Source: Rhodospirillales bacterium
Lineage (GTDB): Bacteria > Pseudomonadota > Alphaproteobacteria > Rhodospirillales > 2-02-FULL-58-16
DNA length: 49,635 bases
Direction: 5' to 3'
Assembly: GCA_036012725.1 (NCBI GenBank)
Contig: DASCPW010000066.1
Coordinates: 1 to 49,635, forward strand
Part shown: piece by piece, positions 1-49,635 of the stretch
Position numbering within the stretch: the first letter of the stretch is position 1
Layout: every line of letters begins with the position of its first letter
Notes under the pieces: model-generated
What the model was told of the DNA's origin: nothing
Databases searched by the model: none
The model's input: only the letters and a program-made list of their open reading frames with translations
Program-made: the position numbers and the translations under genes

Positions 1-126
1 ATTATGCCAGAGCCTCGGAAAGAGCGGAAATTAACCAGGAACCAACTCTGGCTCCCCCCATGCGACATTGCTCTCACCAGCACCTTCTTCGTCTAGGGCT
101 CCTTTACATCCTTGAAAAGGCGCCAA

Positions 127-670
127 TCAGAATCGCTTCCCGAAGACCGTGAGGCATGCCCGGAAGCCGCTGTCCCGCCAAGAAAAGTAGGTGACGAAGG
201 TGTGCGCCAGGATTAAGAGCGTGATCCCCCAACTCTCACCATTGACGCAATTTGGATCGTCATCAGGAGTTGGGCGAGATAAGTGAAGATGTAGAAAGGA
301 ATCATGCCGACGCGGCGCTGCTGGCGGTAGAACTCACCCACCTCGCCCAAGACACTGGAATAGAGAAACAAACCCAAGGCGGCCGTCATTCCTAGCCACA
401 TCATGACGCGGTTGAGCCGGACCATGCGCGTTCCCAACACCTTGATCCACTCCAGACTGAGTTTCCAGTAGACCATCATCAAGACCGAAGCGGGGAGAAT
501 AGCGGCGCGAAAAACGACACTCTCGGGACCATGGCGGCCGGTGGCGCTGATGGAGGGAAGTAAGGAAAGCACCACGAAACATGGCCTTGATTGGCGGCCA
601 GAATATAGCAAACGTGAACGGCGACCGCTGGTAGCAGGGACGTTACCAATGGAATGACATTCAGTCTCAT
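127..670 (-). pseudogene. Frag1/DRAM/Sfk1-like membrane protein, split over three frames
   Basis: ATG at 670 gives MRLNVIPLVTSLLP..SWCFPYF. A frameshift near 560 leads to SISATGRHGPESVVFRA..IFTYLAQLL with a stop at 213. A third frame gives LILAHTFVTYFSWRDSGF..TGA at 127. The SISATGR motif and several TM helices suggest the family. Confidence 0.6.
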
Positions 671-924
671 CAAGGTCCCTTCCCTAGACACGGTCATCGG
701 GCAATTTCACCAACCACCATGAAACATCTATTTTTAATTTAGACCAGGTGCCGAAGGAAAGGAGGCCATATAAATCTCTTCCGCTGTCGAGGGAAGAGCG
801 GAAGAAAACCGTCGGAACGTCCGCGATACCCCTGAAGAGCCCGTCCACCACAGCGAAGGCGCCCTCCTGCTATTTCAATAGAGCCCTTCATTGGCAAAAG
901 CGGTGCTGAATAACGGGGACGGTT

Positions 925-2805
925 TCACACCTGCGCCGCGTCCCAGTCTTCCTGGACCCTGGCCCAGCGCTCTTCGGCCGCGCTCAGGTCCTTTTCCACC
1001 TGTCCCAACTCCTTTTGCAGGGCGACCATCCTGGACCCGCCGCCCCGGTCCGCATAGAGCGCTGGGGATGCGATGGCGCCCATAAGGTCTTTCTTTCTCG
1101 CTTCCAGCTTTTCGAACTTGGCTTCGGCGCTGGCCAGTTGGCGTTTCAGGTGGGCCACAGCCTGGCGCTGTTTGGCGGCCTCGCGGCGGCGTTCTTTTTT
1201 GTCGTTTCCGGCCGCGCCGGCCGCCGCCTTCGCGCCGTTTTTGCCGTTCCCCGCCAAAAGCGCCCGGTAGTCGTCCATGTCGCCATCAAACGGCGTCACG
1301 GCGCCGTCGGCGACCAGCCAGAAACGATCGGCGGTAAGGGCGATCAGGTGGGGATCGTGGCTGACGATGACGACGGCACCCTCGAAGGCGTTGATCGCCT
1401 GCACCAGCGATTGCCGGGAATTGACGTCGAGATGGTTGGTCGGCTCGTCAAGCAGTAGGATGTGCGGCGCTAGGGAGCTCATCAAGGCGAACAACAAGCG
1501 CGCCTTCTCGCCGCCGGAAAGATCGCCGATTTTGGTCTCGGCCTTGTCGGCGCCGAAACCGAAGCGCCCCAACTGCGCGCGTACCTTGGTTTCGGTGTCG
1601 CGTCGGCGTTTGCGCGTCATCGCGATCAGCGGCGTCGCCGCCAGGTCCAGTTCGTCGGCCTGATGCTGGGCGAAATAACCGACACGCAGCTTGCCTGACT
1701 TGCCGACCTTGCCGGCCATCGGCGCGAGCCGCCCGGCCAACAGCTTTATCAAGGTGGACTTGCCGTTGCCGTTGGCACCGATCAGGGCGATGCGGTCGTC
1801 GTCGTCAAAGCGCAGCGACAGGTTTTCGATCACCGCCGTGCCGTCGTAGCCGACCGCGACATCTTCCGTCGTATAAAGGGGCGAGGCCAACGCCGGTTTC
1901 GGCGTTGGAAAGGTGAAGACAACCGTGCCTTCCTCGCGCTGTTCCGGGATCGGGCGCATGCGCTCCAACATTTTCAAGCGCGATTGCGCTTGCTTCGCCT
2001 TGGTCGCCTTATAGCGGAAACGGTCGACGAATTTCATGATTTGCCGTTTTTGCGCATCTTGCTTGGCGCGCTGTTTCTCATTCTGGGCGAGACGCATGCG
2101 CCGGCTTTCCTCGAAGCGGTCATAGTTGCCGGAATAAAGGGTCAGTTTGCCGTTTTCCAGATGCAGGATTTCCTCGGCCACCCGGTTCAGCAGGTCACGG
2201 TCGTGGCTGACCAGCAGCACGGTGGCCGGATAATGGCGGAGGTGGTTCTCAAGCCACAGCGCCGCCTCGAGATCGAGATGGTTGGTCGGCTCGTCGAGCA
2301 AAAGCAGATCGGGCTCGGTGAACAATAGGGCGGCCAGCGCCACGCGCATGCGCCAGCCGCCGGAAAAGCTGTCGCAGGGGCGCTGTTGCGCGGCCTGGTC
2401 GAAGCCGAGCCCGGCCAGCAGCCGGGAAGCCCGGGCCTGGGCGCGGCTTGCCCCTTTGTCATGCAGGCGGGCATGGATCTCGGCGATGCGCCTGGAATCG
2501 GTCGCGGTTTCGGCCTCGCGGCTGAGCCAGGCCAGTTCCCGGTCGGCGGCGAGGACGATGTTGATCAATTTTTCCGTGCCGTCGGGCGCTTCCTGGCGGG
2601 TGACGCTGATCCGCCACCGCGACGGCACGGAGATGGCACCGGAATCAGGCTCCGCCGCGCCGCTCAACATGCCAAGCAGGGTCGTCTTGCCGGTGCCGTT
2701 ACGGCCGACAAAGCCGACCCGGTGACCCGGATTGACGGTGGCGCTGGCTTCGTTGAACAACAGGCGCGGGCCGATGCGATAGGTGATCTTGTCAAGGCGA
2801 AGCAT
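925..2805 (-). CDS. ABC-F family ATP-binding protein (YheS-like)
   Basis: Two ABC domains (GRNGTGKT, FSGGW, LLLDEPTNHLD; GANGNGKS, LSGGE), no TM segments, C-terminal coiled coil. Likely start ATG 2805 (MLRLDKIT). Confidence 0.92.
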   Translation of the reverse strand: MLRLDKITYRIGPRLLFNEASATVNPGHRVGFVGRNGTGKTTLLGMLSGAAEPDSGAISVPSRWRISVTRQEAPDGTEKLINIVLAADRELAWLSREAETATDSRRIAEIHARLHDKGASRAQARASRLLAGLGFDQAAQQRPCDSFSGGWRMRVALAALLFTEPDLLLLDEPTNHLDLEAALWLENHLRHYPATVLLVSHDRDLLNRVAEEILHLENGKLTLYSGNYDRFEESRRMRLAQNEKQRAKQDAQKRQIMKFVDRFRYKATKAKQAQSRLKMLERMRPIPEQREEGTVVFTFPTPKPALASPLYTTEDVAVGYDGTAVIENLSLRFDDDDRIALIGANGNGKSTLIKLLAGRLAPMAGKVGKSGKLRVGYFAQHQADELDLAATPLIAMTRKRRRDTETKVRAQLGRFGFGADKAETKIGDLSGGEKARLLFALMSSLAPHILLLDEPTNHLDVNSRQSLVQAINAFEGAVVIVSHDPHLIALTADRFWLVADGAVTPFDGDMDDYRALLAGNGKNGAKAAAGAAGNDKKERRREAAKQRQAVAHLKRQLASAEAKFEKLEARKKDLMGAIASPALYADRGGGSRMVALQKELGQVEKDLSAAEERWARVQEDWDAAQV

Positions 2806-2999
2806 GGCAAGGCATGTACCACGTCCGGGGCCGCCCATGAAACAATAAGGGGTTGAGGGGAAATACTCCTTCAGCAGCTGGCGAAAGAGCCGCGCAAGGG
2901 CCGTGCCATGGAAGAAGCAAAGTGGGCGGTTGACGGAAATTCAACATTCAAGACTCGACCCCACCCCTGCCGATCAAATCATTTTTAAACGATTCGAAT

Positions 3000-3407
3000 G
3001 TGGATCGCGGCGCGCAAGAATATAATGACCAGGCGCCGATCATGAAAAGCACCGAGGAATGGCCGGTCATGCGCGATCACGTTACCCGGTCTTGCCAATT
3101 GTTGGACGAGTCCGCGGACGTGACCAAGGGAGCGTTGATCATCGCCCGACAGCATCATGAAAAAATCGACGGCAGCGGTTATCCGAAAGGGCTCAAGGGC
3201 AGTGAGCTGAATGAACTGGCGCGAATATCGGTAATCGTCAATATTTTCGGTGCCTTGACGGATGCGCGATCCTATAAACCGCCGTTTGCGCAGGAAAAGG
3301 CCTTTGCCATATTTGAAGATATGCAGTCCCAGATTGACCAAAACCTGCTCAAAATATTCCGTGCCATCTTTGAACCAGGGTCCGAGCGGACTGAACAGGT
3401 CGGTTGA
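3000..3407 (+). pseudogene. C-terminal fragment of an HD-GYP cyclic-di-GMP phosphodiesterase
   Basis: HHEKIDGSGYPKGL motif present, but the HD(xGK) motif is absent. The usual D-x-x-D-ALT segment reads NIFGALT. Confidence 0.75.
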
Positions 3408-3488
3408 GACAGGCACCTGCCTTTCCGAACAGGCACCTCGTAAACAAGGGGTCAAGACTTGACCTCATGGATGCACGCAGAGCCGCCG

Positions 3489-4562
3489 CTACTCCGGTGG
3501 GGGCAAACCCTCGGGCTCTGCCGGGGCATCGTCACCGATCTGCACGTCCTGGATCTTTTCACCGCGACCGACGATTTTCTTCGCCGAGGTGCCGATCTGG
3601 CTTATGTCCTTGGCCGCCAAGTTGAAGTGGCCTTCCAGGTTTTCCACCCTTTTGTCGAGTCTGGCGACGTCTTCCAGCATTTTCAAGACCTCGACCTGGA
3701 TAACGCCGGCCTGTTCGCGCATGCGGACGTCCTTGAGCACGGCGCGCACCGTGTTCAGGGTCGCCATCAGGGTTGTCGGCGAGACGATCCAGACCTTGGA
3801 GCGATGGGATCTCTCGACAATGCCGGGAAGGCTGGCGTGCAGTTCGGCGTAGACCGCTTCCGAGGGCAGGAACATCAGCGCCGATTCGGCGGTCTCACCG
3901 GGAACGATGTATTTGCCGGCGATATCGCCGACGTGAACCATGATGGCGGCGCCGAACTCGCGCAGAGCTTTTTTTTGTGCCGCTTCGTTTTTTGCCTGGC
4001 GCAAGATGTAATAGCTCTCCAACGGGAATTTGGCGTCGATGACGATGGCGCCGGGCGGGTTTGGCAGCTTAATCAGGCAGTCGGCGCGCTTGCCGTTTGA
4101 AAGGGTCACCTGGGTACCAAAAGCCGAAGGCGGCAAAATGCCGGCGACCAGGTCGTTCAGCTGGATTTCACCGAAAGCCCCGCGCGCCTGCTTGTTGGAG
4201 AGGATATCCTGGAGGCCGACCATCCGCTCGGAAAGGTCGGTGATGTTCTTCTGCGCGGCGTCGATGACGGCAAGGCGTTCATGGAGAGTCCTCAGCCTTT
4301 CGCCGGTCTTTTCCATTTGCTCGGAAAGACTGTCTCCCAAACGCTTGGCGAGGGCATCCAGGCGTTCGTTGACGCCGCTCTGCGCCTGCTCTTGGCGTCC
4401 CACCAATTGGGCTTGCGCCGCCGCCAGATTTTCCGCCGTCTCGGTGAGCCGCGCCAACCGCATGGCGGCCTCGGCGCGAGCCCGCTCGGAGCGCAGCAAG
4501 GCAACCAGGACAATGACGAAAATCGCCGCCGCCGCCGCCAATATGAGAAAAGTCTCGTTCAT
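3489..4562 (-). CDS. rmuC: DNA recombination protein RmuC
   Basis: N-terminal TM and coiled coil, KQARGAFGEIQL, IDAKFPLESY, LMFLPSEAVYAELH, IVSPTTL. Confidence 0.93.
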   Translation of the reverse strand: MNETFLILAAAAAIFVIVLVALLRSERARAEAAMRLARLTETAENLAAAQAQLVGRQEQAQSGVNERLDALAKRLGDSLSEQMEKTGERLRTLHERLAVIDAAQKNITDLSERMVGLQDILSNKQARGAFGEIQLNDLVAGILPPSAFGTQVTLSNGKRADCLIKLPNPPGAIVIDAKFPLESYYILRQAKNEAAQKKALREFGAAIMVHVGDIAGKYIVPGETAESALMFLPSEAVYAELHASLPGIVERSHRSKVWIVSPTTLMATLNTVRAVLKDVRMREQAGVIQVEVLKMLEDVARLDKRVENLEGHFNLAAKDISQIGTSAKKIVGRGEKIQDVQIGDDAPAEPEGLPPPE

Positions 4563-4783
4563 GCCCGCCGGCGGTTCTCGCTAATCGCCCAGGCCAGCGC
4601 CGTCAGCGAGGCGACGCCGAGAAGACTCTGCCAAATCAAGATTTGCACCGTTTCCCTGTGGATGAGGTTGGCCACTATAATGGAGACGGCGGCGACTTCC
4701 TATCTTTCCTATCCTTGACCGCGACGGGCCGAGGCCATATGTGAATCCGGCGCCAACCCTATGCGAGGCATTTAAAAATACCC

Positions 4784-5305
4784 ATGGCCGTTCTGCCCAT
4801 CATCATCGCCCCCGACCCCCGCTTGAAAGCCGCCTGTGAAGCGGTGGAGAAAGTCGATGGCGAAATCGCCACGCTCATGGATGACTTGCTGAAAAGCATG
4901 TGCGCGGCGCCTGGCATCGGCTTGTCGGCGCCGCAGGTAGGCGTTCTCAAACGGGTCATCGTCGTCGACACGGCCGGCCGGGAGGAGCAGCCGAGGTCGC
5001 TCATGATAGCCAATCCCGAGATCACCTGGGTCTCGGAAGAAGTGATCGACGATGAAGAAGGCTGCCTGTCGTTTCCCGAGCACTACGCCGATGTCGCCCG
5101 CCCGGCACGGATCAAGATGCGTTACCTGGATCGCGGCAACGCCTTGCAAGAGATCGAGGCCGATGGTCTGCTGGCCAGATGCCTTCTCCACGAAATCGAT
5201 CATTTGGACGGGGTTCTGTTCGTCGATCATATCTCTTTTTTGAAACGCAACATGATCCTCCGCAAGCTGGTCAAGATGAAGAAACTGGAAGAGGCCGCCG
5301 TTTAG
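4784..5305 (+). CDS. def: Peptide deformylase
   Basis: GIGLSAPQ, EGCLS and HEIDHLDG motifs; directly upstream of fmt. Confidence 0.96.
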   Translation: MAVLPIIIAPDPRLKAACEAVEKVDGEIATLMDDLLKSMCAAPGIGLSAPQVGVLKRVIVVDTAGREEQPRSLMIANPEITWVSEEVIDDEEGCLSFPEHYADVARPARIKMRYLDRGNALQEIEADGLLARCLLHEIDHLDGVLFVDHISFLKRNMILRKLVKMKKLEEAAV

Positions 5306-5319
5306 GCGGTGCCGCCGCC

Positions 5320-6261
5320 ATGCCCCCCCTGCGCCTAGTTTTCATGGCAAGCGCCGACTTCGCGCTACCCGCCCTCGGCGCCCTGCTGGAGGCCGGGCAC
5401 CAGGTCGCTTGCGTCTATTCGCAACCGCCCCGGCCGGCCGGACGCGGCCACCGGCAACGGCCGATGCGGGTACATGCTTTCGCCGAGGAAAAGGGCATTT
5501 CGGTGCGCACGCCGAAGTCTCTGGACGGCAAGGACGAACAAGCCGCCTTCAGGGCGCTCGCCATCGACGCCGCCGTCGTCGCCGCATACGGCCTGATCCT
5601 GCCGGCGCCCATCCTCGAGGCGCCCCGGCTCGGCTGCCTCAATATTCATGCCTCGCTGCTGCCGCGCTGGCGCGGGGCGGCGCCGATTGAGCGGACGATC
5701 ATCGCCGGCGACGAGCTATCCGGCGTCACCATCATAAAAATGGATGAAGGCCTGGACAGCGGGCCGATGATCTTGGCCGAGAGCGTTCCTCTCACCGCCG
5801 AGACGACGGCCGGGGGCTTGCGCGATACCTTGGGCGGGCTCGGTGCGCGGCTGATCCTCAAAGCCCTGGACGGCCTCAACGAAGGACGCCTGACAGCGGC
5901 GCCGCAACCGCCGGAAGGCGTCACCCATGCCCCTAAACTGGACCGCCGCGAAGGCCGCTTGTTGTGGTCGCGGCCGGCGGTGGAACTGGAGCGCCTGGTC
6001 CGGGCGCTGACCCCTCGGCCCGGCGTCTGGTTCGAACATCAAGGGGAGCGCGTCAAGGTGCTGGCGGCGCAAGTTGCGGCGGTGGCGGCAAAAGCCCCTC
6101 CCGGCACCGTTCTCGACGACCGGCTCGCCGTCGCCTGTGGCGGGGCGGCGGAACAAGGGGCGCTCAGGCTTGTCCGGGTGCAGCGCGCCGGCAGGAAAGC
6201 GGCGGCGGCCGAGGATTTCGTGCGCGGCTACCCTTTGCCGCCAGGCAGCCGGCTATCGTGA
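5320..6261 (+). CDS. fmt: Methionyl-tRNA formyltransferase
   Basis: VYSQPPRPAGRG, AAYGLILP, NIHASLLPRWRGAAPI, MDEGLDSG. Start ATG 5320. Confidence 0.95.
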   Translation: MPPLRLVFMASADFALPALGALLEAGHQVACVYSQPPRPAGRGHRQRPMRVHAFAEEKGISVRTPKSLDGKDEQAAFRALAIDAAVVAAYGLILPAPILEAPRLGCLNIHASLLPRWRGAAPIERTIIAGDELSGVTIIKMDEGLDSGPMILAESVPLTAETTAGGLRDTLGGLGARLILKALDGLNEGRLTAAPQPPEGVTHAPKLDRREGRLLWSRPAVELERLVRALTPRPGVWFEHQGERVKVLAAQVAAVAAKAPPGTVLDDRLAVACGGAAEQGALRLVRVQRAGRKAAAAEDFVRGYPLPPGSRLS

Positions 6262-7326
6262 ACGAAGCCGCCCGCCTGGTGCCCCTCGGTCCAGGTCCGG
6301 CAACGGCGGCGCCGATCTCTCGATCGCACGAAACTTTTCGATGCCCTGTTTCATGTCCGAGAAAATGAATTCGGAGCGTTTCACCGGTCCGCCCGAATCC
6401 GGGGTCTGGAACAAGCGGTGCCAAGCGTCAAACTTGACGCTGAGCGAGCAAAGCTCGCCGCCGATGGTGGTGTGGAAGCTCTCGATCATATCTTCCACCT
6501 GGTGGAAGCGCTCGGCGGAGATGTTGTCCCACATGTCCTGGGTGGAGCGGTCGAAAAACTTGAAGCGCCTGGTGATGGTGGTAAAAAGCTTGTTGAAGAT
6601 GGTCTCCATCCGTTCACAAGTTCTTACCAGGTTGGCATCGGTTTTAAGTTGCCAACTCCCCTTGATCTCGTTCAATGATCTCAGGAACTCCTCGATGACC
6701 GGCCCGACCTGGTCCAGGCATTGCCGGTAGTAGGAAAAGGACAGGAATATATCGCCGTAATCCTCCAGGAACCTGGGCACCTCTTCCAGCTTGATGTCCA
6801 GATTGCCGGCCATGATCTGCAGCTTTTCCCGGGCTTTTTTGATGTCCGGCTCGCGGAACAGGGCAACGATGTCGGCGAAGTTCTGTATCTCCACGTCGCT
6901 ATCGCCATAAATTTCCATGATCAACGGATGGGTGAAAGTGGTTATGTAATCTTTCAGTTCCCGGGCCTTGCCTTCCGACAATTTGAGAGATTCGACGTTA
7001 TTTACGTCAATGCCGTGTTGGCGGAGCGCAATGCGCAAGGAATAGACATCGTAACTGGACAGCTCGCCCAGCTTTTTCATGAGGATAAGGTCGGGATGGC
7101 TCGGTGATTGTGGCCAGTCGAATTGCCCGCCCAGGGCACCGATCTCCACTTGCCCGCTGCCGGCGTAGATGTCGTCGAAAAATTAGATGATGCTTTCAAG
7201 GCAGGCATTTTTGATCAGCCGCGCCCTTTGCAAGACCTTCGTTTCGACGGGCAGGATGGACAAGGGGAGGATATGCAGGGAATCCCTATCGACATTGCTG
7301 ATTGCCGCCGATTCCTACTCGCTCAT
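6253..7326 (-). pseudogene. Conserved hypothetical protein (about 357 codons) with two in-frame nonsense codons
   Basis: One frame runs from ATG 7326: MSE*ESAAISNVDRDSLHILPLSILPVETKVLQRARLIKNACLESII*FFDD..., continuing into ORF 6253..7149. Stops are TAG at 7315-7317 and TAA at 7183-7185. Confidence 0.75.
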
Positions 7327-7441
7327 TGCCTGCTTGCGTCCACTGATTTGGGGTCGGCGCGCCGACGGCCTCAGAATGGGGAAAACAACTTAGCAAATTA
7401 ATCCGCCGCCGAAAGCCCCGAATTAGTACAGTACCGAGCTC

Positions 7442-8179
7442 ATGCCCCGTTACAAGATCACCGTCGAATACGACGGCAGCGGTTTCGTCGGCTGGCAACG
7501 CCAGAAAAACGGCCTCGCCGTTCAGCAGGTGCTCGAGGAAGCCATTGCCGGGTTCTCGGGCGAGACCGTCACCCTGTATGCCGCCGGACGGACCGATGCC
7601 GGCGTCCACGCCCTGGGTCAGGTTGCCCATTTCGACTTGCCAAGGGAGTTCGCCACGGACACCGTCCGCGACGCCATCAATTTCCACGTCAAACCGGCGC
7701 CGGTGGCGGTGCTCAAGGCCGAGCCGGCCAAACCCGGTTTCGACGCTCGCCGGTCGGCCCACCAGCGCCGCTATCTCTACCGCCTCTGCAACCGCCGGGC
7801 GGAGCCAGTTCTGGAACGCAAGCGCGCCTGGTGGGTGGCCACGCCCCTTGACTGGGCGGCGATGGCGGAGGCGGCGCGGGTGCTGACGGGCAAGCATGAC
7901 TTCACCACCTTCCGTGCCATCAATTGCCAGGCCGCCTCTCCGGTCAAGACCCTGGACGAGCTCGGCGTCGGCCGCGACGGCGATTTCATTTTCATCCGGG
8001 CCCACGCCAAGTCCTTCATGCACCACCAGGTACGCAACATCGTCGGCACCCTGAAACTGGTCGGCGAAGGCAAGTGGACGGCCGGCGGCGTGACGGCGGC
8101 GCTAGAGGCTCGCGACCGCGCCCGTGGCGGCCCGACGGCGCCGCCGGAAGGTCTCTACTTGGTGGGAGTGTTGTACTGA
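7442..8179 (+). CDS. truA: tRNA pseudouridine(38-40) synthase
   Basis: [46 protein letters not shown]. Confidence 0.96.
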
Positions 8180-8194
8180 TGCGGCTAGCGGCGG

Positions 8195-8761
8195 TCACAG
8201 CAATCCCTCGGCGAAGCCGTTAATGAGGATGCTGAACAGCAGGTCGAGGGTAACCACGCCGCCGGCGGTGGCGGCCGGCACGTCCAGGGCGACACGGGTG
8301 ATGAACCAAGTATAGGCGAGGATCACGGCAAAGACGAAAAGGCCGAAAAGATTGGCCGCTTGCTGCGGCAGGACCCCCGTCACCATCAGGATTGCCAGCG
8401 GCAGATAGACGGCGTTCTGGAGCACGGCCGCCCAATTATACGCTGTCAGGTAACGTAAATAATTTTTTTCCCGGTCCAGAAACAAGACCACCGTCAGCAT
8501 GACCACGGGAAAGGCGAACCAGGACATGACATAAGCGATGGCCTCCACGGATGCGAACCGCGTGGGCTGGACCGCCACCTCGCCCGCCGCGTAGCGCAGG
8601 TACAACAATAAGCCGTAGAAAGGGGCGATGATGACGGCGGCGTAAAAAGAGCGCCAGAACCCTTCCAAGGAAGTATTGAAAAAAGTCATGCCGGCGGCGT
8701 CGAAACGGGCCAGCCGGCAGGCGCCGTAAAGAGAGGCGGAGGCCTCCCGCATCGTCAACAT
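8195..8761 (-). CDS. Conserved hypothetical membrane protein
   Basis: 188 aa with about 5 hydrophobic segments; overlaps the dapE stop; GFWRSF and AYNW motifs. Confidence 0.8.
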
Positions 8762-9939
8762 CGGTTTTTCCGCGCTTCCGCCGCTTCCTTGGCGAAGTAC
8801 CTTTCGAGCAGGGCTTGGTAGATTTCGGCCAGGGATCGGATGTCGGCGACGGCGACATTCTCGTCAACCTTGTGCGCGGTCTCACCGATAAGTCCAAATT
8901 CGGCGACCAGGCAATAATCTTTGATGAAGCGGGCGTCAGAGGTGCCGCCGGTGGTGCTCAGTTCCGGCCGCCGGCCGGTAACCTCCTCGACGGCGGCGGC
9001 AACAACATCGCTTAACGGACCCGGCGGGGCGAGGAAGGCTTCGCCATTGATCTCGACGCTCAGCTCGAAATCGCCGCCGACAGACTCGCAACATTTCCTG
9101 ATCCACGCTTCCAGGCCGTCGCCATGGTGGCGATTGTTAAAACGAATGTTGAACGCCGCCGCCGCCCTAGCGGGAATGATGTTGGTGGCCGGGTTGCCGA
9201 CGTCGATGGTTGTGATCTCCACCGTCGATGGCTGGAAATGGTCGTTGCCGTTATCAAGGGGCGCCTCGTTGATGGCGGCAAGCATCCGCAACAGCCGGGG
9301 GATGGGATTGTCGGCCAGATCGGGATAGGCGGAGTGCCCTTGCGTCCCCGGCACGCAGAGGTGTCCGTTGAGGCTGCCCCGGCGGCCGATCTTGATCATC
9401 TCGCCAAGGGCGCGCGGGTTGGTGGGTTCGCCGACCAGGCAAGCGTCGATAACCTCGCCGTTCTCCCGCATCCATTTCAGCACCTTGGCCGTGCCGTTGA
9501 TGGACGGCCCCTCCTCGTCGCCGGTGATGAGCATGCTGATGGAACCACCGAAATTACCACCGGCGGCGGCCAGGAAACGGCCGGCGGCGGCGGCGAAACA
9601 AGCGATGGCGCATTTCATGTCGGCGGCGCCGCGGCCGTAAAGCCGGCCGTTTTCGATGCCGGCGCCGAAAGGATCATGGCTCCATTGGGCGGCGTCGCCG
9701 GCCGGCACCACGTCGGTATGGCCGGCAAAGCAAAAATGGGGCGCGCCGGTGCCAAGGCGGGCATAAAGGTTATCCACGTCCGCCGTGCCGGCCTCGGAAA
9801 AGGGCAGCCTGCGGCAGTTAAATCCAAGCCCCCGCAAAGCCCCTTGCACGACGTCAAGGGCGCCGCCGTCCTCGGGCGTGACGCTGGCGCAGCGGATCAG
9901 CGCTTGGCTCAGTTCAATCGGATCGATGTCCTGGGTCAT
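8755..9939 (-). CDS. dapE: Succinyl-diaminopimelate desuccinylase
   Basis: [46 protein letters not shown]. Confidence 0.96.
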
Positions 9940-9965
9940 TCGGCTTCCGGCGAAAGGCTCTAGGT

Positions 9966-10018
9966 CTAGTGGTCCAAATCCGACATATGGTACTCATACG
10001 ACGGATTTGGACCACTAG
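9966..10018. repeat. 53-bp CTAG-bounded palindromic element
   Basis: Perfect 17-bp arms ctagtggtccaaatccg (9966-9982) and cggatttggaccactag (10002-10018). Confidence 0.85.
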
Positions 10019-10860
10019 TCCCTGAGCAACTCGTTGATGGATGTTTTCGAACGGGTTCTTTCGTCCACCGTTTTGACGATGACGGCACAATAGAGATTGG
10101 GACCCGGCGAGCCGTCCGATAGCGGCCTGCCGGGCAAGGCGCCGGGCACCACCACCGAATAGGCCGGCACCCGTCCGAAATGAATTTCGCCGCTGGCTCT
10201 GTCGACGATCTTGGTCGAGGCACCAATGAAAACGCCCATCGACAAGACCGAACCTTCCTCGACGATAACCCCTTCGGCGACTTCGGAGCGCGCCCCGATG
10301 AAGCAGTTATCCTCAACGATCACCGGCCCGGCTTGCAAGGGCTCGAGAACACCGCCGATGCCGACGCCGCCGGAAATGTGGCAATCCTTGCCGATTTGCG
10401 CGCAAGAGCCGATGGTTACCCAGGTATCTACCATGGTGCCGCCGCCCACATAGGCGCCCAAGTTGATGAAACTCGGCATCAACACCGCGCCGGGCGCGAT
10501 ATAGGCCGAGCGTCGGACAACGCAATGGGGAACGGCGCGGAACCCCGCTTGCCGGAAACGCGCCTCGTCCCAGCCGGCAAATTTTGACGGAATCTTGTCG
10601 AACCAGGACGCCGCCGCCGGACCTCCGGAAATGGTTTCCATATCGTTGAGGCGAAACGACAGTAGCACCGCCTTCTTGAGCCATTGATTGACTTTCCAGT
10701 CGCCAAGCACGCGCCGTTCGGCGACCCGGGCCTGGCCACTATCGAGAAGGTCTAGAGCCGTCCCGACGGCGTCACGTACGTCTCCTTGGCCGGAGGGAGT
10801 AATGGTGTCGCGCCCTTCCCAGGCGGCGTCGATGGTGGCTTGTAGGTCGGCGATGTTCAT
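10015..10860 (-). CDS. dapD: Tetrahydrodipicolinate N-succinyltransferase
   Basis: [47 protein letters not shown]. Start ATG 10860. Confidence 0.97.
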
Positions 10861-10964
10861 GATGAACTCCCCAAACAGGCTCTTAGATAAAATTTTCGAT
10901 ACGCGGCCTGGAAGATGGGCTAGGCGAAGCGGCCTGTCAACGATGACAAGAGGGTCAAGCCGGC

Positions 10965-11669
10965 TTATCGGCCAACCTCCTCCAACCAGGCCACCATATC
11001 GTCGGTGACGTGGTGGACATGGCCGCCTTCGGCCCCTTCGGAAGGGCATGGATTATTGCTCCTCACCCACACCGTGGTCATGCCCAACGCCGCCGCCGGC
11101 TCCAAGTTGCGGGATATGTCCTCGATCATCACCGTCCTCAAAGGGTCGAGGCGATGGCGTTTGACCAGCCTCTTGTAGACCTCGGGCTCGGGCTTGGGCA
11201 AGTAACCGGCGGCGGCGATATCGAAAACGGCGTCGAAGTGATGGCCAACGCCCAGCCGAGCCACGACCCTTTCGGCATGATCGGCGGTGGCGTTGGTAAA
11301 AATGAGCTTGCGCCCGCGAAGGCGGGCCAGGGCCGCCGCCAAGACCGGATCCGGCGCCACCGGGGTGAGATCGATGGCGTGGACATGATCGAGAAAAGGG
11401 CGCGGCTCCATGCCGTGCCGGTTCATCAGTCCGCGCAAAGTGGTGCCGTATTGCCGGAAATAATGTTTTTGCAGGCGTTCGGCCTGGCTCAATTCCAATT
11501 CCAGGAAATCGGCGATATAGGAGCGCATGCGCTCGTCGATCTGGGCGAAGAGGTTGGACGAGGCCGGGTATAGGGTGTTGTCCAAGTCAAAGACCCAAGC
11601 CTCGGCGTTTTTCAAAAATCCGGGGCACCGGCTTGGCGGCGGCGCGGGCGACGCGGTTGATTGGGTCAT
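10965..11669 (-). CDS. Pyrimidine 5'-nucleotidase (HAD superfamily)
   Basis: [31 protein letters not shown] motifs; conserved position next to dapD and argB. Start ATG 11669 inferred. Confidence 0.9.
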
Positions 11670-11827
11670 GGCCTTATTTGTGGGATCAGCAAGACGGCAC
11701 GGCAAGTCTTTTTCTAGGCTAGCAGGGCCTATCATGTTGTGGGTAAAGTACCATTTTTCATGGACAGGCGGTCCGTGCCGCCCGTTCATTATTGGAAGGG
11801 TATGGAGAGCCCATGTCAAAGGATAGC

Positions 11828-12348
11828 ATGCCCATGGCGCCCGATCTTTACGGCACTGAGGCTGAGTCTCTGCTCGCCGGCTATCCCGGCGCGGCGCTTC
11901 TCCTCGTCGCCGACCAGATAATCGAAGAAGAGGCGGGCATCAAGAAAAAGTCAAAAGGACATTCCCAAAAGCGCCATGCCGAGATTGCCCGCTCGCCGGG
12001 TCAATCCCCCTCGACCTGGCAAAGAAAATGCACCGCGACAAAAAACTGAACGGGGAAACCATCATCGGCGCCGTGCAATCCGGAGACGGTGAATTCGCCA
12101 TCGCGGCGTTGGCGGTGCTGGCTAAGGAGCGCGTGAAGGTGGTCGACAAGATTATCGATATGCAAAGCGCCAAGGGCGTCGTCGCCATCACCTGAAAAGC
12201 CGGTCTCACCATGCAACTGGCAATGACGTTGCAGGGCAAGCTGGCGCAAATCCAACCCGAGTACATGCTCAACCCCGGCGCCGGCGGGAAATTCCCTTTA
12301 AGCGACGAGGAAATGGAGTGGCAACTGGACTTTTTTGGTGATTTTTAG
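11828..12348 (+). pseudogene. Chimeric remnant: sensor-like N-terminus joined to a DUF2336-like C-terminus
   Basis: MPMAPD..LLAGYPGAALLL, then a frame change to LDLAKKMHRDKKL..SAKGVVAIT*KAGLTM..FPLSDEEMEWQLDFF. The in-frame TGA at 12193-12195 sits where W is expected. Confidence 0.65.
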
Positions 12349-12376
12349 GGCAAGTCCGGTTTGACGGGAACCACCA

Positions 12377-13294
12377 TCAGCCCGGATGGATCAGCGTGCC
12401 GGCGCCGTGCTCGGTGAACAGCTCGAGGAGCATGGCGTGGGGTACCCTGCCGTCGATGACGACGGCTCCATCGACGCCGTTCTCGATGGCTTCGAGGCAG
12501 GTTCCGATTTTTGGAATCATGCCGCCGTGGATGGTCCCGTCGGCAATATTGTCCCTGGCCTCCCCGGCCGTCATTTCGGAGATGAGACTGCCTTTTTTAT
12601 CTATGACTCCCTCGACGTCGGTCAACATCAACAGGCGCCGGGCAGTAACCGCCGAGGCAATAGCGCCGGCCGCCGTGTCGGCGTTGATATTCAGGGTCTC
12701 GCCATTGGGGCCGGCGCCGATCGGGGCGATGACGGGGGTGATGTCGGTCTCGTCGAAATAGTCAAGAATATGCGGGTTGACCCGGGTCGGTTCGCCGACA
12801 AGGCCCAAGTCTAGAATCCGCTCGATGTTGGAATCAGGGTCGCGCCGGGTGCGCCTGAGCTTCTCGGCCCTGATCAGGTTTCCATCCTTGCCGGAAAGGC
12901 CGACGGCGAAGCCACCGACCTCGTTGATGGCCGAGACGATCTGCTTGTTAATGGTGCCGGACAGCACCATTTCCACCACTTCGACCGTTTCTTTGTCGGT
13001 GATGCGAAGACCGTCTACGAACTGGCTTTTGATTTTGAGCCGTTCCAGCATGGCGCCGATCTGCGGTCCGCCGCCATGGACGACGACCGGGTTGATGCCG
13101 ACTTGCCGCAAGAGAACGACATCGCGGGCAAACAGCCGCGCCAGTTCGGCATTACCCATGGCGTTGCCGCCGAACTTGATGACGAAGGTCTCGCCCGCGT
13201 AACGGCGCATATAGGGCAGGGCCTCGGACAGCACCTTGGCCTGGGCGAGCCAGTCTTCCTTGGATTTGCCGTTTTTGTCGATTTTCTTGTTCAT
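12377..13294 (-). CDS. argB: Acetylglutamate kinase
   Basis: [40 protein letters not shown]. Confidence 0.96.
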
Positions 13295-13390
13295 GGCCCT
13301 TGCAACTTACTTCAGTTATCGCCGCGCCGCCAGCGCCAGGGGATTTGTCATTATTGGAGACAGGGTTAATTTCCTTCTTGGAGATTATTG

Positions 13391-13519
13391 AAACGCCGAT
13401 GGCGCCGAGGTTCGCGGAGGACTACGAAAAAAATTATTCAATAATTCCAACAATACACGATCATCATTTTTCTTAACAAATCGAAGCATCCAAATTCTTT
13501 CTCCGCGCCCCTCCGCGTT
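13391..13519. repeat. REP-like element: imperfect inverted arms around an AT-rich spacer
   Basis: Left arm aaacgccgatggcgccgaggttcgcggagg, right arm ctccgcgcccctccgcgtt. A related copy lies at about 20280-20351. Confidence 0.55.
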
Positions 13520-13563
13520 GATAATTCTTTCCTTAAGCGGGGAATTTCTTGAAAACCAGATAG

Positions 13564-14217
13564 TCACCTATTTGCAGCCAGCGCCGCCAGCGCAGCGCGC
13601 AATTCGGCAATGCCGGAGCCCAGGCGGCTGCTGGCCGGAATCACCTTGGGATGCGCCGCCGGGTGGCCGGCCAGCTCGCCGATGAGGGCTTGGCCGCGAG
13701 CAGCGAGTTCCGTCTCGGTGATTTTATCGCTTTTGACGATCACCACCTGATAGGAGACCGCCGCCCCATCCAGCATGGCCATCACCTTGCGGTCCGAATC
13801 CTTGGCGCCGTGGCGGGCATCGATCAAAAGACAGCACCTGCGCAGTTCCGCCCGGCCTTTCAGATAGGCATCGATAAGCTCCGTCCAGCCGCTGATTTGT
13901 TCCTTCGGCGCGCGGGCGAAACCGTAGCCGGGCAGGTCTGCCAGCATCAGCCGGCCGCCAAGATCGAAGAAGTTGATCTGCCGCGTGCGGCCCGGCGTGT
14001 TCGAGGTCCGGGCCAAGGTCTTGCGGCCGGTCAGGGCGTTGATCAGGCTTGATTTGCCGACGTTGGAACGGCCCGCGAAGGCGACCTCCGGCAAGACCGT
14101 CTCGGGCACTTGCGCGAGGCTAGCGGCGCCGCTAATGAAGCGGCATTCCTGGACAAAAAGCCAGCGCCCCCGTTCCAGGGCCTCGTTAGAGTCTAGCTTC
14201 GTTTCCGAGGCTTGCAC
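13564..14217 (-). CDS. engB: Ribosome biogenesis GTP-binding protein YihA/YsxC
   Basis: GRSNVGKSS, SNTPGRT, DLPGYG. Start (GTG near 14217) is inferred. Confidence 0.94.
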   Translation of the reverse strand: MQASETKLDSNEALERGRWLFVQECRFISGAASLAQVPETVLPEVAFAGRSNVGKSSLINALTGRKTLARTSNTPGRTRQINFFDLGGRLMLADLPGYGFARAPKEQISGWTELIDAYLKGRAELRRCCLLIDARHGAKDSDRKVMAMLDGAAVSYQVVIVKSDKITETELAARGQALIGELAGHPAAHPKVIPASSRLGSGIAELRAALAALAANR

Positions 14218-14243
14218 GACATTCCCATCGATGCGCGGGCTGG

Positions 14244-16031
14244 CTACTTGACGCCCATGCGCCTCATGATGACCTGCTGTTGAATGACGGATAGCAGGTT
14301 GTTCCAAGCCCAGTAAATCACCAGCCCGGCCGGGAACCGCGCCAGCAGGAAAGTGAACATGATGGGAAGGAACATGAATATCTTGGCCTGCACGGGGTCG
14401 ACCGGCTGCGGGTTGAGCCTTTGCTGCAGGAACATGGTCACCCCCATGAGAATTGGCCACACCCCGATCATCAAGAATTCGGGCGGTGTCCACGGAATCA
14501 GGCCGAAAAGGTTGAACAACGTCGTTGGGTCGGGGGCCGACAAATCCTTGATCCAGCCGTAAAAGGGCTCATGGCGCATCTCGATGGCGATGAAAAGAAC
14601 CTTGTAAAGGGCGAAAAACACCGGCACCTGGATCAAAACCGGAAAACAGCCGGAGGCCGGGTTGGCCTTCTCGCGCTTATAGAGCGCCATCATCTCCTGG
14701 TTCAGCCGCGTCTTGTCGCCGCCGAATTGTTCCCTGAGCTTGAGCATCTCCGGCTGTAGTTTTTTCATTTTGCTCATCGCCTTGTAAGACTTGTTGGCGA
14801 GCGGGAAAAATACCAGCTTGATGGCCACCGTCAGCAACAGAATGGCAAGGCCGAAATTGCCGAAATGATTGTTGAAAAAAACCAGGGAGTGGAAAAGCGG
14901 CTTGGTCAGGTAAGGGAACCAACCCCAATCGATGGCCATGTCGAAGCGTCCGATACCGAGTGAGTCGTGGTATCCATCGATCAGGGAGACCTCCTTGGCG
15001 CCGGTGAACAGGCGGCTTTCCACCTCGACCGTAGCCCCGGGGGGCAATGCCCGTTGGCCACCCAGGAAGTCCACTTGATACTTATCGACACCGTTATCCA
15101 GGCGGTGGCTGAAGCGGCTCTCGACTTGGGCTTTCTGGTCGGGGATTATGGTCGCCAGCCAGTACTTGTCGGTTATGCCGAACCAGCCGCCGGTGGTGCA
15201 CTTCCAGAACAGGTTTCCGGGGGGGCGCTCGCGGTCGCTGGCGCAGGGTTTGAAAATGCTCTGTTCCGAAACGTCGTCGTAGTCCACCTCGTCGAGCGTC
15301 CCATCGAAAACGCCCAGCAACCCCTCGTGCATGATGAAAAAGCCGGTCACCTTCGGCGTGCCCCAGCGCGAGATCAGCCCATATGGGAAAAGGTTGACCG
15401 GCTGGACGCCGGTATTGTCGACCCGCTGGGTGATCTTGAACATGTAGTTCTCGTCCAAGGCGTAGGTCTGCGAGAACTTGAGTCCCTGTCCGTTGTCCCA
15501 GGTCAGGGTCACCGGGTTTGCCGGGCTCAGGGTGTCGCCGTCGGCCCGCCACACGGTCTCGGGCGTCGGCACCTCGAGCCCGGATTCGCGCACCCAACCG
15601 AACCTGGCGTAATAGGTCCCGGGCGAGCCGGGCGGCGACATGAACACGATCTCGTCGCTTTCCGGGTCCATCTCCTCGCGGTATCCGACCAGCGTCAGGT
15701 CATCGATCAGTCCGCCGGTCAAGGCAATGGAGCCACGCAGCCGGGGTGACGATATTTTCACCCTCGGCCCGCCTTCGGCGATGACCGTTTGACGGTCCTT
15801 GGCGGCCACCTGCTCGATCGGTGGCATGGCGCCGGGAGCGGCCGGGAGCCGGGACCCGCCGATGACCGTCGGCGTCGCCGGGGCGGCGCCCTTCGCCGTT
15901 TCGCCGGCTGGATCGCCTTGCTGCTGATCAACGGGCGATGACGGATATTTGAACCCGATGTAGAACTGGTAGCCGGCCAAAATGGCAATCGAAAAAATAA
16001 TTGCAAAGATCAAATTATGCTTTTCTGTCAT
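14244..16031 (-). CDS. yidC: Membrane protein insertase YidC
   Basis: N-terminal TM, periplasmic domain, [36 protein letters not shown]. Confidence 0.97.
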
Positions 16032-16300
16032 GGTCGGCGTTCCCGTGCCTGCTCATCGGTGGGGACCGCCGGCGGGCAGCCGTCGGCGACGGGGTCGAAA
16101 CCCCAGCCGCCCAGGGGATGGCAACGGCAGAACCGCTTGACGGCGAGCCAGCCGCCACGCAAGGCGCCGAAACGGGTGACGGCCTCGAGGCCATAATTCG
16201 AACAAGTGGGATGATAACGGCAGGCGCCCGGCAACACCGGCGACAGCAGCAGCTGGTATCCTCTGATCAATGCCCGCAAAATCGTACTGGCCGGATTCAT
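16028..16300 (-). CDS. yidD: Membrane protein insertion efficiency factor YidD
   Basis: [10 protein letters not shown] and [13 protein letters not shown]; lies between rnpA and yidC. Confidence 0.95.
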
Positions 16301-16327
16301 TTTGTCATAAGCCTATTGTTGTTTTTT

Positions 16328-16711
16328 TTAACTCAGTTTAAGTGCATCCAGGCGTTTCAAGGCGGTTTCGAGATCCTTTAGCAGGGCGGCAAAGGGACGG
16401 CGTAAAGTCGCGTTGCGGCCGATAATCACGAAGTCATGCCCCTCCTTGGCTTGGGCCGGCATGACTTTACCGGCGGCGGCGCGTAGACGGCGACGGACCC
16501 GGTTGCGCTTAACGGCATTGCCGACTTTGCGGCTGACCGTGAAGCCGACGCGGATGGCGGGCGTCTCCTCTTGAATCTCCCCCCGGCGGCGATCACCGGG
16601 CCCACGGCGCCGGACTTGCAGGACCAAGCCGGGAGCGACCCACTTGCGTTTCACACCAGCGACCCGGAGAAATTCCGGCCGGCTCTTCAGGCGCGAAACG
16701 GCGGCGTCCAC
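16328..16711 (-). CDS. rnpA: Ribonuclease P protein component
   Basis: RVGFTVSRKVGNAVKRNRVRRRLR. Confidence 0.96.
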   Translation of the reverse strand: MDAAVSRLKSRPEFLRVAGVKRKWVAPGLVLQVRRRGPGDRRRGEIQEETPAIRVGFTVSRKVGNAVKRNRVRRRLRAAAGKVMPAQAKEGHDFVIIGRNATLRRPFAALLKDLETALKRLDALKLS

Positions 16712-16720
16712 GGTTTAATC

Positions 16721-16855
16721 CTAAGCTGAAAGGCGCTTGCGTCCCTTGGCGCGCCGCTTGGCGAGAACCCTGCGGCCGCCAACGGTCGCCATGCGGCTAC
16801 GGAATCCATGCCGCCGCTTACGGACGAGTCTGCTCGGCTGAAAGGTTCTTTTCAT
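16721..16855 (-). CDS. rpmH: 50S ribosomal protein L34 (not in the ORF track)
   Basis: Manual translation [44 protein letters not shown]. Confidence 0.97.
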
Positions 16856-16865
16856 GGGCTCACCC

Positions 16866-17008
16866 CTAGAGCGGATCGTTATTGACCGAATTCACTTCGT
16901 GAAATCGATCATTCACGTGATTCCTCTCTACATCAATAATTTAGAGCAAACTCTCCAGATTGTTGGATCGCTTTTGGCGGTTTCATCAATCTGGAGAGTT
17001 TGCTCTAA
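16866..17008. repeat. Double-hairpin TAGAGC-bounded palindromic element (Bru-RS/RIME-like)
   Basis: Degenerate hairpin ctagagcggatc..gattcctctcta (16866-16930), then perfect 22-bp arms ttagagcaaactctccagattg (16941-16962) and caatctggagagtttgctctaa (16987-17008). Confidence 0.8.
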
Positions 17009-17025
17009 GGAAATTCAAGCCCCGC

Positions 17026-17054
17026 TGTATACGGTCTTGCCTGGGCGAAGTCAA
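17026..17054 (-). promoter_or_regulatory. Sigma70-like promoter for the rpmH-rnpA-yidD-yidC operon
   Basis: TTGACT-N17-TATACA on the minus strand. Confidence 0.6.
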
Positions 17055-17172
17055 CGCCAGCGGCGGTCACGAACGGATCACGCAATGGTTATTGGCTTGC
17101 CAAGACGGCCCCAACTACAATATGCAACGAAAATTGACGCTCGCCTGGAGATGAACACGAAAGACAAACGCA

Positions 17173-17904
17173 ATGACGGATGGAGAACCCCAGCCGGCAA
17201 AAAGGCCAATCTCTCCTTGGCTATTTCTGCCCATGTTCCTGCTCGCCGCCGGCGCCGTCATTTTTTTTACTCTCGGGTTGGACGACTACCTGAGCTTCGA
17301 GGCCCTCAAGGACAACCGTCAACGACTCCTCGCCCTGATCAATGATCACGCCGTCTTGGCGGCCATGGTATTCATGGCCGTCTATGCGGCGGGGATCATT
17401 TTCCTGCCGCCGTCGGGAACGGTAATGACCCTGGCCGGCGGGTTTGCCTTCGGCGCCGGAGCGGCGACCCTCTACGTGGTGGCGGCGGCGACAGTTGGGG
17501 CGACGGCGCTGTTCCTGGCCGCCAGGCTGTCCCTGGGCGAGATGCTGCACCAGCGCGCCGGCCCCGCCATCCGCAAGATGGAAACCGGCTTCCGCGACAA
17601 CGAGATGAGCTACATGCTGGTCTTGCGCTTGATCCCCCTGTTTCCTTTCTGGCTCGTCAATTTGGCGCCGGCCTTTCTCGACGTTCGCCTTCGCACTTTC
17701 GTCATCGGCACTTTTTTCGGCATCATTCCCAGCACCGCCGTCTTCGCCTATGTGGGTTCCGGTTTGGGGAGCATTTTCGAGACCAGCGAATCATTCTCCA
17801 TCGCCGCCGTCATGACCCCGCGAATCATCGCCGGTCTCGCCGCCCTCGCCCTGCTCGCCCTGGCTCCGGTCGCCTACAAGAAAATCAAGGGCGGCGGGCT
17901 TTGA
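17173..17904 (+). CDS. TVP38/TMEM64 (DedA/VTT) family membrane protein
   Basis: TLAGGFAFG, ATVGATALF, LRLIPLFPFWLVNLAPA. Confidence 0.92.
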   Translation: MTDGEPQPAKRPISPWLFLPMFLLAAGAVIFFTLGLDDYLSFEALKDNRQRLLALINDHAVLAAMVFMAVYAAGIIFLPPSGTVMTLAGGFAFGAGAATLYVVAAATVGATALFLAARLSLGEMLHQRAGPAIRKMETGFRDNEMSYMLVLRLIPLFPFWLVNLAPAFLDVRLRTFVIGTFFGIIPSTAVFAYVGSGLGSIFETSESFSIAAVMTPRIIAGLAALALLALAPVAYKKIKGGGL

Positions 17905-17925
17905 GAAATTAGGAAATCCACGGCC

Positions 17926-18000
17926 ATGGCTGATCAGTTAAAAGTGGACATCTGCGTCATCGGCGGCGGGAGCGGCGTTCAAATCGAGGCCGTCGCCTGA
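17926..18000 (+). pseudogene. 5' stub of a pyridine nucleotide-disulfide oxidoreductase (Lpd/MerA-like)
   Basis: MADQLKVDICVIGGGSG is the FAD-binding GxGxxG start, and it is cut off after 17 codons. Confidence 0.7.
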
Positions 18001-18382
18001 AGGCCGGCTCGAATGGCAAAACAGCGTTGATTTTGAACTCGACCTCCATGCCGACCGGGCTCAGCTTTTCCGCGTCCTCAACAACCTCGGACGCAACGCC
18101 CAACAATCCGGCGCCACCTTGGCGCGGATAAGCGCCGGCAAGGACAAGGGCCGCGTCTTCATCGACATCGCCGATGACGGCCCCGGCCTAGCGCCGAAAG
18201 CGAAAGAGATGCTTTTTCAGCCTTTTAGCGGCTCGGCGCGCAAATGCGGAACCGGTCTTGGCCTGGTCATCGTCCTCGACATCATGCGCGCCCACGGCGG
18301 CGATATTTCTTTGCTCGAAAGCAGCGCCAAGGGAACCACCTTCCGCCTAGAACTGCCGGAGCAACACCAGAAAGTTCGGTGA
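17977..18382 (+). pseudogene. C-terminal HATPase fragment of a sensor histidine kinase
   Basis: ADRAQLFRVLNNLGRNA (N box), DDGPG (G1), LFQPF (F), GTGLGL (G2). No H-box, sensor domain or start codon. Confidence 0.8.
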
Positions 18383-18399
18383 CAGAATTTCCGGGCCGC

Positions 18400-20202
18400 T
18401 CAGTCTCCCAGCGCCACGCCTTGGCGGCGCCGGTCGGCTCCTCCCGTCAGTCCTTCTCCGGTGATCACGATGCCGTGCAGGCCGCTGGTCAAGGGCTTGG
18501 TCCTGATTTCGTGGCCGAGCTTCTCCAGGACCGCCCGCAAGGCAGCGAGCGGGGTATGGCGTTCCAACTCCGTCACCCCGTTGCGGTTGCTGAAATTGGC
18601 CAGGTCGATCGCTTCTTGGATGTTCAATTTCCAATCCAGCACGGCGACCATGGTCTTGGCGACGTAACCGATGATCCACGGCCCGCCGGGCGAGCCCAGC
18701 GTCATCACCATCCGCCCTTGGCCATCGAGCACCAATGTCGGCGCCATGGAGCTCCGCGGCCGCTTGCCGGCGGCGACGCGGTTGGCCACCGGCGCCCCGC
18801 CTTTGTTGGGAAGGAACGAAAAGTCGGTCATCTGATTGTTAAGCAGGAAACCGCGAACCATCAGCCGCGAGCCGAAAACGTTCTCGATGCTGGTGGTCAT
18901 GGCGACGGCGTTGCCGTCGCCGTCGATGACGCTGACATGGGTAGTCGAGAGGCCATCGCCGCCGTCACCGGGGGCGCGCCCGAGATCGGCGCCGGCGGCC
19001 GGCATTCCCGGCCGGGCGACACCCAGGCTCGCGCCGAGGGAAATTTCCTTGGCGCGCAATTCCAGATATCCGGGGTCGAGCATCCCGGCGGCGGGCACCG
19101 CCGCGAAATCGGGATCGGCTATATATAAGTCGCGATCGGCGAAGGCCAGGCGGCTAGCCTCGGCGATCAGATGGACGGCTTCCACCGAGCCCGGCTCCAG
19201 CGCCGCCAGATCGAAGCGCTGCAAGATGCCGAGAATCTGCAAGGTGGTGATGCCGCCCGCCGAAGGCGGCGGCGCGCCACAAGCCAGCCACAGCCGGTAG
19301 AACAGGCATGCCGCTTGCCGCCTTTTCGCTTCATAGCCCGCCAGGTCGGCCATGGTCATAGCGCCGGGGTTGCGCTTGGCGCCGTTGACGGCCTTGACGA
19401 TATCCTCGGCGATTGGGCCCGTGTAGAAGGCATCGGCGCCGTGCTGAGCGATCAGGCGCAAGGTTTCGGCCAGGGGTTTGTTGACGAGGAGCGCTCCCAC
19501 CGCTTTCGGCTTGTCCTCGGGGTCGAAAAAATAGGCGCCGGTTTGGGCGAAGGACTTGAGGTGCTTGTCCCTGGCAATCAATTCGTGCAAGCGCGGCGAG
19601 ACGGGGAACCCCTTCAGGGCAAGTTCGATGGCCGGCTCGAACAGCTTCGCCCAGGGCAGACGGCCGTGCTCCCCGTGGGCCATTTCGAGGAACCGGAGGA
19701 GGCCGGGAACGGCAACGGAGAGCCCCCCCGGCACCACCTGGGCAAAAGCCCTGGGTTCGCCCTGGCCATCCAGGAACATATGGGGGTTGGCGGCTTGCGG
19801 GGCCGTTTCACGGCCGTCGTAAACGCCGACTTCGCCGCTTTCGGCGGCATAATGCAGCATGAACCCACCGCCGCCGATTCCCGACGACTGGGGTTCGACC
19901 AGGGTCAATACCATCTCGGCGGCGATGGCGGCATCGACGGCGCTGCCGCCGGCCCGCAAGATTTCCCGCCCCGCCCTGGCGGCAAGCGGATGCGCGGCAG
20001 CGATCATGTGACGCTTGCCACGCGTCGGCTCCGAGGGCAAAGGCGGCGAACCGGCGACGGCATCGGCCATTGGCTCGCCTTGCCGTGGCGCCTGGCAGGC
20101 ACTTAACGCCACTGCCAGGACGGCGGCGACAACGGCGCAAAAGCGCTTGCCGGCCCGTCGAGCCGGATAAGCCATGAAACCCTCCCAATCGAAACCGTTC
20201 AA
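18400..20202 (-). CDS. ggt: Gamma-glutamyltransferase (lipoprotein-type signal)
   Basis: GGSAVDAAIA, VEPQSSGIGGGGF, DGRETAP, catalytic TTH, LLNNQMTDF, KRPRSSMAP, ADRRRQG. The start may be slightly downstream. Confidence 0.94.
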   Translation of the reverse strand: MNGFDWEGFMAYPARRAGKRFCAVVAAVLAVALSACQAPRQGEPMADAVAGSPPLPSEPTRGKRHMIAAAHPLAARAGREILRAGGSAVDAAIAAEMVLTLVEPQSSGIGGGGFMLHYAAESGEVGVYDGRETAPQAANPHMFLDGQGEPRAFAQVVPGGLSVAVPGLLRFLEMAHGEHGRLPWAKLFEPAIELALKGFPVSPRLHELIARDKHLKSFAQTGAYFFDPEDKPKAVGALLVNKPLAETLRLIAQHGADAFYTGPIAEDIVKAVNGAKRNPGAMTMADLAGYEAKRRQAACLFYRLWLACGAPPPSAGGITTLQILGILQRFDLAALEPGSVEAVHLIAEASRLAFADRDLYIADPDFAAVPAAGMLDPGYLELRAKEISLGASLGVARPGMPAAGADLGRAPGDGGDGLSTTHVSVIDGDGNAVAMTTSIENVFGSRLMVRGFLLNNQMTDFSFLPNKGGAPVANRVAAGKRPRSSMAPTLVLDGQGRMVMTLGSPGGPWIIGYVAKTMVAVLDWKLNIQEAIDLANFSNRNGVTELERHTPLAALRAVLEKLGHEIRTKPLTSGLHGIVITGEGLTGGADRRRQGVALGD

Positions 20203-20279
20203 ATTGACGGCGACGGCGACAAACTAGCCTATCATCGGGCACAAGCAAAGCCGCCTTGACGGCGTTCGTCACACTACTT

Positions 20280-20351
20280 TTTCCTCCGCGTCCCTCGGCG
20301 CCCATTGCGTTAGGATTAAACACCGAGGGCGCCGATGGACGCGGAGGAAAG
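20280..20351. repeat. REP-like palindrome, same family as 13391-13519
   Basis: Arms tttcctccgcgtcc and ggacgcggaggaaa, with inner tcggcgccc and gggcgccga. Confidence 0.65.
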
Positions 20352-20434
20352 CCTGGGTGGGCCATAAACTCGCGGTATAATTAATTGCGACTATTCACAA
20401 CACTGCCCGTGACCACGACGACGGGAAAAGAGCC

Positions 20435-20569
20435 ATGGACTTCACGGCCATATAGGAAGAGGCCGGCACCGGCTGGGTGGTGTGGATGATCGTTTTGTTC
20501 GCCGGTGTCGTCTTCTGGGCGTTCCGGCCGAAAAACAAGAACCGCCAGGACCAAGACAGCGACCTATGA
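20435..20569 (+). pseudogene. ccoQ: CcoQ/FixQ-like cbb3 oxidase small subunit with an in-frame amber stop
   Basis: MDFTAI*EEAGTGWVVWMIVLFAGVVFWAFRPKNKNR. A single TM helix followed by WAFRPKNK is typical of CcoQ. TAG at 20453-20455. Confidence 0.65.
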
Positions 20570-21721
20570 TCTTTTGAACTGCTTGCCGAGCGCCAGGCCT
20601 TGACGCTGGTAGTTGGAGCCGATTTTGGCCCCGTAAATCTTGTCGGGAACGCCGGTCAGCCTTTCATAGAGCAACCGGCCGACGACTTGCCCGTCCTCGA
20701 TCATGAACGGAACCTCGTGCGACCTGACCTCGAGAACGGCGCGGCTGGCGGCGTCGCCGGTCTCAGAATAGCCAAAGCCGGGGTCGAAAAAACCCGCGTA
20801 GTGGACGCGGAACTCGCCGACCAAGGTATCATAGGCAACCATCTCGGCGGCGTGATCGGGCGGCACCGTCACCGCTTCCTTTGAGGCCAGGATATAGAAA
20901 TCGCCGGGATTGAGGATGATCTCGCCGTTTTTCGCCGCCCGCACCGGCTCCCAGAATTCCATCGGGTCGTAATGGCCGATCTTGTCCAGGTCGATGAGTC
21001 CGGTATGCACCCTTGCCTTGTAGCCGACCAGATCGGAGGAGCCGCCCAGCAAGTCAACGGTGATGGCCAGCCCCCTCGAGATATTTTCCTGTCCGGGCTT
21101 CACATCGACAAGGGGGACCTCCTCATGCAAGCGGCGCATCGCCGTGTCACTGGCCAGTGGGTGGCCGCGCCGCAAGCGCAACTGGTTCAGCCGCATGCCT
21201 TGGCGGACGACGATGCTGAACGCGCGCGGCGAAATCTCGGCGTAAAGGGGGCCTTTATATGCGCTTTTGACCAGGTCGAAGGAAACTGCCTGATCGGTGA
21301 TCAGGCGGGTGAATACGTCCAGCCGGCCGGTCGAGCTTTTCGGATTGGCGATGGCCGAGGTGCGCTTGCGCAGCTTCAGGCTTTCCATCAGGGGGACGAT
21401 GTAAACACAGCCCTTCTCGAGGACAGCGCCAGGGCCCAGGTCCACCTCGTGCATGCCGAGGGCATCTATTTTGTCGCTCACCTTCGATTGCGCGCCGGGA
21501 AGAAAACTGGCCCTGACCCGGTAGGCGGCGGACCCGAGCCGAAGATCGATGCTGGCCGGCTGAATCTGTTCTTCCGAAACCTCTTGCGCCGCGACGATCT
21601 CATGATTGCGGATGAGCTTGCGGATTTCCTGCGACGGTAGGATGCCGGTCGAGTGCAGCGGCTCGGCCGCCGCCTCTTCTTCAGCCATATCCGGGAAGAG
21701 GAGCCTTGCGTTTTCAGCCAT
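20564..21721 (-). CDS. dcd: 2'-deoxycytidine 5'-triphosphate deaminase (long alphaproteobacterial type)
   Basis: QIQPASIDLRLG, ANPKSSTGRLDVFTR, GEFRVHYAGFFDPGFG, SNYQRQGL. Confidence 0.9.
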   Translation of the reverse strand: MAENARLLFPDMAEEEAAAEPLHSTGILPSQEIRKLIRNHEIVAAQEVSEEQIQPASIDLRLGSAAYRVRASFLPGAQSKVSDKIDALGMHEVDLGPGAVLEKGCVYIVPLMESLKLRKRTSAIANPKSSTGRLDVFTRLITDQAVSFDLVKSAYKGPLYAEISPRAFSIVVRQGMRLNQLRLRRGHPLASDTAMRRLHEEVPLVDVKPGQENISRGLAITVDLLGGSSDLVGYKARVHTGLIDLDKIGHYDPMEFWEPVRAAKNGEIILNPGDFYILASKEAVTVPPDHAAEMVAYDTLVGEFRVHYAGFFDPGFGYSETGDAASRAVLEVRSHEVPFMIEDGQVVGRLLYERLTGVPDKIYGAKIGSNYQRQGLALGKQFKRS

Positions 21722-22008
21722 GGTTACGAAACCTCCCACGGCCCGCCGGCGCCCATCGCCGGCGCGGGCCGAACCGGGTCCATTGAATAACAAAAACAGC
21801 TAATGCGTTCAATGACCTAGGCTATCCAATTCGTTCCCCATGCCATCCCCGGATTTATCCACATGGAGCCACCCCGGAAAGCCCCTCTTACTGCCGGGAT
21901 CGCTTTTTTTCCCCGGAATTCACAAGTTTGGTACCCGCCAACAGTATACCGCCGGCGGCGCAAGGCCGGTAAAGACGAGGGCAAAATTCCCCGCCGTCCG
22001 GTCTCGCC

Positions 22009-22869
22009 ATGGTGTATGCTTTGGACATGAAGACAGCAGCTGCAAAACAAGCGGTCACGGTTGCCGGACTGAGGGCGCGAAAAGGCGGTGTCCCGATCGT
22101 CTGCCTGACCGCCTATACCGCGCTGATGGCGAAACTGCTGGACGAGCATGTGGACATTCTCCTGGTCGGCGATTCCGTCGGCATGGTGCTCTATGGCATG
22201 GAAACCACCCTCGGCGTGACCCTGGAGATGATGATTGCCCATGGTTCAGCCGTCCGGCGGGGCGCCGAAAGGGCCTTGGTGATCGTCGACATGCCCTTCG
22301 GCAGCTATCAGGAATCATCCCAGGCGGCCTTCCGGTCCTGTTCCCAGGTGATGAAGAAAACGGGCGCCGCCGGGGTCAAGCTGGAAGGCGGCGCCGACAT
22401 GGCCGAGACCATCCGTTTCCTGACCCGGCGCGGCATTCCGGTCATGGGCCATGTCGGGCTGATGCCGCAATCGGTCAACATCGCCGGCGGCTACCGTAGC
22501 CACGGCAAGGAAGCCAAGGATGCCAGGCGCATCCTTGGCGACGCCAAGGCGGTGGCCAAGGCCGGCGCTTTTGCCATCGTCATCGAGGGCACCGTTGAGC
22601 CCCTGGCCCGCGAGATCACCAAGGCCGTGCCCGTGCCGACCATCGGCATCGGCGCCTCGCCGGCCTGCGACGGACAGATTTTGGTCACCGAGGACATTAT
22701 TGGGTTGTTCTCTGAATTCACGCCCAGGTTCGTCAAACGCTACGCCGAACTGGACCAGCAAATCTCGGCGGCGGCCGAGGCTTACGCCGGCGACGTGCGG
22801 GCCGGCCGCTTTCCCGGACCGGAACACTGTTTCGGGGTCAACAAGAAACCGGCAAAGAAAAAAGGGTAG
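22009..22869 (+). CDS. panB: 3-methyl-2-oxobutanoate hydroxymethyltransferase
   Basis: [38 protein letters not shown]. Confidence 0.96.
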
Positions 22870-22871
22870 TC

Positions 22872-23714
22872 ATGGCGGCCAAGATCGCGCGCCGCGTCGC
22901 CGAGCTTCGCGCCCATGTGACGGCCTGGCGGGCCAATGGGCAAAGCGTCGGCCTGGTGCCAACCATGGGGGCCTTGCATGACGGACACTTGAGTCTGGTT
23001 CGCCGCTCCCTGGCCAGGACCGGGCGCACCATCGTCAGCCTTTTCGTCAACCCCAAGCAGTTCGCGCCGGGCGAGGACTTCGACACCTATCCCCGCGACG
23101 AAGCCGACGACGCCGGCAAGCTGGCAGCAATGGGCGCGCATCTGTTGTTCGCCCCGAAGGTGGAGGAAATTTTTCCCGATGGCTTCGCGGCCAAGGTCTC
23201 GGTGCCTGGCCTGGGCGACATCCTGGAAGGAGAGTGCCGCCCTGGATTTTTCGACGGCGTGGCGACGGTGGTTACCAAGCTCTTGCTGCAGGCCGGCGCC
23301 GACAGGGCTTTTTTCGGCGAAAAGGATTACCAGCAGCTGTTGATCATCAAGCGCCTGGTCGGGGATCTCGACATCCCGGTCGCAATCGAGGCGGCGCCGA
23401 CGGTGCGTGAGGCCGACGGATTGGCGCTCTCTTCGCGTAATGCTTACTTGAGCGAAGACCAGCGGGCCTGCGCGTCGGCGCTCTTTAGGACCTTATCAGC
23501 GATGGCCGAAGGCGCCGCCAAGGAGACGGACATCGCCGAGATGGAAAATTGGGCCGGTAAGGAGCTTTTGGACGGCGGTTTCACCAGGGTCGATTACATC
23601 ACCCTTCGCGACGCCGAAACCCTGGCCCAGTGGGCCGGCAAATCACGCCCCGGGCGGGCGCTCGCCGCCGCCTGGCTGGGCCGAACACGGCTCATCGACA
23701 ACGTCGCGGTTTGA
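22872..23714 (+). CDS. panC: Pantoate--beta-alanine ligase
   Basis: VPTMGALHDGH, FVNPKQF, FGEKDYQQ, DGLALSSRN, RLIDN. Confidence 0.96.
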   Translation: MAAKIARRVAELRAHVTAWRANGQSVGLVPTMGALHDGHLSLVRRSLARTGRTIVSLFVNPKQFAPGEDFDTYPRDEADDAGKLAAMGAHLLFAPKVEEIFPDGFAAKVSVPGLGDILEGECRPGFFDGVATVVTKLLLQAGADRAFFGEKDYQQLLIIKRLVGDLDIPVAIEAAPTVREADGLALSSRNAYLSEDQRACASALFRTLSAMAEGAAKETDIAEMENWAGKELLDGGFTRVDYITLRDAETLAQWAGKSRPGRALAAAWLGRTRLIDNVAV

Positions 23715-23739
23715 AACTTCGGGTTATTCGGGAACCAGC

Positions 23740-23761
23740 GCGGCTTCCTTTAGGAAGCCGC
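23740..23761. terminator. Hairpin between convergent panC and the Mms6-like remnant
   Basis: gcggcttcct-tt-aggaagccgc, a perfect 10-bp stem. No clear U tract. Confidence 0.4.
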
Positions 23762-23985
23762 CTCGGCAACCGCCTCTTCAAGTTCTGTGTCGCTCAATTC
23801 CAGATTCTGGCAGTGGCGGTACAACCCATACCCGGCGGCGGCAGCAGCAGCCCCCAAACGCCCAAGCCCAAGCCGAGCCCCAGGCTGAACCCGGTTCCCG
23901 TCCAGATGGTTCCGCCCGCCGCCGCGCCCTTGGCGGCGGTGGCGGCGGCGATGGTCTTGCCGCCCACCCTTCGGCCGTCAAACAG
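23750..23985 (-). pseudogene. Mms6/Mms5/Mms7-like GL-repeat small membrane protein, frameshifted
   Basis: GGKTIAAATAAKGAAAGGTIWTGTGFSLGLGLGLGVWG, then after a frame change near 23851 AAAAAAGYGLYRHCQNLELSDTELEEAVAEAAS* (TAA 23750-23752). The start is uncertain. Confidence 0.7.
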
Positions 23986-23993
23986 ATCCCTCC

Positions 23994-24022
23994 CTTGCGC
24001 CGGCGAAATTCCACGACATATT
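23994..24022 (+). promoter_or_regulatory. Possible RpoH (sigma32)-type promoter of clpB
   Basis: CTTGCG-N16-ACATATT about 95 bp upstream of clpB, a weak match to the alphaproteobacterial CTTGAA-N16-CCTATAT consensus. Confidence 0.35.
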
Positions 24023-24115
24023 AGGGAATAAGGCCTACAAATCGTAGGGGTTCCCATGGCAACCCATGGGCTTCATGGAGCCTTGCGGTCCGGTCGCCAA
24101 AAGGGTGGATGATCG

Positions 24116-26710
<2,595 letters not shown>

Positions 26711-26728
26711 AGCGCCTTGGGATTTGCT

Positions 26729-28090
26729 CTAGGACTGGGGCTGGGCGGCGGTGGCGGCGTAGCGGCGGTCGATCCTGGCCTTGGCGGCTTTGAACAGTTT
26801 TAGCTCCCTGCCTTTTAGCTTGCGCCCCGACGGCATTTTTACCTTCAGCGGATTGACGCGCCGCCCCTGGCGGAGGATTTCGTAATGCAGGTGCGGCCCG
26901 GTCGAGCGCCCGGTGGTGCCCACATAGCCGATAATCTGGCCCTGCTTGACCCGCCGCCCCTTGGCCATGCCCTTGGCGAAGCTCCGCATATGGGCATAAG
27001 CGGTGGTATAAAGGCCGTTATGGCGAAGACGGATATAGTTTCCGTACGCCCCCTTGCGGCCGGCGTAAATGACACTGCCCCGGCCGGCGGCGTAGATCGG
27101 CGTGCCCGGCGGCGCCGCGAAGTCCACTCCCCGGTGCATCTTGTTGTAGCCCAGCACCGGATGGCGGCGCTTGCCGAAAGTGGAGCTTAGCCGAGCGCCG
27201 TCTATGGGGGTGCGCATCAGCGCCTTGCGCGCGCTCTCGCCTTTTTCGTTGAAGTAGTCCCTCTGTCCGCCGGCGGTGGTATGCAGATAGATGCGATGGC
27301 GCTCGCCGCGCAACGTCAAGGCAGCGTACGAAATGGCGCCGTTGTGGACGAGATTGCCGTCGGCGTCGTGGAAACGCTTGAACATGACCTCGAAACCGTC
27401 GCCCGGCCGGATATCGCGCTGAAAATCCACATCCCAGGAATAGGCACGGATCAACTCGGCCAAGACCGCCGCCGGCACCCCGGCCTTGCCGCCGGCAGTG
27501 GACAGGCTGTAACGGATTTTGCCGGCCAACCTATGCAGCGAAGGGCGAAGCAAGCGTTGGCGTTTTGTCGCCTTGAATCCGCCGCCGGAGAGGCGCCCGA
27601 CAATGATCTCCTGGTTGTAATTGGGGACCAGGGAGAGGCCAAGGAAACGGCCCGGCGACAAGGCGGCGGAGTCCTCGGCGATGTTGGGCTGAATGGTGAC
27701 GGTGATTTCCTGGCCGGGCCTGATCAGGCGCGGGTCGTAATGACCGTTCAAGGTGGCAAGCGCGGCATGGGCGTCTTGGCCTGAGATGCCGGCATCGACG
27801 AGCAACCTGGCGAGGGTATCGCCCGGCCCGGCCCTAAGGGTGAAGGAATATGGACCGCTCCCAGCCCTGATCTCGCTTGGCGGACCCTGGCGGCGGGTCA
27901 GCAAAGTCGCCGCAGCCGTCGGATTGCCTAGGGATATGGGCGCCATGGCGATGGCCGGATCAAACGAGCCGACGCCGGATGGCGGCGCGGCGGCGGGGAA
28001 GCCGTGCCAGGCCAAGGCCAGGCCGGCACCTATAACCGCCACGATAGGGATTACCTTCAACCGCATCGATCTTCCTTGAAGTCTAGCCAA
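26729..28090 (-). CDS. M23 family peptidoglycan DD-metalloendopeptidase
   Basis: YSWDVDFQRDI, HRGVD, YAHM, GRSTGPHLHYE. Start may be ATG near 28066. Confidence 0.92.
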   Translation of the reverse strand: MARLQGRSMRLKVIPIVAVIGAGLALAWHGFPAAAPPSGVGSFDPAIAMAPISLGNPTAAATLLTRRQGPPSEIRAGSGPYSFTLRAGPGDTLARLLVDAGISGQDAHAALATLNGHYDPRLIRPGQEITVTIQPNIAEDSAALSPGRFLGLSLVPNYNQEIIVGRLSGGGFKATKRQRLLRPSLHRLAGKIRYSLSTAGGKAGVPAAVLAELIRAYSWDVDFQRDIRPGDGFEVMFKRFHDADGNLVHNGAISYAALTLRGERHRIYLHTTAGGQRDYFNEKGESARKALMRTPIDGARLSSTFGKRRHPVLGYNKMHRGVDFAAPPGTPIYAAGRGSVIYAGRKGAYGNYIRLRHNGLYTTAYAHMRSFAKGMAKGRRVKQGQIIGYVGTTGRSTGPHLHYEILRQGRRVNPLKVKMPSGRKLKGRELKLFKAAKARIDRRYAATAAQPQS

Positions 28091-28249
28091 TAAATTGCGA
28101 TTCCCATAGGACGATCAATAATATAAGTCAAATTTTTAACGGAAACTTTCTGACCGCCGCCGGATGCCAAGGAAATGAAATTGCAAAACCACCATACCCG
28201 CGCCGACCCCACACGTAATTGACAGGGTGGCGGGGATGTCCATAATGAG

Positions 28250-28418
28250 AATTCGGTGATGGTTCCCCAAAAAACGGGGACGAAGAGGGAACACGGTGAA
28301 AGTCCGTGGCTGCCTCCGCAACTGTAAACGGTGAGTTCCTGCCGCTAACAAGCCACTGGGAAACCGGGAAGGCCAGGCAGGGAACTATGATCCGCTAGCC
28401 AGGAGACCTACCGTCACT
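28250..28418 (+). promoter_or_regulatory. Cobalamin (B12) riboswitch
   Basis: Canonical elements aagAGGGAAcacGGTGaaagtCCG, ggCTGCCtcCGCAACTGTAA, GCCACTG..GGGAAGG and the B12 box AGCCAGGAGACCT; directly upstream of a BtuB-like gene. Confidence 0.93.
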
Positions 28419-28622
28419 GCGTCACCCAACCGTCACGCGGAGCGTTTGATGGTCCGGTTTACCGTTCGCGGTGACGCACTGTTCGTAAGTGCTCGCGTAA
28501 GGGAAACCGGCCGGTGAAGTTGACAAATCCAAAACCCGAACCGTTGCGCGTGACCGCGGCCAAGTTCACTAGTTTTTCCCCCCCGCGGGCTCCAATGATC
28601 ACTTAATTTGGAGTCTGTAACG

Positions 28623-30677
28623 ATGAAAACCCATCTTAACCCCTACCCCATGCCGCCAACGGAATTGCTGCCCTTTGCGGTTACGGCGGCTTTGGCTCTG
28701 CTGGCGGCACCTTTCGCCGGCGCCCAGGAACCTGTCACCCAATTCGATGATATCTTTGTTTCGGCCTCGCGCCTCGGTATCGGCTTCGCCGGCGCCTCCA
28801 CATCGGTCATCGAGGCCGATGAAATCGAAAAGTCCGCCGCCCAATCCTTGCCCGAGCTTCTCGGCCTGGAAGCCGGCATTCAAAGCCGCGACTTCTTCGG
28901 GGGCACGGCGGGAACGCGGGCAACCGTCGATATCCGTGGTTTCGGCACGGCGGGAACCCAGAACACCCTGCTGTTGATCGACGGCCGGCGTCTTAACGAC
29001 ATCGACCTGGCGGCAATCGACTGGTCGAAGATCCCCAAAGACAGCATCGAGAGAATCGAGATCATTCGCGGCAACGCCGGCGCCGTGCTCTATGGCGACG
29101 GCGCCATCGGCGGGGTCGTTAATATTGTCACCAAACCGGCCACCGAACGGGAGCAAAAGAGGCGCTTGAACGTCTCTTTCGGTTCCGACGACCACCGGGG
29201 GACTGACCTCTCGGTCAACCAGTCCGCCGGCCCGGTTTCAGTCAGCCTTTACGCCAACTACATCGACACCCATGGGTACCGGGACAATAACAATTTCATT
29301 AAACGCAACTTTTCCACCGAACTCCGCCACCGGGGAAAGAAGGGAGATGCATTCATCAAGCTGAACATGGATGATGAAAATCTGCAATTACCAGGGGCGC
29401 GCCTGGTCACCGAGAGCACCGGCAGCGATCTCCTCGAGACGGACCGGCGCGGCGCCGCGACGCCGTTCGACTTTGCCTTGCAAAACGGCATTGACGTCAC
29501 CCTCGGGGTGACCCGGCAACTGTCGAAGGACATGAAACTCGCCGTCGAGGGCGGCGTCAGGCAGAAGGATCAGGACGCCTATCTCAATGATTTTTCCGTT
29601 GTCGATACCGTGCTCACCACATGGTCGTTGACGCCCAGGCTGATCGCCGACCACGGCATCGGCGGGCTCGACGCCAATACGACCCTTGGCCTGGACTATT
29701 ACTACGCCGACTATGATTCCGACCGGAAAAGCGGTTTTGCCGCCATTCAGCCGGATGACCGTTACAACGCCAAGCAGCAAAGCGTCGCCCTTTACGCCCA
29801 GACCAGGCTTACTCTTTCCGAGAATACCGAGGCCCAAATCGGGCTGCGCGTTCAGCGTGTCGACGCCCACGCCGGGCATACCAAAATTCCCGCTTCCTGG
29901 ACCACCCAGATCTATTCCCTGAACGATACGGAATGGCATTACGCCGCCAATCTGGGCATCGAACACCAACTGACCGACGACTTTGTGCTCTTCGGCCGGA
30001 TCGGGCGCAGCCTGCGGATTCCGACCATCGACGAGCGTATCGGCAGCCTGGGAACCGGTTCGTTCGAGCTCAACACCCAGACATCAAAAGACGTGGAAGC
30101 CGGCCTGCGTTACGACTCCGGGCCGTTGAGCCTGCAAACCAGCGCCTTCCTGATGGAGTTGAAAAATGAGATCGCCTTTGATTCGCAGGTTGTCAACTTC
30201 GGGACCAACAAGAACTACAAGCCGACACGCCGCTACGGCGTCGAGAACAGCCTGGACTGGGCCATCGCCGACGATCTTCGTTTGAAGGGCGCGTTTTCCT
30301 ATATGCGGGCTAAATTCAAGGACGGCGACTTCGACGGCAACGACATCCCCCTGGTCGCCCCGTGGACGGTTAGCACGACGGTATTCTGGGACATCTGGAA
30401 GGATTACCTAAAGCTGGCGGCGACAATGAACTTCCTGGACTCAAAAAGGCTCGAAAATGACGAGCGGAACCTGTTCACCAAGATCCCCAGCCACGCCCTG
30501 GTTGACCTCAAACTGAACGGCGCCTACCGGTCGTTAACCTGGGCCGCCGAGGTCAACAATCTTTTCGACAAGGATTACTATAACTACGGTATCGCCAGCG
30601 CCACGACCATGGGCACCTACAACGCCTATCCCCTGCCCGGACGCACCTTCAAGTTAACGGCGGGGGCCAGGTTCTGA
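28623..30677 (+). CDS. btuB: TonB-dependent cobalamin receptor
   Basis: Plug domain (DIRGFG, LLLIDGRRLN, IERIEIIRG, LYGDGAIGGVVNI), C-terminal F, riboswitch upstream. Start uncertain. Confidence 0.88.
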   Translation: MKTHLNPYPMPPTELLPFAVTAALALLAAPFAGAQEPVTQFDDIFVSASRLGIGFAGASTSVIEADEIEKSAAQSLPELLGLEAGIQSRDFFGGTAGTRATVDIRGFGTAGTQNTLLLIDGRRLNDIDLAAIDWSKIPKDSIERIEIIRGNAGAVLYGDGAIGGVVNIVTKPATEREQKRRLNVSFGSDDHRGTDLSVNQSAGPVSVSLYANYIDTHGYRDNNNFIKRNFSTELRHRGKKGDAFIKLNMDDENLQLPGARLVTESTGSDLLETDRRGAATPFDFALQNGIDVTLGVTRQLSKDMKLAVEGGVRQKDQDAYLNDFSVVDTVLTTWSLTPRLIADHGIGGLDANTTLGLDYYYADYDSDRKSGFAAIQPDDRYNAKQQSVALYAQTRLTLSENTEAQIGLRVQRVDAHAGHTKIPASWTTQIYSLNDTEWHYAANLGIEHQLTDDFVLFGRIGRSLRIPTIDERIGSLGTGSFELNTQTSKDVEAGLRYDSGPLSLQTSAFLMELKNEIAFDSQVVNFGTNKNYKPTRRYGVENSLDWAIADDLRLKGAFSYMRAKFKDGDFDGNDIPLVAPWTVSTTVFWDIWKDYLKLAATMNFLDSKRLENDERNLFTKIPSHALVDLKLNGAYRSLTWAAEVNNLFDKDYYNYGIASATTMGTYNAYPLPGRTFKLTAGARF

Positions 30678-31519
30678 TGTCGACGGCGGTGGCGGCATTT
30701 TTGCTGGCGGTGCTCCTCTGGCCATCGGTGAGCGCCGCCAAGCCCGAACGCATCGTCTCCATCAACCTATGCGCCGACCAGATGCTGTTGGCCCTGGCCG
30801 AGCGCCACGCCATCGCCTCGCTGAGCCGCTTGGTCGCCGACCGGGAAATCTCGGCGGCGGCGGTCGAAGAGATCGAAGGCATCCCGCTTAACGGCGGCCG
30901 GGCCGAGGAAGTCCTGGCGCTTGCGCCGGACTTGGTGGTCGCCGGACGCCATGCCGCCCGGGCGACGATTTTCGTTCTCAAAAAACTGGGCTACAGGGTG
31001 ATGGAACTGGACATCGCCCGGTCCATCGCCGAAATCCGCGAGAGCATCCGGATTTTGGGCACCGCCATAGGCGAGGGGCAACGGGCCGAAAAACTGATTA
31101 AAGCCATCGACGCAAGGCTCCGGCGCTTGGCCCCGGCCGCCTCCGGAGCCCGCCTTGGCGCTGTTTATTACCAGCCCAACGGCTTGGCAGCGGGAGGTGA
31201 CAGCCTGGTCGACGACGTTATCTCCCGGGCCGGCCTTATCAACCTCGCCGCCGGGCTCGGCGTTCGCGGCCAGGGACGGCTGCCCTTGGAAATGCTGATC
31301 ATGGCGCGTCCCCATATCCTTATTGTCGATGCCGGCCGGCCGCAAGCCCCCGCCCTTGCCTTCCAGGTCCTGGATCATCCGGCCCTGACCGCCCTGACCG
31401 AAAAAGCGATAACCGTCGCCATTCCGCAAAGACTGTGGATATGCGGACTGCCGGCCACCATCGAGGCGACGGAACGGCTGGCGAAACTACGCCAATCGGC
31501 GGCGAGGCGGAACCAATGA
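30677..31519 (+). CDS. btuF: Cobalamin ABC transporter periplasmic binding protein
   Basis: PERIVSINLCADQ, AEEVLALAPDLV, LDHPAL, WICG. Confidence 0.85.
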   Translation: MSTAVAAFLLAVLLWPSVSAAKPERIVSINLCADQMLLALAERHAIASLSRLVADREISAAAVEEIEGIPLNGGRAEEVLALAPDLVVAGRHAARATIFVLKKLGYRVMELDIARSIAEIRESIRILGTAIGEGQRAEKLIKAIDARLRRLAPAASGARLGAVYYQPNGLAAGGDSLVDDVISRAGLINLAAGLGVRGQGRLPLEMLIMARPHILIVDAGRPQAPALAFQVLDHPALTALTEKAITVAIPQRLWICGLPATIEATERLAKLRQSAARRNQ

Positions 31520-32538
31520 CCGGCGGCGACGCCGTAGCGTCCGGGCCGGCGCCCTCCTGGCTGTTGCCTTTGGGGTTGTTTTCCGCCCTGGTTCCGTTAT
31601 GCGGCCTATCGCTGCTGGCGGGACAGGTGTCCTTGGACCCCGGCCAGGTGTTGGCCGGCCTCGCCGGCACCGGCGACGAGGCATATGGGCTAATCGTCTG
31701 GCACCTGCGGGTGCCGAGGACGCTGCTTGCCGTTCTCGTCGGGACCAGCCTAGGCTTGGCCGGCGCCGTCCTGCAGGGCCTTTTACGCAATCCCCTGGCC
31801 GAGCCGGGACTAATCGGCATTTCGACGACGGCAGCCTTGGGCGCGGTGTTGGTCTTCTACGGCGGTTTTGCCGCCGTTTTCATCCTCGCCCTGCCGCTCG
31901 GCGGGATGGCCGGGGCGGCTGTTTCCGTCGTCTTGCTGATGGGACTTTCCGGGCGCGGCGCCAGCACCTTTACGCTGATCCTGGCGGGCGTCGCCGTCAA
32001 CAGCCTGGCCGGCGCCCTGACGGCGCTGGCGCTCAACCTGTCGGACAATCCCTACGCCGCCACCGAGATCATATTCTGGATGCTGGGATCGCTGGCCGAC
32101 CGCGGTTTCGACCATGTCTGGATCGCCACCGTTTTCATGCTTCCGGGATGGCTGCTCATGCTCGGCACGGGGCGCGCCATGGACGCCCTCACCTTGGGCG
32201 AGGAAACGGCGGCCAGCCTGGGCTTTAACCTGGCTTCGCTGCGCTGGCGCTCGGTCCTCGGCACCGCCCTCGCCGTCGGCGCCGCGGTTTCCGTCAGCGG
32301 CGCCATCGGTTTTATCGGCTTGATGGTGCCGCACCTGCTGAGACCCCTGGTCGGCCATCAACCGGGACGGCTGCTCCTGGCCAGCGCCATCGGCGGCGCC
32401 TTGTTGCTGGTCGTCACCGACATTGCCGTCAGGCTGTTACCGACGGAGGTGGAGTTGAAGATCGGGGTGATGACCGCCTTGCTGGGGGCACCGTTCTTTT
32501 TCTTTCTGTTGTGGAAAATGCGGAGGACCCAGCAGTGA
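31516..32538 (+). CDS. btuC: Cobalamin/FecCD-type ABC permease
   Basis: LRVPRTLL, LQGLLRNPLAEPG, LTLGEETAASLG, GAIGFIGLMVPH. Confidence 0.88.
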   Translation: MTGGDAVASGPAPSWLLPLGLFSALVPLCGLSLLAGQVSLDPGQVLAGLAGTGDEAYGLIVWHLRVPRTLLAVLVGTSLGLAGAVLQGLLRNPLAEPGLIGISTTAALGAVLVFYGGFAAVFILALPLGGMAGAAVSVVLLMGLSGRGASTFTLILAGVAVNSLAGALTALALNLSDNPYAATEIIFWMLGSLADRGFDHVWIATVFMLPGWLLMLGTGRAMDALTLGEETAASLGFNLASLRWRSVLGTALAVGAAVSVSGAIGFIGLMVPHLLRPLVGHQPGRLLLASAIGGALLLVVTDIAVRLLPTEVELKIGVMTALLGAPFFFFLLWKMRRTQQ

Positions 32539-33344
32539 TCCGGTTACAAGCCGAGGCCATCAGTGTCGCTTACAACGGCCGCCAGGCGCTGGCCGCTGTC
32601 GGCGCGACGGTGGAAGACGGCGAAGTTGTCGGCCTTGTCGGCCCCAATGGCGCCGGCAAGACGACTTTGCTCAAGACTTGCGCCGGCTTGCTGGAGCCGG
32701 AGCGGGGAGCCGTCCTTTTCGAGGACAAGCCACTGGCGGAGTGGAGACCGGCGGCGCTAGCCCGGCGCCTCGCCTATCTGCCACAGGGAGCATCCTATGC
32801 CTGGCCGCTCAGGGTCCGCCGCCTGATCGCCCTGGGCAGGCTGCCGCATCTGCCGCCATGGCGGCGGCCGTCGCCTAACGACGAGGCGGCTATCGACCGG
32901 GCCATGCGCCTGGCCGACGTGGCGCATTTGGCTGGGCGCACCGCCGACGCCCTTTCCGGCGGCGAGAGGGCAAGGGTGATGCTGGCCAGGGCTCTGGCCG
33001 TCGAGCCCCGCTTGCTGCTCGCCGACGAGCCGGTCTCCGGGCTCGACCCCAGGCACCAGTTGCAAGTGATGGAAGTTCTCAAGGGCCTCGCCGAAGGCGG
33101 CGCCAGCGTCGTCGTCACATTGCACGATCTCAGCCTCGCCGCCCGTTTTTGCGACCGGCTGGTATTGCTGCGCGACGGCAAGATGATGGCCGAGGGGGCG
33201 CCGGCGGAAGTGCTTTCAACAGTCAACCTGGAAACGGTATTCGGCGTTCGCGCCGTCTCGGGCCGCCAGGACGGATCGCTCTATCTGCTGCCCTGGCAAG
33301 TGGTCAATGGTCCGGAAGGAACCGCCCCGGCGGACAAAATGTAA
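32535..33344 (+). CDS. btuD: Cobalamin/iron-chelate ABC ATPase
   Basis: GPNGAGKT, LSGGE, LLADEP, LHDL. GTG start at 32535 overlaps the permease stop. Confidence 0.86.
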   Translation: MIRLQAEAISVAYNGRQALAAVGATVEDGEVVGLVGPNGAGKTTLLKTCAGLLEPERGAVLFEDKPLAEWRPAALARRLAYLPQGASYAWPLRVRRLIALGRLPHLPPWRRPSPNDEAAIDRAMRLADVAHLAGRTADALSGGERARVMLARALAVEPRLLLADEPVSGLDPRHQLQVMEVLKGLAEGGASVVVTLHDLSLAARFCDRLVLLRDGKMMAEGAPAEVLSTVNLETVFGVRAVSGRQDGSLYLLPWQVVNGPEGTAPADKM

Positions 33345-33345
33345 C

Positions 33346-34233
33346 ATGCGCGAGACTTTTGAAAAATCTTGCCTGCTTGGAGCTTCCGGCCCGACAGCCG
33401 TCTTCGGGACGGGCTTCAAGGGGACCTGGGCTGCCGTCGCCGCCTCGGCGCTGCTGCACGGCGCCGTAACGACGGCGGCGGTCTTGGGCTGGAGCGAAAC
33501 CACGCCCACCGCCGGGTCGGCGGTTGTCGTCGAACTGGTTTTCATCTCGCCCGATCCCGGCGGCTCCGGCGAGTCGGCCGGAAATGAAAGCCGGGCTGAT
33601 CTGTCTGTTACCAAGAGCAGGGAACAAGGGGTGATGCAGCCCGTCCCCGTCGAGCGGCAAGCTCAACCGCCACCCTCGGCCCCGCCGCCGGATACCTCCA
33701 ACAGGCCGACCGAGAAACCAGCCGCTGAAAAAAAGCCAAGCGGAGACCCGCCGGTGGAGCAAACGGCGGCTCTTCAATCCACCTCCCAACCCGCGCCCAC
33801 CAAGCCTTCACCACCAAAGGCGCAACCGGCGGCCCTCGAATCCATCTCCCAGCCGGCCACCGGCGGGGTGAAAACCGTCAACCTGTCGGCGACGACGGCG
33901 CGCGGCAAGCTTGATGCTTCAACCGCCGGAGTGGGCCGCGAAGGATATCTGGATGGGCCTAAGTTCCAGATGGGATCGGCGAGGAATCCCTTGCCCCGTT
34001 ACCCGAGAACGGCGCGGCGGCGGGGCATAGAGGGGCGCGTCATCTTGCGCGTCGTGGTCGGCGCCGACGGCCTGCCGCTGTCGATCGACGTTCATGAGAG
34101 CAGCGGTCATTCCATTCTCGACAGGGCCGCCGTCAAGGCGTTCAGGAAATGGCGGTTCCAGCCGGCCCGGCGTGCCGGAACCGCGGTGACCGCGCCCGTC
34201 GACATTCCCATCTCCTTCCGCTTGCAAGACTGA
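33346..34233 (+). CDS. tonB: Energy transducer TonB
   Basis: TM segment SALLH, Pro-rich linker, PRYPRTARRRGIEG, SSGHSILDRAA, WRFQP. Confidence 0.88.
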   Translation: MRETFEKSCLLGASGPTAVFGTGFKGTWAAVAASALLHGAVTTAAVLGWSETTPTAGSAVVVELVFISPDPGGSGESAGNESRADLSVTKSREQGVMQPVPVERQAQPPPSAPPPDTSNRPTEKPAAEKKPSGDPPVEQTAALQSTSQPAPTKPSPPKAQPAALESISQPATGGVKTVNLSATTARGKLDASTAGVGREGYLDGPKFQMGSARNPLPRYPRTARRRGIEGRVILRVVVGADGLPLSIDVHESSGHSILDRAAVKAFRKWRFQPARRAGTAVTAPVDIPISFRLQD

Positions 34234-34249
34234 TCTCCAAATAGACGCT

Positions 34250-35369
<1,120 letters not shown>

Positions 35370-35518
35370 TTTCAAAACTCCTTTGAGGTTATTGATACAG
35401 GATCGGCGCCATTGCATGCGCGGAAAATCTTGCTGCCGCCACATTAGCCGGTTCGGCGGCACGAGTTTTGTGCTAACCTCGGGTCACTATTTAAGGATTT
35501 GTTTTAGGAGAATTTCCC

Positions 35519-36079
35519 ATGAAGCCCCGCCCGCGCCTCCTGCTGGCCGCCGTCTTGTTGCTTGTTTTCAGCGGCCCCGCCATGGCCGCCGAGGACGATA
35601 CCTATGACATGGGAACGATCCTCAAGAAGGCCGAAACCTTTTTCGGGGGAACGACCAAGGGCCTGGCCGAGGTCATGCAAAAAACCTTCAAGGAGCACGG
35701 GTGGCCCAACGGGTACATCACCGGCGAGGAAGCCAGCGGCGCTTTCGTGGTCGGCCTGCGCTACGGCAGGGGCAAGCTCAACCGCAAGAACGGTGAAACC
35801 CGGGATATTTTCTGGCAGGGGCCGACCGTCGGCTTCGACATCGGCGGCAATGCCTCCAAGGTCTTTACGCTAATCTATCACATGAGCAAAACCGACGAGC
35901 TTTACCAGCGCATCCCGGGCGTCGACGGAAGCCTCTATATCGCCGCCGGTTTCGGCGTCAATTACCAGCAGACCGGCGAATTGATCCTGGCACCCATCCG
36001 CACCGGGGTCGGGCTCAGATTGGGCGTCAACGTCGGATATCTGCACTACGGCAAGAAGCAGACCTGGATACCATTTTAA
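35519..36079 (+). CDS. eipA: EipA (DUF1134) family envelope integrity protein
   Basis: Signal peptide, GEEASGAFVVGLRYG, FWQGPTVGFD, APIRTGVGLRLG, TWIPF. Confidence 0.85.
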   Translation: MKPRPRLLLAAVLLLVFSGPAMAAEDDTYDMGTILKKAETFFGGTTKGLAEVMQKTFKEHGWPNGYITGEEASGAFVVGLRYGRGKLNRKNGETRDIFWQGPTVGFDIGGNASKVFTLIYHMSKTDELYQRIPGVDGSLYIAAGFGVNYQQTGELILAPIRTGVGLRLGVNVGYLHYGKKQTWIPF

Positions 36080-36093
36080 GGGAATCAAGCAAG

Positions 36094-37599
36094 ATGCCAT
36101 CCGAGCTTTATCACTTCATCGACGGCAAGCGGGTCGCCGGAACGAGCGGCCGCTTCGCGGATGTCTTCAATCCGGCGACCGGCGAGGTTACGGCGAGGAC
36201 GCCGCTGGCTTCGGCCGACAAGGTTGCCCAGGCCATCCTGTCGGCGGCGCAGGCGGCGCCGGGATGGGCGGCGACGCCAGCGGCAAAACGGGCCCGGGTG
36301 ATGTTCAAATTCCGCGACCTGGTGATCAACGAGACGGTAGCGCTGGCGGAGATAGTGTCGTCCGAGCATGGCAAGACCTTGGCCGACGCCGAGGGCGAGA
36401 TCGCCCGCGGCATAGAGGTTGTGGAGTTCGCCTGTGGCATTCCCCATCTGCTTAAGGGCGAGTATTCGCAAAACGTCGCCACCGGCATCGACTGCTACAG
36501 CCTGCGCCAGCCGATCGGCGTTTGCGCCGGGATCACGCCGTTTAATTTTCCGGCCATGGTGCCCATGTGGATGTATCCGGTGGCCATCGCCTGCGGCAAC
36601 GCATTCTTGCTCAAGCCTTCGGAAAAGAACCCCTCGGTGGCGCTCAGGCTCGCCGAACTGGCCATCGAGGCCGGCCTGCCCGAGGGTGTGCTGAATGTCT
36701 TGGGTGGCGACAAGGAAGCCGTCGATGCCATCCTCGCCGCGCCCGAGATCGGCGCCGTCAGCTTCGTCGGCTCGACCGCCGTCGGCCAAAATATCTACCA
36801 AACCGGCGCCGCCAACGGCAAAAGGGTACAGGCGCTTTGCGGGGCCAAGAACCATCTGCTGGTGATGCCGGACGCTGATATGGAGCAAACGGCCGATGCC
36901 TTGATCGGCGCCGGTTACGGCTCGGCCGGCGAGCGCTGCATGGCGGTTTCGGTGGCGGTGGCGGTGGGCGATGGAACCGCCGACAAACTTGTCAAAAAGC
37001 TGGCGCCACGAGTGCGGGCGCTAAAGGTCGCTCCCTATACCGATGCCGCTGCAGAAATGGGGCCGATCATCAGCCGGCAAGGCAAGGAGCGGATTTTGGC
37101 CGCCATCGAGGCAGGCATCGTTGCCGGCGCCGAGTTGCTGGTCGATGGCCGCGAGCTCTCCTTGCAAGGTTACGAGAACGGCTTTTTCCTGGGCGGCTGC
37201 CTGTTCGACCGGGTCACCCCGGAGATGAACATTTACAGAGACGAGATCTTCGGCCCCGTGCTGTCGATAGTCCGCGTCCGCGACTACGAGGCCGCCATCG
37301 GCTTGATCAACGGCCACCAGTACGGCAACGGCGGCGCCATCTTCACCGGTGACGGCGGCGCGGCCAGTGACTTCGCCAGCCGGGCCGATACCGGCATGGT
37401 CGGGATCAACGTGCCGATCCCGGTTCCCGTCGCTTATTTCAGCTTCGGCGGCTGGAAACGTTCGCTGTTCGGCGACCACCACATGCACGGCATGGAAGGG
37501 GTGCGCTTCTATACCCGGTTGAAGACAGTGAGCGCGCGCTGGCCATCCGCCGCCGGCGCCGGGCCCGAATTCCACTTCAAGGCCGGCGGCGGCGATTGA
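36094..37599 (+). CDS. mmsA: CoA-acylating methylmalonate-semialdehyde dehydrogenase
   Basis: GITPFNFPAM, KPSE, SFVGST, GAKNH, GSAGERCMA, EIFGPVL, GINVPIPVP. Confidence 0.93.
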   Translation: MPSELYHFIDGKRVAGTSGRFADVFNPATGEVTARTPLASADKVAQAILSAAQAAPGWAATPAAKRARVMFKFRDLVINETVALAEIVSSEHGKTLADAEGEIARGIEVVEFACGIPHLLKGEYSQNVATGIDCYSLRQPIGVCAGITPFNFPAMVPMWMYPVAIACGNAFLLKPSEKNPSVALRLAELAIEAGLPEGVLNVLGGDKEAVDAILAAPEIGAVSFVGSTAVGQNIYQTGAANGKRVQALCGAKNHLLVMPDADMEQTADALIGAGYGSAGERCMAVSVAVAVGDGTADKLVKKLAPRVRALKVAPYTDAAAEMGPIISRQGKERILAAIEAGIVAGAELLVDGRELSLQGYENGFFLGGCLFDRVTPEMNIYRDEIFGPVLSIVRVRDYEAAIGLINGHQYGNGGAIFTGDGGAASDFASRADTGMVGINVPIPVPVAYFSFGGWKRSLFGDHHMHGMEGVRFYTRLKTVSARWPSAAGAGPEFHFKAGGGD

Positions 37600-37716
37600 C
37601 GGCGGAGCAGGATTTTCCCAGCCGCCATTTCTTGCTATCGCCGGCGGGGCGGTTTAATTTTTTCCAGGGACAAGGTGGCGCCGCCAAGATGGGAAAACTC
37701 AAGGGGAAAAAATAAT

Positions 37717-38040
37717 ATGGTTGTCGACAAACGCAGCAGGGCCCAAGAAATGGACCAGGCCATCAAATTCGAACTCGAATTCAAGGCCGAGGCGCGCCGC
37801 AACAAACTCCTGGGCTTATGGGCCGCCGAGAACCTGGGCTTGAGCGGCGATGCAGCCGAAGCCTACGCCATGGACGTCGTCGCGTCGGACATGGACGAAC
37901 CGGGGCCCGAAGACGTTGTCCGCAAGGTGATGAAGGATTTCACCGATAACGGCATCGCCATTGACGAAAAGCAACTGTGCGGCAAGATGGACGAGCTGAT
38001 CAAGATCGCGCGTACCGAGGTCCTCGCCGAGAACACTTGA
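37717..38040 (+). CDS. DUF1476 / F1Fo ATP synthase zeta inhibitor subunit
   Basis: FKAEARRNKLLGLWAA and EPGPEDVVRKV..D motifs. Confidence 0.82.
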   Translation: MVVDKRSRAQEMDQAIKFELEFKAEARRNKLLGLWAAENLGLSGDAAEAYAMDVVASDMDEPGPEDVVRKVMKDFTDNGIAIDEKQLCGKMDELIKIARTEVLAENT

Positions 38041-38269
38041 ATCCGTCGCTGACGGTGGTGCTAACTTCTTTGAAAATCCCATGTTTTTCCAACAACTCAA
38101 ATTCTGTAAATTCACCCCTAGCAAACACTTCAGCCTCTGACTGATCTGTCTTCTTAGTAGTTTTGCTTTTCCACTTCCCATTCACTTTGAAACGCATTCG
38201 CCAAAACGGCGATGCAGATACTTGCTCAATGACCAATTTGTTTGATATTAGTTCAACTGTGTTTGCCAA
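38041..38269 (-). mobile_element. AT-rich N-terminal remnant of a probable tyrosine integrase at the tRNA 3' end
   Basis: Abrupt GC drop. SPFWRMRFKVNGKWKSKTTKKTDQSEAEVFA resembles an integrase arm-binding N-terminus. Begins about 35 bp downstream of the tRNA CCA and has no catalytic domain. Confidence 0.55.
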
Positions 38270-38304
38270 TTTGCACCTCAGTTAATGTAGGTGAATGGCT
38301 GAGT

Positions 38305-38381
38305 TGGTGCGCCCGACAGGATTCGAACCTGTGACCCCCAGATTAGGAATCTGGTGCTCTATCCTACTGAGCTACGGGCGC
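38305..38381 (-). tRNA. tRNA-Arg (anticodon CCT)
   Basis: GCGCCCGTAGCTCAGTAGGATAGAGCACCAGATTCCTAATCTGGGGGTCACAGGTTCGAATCCTGTCGGGCGCACCA: cloverleaf, TTCGAA T-loop, encoded CCA. Confidence 0.97.
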
Positions 38382-38394
38382 GGTCGGCGCGCCG

Positions 38395-38952
38395 TCAATC
38401 GCCGATAAAGGTGGTGATGGGGAGAGAGTAATATACCATCGCCGTTTCCGTTCCCGGATTTTTGTCGCCAAGGCTGGCGTTGGAATAATGGGAAATGGCG
38501 AGACCGAGCCTTGAGCGGTTGTCAAAGCGGTAGGCGACCTCCAGTTGTGAGCGAAACTCAAAGGGATGGTCTAGGTCCAGACCACCATCATCCCTATCGC
38601 CGCCGGTGTAGTAACCGGGCGCGAAGCTGGGCGTGACGACGATGCGGTCGCCGAAGAACAGATCCCACAAGACGCCGGCGGAGAAAAAGTATTGGCTCGT
38701 CGTGGTCCCGGCGACGGCGGCGAAAGGCTTGAACTGGACATAGGGAACCTTGTAGTCGGAGCGGTATTCCAATCTGAACTCGGCACCCTCCTCGCGGCGC
38801 TTGTTAAAGTCATAGGCGCCGACCCCAAAGGAGATAAACGCCGGATCGTCGGCGCGCGCCGCGCCGGCGGCAAAACCCAACCCCAGGGCGAAAATAACCG
38901 CGATTGAAACTTGTAACCACCTTGTCACCGAAACGTCTCCGAAAATATTCAC
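38395..38952 (-). CDS. Acyloxyacyl hydrolase / lipid A 3-O-deacylase (PagL-like) beta-barrel
   Basis: Signal peptide, LEYRSD, FEFRSQLEVAYRF, catalytic HYSNA, NPGTE. Confidence 0.85.
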   Translation of the reverse strand: MNIFGDVSVTRWLQVSIAVIFALGLGFAAGAARADDPAFISFGVGAYDFNKRREEGAEFRLEYRSDYKVPYVQFKPFAAVAGTTTSQYFFSAGVLWDLFFGDRIVVTPSFAPGYYTGGDRDDGGLDLDHPFEFRSQLEVAYRFDNRSRLGLAISHYSNASLGDKNPGTETAMVYYSLPITTFIGD

Positions 38953-39059
38953 TGGAAAACCCGCATTTTACGGTAAAGAGGCGAAGTTACAAGGAAATTG
39001 GCGGCCGGAGCGTACCGGCGGCGGGCCGGCGCCGATTTTTATCAATTTAAAGGCCGGCC

Positions 39060-40019
39060 CTAAACCAGGCTTTTGAATTTTTCCGTAGCCCAGACCAGGG
39101 CCCGCCGGATTCCCGGCTCCATGGCCGAATGACCGGCATCGGGGACGATCACGTACTCGGCCCGGGGCCAGCCGCGAGCCAGTTCGTCGGCGCTGATGAC
39201 AGGACAAATCATATCATAACGTCCCTGGACGATGACGGCGGGGAGGTGGCGGAATTTGCCCAGGTTGGCGAGAAGATAATCGTCGTCGAGAAACATTCCG
39301 TGCTTAAAATAATGGGCCTCGAGGCGGGCCAGGGAGAGAGCGGCGCCGGGCCCGCCGTTCGCTGTCCCGGCCGGCGGTTTCGGCAACAGGGCCGAGGCGG
39401 CGTTTTCATAGGCGCTCCAGGCCGCCGCCGGAAGATGTACCCCGGGATCGGCATCGTTCAGGCGCCGGTGATAGCTGGCCAGCAAATTATTCCGTTCGCC
39501 GGCCGGCAAAAACTCCGAAAAGGCGCGCCAGGCTTCCGGAAAAACGGCCCCCATGCCGGTCATGAACCAGTCGATTTCCCGTTGCCGGCCAAGAAAAACG
39601 CCGCGCAGCACGAAGCCCAGACACCGCCCAGCTTGCTCCACCCCGTAGGCCAGCGCCAAGGTGGCACCCCATGAGCCGCCGAAAATCAGCCAACGATCGA
39701 CGTCCAGGTGACGTCGTAAGCTCTCCATGTCGTCAAGCAGGTGCCGGGTGGTGTTGCCGGCAAGCTCCGCGTAAGGCTTGGAACGGCCGGCGCCGCGCTG
39801 GTCGAAGATGATGACGCGGTAGTGGCGGGGGTCGAAGAAACGCCGATGCACCGGGCGCGCCCCGACGCCGGGGCCACCGTGCAGGAAAAGGACGGGAAGG
39901 CCATGCTCGTCGCCAGACTGCTCCCAGTACATCCGGTGACCGCCGTCAAGCTCCAGATAGCCCTGTTCGAAAGGCTTGATCGGCGGGTAAAGGTCGATCT
40001 TTTCGTCGCCAGCGTCCAT
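39060..40019 (-). CDS. pip: Proline iminopeptidase
   Basis: LHGGPG, FDQRGAGRS, FGGSWG, QGRYD, AGHSA. Confidence 0.94.
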   Translation of the reverse strand: MDAGDEKIDLYPPIKPFEQGYLELDGGHRMYWEQSGDEHGLPVLFLHGGPGVGARPVHRRFFDPRHYRVIIFDQRGAGRSKPYAELAGNTTRHLLDDMESLRRHLDVDRWLIFGGSWGATLALAYGVEQAGRCLGFVLRGVFLGRQREIDWFMTGMGAVFPEAWRAFSEFLPAGERNNLLASYHRRLNDADPGVHLPAAAWSAYENAASALLPKPPAGTANGGPGAALSLARLEAHYFKHGMFLDDDYLLANLGKFRHLPAVIVQGRYDMICPVISADELARGWPRAEYVIVPDAGHSAMEPGIRRALVWATEKFKSLV

Positions 40020-40049
40020 TGGCGCTCTTCCAGTCCGTTTGACGGGCCG

Positions 40050-40532
40050 TCAATAAGATTGGCCGTTTTTGTGTTTATAGGAGCGCTGCCCCGATTTTCT
40101 TTGCATTTTCAGATCGACGTCGGAATAGGTGACGGCCTCGGCGGGGACGCGGCTGCCGACCTCCAGATAGACCGCCGTCCCGGCGCCGTGATTGATCAAG
40201 TGGTGCCCATCCTCCACGCCGGCCGGAAAGCCGGCGGCCATTCCGGGTCCAAGAACCTGCTGGCCGGCGTCGGTGATCAGGGTCGCTTCGCCTTCTAGCA
40301 CGTAAACGAATTCGTCTTCCTGGTCATGCCAGTGGCGCAGCGCCGAGGCGGCTCCGGGCGGCAGGCGCACCAGGTTTACCCCGAATTGGGCAAGGCCCAG
40401 GGCATCACCCAAGGCTTGCCTGATACGTTCATCGGCGGGGCCGCGGAAGGCCCTGGGGTAGAACGAACCCGTCCGTTCGGGCACCGATCGCGGGTCAAGC
40501 GCCGGCAAAACCGGTTGCTGATTGGTTGGCAT
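40050..40532 (-). CDS. Cupin domain protein
   Basis: GLAQFGVNL, SALRHWH, EDEFVYVLEGE, GHHLIN, YSDVDL. Confidence 0.88.
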   Translation of the reverse strand: MPTNQQPVLPALDPRSVPERTGSFYPRAFRGPADERIRQALGDALGLAQFGVNLVRLPPGAASALRHWHDQEDEFVYVLEGEATLITDAGQQVLGPGMAAGFPAGVEDGHHLINHGAGTAVYLEVGSRVPAEAVTYSDVDLKMQRKSGQRSYKHKNGQSY

Positions 40533-40570
40533 TTTTTTCCTTACTCCTTGCTTCTGTCAGTGATTGGATT

Positions 40571-40640
40571 TTCACCACAAAGACAGCAAGACACAAATGC
40601 TTTCAGCAAATTCTTGGCGCTTTTCGAGTCTTGCCGGTAA
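40571..40640. repeat. Degenerate REP-like palindrome
   Basis: ttcaccacaaagacagcaagacacaa ... ttcttggcgcttttcgagtcttgccggtaa, imperfect inverted arms in an AT-rich intergenic stretch. Confidence 0.35.
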
Positions 40641-40740
40641 ACCCCTTCGCGGCCGGTCAAGGAACGAAATCCCAAGGTGGCAAGACCTCTTGTGAGCGCC
40701 GGGGTTTCTCTTTTCACCGCCTGGGTGTAACGTCTTTAAG

Positions 40741-41262
40741 ATGCTCGTCCGGCGCCAATGGAGAGTAACGATCGCCGCCACTGGCGCCTTGCTGGTTGTC
40801 ATGGCGGCGCTCCGGTCTCTCGCCGATGCCACCGGCCCTGTTTGCGTGATTGACGGAAACACTCTTTCCGTCAATGGTAAGCGCTAAGGCGGACGGTGTC
40901 ACGGCGGCACCCCCGTCCGCCTGCTCGCTATTGACGCGCCGGAACTCAAACAAGCATGCAAGCACCCAAGCGGCCGGGGGTTCCTATGCAGCCGGTTCGC
41001 CGCCGGTTTTCTCCTTGACCTGGTGAGAGGCAAACGGGTCTTTTGCAAAGGCGACAACCGCGATCAACATCGCCGCTTGCTGGCCATCTGCCATGTCAAC
41101 GGCGAAGACTTGAACGCCCGGATGGTCCGCGAAGGCTGGGCGCTCGGCGAGCGCCGCTTGTCGAAGAAATATACCGCCGAGGAGACCACCGCCAAACAGG
41201 CGAACAAGAGGCTGTGGGGCATGCAGTTCACGCCACCTTGGGAATGGCGGAAGAACCATTGA
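40741..41262 (+). pseudogene. Thermonuclease (SNase-like) family protein with an in-frame stop
   Basis: One frame from ATG 40741: signal-like segment, VIDGNTL, TAA at 40885-40887, VRLLAIDAPELKQ, DLNARMVREGWA, LWG..F..PWEWR. Confidence 0.82.
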
Positions 41263-41289
41263 ATAATTTAAGAATAATCTAGGTGAAGC

Positions 41290-41535
41290 ATGGAAGAAGT
41301 CAGGGTATCGATTAAAGAGATTTATATTCCTCAAAAGCACCGCGACGGTGTCAATCCCGAGACGGTCGCGGAAATCGCCGAAAGCATCCTCGAACAGGGT
41401 CAGAAAACTCCGATCCAGGTGCGCCAGGGCAAGGGCCGGTTGGTCCTGGTGACCGGCAAACACCGGCTCCAGGCCTGCAAGGACCTGGGCGAAGAGGAAA
41501 TCACCGCCATCTTCGTCGGCGCCAGGCGCTATTGA
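41290..41535 (+). CDS. Small ParB/Sulfiredoxin N-terminal-domain protein
   Basis: IAESILEQGQKTPIQVR and LVTGKHRLQAC; 81 aa. Confidence 0.8.
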   Translation: MEEVRVSIKEIYIPQKHRDGVNPETVAEIAESILEQGQKTPIQVRQGKGRLVLVTGKHRLQACKDLGEEEITAIFVGARRY

Positions 41536-41551
41536 AGATACGCCCGCCGCC

Positions 41552-41632
41552 TGATCTGCCCCCCTTAACCGGATCCAAATGTTTAGTTAGAGAAACTGTG
41601 CATCTGGATCCATGGCATAAGGGGGGCGGCCA
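41552..41632. mobile_element. 81-bp IS3-family-like miniature element (TG...CA ends)
   Basis: Left end TGATCTGCCCCCCTTAACCGGATCCA; reverse complement of the right end TGGCCGCCCCCCTTATGCCATGGATCCA. No transposase gene. Confidence 0.6.
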
Positions 41633-41755
41633 CCCAACCAGGAGTTCGTCACCGTCGAACAGGTAGCAGACTTGTCCATCTTCCTTTGTTCCAAGTCTGG
41701 ATCAAGCATGAACGGCACCGCAGTTTCCATGGATGGCGGCTGGACGGCCAAATAA
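41633..41755 (+). pseudogene. C-terminal fragment of an SDR (3-hydroxybutyrate dehydrogenase-like)
   Basis: PNQEFVTVEQVADLSIFLCSKSGSSMNGTAVSMDGGWTAK*, beginning exactly at the right end of the IS-like element. Confidence 0.75.
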
Positions 41756-41786
41756 AACAAATGCTGAGACGTCCGCCTCGGATCTA

Positions 41787-41800
41787 GGCTGTGTAAAAAC
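41787..41800. mobile_element. Possible IS1182-family terminal inverted repeat remnant
   Basis: GGCTGTGTAAAAAC resembles IS1182-type ends as recalled. No partner end or transposase is visible. Confidence 0.35.
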
Positions 41801-41947
41801 GTTTACTACCTTCCCAGTGTGACGCGCCGGCTGGTTCTAACGATTTGTTTTCCTGTTTTGGAGGATTTTGCGACCGGTGCGGCGCCATGGACCGGATTTA
41901 ACGGTTCTTTGCGTCGATCTGGCAGGATGCGGGCGCAAATACGGGGA

Positions 41948-42886
41948 CTAGGGCACCAGGTTTGGCAACAATACAGATAGGGTAATGATAGAAATCAGAG
42001 TGCTTGTCAGGATTGCTGCGGAAGAGAGCTCCTCGTAGCGCCCATACTGTTGGGCAACGATGAACAGTCCGACACCGGACGGCAGCGCCGAGGTCACAAC
42101 GCAAACACCTGCCCAAAGAGGCTCCAATTCGAAAACCTGGAAGGCCAGCCAATAGGTTGCCGCCGGCTGGATGCCAAGCTTGAAGAGGCTCATCAGGCCT
42201 ACTTCTCCCCAGGCAGGGCGAGTTCGCTGGGTTGAAAGGAAGAGACCCAGAGCGAAGAGCGCACAGGGCCCGGCGGCCTTGCCCATCAGGTCGCAAAAGT
42301 TGCCTAACGGTTCTGGTAAAGGCTGGTTGAAAGCCGCCCAGACGGCTCCCGCAGCCGGCGCCACGAGCAAGGGGTTGCGGAACAAATTTCGTATCACGTG
42401 CCCCGCCAGGGCAGCAGAGCCACGCGCATCGGAAGCCTCGACCTCGATCATAGTCATGACGATGGCTACGACGACCGTGCTGGTCAGAACAGTAGCGATG
42501 ATCGCTGGCAATACCGCTGAATCGCCGAAGGCAAACATGGAAAGTGGAATGCCTAGATGGCCGGTATTGCCATAGGAGCTGGCCATGGCGAATAGAGCTC
42601 CGTTCGCCATACCCTTTCGGAAAAAAAACAGACCTAGTGCCAAAGCAGGAATGAAAACCAGGGCTTGCCCCCCCAGAAAGGCCGCGATGAAGGCACCGTG
42701 GAAGAAGCTCCCTGGATCAACCCTGGCTAGGGCAGCAAATAGCAACGGCGGCAAGGCGAAGTAGAAAACGAAGCCGTTTAACGCCCGGCTACTGTCACTA
42801 CCCAAGACATTGAGATACCTTCCCCCCAGGTAGCCCGCCAGAATGATAGCGAAAACAGGAACCAGAACCTCTATCAGGACATTCAT
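41948..42886 (-). CDS. AEC (auxin efflux carrier/malonate permease) family transporter
   Basis: LNGFVFYFALPPLLF, GNTGHLGIPL, RNPLL, PCALFALG, KLGIQP, ALPSG; about 10 TMs. Confidence 0.9.
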   Translation of the reverse strand: MNVLIEVLVPVFAIILAGYLGGRYLNVLGSDSSRALNGFVFYFALPPLLFAALARVDPGSFFHGAFIAAFLGGQALVFIPALALGLFFFRKGMANGALFAMASSYGNTGHLGIPLSMFAFGDSAVLPAIIATVLTSTVVVAIVMTMIEVEASDARGSAALAGHVIRNLFRNPLLVAPAAGAVWAAFNQPLPEPLGNFCDLMGKAAGPCALFALGLFLSTQRTRPAWGEVGLMSLFKLGIQPAATYWLAFQVFELEPLWAGVCVVTSALPSGVGLFIVAQQYGRYEELSSAAILTSTLISIITLSVLLPNLVP

Positions 42887-42892
42887 GAAGTC

Positions 42893-45730
42893 TCAGGTTT
42901 CCGGCAAGCTGCAACGGTCCAGTAGATAGACGATGGATCGATAGGGAATACCCCCGTGTCGCGAAAGCCCGATCTCGCAGGTGCGGCTGGTCGAATAGCC
43001 CTCGCGGATCTTGCCCCCCAGTGTCGGCTTCAGTTGAGCTAAGGCGCTCTCGTTGAGTTCTGGTGTGGTAAAACCCTTATCTCCGGCGAATCCGCAGCAG
43101 GCCATACCGTCGGGGATCACCACCTCCGAAGTACAGGCCTCGGCGATTGTGCGGAGCTTGGCTTCAAGCCCCATCTTGCGGGTCGAACATGTGACGTGTA
43201 GCGCCACCGGCTCCCTGCACTGGGTCACCTTCAGACGACTCAGGACATGTTCGGCCAGGAAACTCGCCAAGTCGTGGACGGGAAGCCGGTCTTTAACGAA
43301 ATTCCCCAGGCGGAAAGCACAGGGGCTGGTGTCCAGGAGAATGGGATAGGTCCCATCCAGACTAACGGTTCGGAGCGCCGCCTCCATTTCCGCCGCCTTG
43401 CGATCAGCAAGATCGGACAGCCCCTTGCTTTCAAAGGGCTGTCCGCAACAGAGCTCTTTCAGTTCCTGGGGGACGATTACCTGGTAGCCGGCCTTCTCCA
43501 GCACCGAGCAGACGACTTCTGGCAGAGGACGCCGGTCGGGATCGTTGACCGCCGGTCCCATGGTGCGTGCGGCGCAACTGGGCGCATAGACCACGATGGG
43601 TTGGTCGCCGCCGTCTGCCTCTGTAGGTAGGGGAGGTGGCTTGGCTGCGCAGGGCAGTGTTGTAGGCGCTATCGGAAAACGGCGGCCAGAGACGTTATGG
43701 AGATTCCTTGTCAGTCCTTCCAAACCACTGGCGCCGATTATGCTGCGCGCTAGACCGGCCGCCTTAAGCCCCATGCTCGTGATATCCATGGCCAGTCCGT
43801 AATGGTCCGCGGTCCAGTCGCCGAGTCGACGTCCGGTCTCCTTCATGCGGCGGCCACGGAGCACCTTGGTTAACGCTCCAGTCTCGATCCCCACAGGACA
43901 TACGGTGGCGCAGAGGCCGCAGGCGGCGCAGGTGTCAATACCTTGGTAGTCGTAAAGGTTGCTCAGAGCCTGGGCTTGGCCATCGTCCGAAAGACGAGAA
44001 ATTTCCCGCCAACCGACGATGCGCTGGCGAGGCGTCAGGGTCAGATCTCTGGACGGGCAGGTCTGTTCGCAGAAACCGCACTCGATGCACTTATCGATGA
44101 TAACGTCGGCGGCGGGCAGGGTCTTCAAGTTCTTCAGGTGAACCTGATCGTCCTCGTTGAGGATGCCCCCGGGATTGAGCACCCCCTCGGGATCGAAAAG
44201 CGCCTTGATGTCTTTCATCAGGCCATAGGCCTGGACGCCCCATTCCATCTGGACGAAGGGGGCCATGTTGCGTCCGGTTCCGTGCTCGGCCTTGAGCGAT
44301 CCACTATAGCCATCGACCACCATCAGACAAACGTCTTCCATGAAGCGGGCATAACGCGCCACCTCGGCCGCATCCATGAAATCCTGGGTAAAGACAAAAT
44401 GCAGGTTCCCCTCCAGTGCATGGCCGAAAATGATTGCTTCATCATAGCCGTGTCTTGTGAACAGCTCCTGGAGCTCCAGGGTGGCTTCAGCCAGCCGGGA
44501 CAGAGGGAAGGCTACATCCTCGATGATCACCGTGGTTCCGACGGGCCGGACACTCCCTACAGAGGGGAACAAACCCTTGCGGATATTCCATAGCCGGGCA
44601 CCTTCTTCGGCATTGGTGGTGAATTCGACGGGGCCGGCGATGTTAATCTTCTTCAACGCTTCTTGTACGGCTATGATATCCTCGTTCAGTCTCTGTTTGT
44701 CTGCCGAGCATATCTCCACCAAAAGCGCTGAGGAAACGTTGTCCAGATCCCGGATCGCCTTTGGCATGCCCGGCTTATTTTCAACCGAGCGCAGAGCCGC
44801 CCGATCCATTAGTTCGACCGCCGAAACAGGGCTTTGTTTCAGGGCCGTCGCCGCCTGGCAGGCTTCGGCTATGCCTGGGAAAAGCAGCAGGGAGGAGGCC
44901 TTGTCGGCGTACTCCGGAACCGTGTGGTAGGTGATTTCGGCAATGAAGCCCAGGGTCCCTTCGGATCCGATCATCAAGTGCTGGAGGATATCGAAAGGAT
45001 CCTCGAAGTCGACCAGGGCATTGAGACTGTAGCCCGTGGTGTTTTTGATCTTGAACTTGTCCCGGACACGTTTAGCCAACACTGGGTTGTCCAGAATTTG
45101 ACGGGCCATGGCGGAGAGGCCGTCAAGCAGTGCTCCGTGACTTTGCCGGAAAGCCATCCGGCTCTCTGTATCCCCAGTGTCCAGCAGGGTCCCGTCGGCC
45201 AGGATCACCTTCATGCTATCCAGGGTGCGGTAGCTGTTCTGGGCCGTGCCGCAGCACATTCCCGAGGCATTGTTGGCGGCGATGCCGCCTATCTTGGCCG
45301 CATTGATGGAGGCCGGGTCGGGGCCGATCTTGCGGCCAAAGGGGGCCAGGCGGCGGTTGGCCTGGCCACCGATTACCCCCGGACCCAGACGGACCTTATG
45401 GGCATTCTGGGCAATCTCGCAGTGGTCCCAACCACGGCCCAGAACCGCGAGAACCGAGTCCGTAACCGCCTGGCCCGACAGGCTGGTCCCGGCGGCCCGG
45501 AAGGTGACGGGTGTTCCACAGTCCTCTGAAAACCTAAGCAGACGCGAGACTTCGTCCACCGTCTCCACCATCACCACCAGCTTGGGCACCAGCCGGTAGA
45601 AGCTGGCGTCGGTTCCGTAAGCGAGAGTGCGTAACGGATCACGGATCAGGCGCGTTTCCGGTATGAAGGAGCGTAGCTTGGAGTACAGCCGGTCATAGGG
45701 TGCGGGCAGATGATCAGGGGAGTTAAACAC
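42893..45730 (-). CDS. FAD- and Fe-S-containing D-lactate dehydrogenase (Dld-II type)
   Basis: AYGTDASFYRL, FRAAGTSLSGQ, KIGPDPAS, NNASGMCCG, GHALEGNLH, LKAEHGTGRN, two CxxCxxCxxxCP and CCG domains. GTG start at 45730 after GGAAGG is inferred. Confidence 0.9.
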   Translation of the reverse strand: MFNSPDHLPAPYDRLYSKLRSFIPETRLIRDPLRTLAYGTDASFYRLVPKLVVMVETVDEVSRLLRFSEDCGTPVTFRAAGTSLSGQAVTDSVLAVLGRGWDHCEIAQNAHKVRLGPGVIGGQANRRLAPFGRKIGPDPASINAAKIGGIAANNASGMCCGTAQNSYRTLDSMKVILADGTLLDTGDTESRMAFRQSHGALLDGLSAMARQILDNPVLAKRVRDKFKIKNTTGYSLNALVDFEDPFDILQHLMIGSEGTLGFIAEITYHTVPEYADKASSLLLFPGIAEACQAATALKQSPVSAVELMDRAALRSVENKPGMPKAIRDLDNVSSALLVEICSADKQRLNEDIIAVQEALKKINIAGPVEFTTNAEEGARLWNIRKGLFPSVGSVRPVGTTVIIEDVAFPLSRLAEATLELQELFTRHGYDEAIIFGHALEGNLHFVFTQDFMDAAEVARYARFMEDVCLMVVDGYSGSLKAEHGTGRNMAPFVQMEWGVQAYGLMKDIKALFDPEGVLNPGGILNEDDQVHLKNLKTLPAADVIIDKCIECGFCEQTCPSRDLTLTPRQRIVGWREISRLSDDGQAQALSNLYDYQGIDTCAACGLCATVCPVGIETGALTKVLRGRRMKETGRRLGDWTADHYGLAMDITSMGLKAAGLARSIIGASGLEGLTRNLHNVSGRRFPIAPTTLPCAAKPPPLPTEADGGDQPIVVYAPSCAARTMGPAVNDPDRRPLPEVVCSVLEKAGYQVIVPQELKELCCGQPFESKGLSDLADRKAAEMEAALRTVSLDGTYPILLDTSPCAFRLGNFVKDRLPVHDLASFLAEHVLSRLKVTQCREPVALHVTCSTRKMGLEAKLRTIAEACTSEVVIPDGMACCGFAGDKGFTTPELNESALAQLKPTLGGKIREGYSTSRTCEIGLSRHGGIPYRSIVYLLDRCSLPET

Positions 45731-45915
45731 GTATACCTTCCAACCATCATACTCGTAGCATTGACCTGGTTTGGACCGGGACAACGAATGGCGTCGAACT
45801 TGGCGTCCTTTCCGATCTATCAGCCGGTCGGATCTCTTCGGCGCACATCTCGATAGCTCCGCGGGGATACTCGGCAGCGCACAATCGTTGATCTCTCGAT
45901 CCTCTGCGGCTTGCG

Positions 45916-46563
45916 TTATCCATCGATCACCAGGACGATGAGTTCCTTGGGGCCGTGGACGCCAAAGGTGAGTTCCTGTTCGATATCGGCGGTCTTTGAG
46001 GGACCCGAAATCAGCACCACGTTGGTCGGCATTCCGTCCTGCCAGTTCTCTTCCGTCAGCGTCCACCATAAGGTGTCGTAGATTCGGTCGGCGTCCAGTA
46101 GGGCGATGTGTAGTGGCGGGACCAGGGACAGCAGGCGGGGCTCGGCTTCATTGGGCCAGAGGATCAGGCTGCCGGTCTCGGCGATGGCGCCACGGGTGGT
46201 GGTCAGGGCGGCGAGCGCTTCGAAGACCTCGGCCTTTCTGTCCTCGTAACGGCCGTCGTAAATGGTCAGGTCTGGACTACCTTCTTCGTCCTGCAAGCGT
46301 TCTATCAACTGATTATCCGTACCGATCAACAAGGATGGGATTGCCCTTTTTTCCAGCAGTCGGGCGACCAGCGCCGGCCAGTCCGCCTCGGTTGTCCGGT
46401 GAAACTCGGTGTTAACCGCCACCATCAGGCTTTCCAACCGGGCAATCTTTTCCTCCCTGCTCCAGCTTTTCCCGTAAATGACGGAGAAATCGGAAACCGG
46501 CCCCTCGCCGGCGGCGTCGCCGGCTCTTAACTTGGCCAGGATAGCATCCCTCGCATTACTCAT
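45916..46563 (-). CDS. lutC: Lactate utilisation protein C (LutC/LldG)
   Basis: GAIAETGSL, PRLLSLVPPLHIA, LISGPSKTADIEQEL, GVHGP. Confidence 0.92.
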   Translation of the reverse strand: MSNARDAILAKLRAGDAAGEGPVSDFSVIYGKSWSREEKIARLESLMVAVNTEFHRTTEADWPALVARLLEKRAIPSLLIGTDNQLIERLQDEEGSPDLTIYDGRYEDRKAEVFEALAALTTTRGAIAETGSLILWPNEAEPRLLSLVPPLHIALLDADRIYDTLWWTLTEENWQDGMPTNVVLISGPSKTADIEQELTFGVHGPKELIVLVIDG

Positions 46564-47986
46564 CTGCCAGTCCTTTCTCGCGCACCATCTGGTGCAGGGT
46601 CTTGCCGGCGAACCTAGGCTTGGTCCGCGCCGAGGTCCATTGCCTGAGCAGCGGCGCACCGGACGGCGCTAGGTTGCCGGCCTTGGCTAACAGCCCGGTC
46701 ATCATCCGATAGGCCGCCGGGGACCGATGCATCCATTTCCATCCCGTCCAGACTAAGTCCTCCATGACCGACTTCCTCGCCCCGCTTTCCTTGACCGTGG
46801 GCCGCGGGCAGTGCCCCGCCGCTTCGTCGCGCAACCGGACCAAAACCTGAGCGATGGGGATTCTCACCGGGCAGACCTCGACGCAGGCGTTGCAGAGCGA
46901 CGACGCCTCTGGCAGGTCGCCGAAGACCCGCATGCCCTCGATCTGCGGGGTGAGGATCTTGCCGATCGGCCCTGGATAGACCCCGCCGTAGGCATGGCCG
47001 CCGACCCGGGTGTAGACCGGGCAGTGGTTCATGCAGGCCCCGCAGCGGATGCATTGCAGGGTCCGCCGGGTCTCAGCGTCGGCATGGATTCGGCTACGGC
47101 CGTTGTCGAGCAGGATCAGGTGGACCTCCTCGGGGCCGTCCCTTTCGCCTTCCTTGCGGGGCGAGGTAATCATGTTAAAATAGGTGGTGATCGGCTGGCC
47201 GGTGGCCGAGCGGGTCAGCAGTGATAGCAGCGGCGGCACGTCTTCCAGCTTCTCGACCACCTTCTCAATCCCAGTCACCGCGATATGGACCGGCGGCACG
47301 GTGGTCACCATGCGCCCGTTGCCCTCGTTTTCGACCAGACAAAGGGTCCCGGTCTCAGCGACCGCGAAGTTGACCCCCGACAGACCGGCATCGGCGTCCT
47401 GGAACTCGCGGCGCAGCTGGGACCGCGCCACTGCCGTCATTTCGACCGGATCCTCGGTGTAGTCGTAATTCTCGATGTTGTCCTTGAACAACCGGGCGAT
47501 CTGGCCCCGGTTCTTGTGGATCGCCGGCATGATGAGGTGCGACGGCGTTTCCCCGGCCATCTGGACGATGTATTCGCCAAGGTCGGCCTCAAGCGCGGTG
47601 ATTCCATGCCGGCCCAGGTAGTCGTTGAGGTGCATCTCCTCGGAGACCATGGACTTTCCCTTGACCACCCGCTTGGCGCCCCGCCGCTGCAGAATTTCGA
47701 GAACGGTTTCGTTGGCCTGCTCGACGGTCTCGGCCCAGTGGACGGAGATGCCGTTGGCCGTGCAGTTGCGTTCCAATTGCTCCAACAGGTCGGGAAGCCT
47801 GGCGAGGGCCCGGCGGCGGATCGATTCGCCCAGGCCCCGTAGCCGCTCCCACTCGTTGACATCGGAGAACTGTTCCGCCCGCTTGTCCATCAGGCCATCC
47901 ATGGCACGGCGGAAGTTGGCCCGCAGTTGCGTGTCTTTCAACGCCGTTCCGGCGCGCTCCCGGAAACAACCTTCAGCGCCCGTCAT
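46556..47986 (-). CDS. lutB: Lactate utilisation Fe-S protein B (LutB/LldF)
   Basis: KGKSMVSEE, DLGEYIVQ, ENEGNGR, RSATGQ, CIRCGACMNHCPVY, SSLCNACVEVCPV. Confidence 0.94.
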   Translation of the reverse strand: MTGAEGCFRERAGTALKDTQLRANFRRAMDGLMDKRAEQFSDVNEWERLRGLGESIRRRALARLPDLLEQLERNCTANGISVHWAETVEQANETVLEILQRRGAKRVVKGKSMVSEEMHLNDYLGRHGITALEADLGEYIVQMAGETPSHLIMPAIHKNRGQIARLFKDNIENYDYTEDPVEMTAVARSQLRREFQDADAGLSGVNFAVAETGTLCLVENEGNGRMVTTVPPVHIAVTGIEKVVEKLEDVPPLLSLLTRSATGQPITTYFNMITSPRKEGERDGPEEVHLILLDNGRSRIHADAETRRTLQCIRCGACMNHCPVYTRVGGHAYGGVYPGPIGKILTPQIEGMRVFGDLPEASSLCNACVEVCPVRIPIAQVLVRLRDEAAGHCPRPTVKESGARKSVMEDLVWTGWKWMHRSPAAYRMMTGLLAKAGNLAPSGAPLLRQWTSARTKPRFAGKTLHQMVREKGLADE

Positions 47987-48734
47987 CGGTCCGCTCCAAA
48001 AGAAATTCGGCGATGTGCCGTCCCAAAACCGCGCTTCCTTTCTTGCCAAGGGCACCGGTAATGTTCATCAGACAGCCGCAATCGCCGGACACGATTTTTT
48101 CGGCCCCGCTCTGCTCGATATCGGCGGCCTTGTCGGTGACCATAGCAGCGGAGACGTCGGGCTGCTTGACGCTGAAGGTGCCGCCAAAACCACAACATTC
48201 CTTTTCCCGCTGAAGTTCCACGAGTTCGACTTTGGCCAATTGGCGGAGCAGTGTTTTTGGCTCATCGCGGATTCCCATCTCGCGTTGCGAATGGCAGGAG
48301 CCGTGCCAAGTCACCCGGATAGGATCGCCCCTGTCCTCCAGGGCAACGCCGGCCACGTGAACAAGGAACTCGGTTAATTCGAAAACGCGCTCGGCCAGGG
48401 CCTTCGCAGTTGCTTCCTCGGGGTAGCCTTCGAACAGGTAAGGATAATGCCTACGCATCATTCCGGCGCAAGACCCGGACGGCAGCACCACCGGGATATC
48501 CTTAGGGAATAGCTTGATCTGCGCCGCTGCCACGGCCCGGGCCTCGTCCCTGTGGCCGTTGTTGAAGGCCGGCTGGCCGCAGCAGCTCTGGCCCTGCGGA
48601 AAGATCATCTTGATCCCCTGGCGCTGCAACAGCTCCATCCCGGCCATGCCGGCCCGAGGATAGAACAGATCGACCAAGCAGGTGCCGAAAAAATAGACCG
48701 CTCCCGGTTTCTCCGGGTAGTCCCGATCAGTCAT
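47973..48734 (-). CDS. lutA: Lactate utilisation protein A (LutA/LldE)
   Basis: YFFGTCLVD, QSCCGQPAFN, PSGSC, HGSCH, CCGFGGTFS, DCGCLMNI. Start 48734 after AGGGAG (alternative 48761). Confidence 0.93.
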   Translation of the reverse strand: MTDRDYPEKPGAVYFFGTCLVDLFYPRAGMAGMELLQRQGIKMIFPQGQSCCGQPAFNNGHRDEARAVAAAQIKLFPKDIPVVLPSGSCAGMMRRHYPYLFEGYPEEATAKALAERVFELTEFLVHVAGVALEDRGDPIRVTWHGSCHSQREMGIRDEPKTLLRQLAKVELVELQREKECCGFGGTFSVKQPDVSAAMVTDKAADIEQSGAEKIVSGDCGCLMNITGALGKKGSAVLGRHIAEFLLERTDDGR

Positions 48735-48775
48735 ATCGATGTGCTCCCTTAATTGCGTCATATTCCTAAATAAGA

Positions 48776-49585
48776 TCAGGAAGCTTTCCGCTCCCTACGT
48801 TTATTTGCCGCACTCAAGCGCTTACGATAGCGCTCAAGACGGCGATATGAGACTTCTGTACGGGCTTCTTCGTGGCCCATATCTTGGGTCACCTCTTTTA
48901 CGTAACGCAAGTGGCTGGCCGCCGCGTCCCTGGCCTTATCCGAGTCTCCGTCCATGATGGGTCTGTAGATTGCACAGTGTTGCTTGAGCAACAAGTCCCG
49001 CGAACCGGGGTGGGTGTAGAGCTGCATTCGATTGAAGAAAACGCCCTTGCGCAGCAGGGTGAAGAGACTGCGTGAGACGTGAAGAAGCACCACGTTATGG
49101 CTTGCCTCAGCAATGGCCATATGGAAATCGGCATCGACGTCAGCTTCCCGAGTAGGGTCCTCGGTCCCATGGGCCTTCTCCATGGCCTCGATGCAGACGG
49201 TCAGCAACTCCCGATCCACATCTGTCGCCCTTAGCGCCGCGAAGTAAGCGGATGTGCCATCGAGGAAAGTGCGAAACTCAAGAAAATCCTGGGCGGTGCT
49301 TGGAGCGTTTTGAAAGAGAGCCGCCAGGGGATCGGTCAGCGACGGAGCAAGGAAATTGCAAACATATGTCCCCCCTCCATGTTTTGTCTCCAATAGCCCC
49401 TTTTTCTCGAGCTTTTGCAGAGCTTCGCGCAGGGACGGACGGGAAACATCCATCTGCTGGGCGAGATCGCGTTCGGACAGCAGCCGCTCACCAGGCACCA
49501 ACACCCCCTGGATTACGAGCTTCTCCAGCTGGATGGCTACAACATCGGATATTTTTTCCTGTTTGATACGTTTGTAGGCTACCAT
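48776..49585 (-). CDS. GntR/FadR family regulator (LldR/GlcC/PdhR-like)
   Basis: PGERLLSERDLA..VSRPSLREAL, GGGTYV, DADFHMAIAEASHN; heads the lut operon. Confidence 0.9.
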   Translation of the reverse strand: MVAYKRIKQEKISDVVAIQLEKLVIQGVLVPGERLLSERDLAQQMDVSRPSLREALQKLEKKGLLETKHGGGTYVCNFLAPSLTDPLAALFQNAPSTAQDFLEFRTFLDGTSAYFAALRATDVDRELLTVCIEAMEKAHGTEDPTREADVDADFHMAIAEASHNVVLLHVSRSLFTLLRKGVFFNRMQLYTHPGSRDLLLKQHCAIYRPIMDGDSDKARDAAASHLRYVKEVTQDMGHEEARTEVSYRRLERYRKRLSAANKRRERKAS

Positions 49586-49635
49586 ATCCTGGCTCCGATG
49601 TGTTCAATAGCTTAATTGGCGCGAAAAATGCGCCG

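Follow-up and report, generated by a model that had tools for sequence, protein, structure and literature searches.

In the window (i.e. the whole stretch of DNA analysed here, 49,635 nucleotides), positions 23735-23962 on the minus strand, between panC and clpB, very probably form a non-functional 3'-terminal remnant of mamD, which would make them the dead relic of a gene for the magnetosome, the membrane-enclosed magnetite organelle found in magnetotactic bacteria. The remnant consists of the last ~75 codons of mamD with the stop, and of ~17 nt beyond it, as delimited by blastn and by alignment to positions 196-437 of contig C304 of a genome of the same genus (G001). The first-pass annotation had offered descent from a magnetotactic ancestor as one explanation for an Mms6-like sequence at this place, and this explanation agrees with what was found, the remnant being homologous to the mamD of two mam-bearing genomes of the same genus (G001 and G002), as well as truncated and frameshifted. 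For the window's own genome (G000), the assembly is of the metagenome type and comprises 136 contigs with a total of 1.77 Mb; its completeness is 90.4%. The search for relatives, done with the 87-aa open reading frame (ORF) that overlaps the remnant, covered 41 genomes (G000 and 40 others), of which G003 belongs to the same family; the best matches outside G000 were long open frames in G001 (contig C304), G002 (C189) and G003 (C117).

The remnant is spread over two reading frames. At 23916-23851 the minus strand encodes GGTIWTGTGFSLGLGLGLGVWG (GGTIWTG...GVWG), and a second frame of the same strand continues with AAAAAAGYGLYRHCQNLELSDTELEEAVAEAAS up to a stop codon; both frames and their positions had been given in the earlier annotation and were reproduced. 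The first frame is part of the 87-aa ORF (23794-24057, minus strand), codon 48 of which begins at 23916, and which contains GKTIAAATAAKGAAAGGTIWTGTGFSLGLGLGLGVWG and then runs into LLLPPPGMGCTATARIWN and a stop, reading ...GKTIAAATAAKGAAAGGTIWTGTGFSLGLGLGLGVWGLLLPPPGMGCTATARIWN at its end. An ORF of 35 aa in another frame (23750-23857, minus strand) reads (M)GAAAAAAGYGLYRHCQNLELSDTELEEAVAEAAS, followed by a stop. The 87-aa ORF is a chimera of three parts: the upstream DNA of clpB supplies residues 1 to ~31, mamD supplies ~32-72, and the shifted frame accounts for 73-87; because the homology to mamD ends at 23962, its first ~31 codons are the upstream region of clpB read backwards. Relative to the parent gene, two pieces can be delimited. 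The first, GGKTIAAATAAKGAAAGGTIWTGTGFSLGLGLGLGVWG (23851-23964, minus strand), comprises the Ala-rich linker and the LG repeat and is identical to residues 268-301 of G001 MamD at 33 of 34 positions, while the out-of-frame acidic tail, AAAAAGYGLYRHCQNLELSDTELEEAVAEAAS plus stop (23750-23848, minus strand), is identical to residues 311-342 at 26 of 32 (81%). Once the frame is corrected, the four modules that had been reported (Ala-rich linker, LG repeat, transmembrane (TM) helix and acidic tail) are indeed present in that order, with the TM helix partly deleted.

At the level of protein families, the 87-aa ORF was recognised by three NCBIfam models, namely MamD (E 1.8e-8, 34 bits, model positions 241-280 only), Mms6 (E 1.3e-7, 32 bits) and MamG (E 6.5e-6), all of which cover residues ~32-72 and give scores far under their cut-offs. 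With curated cut-offs of 100 bits for MamD (NF040916) and 200 bits for Mms6 (NF040917), the ORF falls outside both families by score, and the same holds for the search of the whole G000 genome, in which the stub scored 32.4 bits for MamD and 29.7 bits for Mms6. Pfam gave no match for the 87-aa ORF, and for the 35-aa ORF only a sub-threshold match to GHMP_kinases_N (E 0.049), which is attributable to chance. The acidic tail is not of low complexity, and its counterpart is the C-terminus of G001 MamD (...GKTLAAATAAKGAAAGGTIWTGTGFSLGLGLGLGAFGPVLLGAAAAAAGYGFYRHRQDLEITDTELEEAVAEATS, followed by the stop codon). Judged on these sequence comparisons, the likeness of the stub to magnetosome proteins exceeds chance.

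The descent of the stub is best seen at the nucleotide level. Contig C304 of G001 encodes an intact MamD of 342 aa, which scores 329 bits on NF040916 (cut-off 100), and the 3' end of this gene is identical to 23735-23962 at 196 of 226 aligned bases, i.e. 86.7% without gaps and 80% with gaps. The blastn match to the mamD of a congener has an E-value of about 1e-59 over 228-244 nt. The stop codons align and the homology to G001 extends ~17 nt beyond them; the stub also matches positions 18-117 of contig C189 in G002 at 90% (100 nt) and contig C117 in G003 at 79%.

These results bear on the identity of the source gene, which had been described as Mms6-like. That description stands as far as the order of the modules is concerned, which is common to Mms6, MamD and MamG, but not as regards descent, for which the order of the HMM matches, the LG piece and the tail all point to mamD. 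Since the three proteins have a C-terminal module in common, the original match to Mms6 is explained. For the LG piece, all six MamD sequences compared (two from G001 and one each from G002, G003, G012 and G032) rank above all five Mms6-like sequences from the same genomes. For the tail, the best Mms6-like protein gave an E-value of 0.006, versus 5.7e-22 for G001 MamD (in a database of 11 sequences only). The Mms6-like proteins of the relatives (which include those of G002 contig C111, G001 contig C244, G012 and G031) are recognised as such, the one on G002 contig C111 having Mms6 as its best family with 72.7 bits. Taken together, the comparisons indicate that the source gene is mamD (Mms7), not mms6.

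The damage to the gene is considerable. Compared with the mamD of G001, the window is net 16 nt shorter at about 23856-23859 on the minus strand (gaps of 2 and 14 nt, in both pairwise and multiple alignment), which removes the ...FGPVLLG... part (AFGPVLLGA) of the TM helix. As 16 is not divisible by three, the acidic tail lies in another frame, and therefore the 'small deletion' and the 'adjacent frame' of the first-pass annotation, of which the former was correctly noticed, come down to a single event. In addition, ~265 codons at the 5' side of mamD and the start codon are missing, so that ~75 of ~340 codons are left and the full MamD architecture is not found in one frame. Sigma-70-like promoter and terminator patterns gave no site on either strand between 23500 and 24300, and Rfam gave no match at E <= 1 over 23600-24250. 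Ahead of the ATG at 24057 no Shine-Dalgarno sequence was seen by eye. Upstream of clpB the fit to a sigma-32-type promoter consensus, judged by eye, is imperfect. A perfect 9-bp palindrome, GCGGCTTCC-4 nt-GGAAGCCGC, is located at 23738-23759 and spans the old mamD stop codon; it is absent from the homologous sequence of G001 and was produced by clustered changes. There is no T-run behind it, so it is not a terminator pattern, and its fold z-score of -1.7 is not significant; it may owe its origin to templated (quasipalindrome) mutation or to chance. From this anatomy alone, it would seem that the stub does nothing now.

Comparison with the characterised proteins helps to place what is left. According to the available portion of PMC8833152, MamD (Mms7) of Magnetospirillum magneticum is a magnetosome membrane protein, a substrate of MamE and a negative regulator of the growth of the magnetosome membrane, with residues 1-270 in the lumen, a TM segment at 270-292 and a tail at 292-314. 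Relative to this topology, as far as it is set out there, the retained part of the stub fits the membrane anchor plus tail, with the anchor damaged. Like MamD, the stub has an LG repeat, a TM helix and a short acidic tail, preceded by the Ala-rich end of the lumenal part; unlike MamD, it retains only the small part of the codons given above, with a deletion in the TM segment, has neither a start nor a promoter of its own, and lies outside any mam context. Mms6 is described in the accessible part of PMC4900750 as a small protein associated with magnetite, which has an LG repeat and binds iron by its acidic C-terminus. The stub has the same order of modules (Ala-rich linker, GL/LG repeat, TM helix, acidic tail), but it differs in that the Mms6-like proteins of its relatives are more distant from it than every MamD compared, and in that its tail matches MamD and is out of frame with the LG repeat.

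The surroundings of the stub suggest how it may have come to its present place. It does not sit in a magnetosome gene cluster but between panC (22872-23714, plus strand; TIGR00018, 276 bits) and clpB (24116-26710, plus strand; TIGR03346, 1356 bits), and family searches also identified dcd and panB as flanking genes of the region. The homology to panBC of G001 (contig C292) and G002 (C179) stops at the panC stop codon (23714), after which 20 nt (23715-23734) have no homology to these two contigs or to G001 contig C304. The homology to mamD stops at 23962, and from 23963 up to 24115 follows the upstream (promoter/leader) region of clpB, which is ancestral to the genus, being 90% identical to the sequence upstream of clpB in G002 (contig C42) and, from 23963 onward, 80% identical over 110 nt to positions 5953-6062 of G001 contig C55. 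G001 and G002 stay alike past 23963, at which point the window turns to mamD. In all four relatives examined for this (G001, G002, G003 and G009), one and the same gene, of 382 aa, comes next after panC. In G000 this gene is found in contig C52 (from 25404), directly behind a histidine-kinase gene; in G001, G003 and G012 the gene next to this histidine kinase is a different one, which in G000 starts contig C29. Among the relatives of which the surroundings of panC or clpB were read, the adjacency of these genes is confined to G000, and the intact copy that had been envisaged between them was found in none.

Relative to G001, G002, G003, G009 and G012, G000 shows at least three breakpoints (contig C52, 24050-25403; contig C29, 196-1582; and 23714/23963 in the window), each exactly at the end of a gene (panC, the histidine kinase and clpB), and none of them showed an IS element. 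With this number of breakpoints, the rearrangement could not be reduced to one inversion or one deletion. The chromosomal part of G001 contig C244 was traced into G000 contig C34 in search of an 'empty site' of the cluster; the region is variable, and no clean site could be recognised in it. In G001, the copy of the clpB-upstream region (C55, 5953-6062) has a heavy-metal ATPase gene on one side and a transposase-like ORF on the other, and clpB itself gave no match by DNA search, which would reflect either a rearrangement or an assembly gap. In G002, an ORF of 119 aa (C42, 12773-13129, plus strand) is located directly upstream of clpB; it has an Ala/Lys-rich part followed by GISLGGLG, a TM helix, a Tyr-rich part and an acidic tail, a layout that recalls small magnetosome proteins. 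NCBIfam gave no match for this ORF, and G000 does not have it.

The events behind the stub may be pictured as follows. The ancestor of the genus would have carried mamD and a magnetosome gene cluster, after which illegitimate recombination and deletion during a rearrangement may have taken the 5' four-fifths of mamD, leaving the remainder as a scar; the 16-nt deletion would be later than, or simultaneous with, this loss. The identity of the stub to the mamD of congeners (87-90%) is similar to that of its core neighbours (88-90%; panBC 87.8%, clpB 90%), which fits vertical inheritance and not recent capture.

The arrangement was also retrieved from seawater. The stretch 23300-24500 is present in 20 metagenome runs from 10 studies, with 7 runs flagged as possible sources of the assembly, and contigs from four runs of other studies reproduce the junction exactly. 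In run X10, a contig of 997 nt corresponds to 23353-24349 with 0 differences and 0 gaps, and in X8 and X9 contigs of 620 nt correspond to 23730-24349. The junction is therefore not an assembly artefact: both junctions and the deletion were recovered in independent contigs with 0 differences. The comparison of metagenome contigs with the stub was made at a likeness of at least 90%, so that copies below 90% fall outside its scope. Among the contigs listed, one other kind was found on the stub (23859-23954; X8, X9 and X10), the flanks of which are, by eye, those of the intact mamD of G002; contigs with the intact mamD of the congener part from the window exactly before 23859. As this other contig continues into a G002-type mamD, a sister species that bears magnetosome genes co-occurs in the same seawater. 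The ratio of its depth to that of the G000-type contig was, by run, about 1.4, 1.4, 3.6 and <1, contig depths being a weak measure.

For the interpretation it matters what else G000 and its relatives contain. None of the 11 HMMs searched (Mms6, MamD, MamK, MamB, MamQ, MamA, MamO, MamP, MamE, MamM and MamH) gave a match over cut-off in G000; the matches below cut-off were the stub (MamD, Mms6) and generic paralogues (MreB, CDF, HtrA and TPR). In agreement with the first-pass annotation, no mam or mms gene besides the stub was found on the window's contig in these whole-genome searches. By comparison, seven families are over cut-off in G001 (MamD, MamK, MamB, MamQ, MamA, MamP and MamM, with MamO below it, in two pieces on two contigs) and three in G002 (MamD, MamK and MamH, with MamE below it). 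Counting G000, the family is represented by 15 genomes, of which five have MamK over cut-off (G001, G002, G003, G009 and G012), four MamD and three MamB. Of the 11 cluster-bearing contigs of G001, G002 and G003 (blastn), and of 889 ORFs from these genomes and from the loci of G012 and G032 (tblastn), only the stub and some housekeeping genes were closely matched in G000, the latter being the ones that share a contig with the cluster. A c-di-GMP signalling gene that adjoins mamD in G001 and G002 is absent from G000.

The contigs that bear the clusters of G001 and G002 measure 3-11 kb, and the set of G002 is only partly recovered. In G001 (contigs C122, C220, C154 and C304), the MamK family has two members over cut-off, and MamD genes are also two in number, of 342 and 360 aa, which means that parts of the cluster are duplicated in this genus. 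A repeat of ~70-100 nt occurs at the ends of the magnetosome-cluster contigs of the congeners (the ends of L023; L032, 5300-5600; L004, 33-116) and also in contigs C52 (51791-51960), C8 and C126 of G000, and is probably a dispersed repeat that breaks assemblies. In the complete genome G032 (contig C1, about 149,000-158,000), ~6 tandem copies of a ~1.4-kb unit, in which ORFs of 310 aa and 140 aa with identical starts are repeated, lie roughly 10 kb past mamB.

Loss of the entire magnetosome gene cluster by this organism is, on these data, reasonably probable, but this reading falls short of proof because G000 is 90.4% complete and the clusters assemble and bin poorly in the congeners. The stub could then be a stray partial duplicate, with an intact cluster (including its own mamD) present in the organism and simply not assembled or binned. 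Such an outcome, which we consider unlikely though it deserves to be taken seriously, is favoured by the incompleteness of the assembly, the short contigs and partial recovery of the clusters of the congeners, the duplication of cluster parts in the genus, and a G000 genome that is 0.2-0.5 Mb smaller than those of its congeners. It is opposed by the lack of any HMM match over cut-off in G000 and of any DNA or protein match to the cluster parts of the congener contigs, as well as by the metagenomes, where the only other kind among the contigs listed (four independent runs, at least 90% likeness) appeared by eye to be the mamD of G002. The presence of that intact, G002-like gene in the same seawater runs raises another thought, namely that the fragment was captured by recombination from a co-occurring magnetotactic congener instead of being inherited. 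The 90% identity of the stub to G002 over 100 nt and junctions that resemble illegitimate recombination would suit such a capture, yet a recent transfer should be closer to its donor than the flanking core genes are, whereas the identity of the mamD fragment does not exceed theirs, and the fragment also has private changes; capture is therefore regarded as improbable.

The remaining alternatives concern the nature of the stub itself. The first-pass annotation had considered a stand-alone Mms6-like iron-binding family, and the stub might accordingly be a working small gene for an LG-repeat membrane or iron-binding peptide, possibly with a programmed -1 frameshift, given that the 87-aa ORF is open from its ATG, that the four modules follow in order after frame correction, and that the sequence is identical in the contigs of four runs. 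However, the first ~31 residues are antisense to the upstream region of clpB, which does not code for protein in G002, the relatives lack an ORF of this kind at this place, and neither a promoter-like site nor (by eye) a Shine-Dalgarno sequence was found for the ATG at 24057, while the break in the frame is explained by a deletion relative to the parent gene, and the TM helix of the stub is partly gone. In a wider collection of genome contigs, 599 pattern matches yielded no relative of the 87-aa ORF by tblastn. As the relatives whose surroundings were read have no copy at this position, the ORF lacks its own start and ribosome-binding site, and no related ORFs were found, the proposed family did not hold up, and a working gene is highly improbable. 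Even less credence is given to an assembly chimera, or to a sequencing error that would have produced the frameshift in an otherwise intact gene. The G000 assembly is of the metagenome type, with 136 contigs, and a related mamD occurs in the same samples, which could invite such errors, but the contigs of X10, X8 and X9 match both junctions and the deletion without a single difference, and restoring the frame would still leave ~265 codons of mamD absent. The reading that we retain is thus that of a dead mamD relic.

In cultured Magnetospirillum, spontaneous loss of the magnetosome island and deletions in it are known. The island is described as unstable in the abstract of PMC7908775. The present case resembles such island loss in that a truncated magnetosome gene is found at a recombination junction in a genome otherwise without mam genes, and differs from it in that it concerns an uncultured marine lineage, with a fixed variant in many metagenomes and no IS element at the junction. 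For the marine Rhodospirillales family 2-02-FULL-58-16, the accessible text of Uzun et al. 2020 (PMC7449369) lists magnetosome gene clusters for three MAGs and one genome, and gives a marine origin for the non-magnetotactic members as well. An 88% match of G001 MamD is to 'Rhodospirillaceae bacterium MAG_05422_2-02_14', which appears in that text as one of the cluster-bearing MAGs. The mixture of cluster-bearing and cluster-free genomes in the family is thus already published; 'mamD' has 0 occurrences in the main text of that paper, and its accessible passages do not mention a gene relic either. Among the titles and abstracts listed for remnants of magnetosome genes in non-magnetotactic genomes, none concerned natural relics. 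What the present case adds is a physical mamD relic in a genome where no mam genes could be detected; in kind, it is a pseudogene fragment of a known family.

This finding is of modest value, confined to the evolution of magnetotactic bacteria, and it involves no new mechanism. It also calls for some caution, in that an ORF with an LG repeat and an acidic tail outside a magnetosome cluster does not equal a new iron-binding family. To account for the scattered distribution of magnetotaxis, one usually invokes either horizontal transfer or loss of the gene cluster on repeated occasions, and the case for each comes mostly from trees. As a dead relic, the stub would be direct physical evidence that an ancestor of this lineage had a magnetosome gene, which was later destroyed by rearrangement. 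It is marginally probable that we are dealing with a widespread marine population of magnetotactic ancestry that has shed its whole cluster while its sister species keep theirs, with the stub as the scar. If this is true, the stub would be a rare direct footprint of the loss of magnetotaxis in the open ocean, by which the event could be dated and tracked.
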